A stretch of DNA of 32,000 bases from Candidatus Saccharimonadota bacterium (GTDB lineage: Bacteria > Bacillota_I > Bacilli_A > Mycoplasmatales > Hepatoplasmataceae). The notes beneath the pieces were generated by a model, which saw only the letters and a list, made by a program, of their open reading frames with translations, did no database searches and was not told where the DNA came from. The stretch covers positions 90,001 through 122,000 of the forward strand of contig AP027133.1 of assembly GCA_027925325.1 (NCBI GenBank), given 5' to 3'. The translations under genes and the position numbers were made by a program. Below, piece by piece: positions 1 to 32,000 of this stretch. Each line of letters opens with the position of its first letter. Within the stretch, counting starts at the first letter, position 1.

Positions 1-1
1 G

Positions 2-577
2 AATTTAAATAATAATCCATTTCAATACAATATTTTAGTAGAAAATTTAAATCAATCTTTTAAAAATATTTTTTTTGAAAATGAACAAAAAATATTTTTT
101 GATTTTAAAAAAAATTTAAATTATTTTAGATTTATTAATCAAAATTATATTAAGGAAGAAACAAAAAATCTAAAAAACAAGATTTTATTTAAAAGAAGTG
201 AATATCATAATATGAAAATCAATGAAGATTTAAACCTTAAATTAAAAAATATTAGTAAGTTATTTGTTGAAAAAGAAAAGGCGGAATCTTTAAATTTTTT
301 AGGAAATTTGAGATTGGAAAATAATAAAGATTTAGAAGAAAAATATATTAATTTGTATAATAAAAACTTAAATAAATTAGTTTTTTTATTAAAAGATCAA
401 GATGTTTTAAAAATAAAATCTTTAGTTTATGATTATGAGTTAATCAATAAAATAAAAAAATTAAATTTTAATATTAAAATTTCACAAAAAAAACATAATT
501 GATTTTTTTTGATGATTATTTTTTTAAATATAATTTTACTAGGTGTTTTTATATGAATTTTAATAATTATAATATAG
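2..577 (+). CDS. Hypothetical protein, 5'-partial (open from the window edge). Under table 4 it reads through TGA at 500-502 and 554-556 to TAG at 575-577, which adds a hydrophobic C-terminal tail ([24 protein letters not shown]).
   Basis: Frame 2 is open from position 2. Lys/Asn/Glu-rich with no recognisable motif. The 3' end overlaps the cmk start. Confidence 0.4.
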
Positions 578-1227
578 CAATAGATGGTTATGCAGCTACA
601 GGAAAATCAACTTTAGCTTTAGCACTTTCTTTAGATTTAAAAATGAAATTTTTAAATACGGGTAAAATGTATCGCTTAGTTGCATTATTTTCGAATAGAA
701 ATAATTATGACCAAGAAAGCTTAAAAAGAAATTTAAGGAAATTAAAATTTAGATATCAAAATAATAAAATTGATATTAAAAATTTTTCTTATGATCCTTT
801 AGAATTAGAATTGCAAGAAATTTCAGATTTATCTTCAAAATTATCACAATTACAATTTGTAAGAGATTATTTAACAAAGATTCAAAAAAAAATCTTACGA
901 AGAAAAGGATTTGTCGTTGAAGGAAGAGATATTGGTACAGTTGTTATTCCTGATGCAAAAATTAAATTTTTTCTTACTGTAAGCGATGAAGAGGGAGCGA
1001 AAAGACGATTTTTAGAAATTAAAAATAAATTTAAAAATTTAAAGTATGATGAGATTTTATTAAAAATAAAAGAACGTAATGAAAATGACAAAAATAGAAA
1101 ATTAGCTCCATTAATTCCAGCAAAAGATGCAATAAAAATAGATACTACAAATAAAAGTTATGACCAAGTTTTTAATTTAATTAAAGCAAAAATTTTGGAG
1201 ATTGATAAAAATGATGAATCTGCCTAA
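553..1227 (+). CDS. cmk: Cytidylate kinase
   Basis: N-terminal P-loop [13 protein letters not shown] followed by LNTGKMYR, then EGRDIGTVV, all typical of Cmk. ATG at 553 is preferred over the TTG at 499 because it places the P-loop at the usual distance from the N-terminus. Confidence 0.85.
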
Positions 1228-2524
1228 AGTTTTGATTATTGGAAGACCAAATGTTGGGAAATCAACTCTTTTTAATCGATTACTAAGTAAAAAAATTTCA
1301 ATTACATTTGATCAAGAAGGAGTAACAAGAGATAGAATTTATCAAAAATGTAATTGATTAAATAAAGAATTTCTTTTGATTGATACGGGTGGATATTCAA
1401 AAAAGAATAAAATTTCTTTTCAAAATGATATTAATTCACAGATAAAGATTGCTTTAAAAGAAGCAGATCTTATTTTAATGGTTGTATCAAAAAAAGAAAA
1501 TTTATTAAATGAAGATAGAATAATCGCAAAAGAAATTTTAAAATATAAAAAACCTATAATATTGGTCATTAATAAATCAGATAACTTAAATGAAATAAAT
1601 TTAAATATAGATCAGTTTTATCAGCTTGGAATTAAGGATTTTTTTCCTATATCATCTATTCATGGAATTAATGTAAATAATTTATTAGATAAAATAATTC
1701 AAAAATTAAATTTTATAAATTTAGATGAGAAAGATGATTTTTTAAAAGTAGGAATAATAGGAAAACCAAATGTTGGAAAATCAACTTTATTAAATAAAAT
1801 TTTAAATGATAAAAGAGTGATTGTTTCAGATAAACCTGGGACAACAAGAGATTTTATTGATACTTTTATAAGTATAAATGAAAAAAAATATCAAATTACT
1901 GATACAGCAGGGATTAAAAAAAATAAAAAAACACTTGATGATATTGAATGATTATCGGAATTAAGATCAAATTTTGTAATTATAAATTCCCAGATAACTT
2001 TATTAATTATTGATTATAGCCAAGATATTTCATTTATTGATCAAAAACTTTTATCGATTTTAAAATCTGAATATAAATCAACAATTTTACTAGTTAATAA
2101 AATTGATTTATATTCCGGAGATGATTATAAAAAAATTAAAGATGAAATTAAACGTAAATTTAAATTTGCTCCATGAGTGGCAATAGAATTTATTTCTGCA
2201 AAAACAGGAAAGAATTTAGATAATATTTTTAATCTAATTGAAAAAGTGTGAGAAAATAGACATAAAGAAATTAAAAAATCAACTTTGAATCAATTTTTAA
2301 ATGATTTGCAAATTTTAAAAATTCCACCTAGACATAATGGAATATTAATAAAGTTAAATTACATCACATATTCTAATAAACAATATCCTAATTTTGTTAT
2401 TTTTGCAAATTATCCTCAATATATTCATTTTTCATATAAAAGGTTTATCGAAAATCAAATAAGAGAAATTTTTGATTTTGAAGGTGTTCCTATTAAATTG
2501 ACATTTAGAAAGAATTTAAAATAA
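1211..2524 (+). CDS. der: Ribosome-biogenesis GTPase Der (EngA), with two tandem GTPase domains
   Basis: Two G1 motifs ([12 protein letters not shown] and [12 protein letters not shown]), DTGG/DTAG G3 motifs and NKSD/NKID G4 motifs. The three standard-code fragments (1211.., 1376..1951, 2285..2524) share one frame and are joined by TGA codons. The start overlaps the cmk end by 17 nt. Confidence 0.9.
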
Positions 2525-3522
2525 TGAAAAATATTAATTATAATTTTACGATTATTGGATCTGGCGCGTTTGGAACAGCGGTTGCTAATTTTCTAGCTAC
2601 TAAAAATAATAATGTTACAATCTATGGAATTGATGAAAAAGAGATAAAAGATATTAATGATAATCATCAAAATGTAAAATACTTTGGGTCGATAAAATTA
2701 AATCCAAAATTACAAGCAACAACTAATATTGCAAAAGCCTTAGAGAATTGTGATGTTATTTTACTTGCAATCCCCTCACATACTTTTCGAAATGTACTTA
2801 GAAAAGATATATTACCAAATATTAAAAAACCAGCATATTTTGTTAATTTAGCAAAAGGTTTAGATTATTCTGAATTAAAATTTTTAAATCAGATAATAGA
2901 AGAAGAAATTCCAAAAAAGTTAAATTTAGCTGTATTAAAATTATCAGGACCTTCCTTTGCAATTGAAATTTTGAAAAAAGAAGTGACACAGTTTGTTTTA
3001 GCATCTAAAAATCTTAAAATTGCTAAAAAATTAAAAAATTATTTTGAGAATGATTATGTAAAAATAATCACATCTAATGATATATTAGGGGTCGAAGCGC
3101 TATCTGTTATTAAAAATTCTCTAGCAATTTTATTAGGAATTGTATCTGGATTAGGATATGAAATGAATTCTAAAGCATATTTTTTTACGGAAGCTTTAAA
3201 TGAAATGCGAAAAATTGTTAAATTATATGGATCAAATGATGATATTGTTTTTCTTCCTGCTGGAATTGGCGATTTATATCTTACTGGTAATTCCAAAAAA
3301 TCGCGAAATTTTTCTATAGGATATGAAATTGGCAAATTAAATAAGATCAGCGATGAAATTTTATCTACTTTTTCAACGATTGAAGGATTAAGATCAATAA
3401 AAATTATTTTTGAATTATCTGTCAAAAAGGGGATTGAATTAAAATTATTTAATTTGTTATATAATATAACATGTAAAAAGGTTCAACCAAGTAAGGCCAT
3501 GAATCAATTTTTAAAGGAATAA
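2524..3522 (+). CDS. gpsA: NAD(P)H-dependent glycerol-3-phosphate dehydrogenase
   Basis: N-terminal Rossmann motif IIGSGAFGTA and a central KLSGPSFA motif. TAATG overlap with der. The der-gpsA adjacency is conserved in Firmicutes. Confidence 0.85.
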   Translation: MKNINYNFTIIGSGAFGTAVANFLATKNNNVTIYGIDEKEIKDINDNHQNVKYFGSIKLNPKLQATTNIAKALENCDVILLAIPSHTFRNVLRKDILPNIKKPAYFVNLAKGLDYSELKFLNQIIEEEIPKKLNLAVLKLSGPSFAIEILKKEVTQFVLASKNLKIAKKLKNYFENDYVKIITSNDILGVEALSVIKNSLAILLGIVSGLGYEMNSKAYFFTEALNEMRKIVKLYGSNDDIVFLPAGIGDLYLTGNSKKSRNFSIGYEIGKLNKISDEILSTFSTIEGLRSIKIIFELSVKKGIELKLFNLLYNITCKKVQPSKAMNQFLKE

Positions 3523-3531
3523 ACGAATAGT

Positions 3532-3810
3532 ATGAATAATAAAAAAGATTTATTTGAAGATATTTCAAAAAACACAAGCATAGCAAAAAAAGATGTTCAA
3601 GAAATTTTTAATTTGATTTTTATAAATGTAGAAAAATCTTTAAAATCAAATGAAGAATTTGCAATTCCGCAATTTGGTAAATTTAAATTAGTTTCTCGAC
3701 AAGCAAGGGAAGCAAGAAATCCAAGAACAGGGGAAAAAATAAAAATTCCTGCTCAAAAAGCTGTTGTTTTTAGACCTTCAAAAACCTTAAAAATGAAATT
3801 TAATAATTAA
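3532..3810 (+). CDS. hup: HU-family DNA-binding protein
   Basis: 92 aa with the HU arm motif RQAREARNPRTGEKIKIPAQKAVVFRPSK. Confidence 0.85.
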   Translation: MNNKKDLFEDISKNTSIAKKDVQEIFNLIFINVEKSLKSNEEFAIPQFGKFKLVSRQAREARNPRTGEKIKIPAQKAVVFRPSKTLKMKFNN

Positions 3811-3924
3811 AATTTATCTAATTTAGCAAAATAAATAAAATGTAAAAATTATAAAATTTTTTCATTTTTTGTTTTTATATCAATATAATTAGTATATATA
3901 TAAAATATAGAAGTTGGAGGAAGA

Positions 3925-4674
3925 ATGGAATTTTATATGTGATATTGAATATTATTTATTTTAATAATATTTTTAATTATAATGCAAGTTGTTGTTGCAA
4001 ATAGATTTAAGAAAACTCTAATTCATTATAGTTCTGTTCCTAATAAATCTAATATAACTGGGGCGCAGGTTGCAAGAGATATACTATCTAAAAATGGTAT
4101 TTCAAATGTTACTGTTATACGTGCAGGAAAAGAAGGTATTGATCATTATGATCCGAGAAAAAATCATATTATGCTTTCTCCAAGTATTTATGATTCAAGT
4201 TCGATTGCCGCTGCATCAGTAGCAGCTCATGAAGTTGGACATGCTATTCAATGAGGTAAAAAAGAATTTGGAATTAAATTTCGTGATACATTAGCACCAC
4301 CGGTTGGAATAATTTCAAATATCGGTTCTGTAATGATGAATATTGGATTTACATTATTAATTTTTGGATTAATTTTTGGATCAAATTCAACATTTGGAAC
4401 ATTTGTATTTTGAATCTTAGTTCCTGGAATTGCTGTTTATGGGGCAACTGCTTTATTTCAATTAGTAACATTACCAGTTGAATATAATGCTTCATATAAA
4501 GCAAGAAAACAATTACAAACAATGGGATTTATAACTACTGAAGAAGATAAAAAAGCTACTAAAAAAGTTCTTAATGCAGCTGCTTTAACTTATGTGATGG
4601 CGCTTCTTGCAACTCTTGCAATATTTGCTTTATTTCTATTAAGATTACTAGCTATTTTGGGAAGTAGACGTTAA
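3925..4674 (+). CDS. Membrane zinc metallopeptidase, YugP-like (Zn_peptidase_2 family)
   Basis: HExxH motif in AAHEVGHAIQW, an N-terminal TM helix and C-terminal TM helices. GGAGG lies 4 nt upstream of the ATG at 3925. The frame is joined across in-frame TGA codons (e.g. 4252-4254). Confidence 0.75.
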
Positions 4675-4699
4675 TTATTTGTAAAGAGTGTTGATAATT

Positions 4700-5278
4700 A
4701 TGATAGATGTTGGGAGTTTATTACATGATAATTTAATAAATAAAGAAAGATTATTATTAAAGAAATATAAATTATTAGGTTTAAAAGAACAAGAAGTTTT
4801 ATTGATAATTTCAATCATAAATTTTGATTCAAGTGAAAATATATCACTTAATAAAATTGCAAAAGGACTTGATATTTCAAAATCTGATGTCGACAAAATT
4901 TTGACATCATTGGTACAACAAAAATTAATTAAAATTGATTTGCGTGGAAAAGAAATATCTTTTAATTTAAATAATTTGTGAGAAAGATTATTAAATCTTT
5001 ATTATATTCCCAATAATGATTCATCTAAAGAAGATCGATATTATTGATTTATTAAAAGAATGAATTTTAATAATGATACGGTAGTTAAAATTAAATTTGA
5101 AAATTGATTAGAGCAAAATCTCTGATCAAAAATTATTGAATTAATAGATAAATTGGAAAAATTTAATTTTAATTTTTCGATCTCTTGAACTGAATTTGAA
5201 AAAATAATTGATGCAAATATCAAACCATACAAGAAAGATATAAATCAAATTTTGCATACTAATTGATTAATTGAATAA
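4700..5278 (+). CDS. DnaD-domain replication initiation/primosome protein (DnaD-like)
   Basis: The N-terminal region (LLKKYKLLGLKEQEVLLIISI...SLNKIAKGLDISKSDVDKILTSLVQQKLIKI) resembles the DnaD winged-helix domain. The C-terminal part is Trp-containing and helical. GTG at 4688 is an alternative start. The frame is joined across several TGA codons. Confidence 0.55.
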
Positions 5279-5744
5279 AAAAGGAAGCAAATTCATTTAT
5301 ATTTGTTTTATAACCAATTTTCTTAATTTTTTGAATACTGATGCTTTTTTTATTATTAAATTCTGTGAAATTTAAATAATCAAAGATTTTAACAATTATT
5401 ATTAAGTTATTTTCTTTTTTCAATCTAAATAAAATAAATGATTTTCCGCCCAATTTATTAATCTTTATAAGTTGATTTATTTGATGTTCTTTTAATCTTC
5501 TTATTTCAAAACTATTACCAGAAATATCTTTTAATTCTAATAATATAAATTTTTTATTAAATATTCCAATAAAATCACAAAGTGCCTTTTGATAATAAAT
5601 ATATTTTTCCTCTTTTTTCTTAATAACTTTTTTTATTGGTGTGGGTGATTTAATAAAAAACCCTATTTCTTTTTTATTTATTTCTCTCAATTCTTTTTCA
5701 ATTGATAGTTCAAATTTTACATATTTATTATCTTTTTTGTTCAT
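5259..5744 (-). CDS. recU: Holliday junction resolvase RecU (short mollicute form)
   Basis: The core CDFIGIFNKKFILLELKD...EHQINQL...GGKSFILF matches the RecU pattern (DY.G...G....fEaK....f....i..hQ......gG.aF.li). The 3' end overlaps the convergent DnaD-like gene by 20 nt. Confidence 0.65.
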   Translation of the reverse strand: MNKKDNKYVKFELSIEKELREINKKEIGFFIKSPTPIKKVIKKKEEKYIYYQKALCDFIGIFNKKFILLELKDISGNSFEIRRLKEHQINQLIKINKLGGKSFILFRLKKENNLIIIVKIFDYLNFTEFNNKKSISIQKIKKIGYKTNINEFASFFIQLIN

Positions 5745-5795
5745 ATAATTAAATTAAAATAAATTGTTTTTGTTTTCTTATTTTTGTTTATTTTG

Positions 5796-5801
5796 TATAA
5801 T
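5796..5801 (+). promoter_or_regulatory. Putative -10 box (TATAAT) for rnpB
   Basis: TATAAT lies about 5-8 nt upstream of the predicted RNase P RNA 5' end. No convincing -35 box. AT-rich background makes chance matches likely. Confidence 0.3.
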
Positions 5802-5805
5802 TATA

Positions 5806-6153
5806 ATGTTATCAACTGGTCGCAAAATATTAAAATGTTTTGAGGAAAGTCCATGCTAGCACTTGCTGAGATGCAAGTAATGTTTGTGGAGTAGGAAAAG
5901 ATAACTACTCAAGTAAGAGTAAACTTACTATGGCAAATTTTAATCTAAGGTTTTATAACTATGATTTAAATTGTGGTGCCACAGAGACGAGTTTGAAAGA
6001 AATTTCAAAGTGAAACGCGGTAAACCCCACAAGCTAGAAACCTAAATTATGGTAAGGGAATCAAAATAGGGAATTCAACCGATTTTTGAAATTAAGAATA
6101 TATTCTTAATTAGATAAATGATCAGATAAACAAAACATGGCTTATGGTAACAT
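5806..6153 (+). ncRNA. rnpB: RNase P RNA, type B (Firmicutes/Mollicutes type)
   Basis: Conserved GAGGAAAGTCCATGCT near the 5' end, GTGCCACAGAGACGAG and GTAAACCCCAC internal motifs, and ACAAAACATGGCTTA near the 3' end. The termini (atgttatca / tggtaacat) can pair as P1. Ends are approximate (+/-5 nt). Confidence 0.85.
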
Positions 6154-6166
6154 AAATCAAAATGCT

Positions 6167-6193
6167 AAAAGCAGTTCTTAAACTGCTTTTTTT
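6167..6193 (+). terminator. Rho-independent terminator after rnpB
   Basis: Hairpin aaaagcagtt-ctta-aactgctttt followed by a T-run. Confidence 0.6.
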
Positions 6194-6233
6194 GTTTATT
6201 AAATTTTTAAAAATTTAATATAATAATCGTGAT

Positions 6234-6740
6234 ATGTTTGCAATAATTTTTATAACTTTATTTTTTCTAGTGATAATAATTTTGGTAGTTGTTGCTGTCT
6301 TTGGTTCAAAAAAAGATAAGCAAAAGCAGCAAATTGATCTTATGAAAAAAAAGAAAGACGATAAACTTTCAAAAGATAATTCAATTAGAATTATTTTTAC
6401 GCTTTATATTTTATTAGAAGATGTTACAAAAGATGTTAAAAATTTCAAACCATCAATCGGTACAAAATCTATCGGTGATATTAATAGTTCAGCTTTAAAA
6501 ATAATTAAAAATTTAAATAATTCAAAAGAAGTAAAAGAAATTTATCTTATTACAGAAAGAGAAAATGAAATAAGACCGATACTAGAAGAATTAAAAAAAG
6601 TAAAACCGATAAAATGAGAAGACCAAGCTTTTTTTGCTGTTAATGTTATTAGAAATAAAGCTCAATCTTTATTAATTAATAATAAGCAAAATCAGAAATT
6701 ACTTGAGGAAATAAGAAGTGAATTTAAATACACCAAATAA
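6234..6740 (+). CDS. Hypothetical membrane-anchored protein (one N-terminal TM helix, charged helical remainder)
   Basis: The ORF continues through TGA at 6615-6617 to TAA at 6738-6740. No recognisable motif. A TATAAT at 6219-6224 only about 10 nt before the ATG and no SD suggest a near-leaderless mRNA. Confidence 0.5.
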
Positions 6741-7335
6741 ATTAATAATTTTAAGATTTATTTTAACGTTGGCAATTATATTAGTTTTATCATTTGTTCC
6801 GCTTTCTTTGCGTAATGATTTTTCTTTTACAATTGGTGATGGAATATATGTAAGTTGATTAAATGTAATTGCTCTTTTATTATTTATTATTGCATCATCT
6901 ACTGATTATTTTGACGGTTATCTTGCAAGAAAAAATGATCAAATTACTGATTTTGGAAAATTTTTTGATCCGCTTGTTGATAAAATAATGATCAATTCTG
7001 TTTTAATCTTTTTTGCAGCTTTTGAATATATTCCAATTTGGATTGTCGTATTTTTTATAATAAGAGATATTATGGTTGATGGATTAAGAATGAATTTATC
7101 AACTAAAGGTAAGGTTTTATCGGCACAAAAATCAGGAAAATGAAAAACTTTTTTTCAAATCATTGGGATAATTGTTTTATTTTTAATTCATTCTCAACCA
7201 AATTTAGATAATTATTGAGGTTATAATTATAATAGTTATTACGCACTATCTTTAATTCCGATCTTTATTGCTTTATTTTTTTCTTTGTATTCGGGATTTA
7301 GTTATTATTACAATAATTTTAAGGAGATTTTATAA
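6718..7335 (+). CDS. pgsA: CDP-diacylglycerol--glycerol-3-phosphate 3-phosphatidyltransferase
   Basis: CDP-alcohol phosphatidyltransferase motif DYFDGYLARKNDQITDFGKFFDPLVDK and a multi-TM profile. GTG start preceded by GAGGAA. Absent from the standard-code ORF track because TGA codons break the frame. Confidence 0.85.
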
Positions 7336-7529
7336 TGAATAAAGATAAAAATAATAAGCAAGATGTAAATATTAAAATTGATAAAAATGCTAAACAAAAG
7401 ACAAAAAATCGTGAATTAACGGAAAATGAAAAACAAGAGCGAAAAAAATTTATTTTATGAGGATTATTATTAATTATCATTATCATTATTTTTTTAACAG
7501 TAATTAGTGAGTTGATTTATTTAATTTAA
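7335..7529 (+). CDS. Small hypothetical membrane protein (64 aa; basic N-terminus, one C-terminal TM helix)
   Basis: TAATG overlap with pgsA and AAGGAG 8 nt upstream. Contains one TGA (Trp). No family recognised. Confidence 0.4.
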
Positions 7530-7530
7530 T

Positions 7531-8010
7531 ATGAAATTAGATCAAGATTTGATAAAAAAAATTATTGAAAAATTGCAAAAAAACAAAATTAAGATATCTT
7601 TTGCAGAATCTATTACAGGGGGCAATGCCGCTGCAAGTCTTGTTTTTTCACCCGGTGCAAGCAATTACTTTAATTCTTCAATTGTTGCATATAGTAATGA
7701 ACAAAAAATCAGATTATTAAATGTAAAAAAAGAAACATTATCTAAATATGGAGCTATATCAAAGCAAACAGCAAAAGAAATGGCCTTTAATTTAAAAGAT
7801 AAAACAAATTCCGATATTTGCATTTCGTTTACCGGAAATGCAGGACCTATCGTAAGCGAAAATAAAAAAGTTGGATTAACTTATATTACTTTAATTATTT
7901 TTGATAAATCCTATAATTTTAAATTTATTTCAGATAAAGCAAAAAGATTAGAGATAATAATTGACACTTTAAATTTTGCATTTTTAAAATTAGATAATTT
8001 AATTTCTTAA
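7531..8010 (+). CDS. cinA: CinA C-terminal domain protein / nicotinamide-nucleotide amidohydrolase PncC-like
   Basis: Motif ISFAESITGGNAAASL (AESCTGG-type) and TGNAGP. Sits directly upstream of recA, as in Bacillus and Streptococcus. Confidence 0.8.
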   Translation: MKLDQDLIKKIIEKLQKNKIKISFAESITGGNAAASLVFSPGASNYFNSSIVAYSNEQKIRLLNVKKETLSKYGAISKQTAKEMAFNLKDKTNSDICISFTGNAGPIVSENKKVGLTYITLIIFDKSYNFKFISDKAKRLEIIIDTLNFAFLKLDNLIS

Positions 8011-8055
8011 GTAAGAAAAATTTATTTTTAATAATAAATTATAAAAGAGAAAAAT

Positions 8056-9021
8056 ATGAAACAAAATGAATTAAATTCTTTATTTAAAGAAATTGAAAGA
8101 GAATTTGGTAAGGGTTCTATTTTAAATTTAGACAAATCACAAAACTATGATATTTCTAAAATTTCAACAGGATCATACTTATTAGATGAGGCGATTGGAA
8201 TAGGTGGTTATCCAAAAGGAAGAATTATAGAGATATTTGGTCCCGAATCATCGGGAAAAACAACATTAGCTCTCCTTGCGATTGTTGAAGCACAAAAAGA
8301 AAATGATAAATTTGCTGCTTTTATCGATGCTGAGCATTCTCTTGATGTAAATTATGCCTTAAAGTTAGGTGTTAATCTTGAAAGAATTGTGATATCACAA
8401 CCTGATTCAGGTGAACAGGGAATGGAAATAGCAGAAAAATTAATCGCTTCAAATTTAATAAATATTTTAATAATTGATAGTGTGGCAGCACTTACACCGA
8501 TTGCAGAAATTGAGGGATCAATGGAAGAGATTACGATTGGTGCACAAGCAAGATTAATGTCTAAATCTTTACGTAAATTATCATCACTTATAAGTAAAAG
8601 TGAAACAATTGTTATATTTATAAATCAAGTCCGGGAAAAGGTTGGAAATTTTTATGGAAATAAAGAAGTTACACCTGGCGGGAAAGCACTTAAATTTTTT
8701 TCTACAATCAGATTTAATATCAAAATGATTGAAAGAATAAAAAATAAAACCGATTTTATCGGTCAGATAATAAAGGTTAAAGTAATTAAAAATAAAGTTT
8801 CTTCTCCTTATAAAGAGGCAAATATTACATTTTATTATAATCAAGGGATTAATAAAAATAAAGAAATTTTTGATCTTTCCTTAAAAAGAGGAATTTTAAG
8901 TATTAAAGGATCTTGAATTTATTACAAAGATCAAAAAATTGCACAAGGAAAGGATTCTGCTTTAAATTTTTTGATTGAAAGTGGACAAATTGAAAAATTA
9001 AAAACAGAAATTTTTAATTAG
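8056..9021 (+). CDS. recA: Recombinase RecA
   Basis: Walker A GPESSGKTTLAL, IIDSVAAL and the loop region. The C-terminal part is joined through TGA at 8914-8916, which falls at the conserved Trp (GSWIYYKDQKIAQG versus E. coli GAWYSYKGEKIGQG). Confidence 0.95.
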
Positions 9022-9063
9022 CAAAGGATAGAAGATTATTTTATTTAATATAATGTTATTACT

Positions 9064-9843
9064 ATGAAAATATTAATAATAGGTGATATATTTGGTGTAT
9101 CTGGAAAATCAATAATTGAAAAGTATCTAATTAAATATAAAAATTTTTTCAAACCAGATTTAATAATAGCAAATGGCGAAAATGTCTCAAAGGGTGGTAA
9201 ATCTTTAATTAAAAAAGATTATGATTTTTTAATGAATTGTGGAATCGATTATTTTACAATGGGAAATCATACTTTTCATAATAAAGAGATTAATAATTAC
9301 ATAAATGATGTTAATAATATGGTAAGACCATCAAATTATAAAAATAAAGTTAAAGGTCAAGGATTTTTGATATTCAATGTAGATGGGAAAAAAATATTAT
9401 TGATGAATTTATTAGGGGCTAGTTTTATGAATATCTCTGTTAAAAATCCTTTTTTAACCGCTGATCAAATTTTAAAGAATAATAAATATGATATTGCAAT
9501 ATTGGATTTTCACGCTGAGACAACATCAGAAAAAAAGGTTTTGGCAAATTATTTGAAAGATCAGGTAACGATTTTTTATGGGACTCATACCCACATCCAA
9601 ACTTCTGATCTTTATATTTGAGATCAAAAAATGGCTTATATTACGGATATAGGAATGACAGGAATAAGAGATTCTGCGATTGGAATTAGATTTAAAGAAG
9701 TAACAAATTTTTTAAAAAATGGTGTAAAAGAAAGATTTTATGAGGCTAATGAAGGAGTTGAAATTTTTAATGCCATTTTAGTTGAAATTGATGAAAAAAC
9801 AAATCTACCAAATAAGGTTACAAGAATTTCTGATATATATTAA
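9064..9843 (+). CDS. ymdB: YmdB-family metallophosphoesterase (2',3'-cyclic-nucleotide 2'-phosphodiesterase)
   Basis: MKILIIGDIFG, ANGEN, GNH and DFHAETTSEK metallophosphoesterase motifs typical of YmdB. Two fragments in one frame are joined by TGA at 9619-9621. Confidence 0.8.
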
Positions 9844-9984
9844 AAATATTTATTTAATTATCTTTTTTAATATATAATAAGGGTGTGAATTTTTAAGTAT
9901 TAATTTATATAAATTTTAATATTTTATTTATAAATAAAATAGATTAGAAAGATTTTAAAATAAATTATTTTTTCATAATAAATT

Positions 9985-9993
9985 TGCTATAAT
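9985..9993 (+). promoter_or_regulatory. Putative extended -10 promoter (TGcTATAAT) of the rRNA operon
   Basis: A TGNTATAAT match about 70 nt upstream of the mature 16S 5' end. A second TATAAT at 9873-9878 could be an upstream tandem promoter. Confidence 0.3.
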
Positions 9994-10061
9994 AATATTT
10001 GTCGTTTGGTCGACAAAACTTATAAAATAATTCTTTGAAAACTAAATAGAACCAGCAATTT

Positions 10062-11592
<1,531 letters not shown>

Positions 11593-11788
11593 ATGGAAAT
11601 TAGAAATTTATAACTTTTAATTATTAGGTTCTATTTAGTTTTGAGAGAGTTATTTCGTTTAACTTTAACTTTCTCAATATTAGCTCTTTGAAAACTATAT
11701 ATTTGTCAAATATTAATTAAAATAAGATTTTAATTAGGATATTCCAATAAAAAATTAAGCGCAAAAAGCATTTATGTTAATTCGATAT

Positions 11789-14717
<2,929 letters not shown>

Positions 14718-14858
14718 ATTATTTTTAGCTTGAATTTTTATTTTCCTGATAAACTTATTTTAATTTCATATCAACAAGTATATAGTTTTGAGAGAGTTAG
14801 TAACTTTTTCGATCATCATCGAGAATTATGATTGTAAATATTAATTTATAATTATAAT

Positions 14859-14967
14859 TGTCGGTGGCGATAATACTAAGGAAACACCTGACCCCATTCC
14901 GAACTCAGAAGTTAAGCTTAGAGATGCCGAAGGTAGTCGCAAGGCAAGAATAGGAAACTGCCGACTT
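14859..14967 (+). rRNA. rrf: 5S ribosomal RNA
   Basis: GTCGGTGGCGATA...CCGAACTCAGAAGTTAAGC...GCCGAC, with the termini pairing as helix I. Confidence 0.9.
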
Positions 14968-14988
14968 TTAATCAAGAAATTGACCAAT

Positions 14989-15014
14989 AAAAACACCTAA
15001 AAAGGTGTTTTTTT
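14989..15014. terminator. Rho-independent terminator after 5S, probably bidirectional
   Basis: The stem aaaaacacc / ggtgttttt with a taaaaa loop is flanked by an A-run and a T-run, so it could also terminate the convergent minus-strand gene that ends at 15051. Confidence 0.65.
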
Positions 15015-15050
15015 ACTTTTAGATTTATTTTTGAAAAATTAAATAAATAA

Positions 15051-15617
15051 TTATGGTAAATTATATTTATTTAGAAATTCTTCTTCGATCTTTTTATGAT
15101 GCAATCTTAAATCTCATTTAAATCCTTCTTTTTTCAAGTAAATATTTCTTTTTCTTATTGAGTTATCTCTTGTAACATTAATTAACAAATGATGCAAATC
15201 AAAAATTATTGGATATATTATTCTTTCTTTTTTATTAATAATAGTTATTAATCTATCTTTTGCTTTTATTTTATATTGATATCATGAAATATTATCATTA
15301 TTCTCATCAATAAATTGTTCAATTTTTTCTCAAATAGAATTATATTTCCTTTCTAATAATTGTCTAATTACTTTTTCATCATTTTTATTTATTTCATGAT
15401 TACTATTACGTATAATTAAATTGTTTTTTTCTTTCTGTTGCTTAAAAATTTCTAAAATTTTATCTAAATATGCTTTTGTTAATTCACAATATTCATTATT
15501 TTTTTTATTAAATGTTTTATTATGTGCTTTCAATCTATGATCATCAAAATATTTAAGACAAATTAACCTAAAATTAATTTCTCAATTTCTTTTGTCTCTA
15601 ATTTTCCCTTGTCTCAT
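15051..15617 (-). CDS. Hypothetical protein of unrecognised family, directly downstream of and overlapping the Panacea-domain gene; candidate toxin/effector partner
   Basis: Under table 4 the frame is open for 188 codons from the ATG at 15617, which overlaps the upstream gene by 55 nt. It contains 4 in-frame TGA codons (one upstream of the alternative TTG start). An alternative TTG start at 15533 lies 30 nt after the upstream stop. Basic and helical-looking, with no motif I can assign. The start codon is uncertain. Confidence 0.5.
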
Positions 15618-16045
15618 TCTTCTATATATTTTTCATCTATTTTCTTTTTAGATATTTCATCTTCATCTAAATTTTTTCTTGCTTCTATTCATGCTTTATT
15701 TGCATGTGTTATATCAACCAATTTTCATTGATTGAAAGAAATATATTTTTCTATATATTTATCATATATTTTAAATTCCTCTTTACTTTCTTTAGATGGT
15801 AAAAAAGGTTCTAATTCATCATCATTATAAAAATATGGTCGAAAATAAGAATATGAATTTACATGTACAGGACCATTTATTCATGCTTCAAAATTAAAAT
15901 TTTCATCAAAGATGCTTTTTTCAAAATTATTTTTCTTTTCTTCATATCTAATTAGAAATAAAATTTTTTGTAATTTTATTGGTGATTCAATTTGATATTC
16001 TCTTACTATATATTTTGCAAATTCAATTATTTTATCTTTATTCAC
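15563..16045 (-). CDS. Panacea / DUF4065 domain protein (SocA/GepA/PanA antitoxin-like), 160 aa
   Basis: The hand translation gives ...IKLQKILFLIRYEE...FDENFNFEAWINGPVHVNSYSYF..., which matches the DUF4065 signature (LQKLlYfa...f.e.feAW.yGPV...lY). GTG start with AGGGGA upstream and an in-frame TAA immediately before it. Contains 4 TGA-Trp codons, one at the signature EAW (15881-15883). Not in the ORF track because of the TGAs. Confidence 0.7.
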
Positions 16046-16216
16046 TTAATTTATCCCCTTTAATTCGTTTCATTATAAATATATTCTTTTTTTCTTTTCT
16101 TTTCATATATTTTATATTAAATTTAATATTAAAAATTTCTCATGTTTTAGAAATAAATTTTATTCAAAACTATATAATTTTAAAATAAAATTAAAAAGAG
16201 ATAAAAAAAGTTTATT

Positions 16217-17134
16217 ATGAAAAATAAAATAATCACAGATGAAAAAAATAATATTTTAAATAATAGTGAAAAAAACTTTAATCAAAATGAAGAAAAAAAT
16301 AATTGAAATAAAATTTTTAAGAAAAAATTTTTAATTATTTTATCTTTAGTTTTTATTGCAATAATCATTATTATTTCTTTATCATTAACACTTACAAATA
16401 AAAATAAAGATAAATCAAATGTATTCTATGCTTATGGATCAGATTGTCCATATATAATTAATTATTCAGAAGAATATGTCGGTTATGGAAGAATAGGATT
16501 AGAAATATGTTTTGAACTTGATCCTAAATATGTTGCCGATGATCATATTTCTGTATATGAAATACCAAATGATGCTAATCAAGAACCGATTTTTATAAAA
16601 GAATATCCATTAGAATATACTACCTATGATGATGGATTATATCCAAATGGTTTATATAATACTTATCAATATGTTCCATATAATTTAAGCGATCATAATG
16701 AAAATTATTCTGTACAAGTTGACATTATGGATAAATCAAGTAGTGACTATATCGGAACAGCAGAGATTGAAAAATTAACTTTATATAATAATCGAAAACC
16801 GAATGGATTTACAATTAAAAATGTAAAAGATTATGGTGATTGTTATATGGAATATGATATCTTTTATCCCGAAGGAAGCGGGAGAATAGAAGAAGTCTAT
16901 CTTGAAGATCAATTTGGTAATGTTTTAAGTACAAGTAAACCGATTACATCACCATATTTTCATTATGATTATCGTGGATTTTTATATTTACCACCAAATT
17001 ATACTTCTGAACCACAAACTTATCGAATATATGCAAAATATTCTCATAATATTACTTCGTATGGAAGAATAACACAAGAATATCAAATTTTACTTGATGA
17101 TGAGATTATTGTTCTTCCGTTTGATCCTAATTAA
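16217..17134 (+). CDS. Hypothetical membrane-anchored (N-in, single TM) Tyr-rich extracellular protein, 305 aa
   Basis: ATG at 16217 is in frame with the track ORF 16727..17134, with one TGA at about 16304. TM segment FLIILSLVFIAIIIIISLSLTL with no lipobox Cys. The ectodomain appears to contain two related halves (GSDCPYIINYSEEYVGYGRIGLE... and YGDCYMEYDIFYPEGSGRIEE...). Confidence 0.6.
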
Positions 17135-17208
17135 ATTTTTTAAAATTAATCATTTTTATTACTTTTATATTTAATTGATATTTATTAAAATTGTATAATT
17201 TATTTGTT

Positions 17209-17505
17209 ATGAATATTTCTGCTGAAATAAAAAAATTAGAGCAAATTGCGATGGTAAACTTATCTAAACGAGAAAAAGAAAGATTTATTAAAGATTTAGC
17301 CGTTTTTAAAAAATCTCTGATGGCATTTGAAGAAATTATTGATTTTAATAAAAAATTTGAAAATAGAGAATTTATCAATGAAATAGATTTAAATGATTTG
17401 CGTGATGATATTGAAGAAAATTTATCTGAAGATGATTTAAAAATTTTATATAATAACTCAAAAAATTTCAAGAATAATTTATTTGTAATTAAAAAGAAAG
17501 ATTAA
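17209..17505 (+). CDS. gatC: Asp/Glu-tRNA(Asn/Gln) amidotransferase subunit C
   Basis: 98 aa. The IKKLEQIAMVNLSKREKERF pattern and its position directly upstream of gatA/gatB support the call. ATG at 17209 is preferred over the track's upstream alternative start. Confidence 0.8.
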   Translation: MNISAEIKKLEQIAMVNLSKREKERFIKDLAVFKKSLMAFEEIIDFNKKFENREFINEIDLNDLRDDIEENLSEDDLKILYNNSKNFKNNLFVIKKKD

Positions 17506-17506
17506 A

Positions 17507-18889
17507 ATGAGTACTGTTTTTAATAAATTAAATTGAAAAAAGATAGATTTTTTAGATTATGCAAAAAATATTAATCAGAAATTTTCAGAAGAAGGACCCA
17601 TTTTATCAATTTTTGATTTTAATGATTTTAAAATAGCAAAAGAGGGTAAATTAAGTAATATTCCATTTGCAATTAAAGATAATTATTCAATTAAAAATTA
17701 CAATACAACAGCTGGAACAACTTTGCTTTCTGATTTTAAGCCGCTTACCTTTTCGACTGTTTTTGAAAAATTATTATCAGAAGGAGCCATTCCTTTATTT
17801 AAAGCGAATCTTGATGAACTTGCAATGGGTTGATCGGGGATGACGTCACATTATAAAATTGTCAACAACCCCTTTTATAAAAATTTAATTATCGGTGGAT
17901 CTTCTTCGGGATCGGTTTATTTAGTGGCAAGAGATATCGTTCCGTTTTCATTAGGTTCAGATACCGGTGATTCTGTAAGAAAACCAGCTGTTTATGGAAA
18001 TGTAATTGGATTTAAACCAACATGAGGACTTGTTTCTAGATACGGTCTATTTGATTTTGCTCCTAGTTGAGATACTGTTGGATGATTTACAAAAACAATC
18101 GATCAATCAGTATTACTTTTAGATATTTTAAAAGGTTATGATTTTAGAGATCAAACAAGCAAAAAGATAGAGCAAAATTTTTCTTATTTAGATAACTTAT
18201 ATAAAGATAAAAAAAATCTTGTTGTTGGCTATTTTTCAGAAATATTAGATGAAATTAAAAATGATAAAATAAAAAAAACTTATCTTAAGTTTTTAAATAA
18301 ATATCAACAAAAAGGTTATAAACTTAAAAAATTAAAAGCAAATTTGGAATTATTATCATTAATTTCAATTGTTTATGATGTTATATCATCAACAGAATCT
18401 CTTTCTTGTAATTCTAATTTACAAGGATTTTTATTCGGTAATGGATATGATCAAGATAAAAGTTATCTAGAAGCAATTAAAGCAGCTCGTGGTGATAATT
18501 TTGTTTATGAGGTTAAAAAAAGATTTTTATTTGCTGCTTATTCAATTTCAAAGCATGAAAAAATTTATAATCAAGCGAGAAGAATAAGACATTTAATAAA
18601 TAAAGAGTTAGATAAAATTTTTACCCAAGCCGATGCCTTAGTTCTTCCAGCTGTAATGGATTTTGCACCTGAAAAAAAAATAGCACAGCAAAATAAAACA
18701 AGAAATTCACGAACATTAGCAGATAATTTTTTAACTTTATTTAATAGTAATGGTTCGCCATCTTTAAGTCTTCCAATTACAAATGAGAAAGCTGAATCTG
18801 TTTTTATAAATATCGCTACAAAACCTAATGATGATTTAAGTTGCTTTAGAATTGCAAAAATTTTTGAAGGGTTAAAAGATGAAAATTAA
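17507..18889 (+). CDS. gatA: Asp/Glu-tRNA(Asn/Gln) amidotransferase subunit A (amidase signature family)
   Basis: Amidase signature GGSSSGSV...[12 protein letters not shown]. Fragments at 17507.., 17840..18025 and 18344..18889 share one frame joined by TGA codons. Confidence 0.9.
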
Positions 18890-20336
18890 TTCTAATATTG
18901 AAGATAATTATATTCCAACTTTTGGGATTGAAATCCATGCACAATTAAAGACCAAAACAAAAGCATTTTCACCGGCTAAAAATGATTTAACGGCAAAAGA
19001 AAATACAAATATTAATCCGATAGATTTAGGTTATCCGGGTGAAAAACCACTAGTAAATAAAAAAATGATTGAGTTTGGCTATCGGATTGCAAAGGCATTA
19101 AATACAAAATTAGCAAAGCAAATTTGTTTTGATCGAAAAAATTATCACTATCCAGATCTTGCAAAAGGTTTTCAAATTACACAATATTATCAACCGCTTG
19201 GTTTAAAAGGAAAATTTACAATTATCGATCAAAAGGGACAACAAAAAGATATTTTTATATCAGATATCCATTTAGAGGAAGATACAGCAAAAAAAATCAG
19301 ATTAAATGATTATCTTATTGGATATGATTTTAATCGCGCTGGGATTCCACTTATTGAAATTGTCAGTGATCATAGAAATTTAAATACAATTGATGATGTT
19401 TTAAATTATGTAAAACAAATTGCAAATCAATTAATTTTTTTAGAGGTTAACGATGGTAAATTATATAAAGGTTCATTTAGAGTTGATGTAAATGTATCTG
19501 TTCGTAATAAAAACGATAAAAAATTAGGAACAAGAGTTGAATTAAAAAATCTAAATTCTTTTAATAATATTAAATTAGCATTAGAAGCTGAGATCAAAGA
19601 TCAAATAGTAAAAATTGAAAACGGAGAAAAAATTTTAAAGGTTACGAAAAAGTTCGATGAAAAAAGGGGAAAAACAGTTTTTATTAGAGAAAAGACATCA
19701 TTAAAAGAATACAATTATATTCCTGAATATAATATTCCGATTATTAATTGAGATAAAAAGACATTAGATCAATTTGATAATTTTAAAATTATCGATACAC
19801 AGAGATTAAGAAAAATATTTATTGATAAAAAATATTTAGAAAACGAAATAGATTTTATATTATCTTCACCAAAGATATATAATCTTTATCAAGATTTATT
19901 AGAATTTAAAATTAATGAAAAAAAAGTTGTTTCATTTTTAACAACAAATTTACAAGGGCAATTTAATTTATTGAAAATAGATCCTTTAGAATTTAATTTA
20001 GAGACAAAGATGATTTCACAAATTTTAAAATTACATATTGAAAATAAAATTACGACAACAAAATTAAATCAATTTATCAATAATTTACTTTTAAATAGAG
20101 ATATTGTAAAGGAATTAAAATTATTTCAGAATCAAATTCAATTTTCTGAACAGAAATTACAGCAAATTATTACTGATATTATCAATAAAAATCGAGAGTT
20201 GGCTGATCAATATCATAATCGACCAGAAAGAGTTGAAAAATTTATAATCGGTAAATTGATGAAAATATCAAAAGGAAAGGCAAATCCTAAATTAGCAATC
20301 AAATTAATTAAGGAATATTTTATTAAAAATGAGTAG
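18879..20336 (+). CDS. gatB: Asp/Glu-tRNA(Asn/Gln) amidotransferase subunit B
   Basis: N-terminal PTFGIEIHAQLKTKTKAF, then YPDLAKGFQITQ and LEEDTAK motifs. The two fragments share a frame via TGA at 19749-19751. Overlaps the gatA end by 11 nt. Confidence 0.9.
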
Positions 20337-20529
20337 CTTAAAATATAAAATAATCGGCTTATTATTATTTATAATTATCATATTTGTTTTTGTTTGAGAA
20401 TGAGGATGAATAATTTCAGTTTTTTTTGCTTTAATTTTAATTTACGTACTCTTTTCTAAAAAAGGGGGAACGATTTTTGATGCGATTAAAATGTTTAAAT
20501 CAGAGCAAAAAGAATTAAAGGAGGAACAA

Positions 20530-21711
20530 ATGGAAGAAGATAAAGAAAATATTATTCAAATTTCATTAAATGATTTTAAACCAAAAAAAGGAGCAAAAAT
20601 AGCAATTGCTCTTTCTGGTGGAGTTGATTCTGCTACCTCTGCTTACCTTTTAAAAAAAGCAGGATATCAATTAAAAGCTTTTTTTATGGTTAATTGAGAT
20701 TCAACGATAAATTCGGAATTAAATTATATTCTGACTGATGATGAAGTTTGTCAACAAACAAAAGATTATATTGATGCTAAAAAGGTTGCTGATTTTTTAG
20801 GAATAGAACTTATAAGGATTAATTTTATCAAACAATATTGAGATTTGGTTTTTCAAAAATTTCTAAGAGAAATTAAAATGGGGATAACACCAAATCCAGA
20901 TATTTTTTGTAATAAATATATAAAATTTAAGGAATTTACCGATTATATCTTTAAAAATTATCCAGAAATAGAATATGTTGCTACGGGTCATTACGCCGCA
21001 ATCAAAGAAAAAAATAATCAATTCTTTCTTGCGCAAGCGATAGATAATTTCAAAGATCAAACTTATTTTTTATCGGAAATCGATCAAAATATTTTAAGTA
21101 AGATTTATTTTCCGCTTGCTAATTTTAAAAAAAGTGAAGTTAGAAAAATGGCATTAAAAGCAAATCTTCCTACAGCAACAAAGAAAGATTCAACCGGAAT
21201 ATGCTTTATCGGTAAGAGAAATTTTCCTGATTTTATCGCTAATTATTTAAAGGAAAAGGAAGGAGATATTGTCGATCAAAAGACAAATAAAGTTCTAGGA
21301 AGACATCGAGGAGTCTTATTTTACACATTAGGACAAAGAAAAGGGCTTAATTTAGGTGGACAAGAATATCCGTATTTTGTTAGTAAAAAAGATATCAAAA
21401 AAAATATTTTATATGTTGCAACCGAAAAAAATCCAGAATATTTATATTCAAATTATATTGAAACAGAAAATTTTAATTTATTAGCTTCGCTTGAATTATT
21501 AAAAGATGATGTTTGAATAAAAACAAGACATTCAGAGATTATTTATGAAGCAACAATATTAGATGTGACTAAGAAAAATGATAAAATTAAAGTAATTTTA
21601 AAAACGAAAGAAGATATAAAAGCCGTTACCCCGGGACAAGAGGTTGTCATTTATAAACATAAATTATGTCTTGGTGGCGGGCAAATAAGTAAAAATGAAC
21701 TTAAAATTTAA
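20530..21711 (+). CDS. mnmA: tRNA-specific 2-thiouridylase MnmA (TrmU)
   Basis: PP-loop IALSGGVDSATSAYLL, NPDIFCN and ATGHYA motifs. ATG at 20530 is preceded by AAGGAGG with 6-nt spacing. The same frame is also open upstream to the ATG at 20329 (see findings). Joined across TGA codons. Confidence 0.85.
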
Positions 21712-22606
21712 AAATATTTTTTATCCATTTATCTTTTGGTTTATAACTTTTATTTTCTTCTTCTTTTTTATTTTGTTTATTGCCTTGCCTTTTACAAGTA
21801 AAACAATATTAGAATTTAATAACTCAGATTCATGGATTTTTTGGCTTTTTTTCTTTGTTCTTTATTCTTTTCTAATTTACTTTTTTTTATATTTTGATAC
21901 ACGAAAAAATCAATTTGATTTTTCAAAGCATCTACAGTTATTTTTTATTTTTCTTTTTGTAAATGCGCTTATAAGTTTAATTCCGATGTTTATTTTTATA
22001 ACTCTCTCTAATTTTATTAAAGGCGATGTTGTCGGCACGGTTTGGGATTTTTTTATAATTTTAATTTTTTTAATCGTTCTTTGATTTTGCTTCGTTTTTT
22101 ACTTTAATTTATTAATTTCAATTTCTTTAAAAAATAATAAAATGTTGCAAATTATAAATCATAATATTTGATTTTTTATTTTTCATTTGATTGAAATTAA
22201 AAGATTAGATGATACTTTATATGAGTTTAAAATTAAAAAGAATAAAAAAGTATTTGGATGTTATTTTATTGATGAGAAATTACAAATTCAAGAGATTCAA
22301 TTTGAAAATCAAATTATAGTTGATGCTAAATTAGAACAAAAAGAAAAAGTAATTGATTTTTTTAATGATGTAATGGGAAAAGAACAACAACAACAACAAA
22401 TTTTAAAAAAAATTGAGCCAGACAAAATTGCTAAAATAAGTTTGGATTATTTAGCAAAAAATCCTAATAATTACTTTATTTATCTTAATAATAATTTTGA
22501 AAATTTATTATTAAGGGGAACAATTCCAGAAAAAGTTATAATTATGAAAGAAAAAAATTTTGCTCATCAATTTAAAAAAATGTTGAAAAAATATAATCGA
22601 AAGTAG
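21695..22606 (+). CDS. Hypothetical polytopic membrane protein with a C-terminal soluble domain (303 aa under table 4)
   Basis: Track ORFs 21695..22084 and 22187..22606 are in the same frame with only TGA codons between them (22082-84 and 22169-71). The N-terminal part is very Phe/Ile/Leu-rich (multiple TM helices). The C-terminal part is charged and includes a Q5 run. The start overlaps the mnmA end by 17 nt. Confidence 0.5.
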
Positions 22607-22614
22607 GAAGTTAA

Positions 22615-23454
22615 ATGTTTAATAATATCGAAGCGGTTTTTATTGATCTTGATAGAACATTAACAACAAGAAAGAATAAATTTGATGTTTCGCTTGATAA
22701 TAGATTGCAAATTAAAAATTTACAAAAAAGAAAAGTTTGAACAATTATAACTACTGGAAGAGCAAGAGAAGATATTGTAAGAGTTTGAAATCAGATTCAT
22801 TTAAACAAATACTGTGATTTTGTTATTTATGCAAATGGGGCGATTATTGAAAATTTCCACAAAAAGGAAATAATTCATCAAAAAAAGATTAATTTTAATC
22901 AAGCTTTAAATTTTTTAAAGTATATAAAAAAAGATCATCCAGATTGAATTTTTCGCTTTGCTAATTCATCGATTTTTTATACTTTTTCTGATATCAAATT
23001 AAAATATAAATTTTTTAATTGATTATTAAAAGATTTTACTGTTAAAAAATTTTCATTAGATGAATTTAATAAATTAAAAGTTTTTGAGACACCAAAGATC
23101 GGTATTATTGGATCTTTTAGAAAGAAAAAAAGTAAAAATATTTTAAAGCAGATTCAAGATAAATTTCCTGATTTTAAAATAGTTAGTTCTGGTCTTGAGA
23201 TATATTTAGAAATAACAGCAGTTGGAGTTACAAAAGGTTCGGCCGCAATTATTCTTGCTGATTATCTAAATTTAAATTTAGATAATACAATTGCACTCGG
23301 TGATTCAAATAATGATAAAGCTTTATTTGAAATAGTCGGTTATCCGATTGCGATGAAAAATTCTGAAAAAGATCTTTTAAAGATCGCAAAATTTAAGACA
23401 CAATCAGCGAAAAAAAATGGTGTTGCAAAGGCAATAAAAAATATAAATATTTAA
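22615..23454 (+). CDS. HAD-superfamily (Cof-type, subclass IIB) phosphatase
   Basis: Motif I FIDLDRTL, TTGR, and motif IV ALGDSNNDKALF with the Cof-like arrangement. Joined across several TGA codons. Confidence 0.75.
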
Positions 23455-23479
23455 CTATAAAAATTTACTGAGGTAAAAA

Positions 23480-23881
23480 ATGTTTGAAAAATTAAAACAG
23501 TTATTAAAAAATTCATCTGCTCCATATTCTCATTTTAAAGTTGCAGCAATTATAAAAACAAATGATCAAAAAGAATATAAGGGTGTAAATATCGAATCTG
23601 CTGCTTTTTCAAATACAATTTGCGCAGAGAGAAATGCTATCTTTAGTGCGATTAGCAACGGCGTTAAATGAGGAGATATCAAAGAAGTTTATTTACTTTC
23701 ATTTTCGGAAAATAAAAATAATTTAAAAGAATTTGCTACTCCCTGTGGAAATTGTAGACAGGTAATTAGTGAGTCCTCAAATAATAAAGCTTTAATTTAT
23801 ATTTATAATATGGAAGGCGATCTCAAAAAAACTACAATTAAGCAATTATTGCCTAGTAGTTTTAGAGCAAACGACTTTTAA
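23480..23881 (+). CDS. cdd: Cytidine deaminase
   Basis: Zinc-binding motifs CAERNAI and PCGNCRQ. Joined across TGA at 23669-23671. Confidence 0.85.
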
Positions 23882-24382
23882 TTAATAATTAGTATCTTGT
23901 CTTATAAAATTTATCTTATTTTTTATCTGATATGATTCTAATATTTCTGTAATTTTAAAATCATAATAAAGACTTATTTTTAATAAATTAATGAAAATAT
24001 CTTTTAAGATATTTTTTTCTTTTTTCTTCTGTAAATTTAAAATTAAATCAATTATTTTTAAAAACAAAATTTCAATATTTTCTTCTCTTTGATTAAATTC
24101 AAACTTTCATTGATCATATTGTAAATCGTTTGCAATTGAGATCAAAAAATGCATAATATCAACAAATTCATCGAGAATAATCTTTTTATCACTTGCTTTT
24201 TTCTTGGATCAATATTTAAAAAATCTTAATTCATTTGCAAATTCTGCTAATTCTACAAAAAGAGCGATGATTTTTTTGTTAAATATTTGCTCATTATCTT
24301 TTAAATTATTTCTTTTTAATATATATTGATCGAGGATTTTTTGTTGATCTGAAATATTTTTAAGATTTATTTTAATTATCAT
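23882..24382 (-). CDS. All-alpha NTP pyrophosphohydrolase, dimeric-dUTPase-like (dUTPase_2/MazG-like fold), 166 aa
   Basis: The hand translation gives LFVELAEFANE...KYW(TGA)S...ILDEFVDIMHFLISIAN, the ExxE...ExxD acidic pattern of dimeric dUTPases. It abuts the cdd stop codon tail-to-tail and sits in a pyrimidine-nucleotide gene cluster. Confidence 0.55.
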
Positions 24383-24503
24383 AATTAAATCTTACATTAA
24401 TAATTTATAAATTATTAAAGATTGATTTTTTTGATTTAAAATTGATAAAATCTATTTATTACTAATATAGTTGTAATAAGAATTAAAGGAAATATTTATA
24501 AAA

Positions 24504-25124
24504 TTGAAATCAAATTCTAATTTATATCTTTATTATGGTCCTATGTTTTCGGGAAAATCAAAAAAATTAATTGAAGTTTATAATTCTTTAAAATTGCAAA
24601 AGATCATTTTTAAACCAAAAATTGATACTCGTAGCAAAAATTTTGTAATTTCTCGTGAAGGTGGAAAAATTGAGGCAATTCCAGTTGATAAAATTGAGGA
24701 GATATATAGTTATCTTGAAAATATCGATATAAGAGATATTTTTTTTGATGAAATGTTTATGTTAGAAGGAAATTTAAATGCTGTAATCGATGATTTACTT
24801 TTAAAAAATTATCGAGTTCATATCGCTTCCTTAGATAAAAATTATTTAGGAAATGAATTTATCGAGATTAAAAAATTAATCAAAAAAACGCCAGAATTTA
24901 ATAGACATAAATTGTTTGCAAGATGCCATATTTGTAATATGCCCTCTTCATGAACGGTTCGATTAACAGATGGTTATCTTGATAATGATAAATCTCCAGA
25001 AATTATTATCGATGATGATAGTAGAAAGGTAATTTATGAGACACGATGTGATGAACATAGATTTACAGAAAAAATTTTAGAACATAAAGAAATTTATAAA
25101 GATTCGGAACATATTTATAAATAA
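24504..25124 (+). CDS. tdk: Thymidine kinase (TK1 type)
   Basis: P-loop YGPMFSGKS and a C-terminal CxxC ... CxxH metal-site pattern. A TTG start is required because the only nearby ATG lies inside the P-loop; AAGGAAA is upstream. Joined across TGA at 24951-24953. Confidence 0.85.
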
Positions 25125-25990
25125 TGGAAAAATATTTAAATTTACTACAAGATGTTTTACAAAATGGAACTTTTAAGGATGATCGAACAAAGGTAGGAAC
25201 GATCTCATCATTTGGGTTGCAAACAAAATATAATCTAGAGAATGGATTACCGATCGTTACGACAAAACAGATCAATTTTGCAGCAATTTTGCATGAATTA
25301 TTGTGATTTATTAAAGGAGATACAAATATCAGATATTTAGTTTTAAATGGGGTAAATATTTGAAATGAATGACCCTATCAAAATTTTAAAAAAAGTGAAG
25401 ATTATAAAAATGAGACAATTGAAGAATTTATCGCTTTAATTAAAAAAGATGTCGCTTTTGCAAATAAATATGGTGATTTAGGTCCAGTTTATGGAAAACA
25501 GTGACGAAATTTTAATGGAAAGGATCAATTGCAAGAGGCTTTAAAATTATTGCAAAATGATCCTAATTCACGTCGAATAATTATTTCGGCATGAAACCCA
25601 AATGAAATCTCACAAATGCTTTTACCACCATGTCATGCTTTTTTTCAATTTTATGTCTCAGATCGAAAATTAAGTTGTCAGTTATATCAAAGATCAGCTG
25701 ATCTTTTTTTAGGTGTCCCTTTTAATATCACCTCTTATTCGATTCTTACAATCTTAATTGCTCATCATCTTGGTTTAAAAGCAAAAGAATTTGTCCATAC
25801 ATTGGGTGATGCTCATATTTATCAAAATCATTTTGAACAGGTTAAATTACAGATAACAAGAAAACCATATAATTTACCGAAACTTAAGATCAAAAATAGA
25901 TATAAAAATATTGAGGATTATAATTTTTCTGATTTTGAGTTAATAGATTATAAACATCATCAAAAAATAGTTGGTAAGGTTGCGGTGTAA
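25124..25990 (+). CDS. thyA: Thymidylate synthase (ThyA type)
   Basis: [12 protein letters not shown] (catalytic Cys), DLFLGVPFN and ELLW(TGA)FIKGDTN motifs. TAATG overlap with tdk. Confidence 0.95.
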
Positions 25991-25994
25991 ATAA

Positions 25995-26495
25995 ATGTTA
26001 AAAATAATCGTTGCACATGATAGTGCGTTTTTAATCGGAAACAAAAATAAATTACCTTGAAAAATTGAAGAGGATACAAAGCATTTCCGTAAAGAAATCT
26101 TTGAGCAAGAAATTTTGATGGGGCGAATTACATATGAAAGCATTAAGGATTTTAAAGATAGTTTTAATGTTAAAAAAATAATTGTGATGACCAAAAATTT
26201 AGATTATGATTCAAAAGATCAAAATGTTTTGGTTTTTCATAAGGTTATCGATGTCTTAAAATATGCTCAAGATAAAGACATTTACATCTGTGGTGGAAGT
26301 AAAATTTATCAATTATTTTTACCATATGTAAAGGAAATGATTATTACAGAAATTAAAGGAAGATATGAAGGTGATAGTTATTTTCCGCTTTATAATAATA
26401 AGGAATTTAAATTAATAAAAACAGAAAAATTATCAGATAGAGCTTCTGTAAAATATTTAGTACGTATCGATAAAAAAGATTCTTTATTTACATAA
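25995..26495 (+). CDS. folA: Dihydrofolate reductase
   Basis: MLKIIVAHDSAFLIGNKNKLPW(TGA)KIEEDTKHFR...MGRITYESI...ICGGSKIY, the typical DHFR pattern, immediately after thyA. Confidence 0.8.
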
Positions 26496-26543
26496 GAGAA
26501 ATTTTTAACCTTTCTTTTTTTATTAAAATTTATAATTAATGAT

Positions 26544-27623
26544 ATGGAAAAACAAATTATTGAAAAATTAGAAAAAATAAAGGCAAAGTATTTAGAAATA
26601 GAAAAAACTTTTTTTGAAAAAATTAAAGATAATGATTTTAATGAGATAAAAAAACTTACAACCGAGCAAAAAAAATATCAATTGACTTATGATCTTTACA
26701 AAAAATATCTTAATCTGGTCGATGAAATAAGAGACTCAGAAAATATTTTGCAAACCGAGAGTGATAAAAAATTATCAGAACAGTTAAAAAAACTAATTAA
26801 TTCTAATAAAAAAGAAATCTTAAATCTAGAAGAAAAACTTTTAGATTCTTTAATTGAAAAAGATCCAATTGATGATTATAATGCTTTTATCGAGATAAAA
26901 GGGGCGGCAGGTGGATTAGAGGCCAACATCTTCGCAAATGATCTTTTAAATATGTATTTAAAATACGCACAAAGATTGAATTTTAAGACAAAAATTATCG
27001 ATTTGCAAGAATCGGAAAAAAAAGGTATTTCTTATGTCAATTTTAAAATAAGTGGTGAAGGTGCTTATGGGAAATTTAAATACGAAGCAGGTGTTCATCG
27101 TGTTCAAAGAATTCCGGAAACAGAAAGTAATGGAAGAGTTCATACCTCAACTGCAACCGTTTCTGTAATTCCAGAATTAGATGATTTAGAATTGAAAATT
27201 AATAAAAGTGATTTAAGAATTGATACATATAGATCATCAGGAGCCGGTGGTCAACATGTAAATAAGACTGATTCTGCGGTAAGAATTTTACATATTCCAA
27301 CAGGAATTGTTGTTTCTTCACAAAACGGAAGAAGTCAACATGATAATAAAGATCGTGCGATGCAAACTTTGCGAAATAAGATTTATCAACAAAAAATAGC
27401 ACAAGAGCAAGAAGATTTAAATAAAGTTAAAAAAGAGGCTGTTGGAACAGGTGATAGATCAGAAAAAATCAGAACTTATAACTATCAGCAAAATCGTGTT
27501 ACCGATCATCGAGCAAATATCACTTTAAAGAAATTAGATTTAATTATCAATGGTGATCTAGATGAACTTTTAAATTTATTGCATTCTAGTTTGCAAAAGA
27601 AAAATAATAATAATGATTTTTAA
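26544..27623 (+). CDS. prfA: Peptide chain release factor 1
   Basis: GGQ motif SGAGGQHVNKTDSAVR and a PxT-type recognition region RIPETESNGRVHTS. 359 aa. Confidence 0.95.
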   Translation: MEKQIIEKLEKIKAKYLEIEKTFFEKIKDNDFNEIKKLTTEQKKYQLTYDLYKKYLNLVDEIRDSENILQTESDKKLSEQLKKLINSNKKEILNLEEKLLDSLIEKDPIDDYNAFIEIKGAAGGLEANIFANDLLNMYLKYAQRLNFKTKIIDLQESEKKGISYVNFKISGEGAYGKFKYEAGVHRVQRIPETESNGRVHTSTATVSVIPELDDLELKINKSDLRIDTYRSSGAGGQHVNKTDSAVRILHIPTGIVVSSQNGRSQHDNKDRAMQTLRNKIYQQKIAQEQEDLNKVKKEAVGTGDRSEKIRTYNYQQNRVTDHRANITLKKLDLIINGDLDELLNLLHSSLQKKNNNNDF

Positions 27624-28455
27624 TAAAAAAAAGTATTCATGAAATGATTTAGTTCTCAATAAAGATTTAAGTTATCAAAATAAACTTAATCTTTTACTTA
27701 TTACTTATTTTGAAAAAGATCATTTTTTTTATTTTGATAAAAAAGAGCAAAAATTATTTTCAATCATTGATTATTTAATAATTAAACAAAAATTACAAAA
27801 ATTAAATAAGCAACGAGATCTAAATTTAATTTGTCATAAAAAGAATTTCTATAATTTAAGTTTAAAGATAAAAAAAGGAGTTTTCATCCCGCAATATGAT
27901 ACGGAAGGATTAATCGATCTTGTCCTTGAAAATGAAGATAATAAAAAAGGACTTGAAATCGGAGTTGGAACAGGAGCGATAACTCTTGCGATTATTAAAA
28001 ATAGTAATAATATAATGGATGGAATAGATATAAGTAAAAAAGCGATCAAATTAACAAAATTAAATCAAAACAAAAATAATTTAACAAAAGCAAGAATAAA
28101 TTTTTTTAAAAAAGACTTATTCAAATTAAAAATTAATCAAAAATATGACTTTATCGTTGCAAATCCTCCCTATGTTGCTTTTAATGATCTTTTTCTTACA
28201 ACAGAAGTTAAAAAAATTCAACCAAAGAAAGCCTTATTTGCAGCAGAAAATGGATTTTTATTTTATAAATATTTGATCAAAAATTTTGATAAATTTTTAA
28301 ATGAAGATGGAACTTTTTATTTTGAAATAGGAATTAAACAAGAGTTATATTTAAAAAAATATCTCCTGCAATTTAAAAATCTAACTTTTTATTTTGCAAA
28401 AGATTTAAATAATATCGTTCGCTTTCTTATAATTAAAAAAAGCAAGGAAAAATAA
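27613..28455 (+). CDS. prmC: Release-factor glutamine N5-methyltransferase PrmC (HemK)
   Basis: SAM motif LEIGVGTGAI and catalytic NPPY (FIVANPPYV). ATG at 27613 overlaps the prfA end by 11 nt. In frame with track ORF 28015..28455. Confidence 0.8.
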
Positions 28456-29007
28456 ATGGATCTTTTTAAAATTAACAAACTTATAAATGATTTAAATCAA
28501 AATAAAATTGTTTCGATGCCAACGGAAACGGTATATGGTCTTTTTGCAAAAATTTCCCGTTTAAATTTAAGAAATCTTAATAAGATCAAAAAAAGAGAAG
28601 CGACAAAACCACTTCAAATTTTCTTTTTTGATTTTAAACAGATTGAAAAATTTACAGAATTATCAAAATTTCAAAGACAAATATTAATACAAGAATTACC
28701 TGGTGATAAATCTTTTATCGTTCCAAGTTCGCCTTATTTTAAAAAAATAATCAAAGAAAATACGATTCTTGTTCGTTTTCCGATTTGAGAACAAAAAGAA
28801 TTAAAATTAACAAAAAAAGTTTTTGCAAAAATTGATAAACCATTATTAGCAACCTCTGCTAATCTTAGTAAAGAAAAAGAGATAAATGATGGAAAAGAGA
28901 TTCAAAAAAAATTTCAAATCAATGGTTTTAATAAAAAAATCAAACCTAAAAAAGCTTCTACAATCATCTCTTTGTTAAATAATGAGATTGAGATTATTAG
29001 AAAATAA
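28456..29007 (+). CDS. tsaC: L-threonylcarbamoyladenylate synthase, YrdC/Sua5 family (YwlC-like, short form)
   Basis: PTETVYGL and ATSANLS motifs. Position after prfA-prmC matches Bacillus. Joined across TGA at 28786-28788. Confidence 0.75.
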
Positions 29008-29044
29008 TTATTAAAAGATTTAAAATAAAAAAGAAGGTAATGAT

Positions 29045-30199
29045 ATGAGAGATCGAGAAATTGAAAAATTAATTTTATTAGAAAAGAAAAGACAAGATAA
29101 AGAAATTGAACTAATTGCATCAGAAAATTTTGTCTCAAATGATATATTAGAAGCAACGGGATCAATTCTTACAAATAAATATGCAGAAGGATATCCGAAC
29201 GCAAGATATTATGAGGGTTGTGAAAATGTCGACAAGATTGAAACACTTGCGATCGAGAGACTTAAAAAATTATTTAATGCAAAATATGCAAATGTGCAAC
29301 CACATTCAGGAACACAGGCAAATCTTGCCGCTTATAATGCTTTATTAAAACCAGGAGCAAAAATCTTAGGATTATCACTTAGTTCCGGTGGTCATTTAAG
29401 CCACGGCTTTAAAATCACAATCAGTGGAACTTTTTATAAATCTTATACTTATGAAGTTGATCCAAAAACAAATCTTTTAGATTATGATAATATCTTGCAA
29501 ATTGCTAAAAAAGTAAAACCTGATCTGATAATTTGTGGATATTCAGCTTATCCAAGAATTATTGATTTTAAAAAATTTAGAGCGATAGCCGATACTGTCG
29601 GCGCTTATCTGCTTGCAGATATCGCCCATATCGCTGGACTTGTTGCTGCTAAATTACATCCTAATCCGCTTGATTTTGGTGTTGATATTGTCACTTCTAC
29701 AACTCATAAAACTTTAAGAGGACCAAGAGGAGGAATTATTCTTACAAATAAGGAAGAGATATTTAAAAAAATTAATAGTTCTGTTTTCCCAGCTAGTCAA
29801 GGAGGCCCTTTAATGCATGTGATCGCTGCAAAAGCAGTTGCTTTTTATGAAGCCTTAGATAAATCTTTTATTTCCTATCAAAAACAGGTTATTGAAAACG
29901 CAAAGGTTTTAGCGAATAGACTTATTGAGCATAATGTAAAAATCACAACAAATGGAACCGATAATCATCTATTATTAGTTGATGTAAAAAAAAGTTTTAA
30001 TCTAACCGGAGCTGAAGCAGAAAAAATTTTAAAAAAACATCATATTACAGTTAATAAAAATGCGATCCCTTTTGATAAATTAAGTCCTAAAATTGCTTCT
30101 GGAATTAGATTAGGAACGGCAGCGATGACAACAAAAGGATGAAAGGAAGCTGATTTTATTAAATTAGCTGATAAGATCTATCAATTATTACAAAAATAA
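29045..30199 (+). CDS. glyA: Serine hydroxymethyltransferase
   Basis: [29 protein letters not shown] (PLP-lysine motif). Extended 19 codons past TGA at 30140-30142. Confidence 0.95.
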
Positions 30200-30211
30200 G
30201 AGGAATCTAAT

Positions 30212-30838
30212 ATGAAGATAAAAATTATTAATCATTCTTTAATTCAACATAAATTAACATTATTACGGAATAAAAATACAAATGCAAAAGATTTTCGTGA
30301 ATATCTTAATGAAATCTCAAGATTATTAGCATTTGAGGTATTACGTGATATTAAATTAAAACAGATTGAGATTGAGACACCGATTCAAAAGACAAAGGCA
30401 AAAGTTTTAAATGAAAAAATCAATTTATTCCCCATCTTAAGAGCGGGACAAGGAATGGTAGAGGGATTTTTAGGAGTCGTTCCAAATGCCAAAATCGGTC
30501 ATATCGGTCTTTATCGTGATGAAAAAACATTTAAAGCGAAAAAATATCTTTTTAAATTTCCAAAAGATGCAAAAGAAGAAAGTTTAAATATTATTTTAGA
30601 TCCGATGATTGCAACAGGCGGAAGTGCAATTGAGGCGATTAAATTTTTAAAAAAAGAAAACATCAAAAATATTAAATTCGTCTCAATTGTTACCGTCGAG
30701 GAAGCAATTAATAAAATAAATCAAAAATTTCCCGATGTCGAACTTATTACCTGTGCTGTCGATCAAAAACTTAATCAAAAAGGATATATTATCCCTGGTC
30801 TTGGTGATGCTGGTGATCGAATTTACGGGACTAAATAA
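30212..30838 (+). CDS. upp: Uracil phosphoribosyltransferase
   Basis: The PRPP-binding stretch ILDPMIATGGSA and C-terminal YIIPGLGDAGDRIYGTK are diagnostic of Upp. Confidence 0.9.
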   Translation: MKIKIINHSLIQHKLTLLRNKNTNAKDFREYLNEISRLLAFEVLRDIKLKQIEIETPIQKTKAKVLNEKINLFPILRAGQGMVEGFLGVVPNAKIGHIGLYRDEKTFKAKKYLFKFPKDAKEESLNIILDPMIATGGSAIEAIKFLKKENIKNIKFVSIVTVEEAINKINQKFPDVELITCAVDQKLNQKGYIIPGLGDAGDRIYGTK

Positions 30839-30846
30839 TTTAATAA

Positions 30847-31971
30847 TTAATAGTTAAAAAATCTAATTGCTTTATTTTGATCTTTTATATCATATTTATC
30901 AGAAAAATCTTTAATTATGATCTCTTGAATTTTATTTCTTGTTAATTTACTTCTTGGATGTCTTTTTACTTGTTGATCATCCAATTCTTTAATTGATAGA
31001 ATATTTTCTATTTTTTTTGTTAATTCAATTTCACTCATGTTATAATTTATTATTTTATTTTTCAAATATAAATTAAATATTACATAAAAATATAATGGCG
31101 ATTCCATTCTTTTATTATCTAAGTTTTTCAATGCAATATTATATGAATTTATTAATATATTTAATTTTTGAATAAATTCATTTCTTAATTTTAAATTATT
31201 TAATTTATTAAAATTAATAGTTTCATCTGAAAATCTTTTATAATAATTTCTTAGATTAGTGGCTGAGCCATCTTCCATTTTAAATTCTTTGCTTTCGAAC
31301 ATCATTATTAAATATGTCAAAAATTCTAAGACACCCATTCTCTTTTCTTGATTTAAACTAAATAATTTGTGTTTTTCCCCATACATTTTTTTGTAAAATA
31401 TTTCATTTTGAGTACTTCTTAAAAATTTACATAATTCACTTGGATAAATTGACATTCTTACTTCTTGTGCATTTAAATTAATTCCACCTGTGTTTAATCT
31501 TTCGAAAATATTATATAAATTTTGATCTTCTTCAACATTATTATCATTTTTATATAAATAACAAACACTAATTCTTAATTCTTTAAATTCATTTTGTTCT
31601 TTTTGGTCTAATTCATTAAATTTTAATCCCTCATATTTATTAACAGCAGGAATTTTTCCTGAATTTTTAAAATCTATTTTTCCATTAATATAATTTAAAA
31701 TTGTTGTCAATCTTTGTCTTCCATCTAAAACTTTTAATTCTTTAAATCTTAAATCTTTTTCTCCGTCTTTAAATTCTTTTTCAAATCAATGATTTGAAAA
31801 AATGACAACAGAAGGCATTGGAAGATTTTCTCATAATGTGGATATTAAAAGATCCTGCTTTTTCGTATTTCAAATAAAATTTCTTTGAATTTCATGTTCG
31901 AAAAAATCTGAATATAACTTGCTAAATTTTTCGATATCCTTTATTTTAACATTTCTATAAATATATTTCAT
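30847..31971 (-). CDS. DUF262 (ParB/Srx-fold, GmrSD N-terminal-like) domain protein without an obvious DUF1524/HNH nuclease domain, 374 aa
   Basis: The hand-extended N-terminus gives ...HEIQRNFIW(TGA)NTKKQDLLISTLW...VLDGRQRLTTILNYI...FERLNTGGINLNAQE, matching the DUF262 motifs (QRxxxW, DGQQRLT, lN.gG..L). It has three TGA-Trp codons in the N-terminal part. Its stop lies 8 nt from the upp stop (convergent). Confidence 0.7.
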
Positions 31972-32000
31972 TTTTGCTAATTTTAAATTCCCCTTAGTTT

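What the first reader, a model, noticed from the sequence alone, without database searches (positions are those of the whole stretch)
15051..16045. Candidate PanA (Panacea/DUF4065) antitoxin-like gene with an overlapping partner of unknown family, next to the rRNA operon
- **Hidden genes:** two minus-strand genes are invisible or truncated in the standard-code ORF track and appear only when TGA is read as Trp.
- **Upstream gene (15563-16045):** it carries the DUF4065/Panacea signature (LQKILFL...FEAWINGPVHVNSY).
- **What the domain implies:** Panacea is described as a promiscuous antitoxin domain (SocA; PanA of PanAT pairs) that is paired with many unrelated toxin families, often novel ones.
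- **Downstream gene (15051-15617):** it either overlaps the first by 55 nt or starts at a TTG 30 nt after it. It encodes about 160-188 aa, is basic, and has no motif I can place. I saw no Fic, RelE, Zeta or RSH signature, and only a non-canonical RNSNH.
- **Significance:** a two-gene, tightly coupled, antitoxin-first arrangement in a reduced mollicute genome makes the partner a plausible undescribed toxin/effector domain.
- **Residence in a TGA=Trp host:** both genes use TGA-Trp, one at the signature Trp, so they are adapted to such a host rather than freshly imported from a standard-code donor.
Basis: partly seen in the sequence, partly recalled or inferred. Interest (0 to 1): 0.75.

Follow-up and report, generated by a model that had tools for sequence, protein, structure and literature searches.

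The report
Panacea antitoxin with RelE/YoeB-like partner
Two overlapping genes next to the ribosomal RNA operon of the woodlouse symbiont Candidatus Hepatoplasma scabrum look like a toxin-antitoxin pair: a confirmed Panacea-domain antitoxin and an unclassified partner that is probably a distant RelE/YoeB-type RNA-cutting toxin, so this is another example of a known kind of system, not a new one.

Summary
The window is Ca. Hepatoplasma scabrum (26% GC, TGA read as Trp).

- **Gene 1:** 15563-16045(-) encodes a 160-aa acidic protein. It matches Pfam PF13274 (SocA_Panacea) above the curated cut-off.
- **Gene 2:** 15051-15617(-) overlaps gene 1 by 55 nt and encodes a 188-aa basic protein. It matches nothing in Pfam, NCBIfam, PADLOC or PHROGs.
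- **Codon use:** each gene has four TGA-Trp codons. Under the standard code only 54-aa and 67-aa fragments appear.
- **Conservation:** the pair is intact, always Panacea gene first, in other Hepatoplasma genomes, in unnamed low-GC (17-23%) assemblies and in Metamycoplasma sualvi. H. crinochetorum Ps has two paralogous pairs. The two proteins diverge in step.
- **Partner family:** it is tiny (15 clusters) and absent from phage and plasmid collections. Its invariant residues are H74, R122, P136, D140, H143 and W168.
- **Fold of the partner:** several weak lines agree that its core (about residues 70-145) is RelE/YoeB-like. None is significant by the search tools' own E-values, though the profile match to YoeB beat every shuffle and control.

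Best reading: a PanA-PanT type II toxin-antitoxin module whose toxin is a divergent, extended RelE/YoeB-superfamily RNase. Toxicity and neutralisation are untested. Panacea pairings with HigB/YoeB-like toxins, and PanAT pairs in mollicutes, are already catalogued (Kurata 2022), so this is a new member of a known kind.

The parts
15563..16045 (-). panA: 160-aa acidic (pI 5.3) stand-alone Panacea-domain protein, HPPSJP_0980. GTG start, four TGA-Trp codons.
   Evidence: Table-4 translation. PF13274 scores 35.3 bits against a cut-off of 25.7. phrog_1281 E 8e-23. Homologues at 39-71% identity sit next to the partner family elsewhere.
15689..15973 (-). Panacea domain proper (PanA residues 25-119).
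   Evidence: Pfam envelope, residues 25-119 against profile positions 1-112 of 113.
15051..15617 (-). Partner (putative panT): 188-aa basic (pI 9.7) protein, HPPSJP_0970. ATG start, four TGA-Trp codons, no described family.
   Evidence: Translation. No Pfam, NCBIfam, PADLOC or PHROG family. 15-member family with invariant H74, R122, P136, D140, H143 and W168. pI.
15183..15410 (-). Putative RelE/YoeB-like core of the partner (about residues 70-145). Candidate catalytic codons: H74 at 15396-15398, R122 at 15252-15254, D140 at 15198-15200, H143 at 15189-15191.
   Evidence: AF2 topology b1-a1-a2-b2-b3-b4. Foldseek top matches are YoeB and HigB. Profile against PDB finds YoeB at E about 0.2. hhalign against a YoeB MSA scores 21.9, above 300 of 300 shuffles and level with RelE, YafQ and HigB.
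15563..15617 (-). 55-nt overlap of the 3' end of panA with the 5' end of the partner, read in two frames.
   Evidence: Coordinates. The orthologous overlap is 52 nt in H. crinochetorum Ps pair 2, 32 nt in L008 and 20 nt in pair 1. Distant members have gaps of 10-14 nt. The partner's W12 region is conserved even where there is no overlap.
16046..16204 (-). Upstream intergenic region shared with the divergent 309-aa gene. It holds the GGGG Shine-Dalgarno-like run at 16055-16058 and only weak promoter-like hexamers.
   Evidence: Sequence. Promoter-like sites are no more frequent than in shuffled sequence.
14989..15012 (.). Hairpin terminator between the 5S rRNA gene and the stop codon of the pair. 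It was called on the + strand. The stem is palindromic and has A/T runs on both sides, so it may serve both convergent units.
   Evidence: Terminator scan: 10-bp stem followed by a T run; 0.1 sites expected by chance.

Best explanation
The two genes form a chromosomal PanA-PanT type II toxin-antitoxin module.

- **Antitoxin:** the acidic, stand-alone Panacea protein (PanA) is made first. It is inferred to bind and neutralise the basic partner protein directly.
- **Toxin:** the partner is inferred to be a much-diverged, enlarged member of the RelE/YoeB (RelE/ParE-fold) superfamily.
  - It has a beta-alpha-alpha-beta-beta-beta core at about residues 70-145.
  - The invariant R122 and H143 fall on YoeB's catalytic Arg65 and His83.
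  - It has a family-specific extension of about 65 aa at the N terminus (near-invariant F24, H32, N33) and of about 40 aa at the C terminus (invariant W168).
- **Proposed action:** when PanA is lost or displaced, the partner would cut mRNA on the ribosome and stop translation. The outcome would be growth arrest, abortive infection or locus addiction.

**Shown here:**
- the domain identity of PanA;
- conservation, co-divergence and intactness of the pair;
- the acidic/basic charge split.

**Inferred:**
- the RelE/YoeB fold (weak but convergent evidence);
- RNase activity;
- toxicity;
- neutralisation by direct binding.
For: **PanA is a Panacea protein.** PF13274 scores above the gathering cut-off.

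**The pair is conserved.** The order is always Panacea gene then partner, with spacing from -55 to +14 nt. It is seen in:
- H. crinochetorum Ps, as two paralogous pairs (L001);
- L003, L004, L006, L007, L008 and L009;
- Metamycoplasma sualvi, next to an IS30-like transposase (L094).

**The two genes are inherited as a unit.** PanA and partner identity matrices correlate at r = 0.86.

**Both genes are intact and under constraint.** dN/dS is below 1: PanA 0.05-0.33, partner 0.38-0.72.

**Charge split.** pI is 5.3 for PanA and 9.7 for the partner.

**Evidence on the partner's fold:**
- The AF2 models have the beta-alpha-alpha-beta-beta-beta order. pLDDT is 68.6 for the full protein and 76.6 for the core.
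- Foldseek's top PDB match to the full model is Sa2YoeB 7v5y_E (probability 0.90, TM by target 0.65). RelE, HigB2, HP0892 and PfiT also appear in the list.
- Foldseek's top match to the core model is HigB 5ycl_D.
- The family HMM run against PDB sequences finds four distinct YoeB sequences at E about 0.2. They align 'YYQlkInkkeRLIf' with 'YSRRINHQHRVVY'.
- hhalign against a 58-sequence YoeB alignment gives score 21.9, P 0.0014. This exceeds all 300 column shuffles (mean 10.1, sd 1.9, maximum 17.2).
- On the same test E. coli RelE, YafQ and HigB score 20.6-22.0. Six unrelated proteins and the PanA alignment score 7.0-13.5.

**Precedent.** Kurata 2022 Dataset S1 lists Panacea paired with HigB-2/YoeB/ParE-like toxin clusters T14 and T28.
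Against: **The search tools' own E-values do not support the fold assignment.**
- Foldseek gives no match at E <= 0.001. The best is E 0.19.
- The core-only model superposes poorly: TM 0.34-0.37, rmsd 8-9 A.
- No member of the family reaches Pfam YoeB_toxin or ParE_toxin at E <= 10.
- The family consensus hits HigB-like_toxin only at E 0.63. That is behind noise-level hits to DUF4422 and Pre-PUA.
- hhalign probability is only 11-17%, and the confident alignment covers just 23-24 columns.

**Rival folds appear.** GNAT proteins (RibT, AAC(6')) and Pre-PUA/MCT-1 occur in the same Foldseek lists.

**The AF2 alignment is shallow.** It has 15 sequences, and the segment holding D140-H143 is modelled with low confidence.

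**The partner evolves fast.** dN/dS reaches 0.72, which could reflect relaxed constraint.

**Nothing functional was tested.** Toxicity, complex formation and RNase activity are all untested.

**Size.** At 188 aa the partner is about twice the length of canonical RelE/YoeB toxins.
Confidence: 0.5

Rival explanations
1. It is a PanA-PanT toxin-antitoxin pair, but the partner is a new toxin fold or activity. The RelE/YoeB resemblance would then be convergent topology, a common beta-alpha-alpha-beta-beta-beta sandwich. The conserved His/Arg/Asp/His set together with the N-terminal His-Asn motif would form a different catalytic site.
For: - No described family matches the partner at any accepted threshold.
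- No Foldseek match reaches significance, and TM for the core model is only about 0.35.
- Half of the protein lies outside the putative core, yet it carries near-invariant residues F24, H32, N33 and W168.
- Kurata 2022 found that 938 of 1,268 predicted PanT toxins had no domain hit.
Against: - Structure search, HMM against PDB sequences and profile-profile comparison all single out the same toxin superfamily, in the same alignment register.
- The profile score equals that of true superfamily members and exceeds every control.
Confidence: 0.25
2. It is not a toxin-antitoxin system. The Panacea protein and its partner form a conserved two-gene unit with another role, and the partner is not toxic. 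One possibility is an RNA- or ribosome-binding protein, as the weak Pre-PUA resemblance hints. Another is a sensor-effector pair with a role specific to the symbiosis.
For: - In Hepatoplasma the pair sits at a fixed chromosomal position next to gatCAB, a CNNM gene and the 309-aa gene. This looks more like vertical inheritance than a mobile addiction module.
- Kurata 2022 list 1,004 Panacea proteins without a reliably predicted toxin partner.
- Pre-PUA is the best, though sub-threshold, Pfam hit at E 0.011. MCT-1 and PH0734.1 appear in the Foldseek lists.
Against: - The features are the classic ones of type II TA pairs: antitoxin first, tight linkage or overlap, and an acidic/basic charge split.
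- The module also occurs in unrelated contexts next to transposases (L006, L094).
- H. crinochetorum Ps carries two copies, whereas L007, L008 and the window each show one pair at this locus, of one type or the other.
- The partner evolves fast.
- Only one of the 15 family members hits Pre-PUA.
Confidence: 0.15
3. The partner has the RelE/ParE fold but acts like ParE, poisoning DNA gyrase, and does not act as an RNase.
For: - The fold is shared by RelE-type RNases and ParE. The ParE-family toxin PfiT appears in the Foldseek list.
- Kurata 2022 report ParE among Panacea partners.
Against: - The best matches are RNase members: YoeB, HigB and RelE.
- The invariant Arg and His fall on YoeB's catalytic Arg65 and His83 in the global alignment.
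- From general knowledge, ParE proteins lack such a catalytic set.
Confidence: 0.07
4. The partner is a GNAT-type acetyltransferase toxin like TacT or AtaT, which acetylate aminoacyl-tRNA.
For: - RibT, AAC(6') and other GNAT structures recur in both Foldseek lists.
- The size, about 180 aa, is similar to GNAT toxins.
Against: - The sequence after strand b4 has no acetyl-CoA pyrophosphate-binding motif (Q/R-x-x-G-x-G/A), as read directly from the alignment.
- The model has no strands b5 or b6, only two C-terminal helices.
- No GNAT family appears in Pfam even at E <= 10.
Confidence: 0.03

Closest known systems
PanA-PanT (Panacea/DUF4065) type II toxin-antitoxin systems (Kurata et al. 2022, PMC8832971; Ernits et al. 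2023, PMC10440598)
   Same: - The antitoxin is a Panacea-domain protein with no N-terminal domain.
- It is encoded immediately upstream of an unrelated small basic protein, with tight linkage or overlap.
- The two-gene architecture is conserved across genomes.
- Panacea is known to pair with mRNA-interferase toxins, including clusters with HigB-2/YoeB/ParE-like HHpred hits.
- PanAT pairs are already predicted in Spiroplasma, Mycoplasma, Ureaplasma and Phytoplasma.
   Different: - No Hepatoplasma entry was found in the held part of Dataset S1, which was cut when stored.
- I could not test whether the partner belongs to their mollicute clusters T1 or T22, because those sequences were not retrievable.
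- Toxicity and neutralisation are untested here.
- The position is chromosomal and fixed across the Hepatoplasma assemblies examined here.
YefM-YoeB / RelBE / HigBA (RelE/ParE-fold ribosome-dependent mRNA endonuclease toxins)
   Same: - The predicted order of secondary-structure elements is beta-alpha-alpha-beta-beta-beta.
- The hairpin motif '[YF]-x-x-[KR]-I-x-x-x-x-R-L-[IV]-[YF]' is shared.
- The invariant Arg and the His just after the last core strand align with YoeB Arg65 and His83.
- The toxin is basic and is encoded after its antitoxin.
   Different: - The antitoxin is Panacea, not a Phd/YefM, RelB or HigA protein.
- The partner is about twice as long (188 aa against 84-95 aa), with conserved N- and C-terminal extensions.
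- There is no significant Pfam, Foldseek or PDB-sequence match.
- YoeB Glu46 and Tyr84 have no clear counterparts.
SocA-SocB (Caulobacter type VI TA; NCBIfam NF047745)
   Same: SocA is the founding Panacea-domain antitoxin. PanA here matches the SocA model weakly (E 5.7e-8).
   Different: - The score of 32.6 bits is far below the equivalog cut-off of 190.
- The partner shows no resemblance to SocB.
- SocA works as a ClpXP adaptor and not as a direct inhibitor (general knowledge).

Membership tests
Panacea / DUF4065 domain (Pfam PF13274) | Whole-protein score at or above Pfam's gathering cut-off | tested here: met
   35.3 bits against a cut-off of 25.7, E 2.4e-8, covering profile positions 1-112 of 113. 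The database's precomputed annotation also lists PF13274.
SocA antitoxin, type VI TA (NCBIfam NF047745 equivalog) | Score at or above the equivalog cut-off of 190 bits | tested here: not met
   32.6 bits. It has a SocA-like domain but is not a SocA equivalog.
PanAT type II toxin-antitoxin system | A Panacea gene adjacent to, and on the same strand as, a partner gene, with the two-gene architecture conserved across genomes (the criterion used by Kurata 2022) | tested here: met
   Nine further loci, ten pairs in all, in Hepatoplasma, unnamed low-GC assemblies and Metamycoplasma sualvi. The order is always PanA then partner, with spacing from -55 to +14 nt. The two proteins co-diverge, r = 0.86.
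PanAT type II toxin-antitoxin system | The partner is toxic when expressed alone | not testable with these tools
   Needs expression of the gene recoded from TGA to TGG.
PanAT type II toxin-antitoxin system | PanA neutralises the toxin by forming a direct complex | not testable with these tools
   No multimer prediction or binding assay was available. Only the charge complementarity is known (pI 5.3 and 9.7).
RelE/ParE superfamily (YoeB, RelE, HigB, YafQ) | Significant sequence or profile match to a family model | tested here: inconclusive
   - Pfam: no YoeB or ParE hit at E <= 10 for any member. The consensus hits HigB-like_toxin at E 0.63.
- PDB sequences: YoeB at E about 0.2.
- hhalign against a YoeB MSA: P 0.0014, probability 17%.
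- That score is above 300 of 300 shuffles and equal to RelE, YafQ and HigB scored the same way.
RelE/ParE superfamily (YoeB, RelE, HigB, YafQ) | Fold: an N-terminal strand, a two-helix hairpin, then a three- or four-stranded antiparallel sheet | tested here: met
   AF2 models place b1 at 74-75, a1 at 78-91, a2 at 93-106, b2 at 110-116, b3 at 122-128 and b4 at 133-138. This is a predicted structure of moderate confidence only.
RelE/ParE superfamily (YoeB, RelE, HigB, YafQ) | Significant three-dimensional superposition on a solved member | tested here: inconclusive
   YoeB and HigB rank first, but at E 0.19 and 0.31. TM is 0.65 normalised by the target for the full model and only 0.34-0.37 for the core model. 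No match reaches E <= 0.001.
RelE/ParE superfamily (YoeB, RelE, HigB, YafQ) | Catalytic residues on strand b3 and at the C-terminal end of the core (YoeB Arg65 and His83) | tested here: inconclusive
   The invariant R122 aligns with YoeB Arg65 in the local and global alignments. The invariant H143 aligns with His83 only in the low-confidence global alignment. The roles of the YoeB residues are taken from general knowledge.
GNAT acetyltransferase toxins (TacT/AtaT) | Acetyl-CoA-binding Q/R-x-x-G-x-G/A motif and strands b5-b6 | tested here: not met
   The family alignment has no such motif. The model has only helices after b4. Pfam gives no GNAT hit.

The most novel reading that the evidence does not exclude
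The partner is not a RelE/YoeB relative. It would be a new toxin or effector domain confined to TGA=Trp Mycoplasmoidales, using its invariant H74/R122/D140/H143 together with the N-terminal H32-N33 motif for an undescribed activity. Its retention at one chromosomal position through Hepatoplasma speciation, with two alternative allelic types, would reflect a domesticated role such as regulated growth arrest or phage defence in a roughly 600-kb symbiont genome.
Probability: 0.15. Interest if true: 0.55.

Novelty: new member of a known kind. Interest (0 to 1): 0.3.

Why it matters
- **Genome annotation.** The pair adds a toxin-antitoxin or defence-type module to the Hepatoplasmataceae. [quoted passage not shown]
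- **Range of Panacea partners.** It extends them to a small toxin family found only in Mycoplasmoidales, which no Pfam, NCBIfam, PADLOC or PHROG model covers.
- **If the RelE/YoeB assignment holds.** The family would show how far that fold can drift and grow, to twice the usual length with conserved extensions, while keeping an Arg/His pair.
- **Practical point.** Both genes are invisible under the standard genetic code. TA and defence surveys that do not use translation table 4 will miss such modules.
- **Limits.** None of this changes the current picture of PanAT systems. Its value is as an annotation and as one more candidate for the standard toxicity-neutralisation assay.

Tried and rejected
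**Family libraries.** Pfam, NCBIfam, PADLOC and PHROGs were scanned with the partner, with all 15 family members and with the family consensus. Nothing reached threshold. The best hits were noise-level: Pre-PUA E 0.011, AbiEi E 0.012, DUF4422 E 0.007 and HigB-like E 0.63.

**Exhaustive phmmer search of 1.84 billion representative proteins.**
- It found only four real relatives.
- It also found one spurious 2,270-aa coiled-coil repeat protein, P0010, which I rejected as low-complexity.

**Structure searches.**
- Foldseek against viral structures (BFVD) gave nothing meaningful.
- Re-predicting only the core, to sharpen the Foldseek search, raised pLDDT to 76.6. Superposition did not improve: TM about 0.35.
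- 4gxt_A was the top profile hit among PDB sequences. I rejected it because the match covers only the lysine/glutamate-rich helical stretch.

**Rejected readings of the partner.**
- GNAT toxin: there is no acetyl-CoA motif and no strands b5-b6.
- HNH or other nuclease, suggested by the 'RNSNH' and 'HNK' motifs: no library support.

**Mobility.** The partner has no match in the phage, plasmid or IMG/VR collections. Phage or plasmid origin is therefore not supported. Transposases do flank two distant copies.

**PanA structure.** PanA has no solved-structure relative by sequence.

**Selection.** dN/dS values are below 1. In a 26% GC genome dS is unreliable, so I do not lean on them.

**Start codon.** I considered the TTG at 15533 as an alternative start and rejected it. 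Residues 12-40 (W12, F24, H32, N33) are conserved across the family, including members whose genes do not overlap.
Full report
**1. What the window is**

The sequence has 26.5% G+C and is packed with ORFs only when TGA is read as Trp. Both proteins of the finding are identical to annotated hypothetical proteins of Candidatus Hepatoplasma scabrum, HPPSJP_0980 and HPPSJP_0970, on a 606-kb contig. This organism is a mollicute from the midgut glands of the woodlouse Porcellio scaber (PMC10928387). Rfam places a complete 16S-23S-5S operon at 10060-14966 on the plus strand and RNase P RNA at 5808-6148. No tRNA gene lies in the window.

**2.

- **Gene 1.** With table 4, 15563-16045(-) is a 160-codon ORF. 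It starts at a GTG that directly follows an in-frame TAA, with a GGGG run 9-12 nt upstream.
- **Gene 2.** 15051-15617(-) is a 188-codon ORF from ATG 15617. It overlaps the first gene by 55 nt.
- **Codon use.** Each gene contains four TGA codons. One encodes the Trp of FEAWINGP in gene 1, and one encodes the family-invariant W168 in gene 2.
- **Standard code.** Only 54-aa and 67-aa fragments are listed.
- **Terminator.** A hairpin at 14989-15012 separates the pair from the convergent 5S rRNA gene. Chance expectation is 0.1 such sites.
- **Promoter.** Promoter-like hexamers upstream are no more frequent than in shuffled sequence, so I make no promoter claim.

**3. Gene 1 is a Panacea-domain protein**

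- Pfam PF13274 (SocA_Panacea) scores 35.3 bits against a gathering cut-off of 25.7, covering the whole profile.
- PHROG 1281 matches at E 8e-23.
- The NCBIfam SocA equivalog scores 32.6 bits against a cut-off of 190. The protein therefore has the domain but is not SocA.
- It has no extra N-terminal domain. It is acidic (pI 5.3) and has no sequence relative among solved structures.

**4. Gene 2 belongs to no described family, but it is a real, conserved gene**

- Pfam, NCBIfam, PADLOC and PHROGs give only noise.
- A word-indexed search found only the protein itself. An exhaustive phmmer search of 1.84 billion representatives found four true relatives plus one spurious repeat protein.
- A profile search raised the family to 15 clusters.
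- Their alignment has invariant H74, R122, P136, D140, H143 and W168, and near-invariant F24, H32, N33, I124 and F139.
- The family is absent from the phage, plasmid and IMG/VR collections.
- Among GTDB representative genomes it was found only in H. crinochetorum and Metamycoplasma sualvi. Two metagenome contigs also carry it.

**5. The pair is a conserved unit**

Wherever the gene upstream of the partner could be read, it is a homologue of the window's Panacea protein.

- **Same locus in Hepatoplasma.** The pair lies beside the gatCAB genes, a CNNM transporter gene and a roughly 308-aa membrane-anchored protein (L001, L007, L008). The window has the same neighbours: the 309-aa gene at 16205-17134, then gatC, gatA and gatB.
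- **Two pairs in one genome.** H. crinochetorum Ps carries two paralogous pairs flanking the 308-aa gene.
- **Two lineages.** The pairs fall into a type 1 and a type 2. The window and L007 have type 2 and L008 has type 1.
- **Other contexts.** More distant copies lie elsewhere. L009 sits beside ABC-transporter genes and mraZ/rsmH. L006 sits beside IS256-type transposase fragments. The M. sualvi copy sits beside an IS30-like transposase.
- **Spacing.** It ranges from a 55-nt overlap to a 14-nt gap.
- **Co-divergence.** Pairwise identities of the Panacea proteins and of the partners correlate at r = 0.86, so the two genes travel together.
- **Rates.** The partner evolves about three times faster at non-synonymous sites. 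dN/dS is 0.38-0.72 for the partner against 0.05-0.33 for PanA. It stays intact everywhere. dS is unreliable at this base composition.
- **Start codon.** The ATG at 15617 is the right start. W12, F24, H32 and N33 are conserved even in members whose genes do not overlap.

**6. What the partner probably is**

AlphaFold2 with the 15-sequence alignment gives a moderate model (pLDDT 68.6, pTM 0.67). Its best-defined part is strand 74-75, helices 78-91 and 93-106, and strands 110-116, 122-128 and 133-138. Two C-terminal helices follow. The core alone gives the same element order at pLDDT 76.6. This is the order of elements in RelE/YoeB/HigB toxins (general knowledge).

Evidence pointing to the RelE/YoeB superfamily:
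- **Foldseek, full model.** S. aureus YoeB ranks first (7v5y_E, E 0.19, probability 0.90, TM 0.65 by target). RelE, HigB2, HP0892 and the ParE-like PfiT are also listed.
- **Foldseek, core model.** HigB ranks first (5ycl_D, E 0.31) and YoeB ranks 7-9, but TM is only about 0.35.
- **HMM against PDB sequences.** Independently of structure, the family HMM picks out four distinct YoeB sequences at E about 0.2. They align 'YYQlkInkkeRLIf' with 'YSRRINHQHRVVY'.
- **Profile-profile comparison.** I built a 58-sequence YoeB alignment from IMG/VR loci and compared profiles. The score was 21.9, P 0.0014, over the same hairpin.
- **Shuffle control.** All 300 column shuffles of the partner alignment scored lower (mean 10.1, sd 1.9, maximum 17.2).
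- **Calibration.** E. coli RelE, YafQ and HigB score 20.6-22.0 against the same YoeB alignment. Six unrelated small proteins and the PanA alignment score 7.0-13.5.
  - Only YoeB was checked, through its 55-66% identical tblastn hits.
- **Residue mapping.** In the global alignment the invariant R122 falls on YoeB Arg65 and the invariant H143 on His83. Both are catalytic residues of YoeB (general knowledge).

Evidence on the other side:
- No Foldseek match reaches E <= 0.001.
- No Pfam YoeB, ParE or HigB hit is significant.
- hhalign probability is below 20%.
- GNAT and Pre-PUA structures share the Foldseek lists.

I reject the GNAT reading because the acetyl-CoA motif and strands b5-b6 are missing.

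I conclude that a divergent, extended RelE/YoeB-like core is the most likely reading, at roughly two chances in three given that the pair is a TA system. It is not established.

**7. How it most likely works**

- **Module type.** It is a type II PanA-PanT module.
- **Neutralisation (inferred).** The acidic Panacea protein binds and neutralises the basic partner (pI 9.7). For stand-alone Panacea antitoxins, Ernits et al. 2023 showed direct neutralisation through the Panacea fold (PMC10440598).
- **Toxin action (inferred).** When freed, the partner would cleave mRNA on the ribosome, using R122 and H143 and perhaps H74 and D140.
- **PanA tail (speculative).** The type 2 PanA proteins have an extra charged C-terminal tail, encoded by the overlap region. 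It could act as a linear neutralising element like Phd-C.
- **Biological role (unknown).** Phage defence or locus addiction are the usual options.

**8. Comparison with what is known, and novelty**

- Kurata et al. 2022 predicted 1,268 PanAT pairs with at least 88 toxin-domain combinations (PMC8832971).
- Their list includes mRNA interferases, and clusters T14 and T28 have HigB-2/YoeB/ParE-like HHpred hits.
- It also includes pairs in Spiroplasma, Mycoplasma, Ureaplasma and Phytoplasma.
- No Hepatoplasma entry appears in the held part of their dataset.
- The Hepatoplasma genome paper does not mention the pair.
- UniRef already labels the H. crinochetorum homologue 'Antitoxin SocA-...'.

The finding is therefore a correct and useful annotation: a new member of a known kind, with a lineage-restricted toxin family that no library covers. 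Interest is modest at 0.3.

Noticed in passing
L001 6001-7024 and 8137-9116 (H. crinochetorum Ps); L007, L008: H. crinochetorum Ps has two paralogous Panacea+partner pairs flanking the 308-aa gene. Other Hepatoplasma-like assemblies carry only type 2 (the window, L007) or only type 1 (L008) at the same locus. The locus therefore appears to hold alternative or duplicated module types.
   Followed up: partly
L001 8565-9116 versus L003 1554-2105: The two assemblies are otherwise nearly identical: PanA 99% and the 308-aa gene 99% amino-acid identity. Yet the type 2 partner gene is only 87% identical (dN/dS 0.72), and the alignment ends at the gene's 3' end. This suggests a recombination breakpoint or local rapid evolution at the toxin gene.
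   Followed up: partly
L005 129-539 and 606-1304: A Panacea homologue 51% identical to the window's PanA is followed by a different, unrelated downstream gene of more than 233 aa, not by the partner family. This may be an example of Panacea partner swapping among close relatives.
   Followed up: no
window 16205-17134 (+): A 309-aa protein with an N-terminal transmembrane segment and no Pfam family is transcribed divergently from the pair. It is conserved next to the pair in all the Hepatoplasma loci examined, but is absent from the distant copies. It is probably just a neighbour.
   Followed up: partly
window 30847-31998 (-): This ORF carries a GmrSD_N (DUF262) restriction-endonuclease N-terminal domain (E 3e-21). 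It is a possible type IV restriction or defence gene and runs close to the end of the window.
   Followed up: no
window 10060-14966 (+): The 16S-23S-5S operon has no tRNA gene in the spacer or anywhere else in the 32-kb window. RNase P RNA (class B) lies at 5808-6148.
   Followed up: no
window 5259-5753 (-) and 23882-24391 (-): These are small ORFs that could have looked orphan but are ordinary: RecU Holliday-junction resolvase (E 2e-16) and a dimeric dUTPase_2 (E 2e-39).
   Followed up: yes
L094 3411-4514 and 4686-5024 (Metamycoplasma sualvi): The M. sualvi copy of the module lies beside an IS30-like transposase-sized ORF and a small minus-strand ORF of unknown function. This suggests that the copy is on or near mobile DNA.
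   Followed up: no
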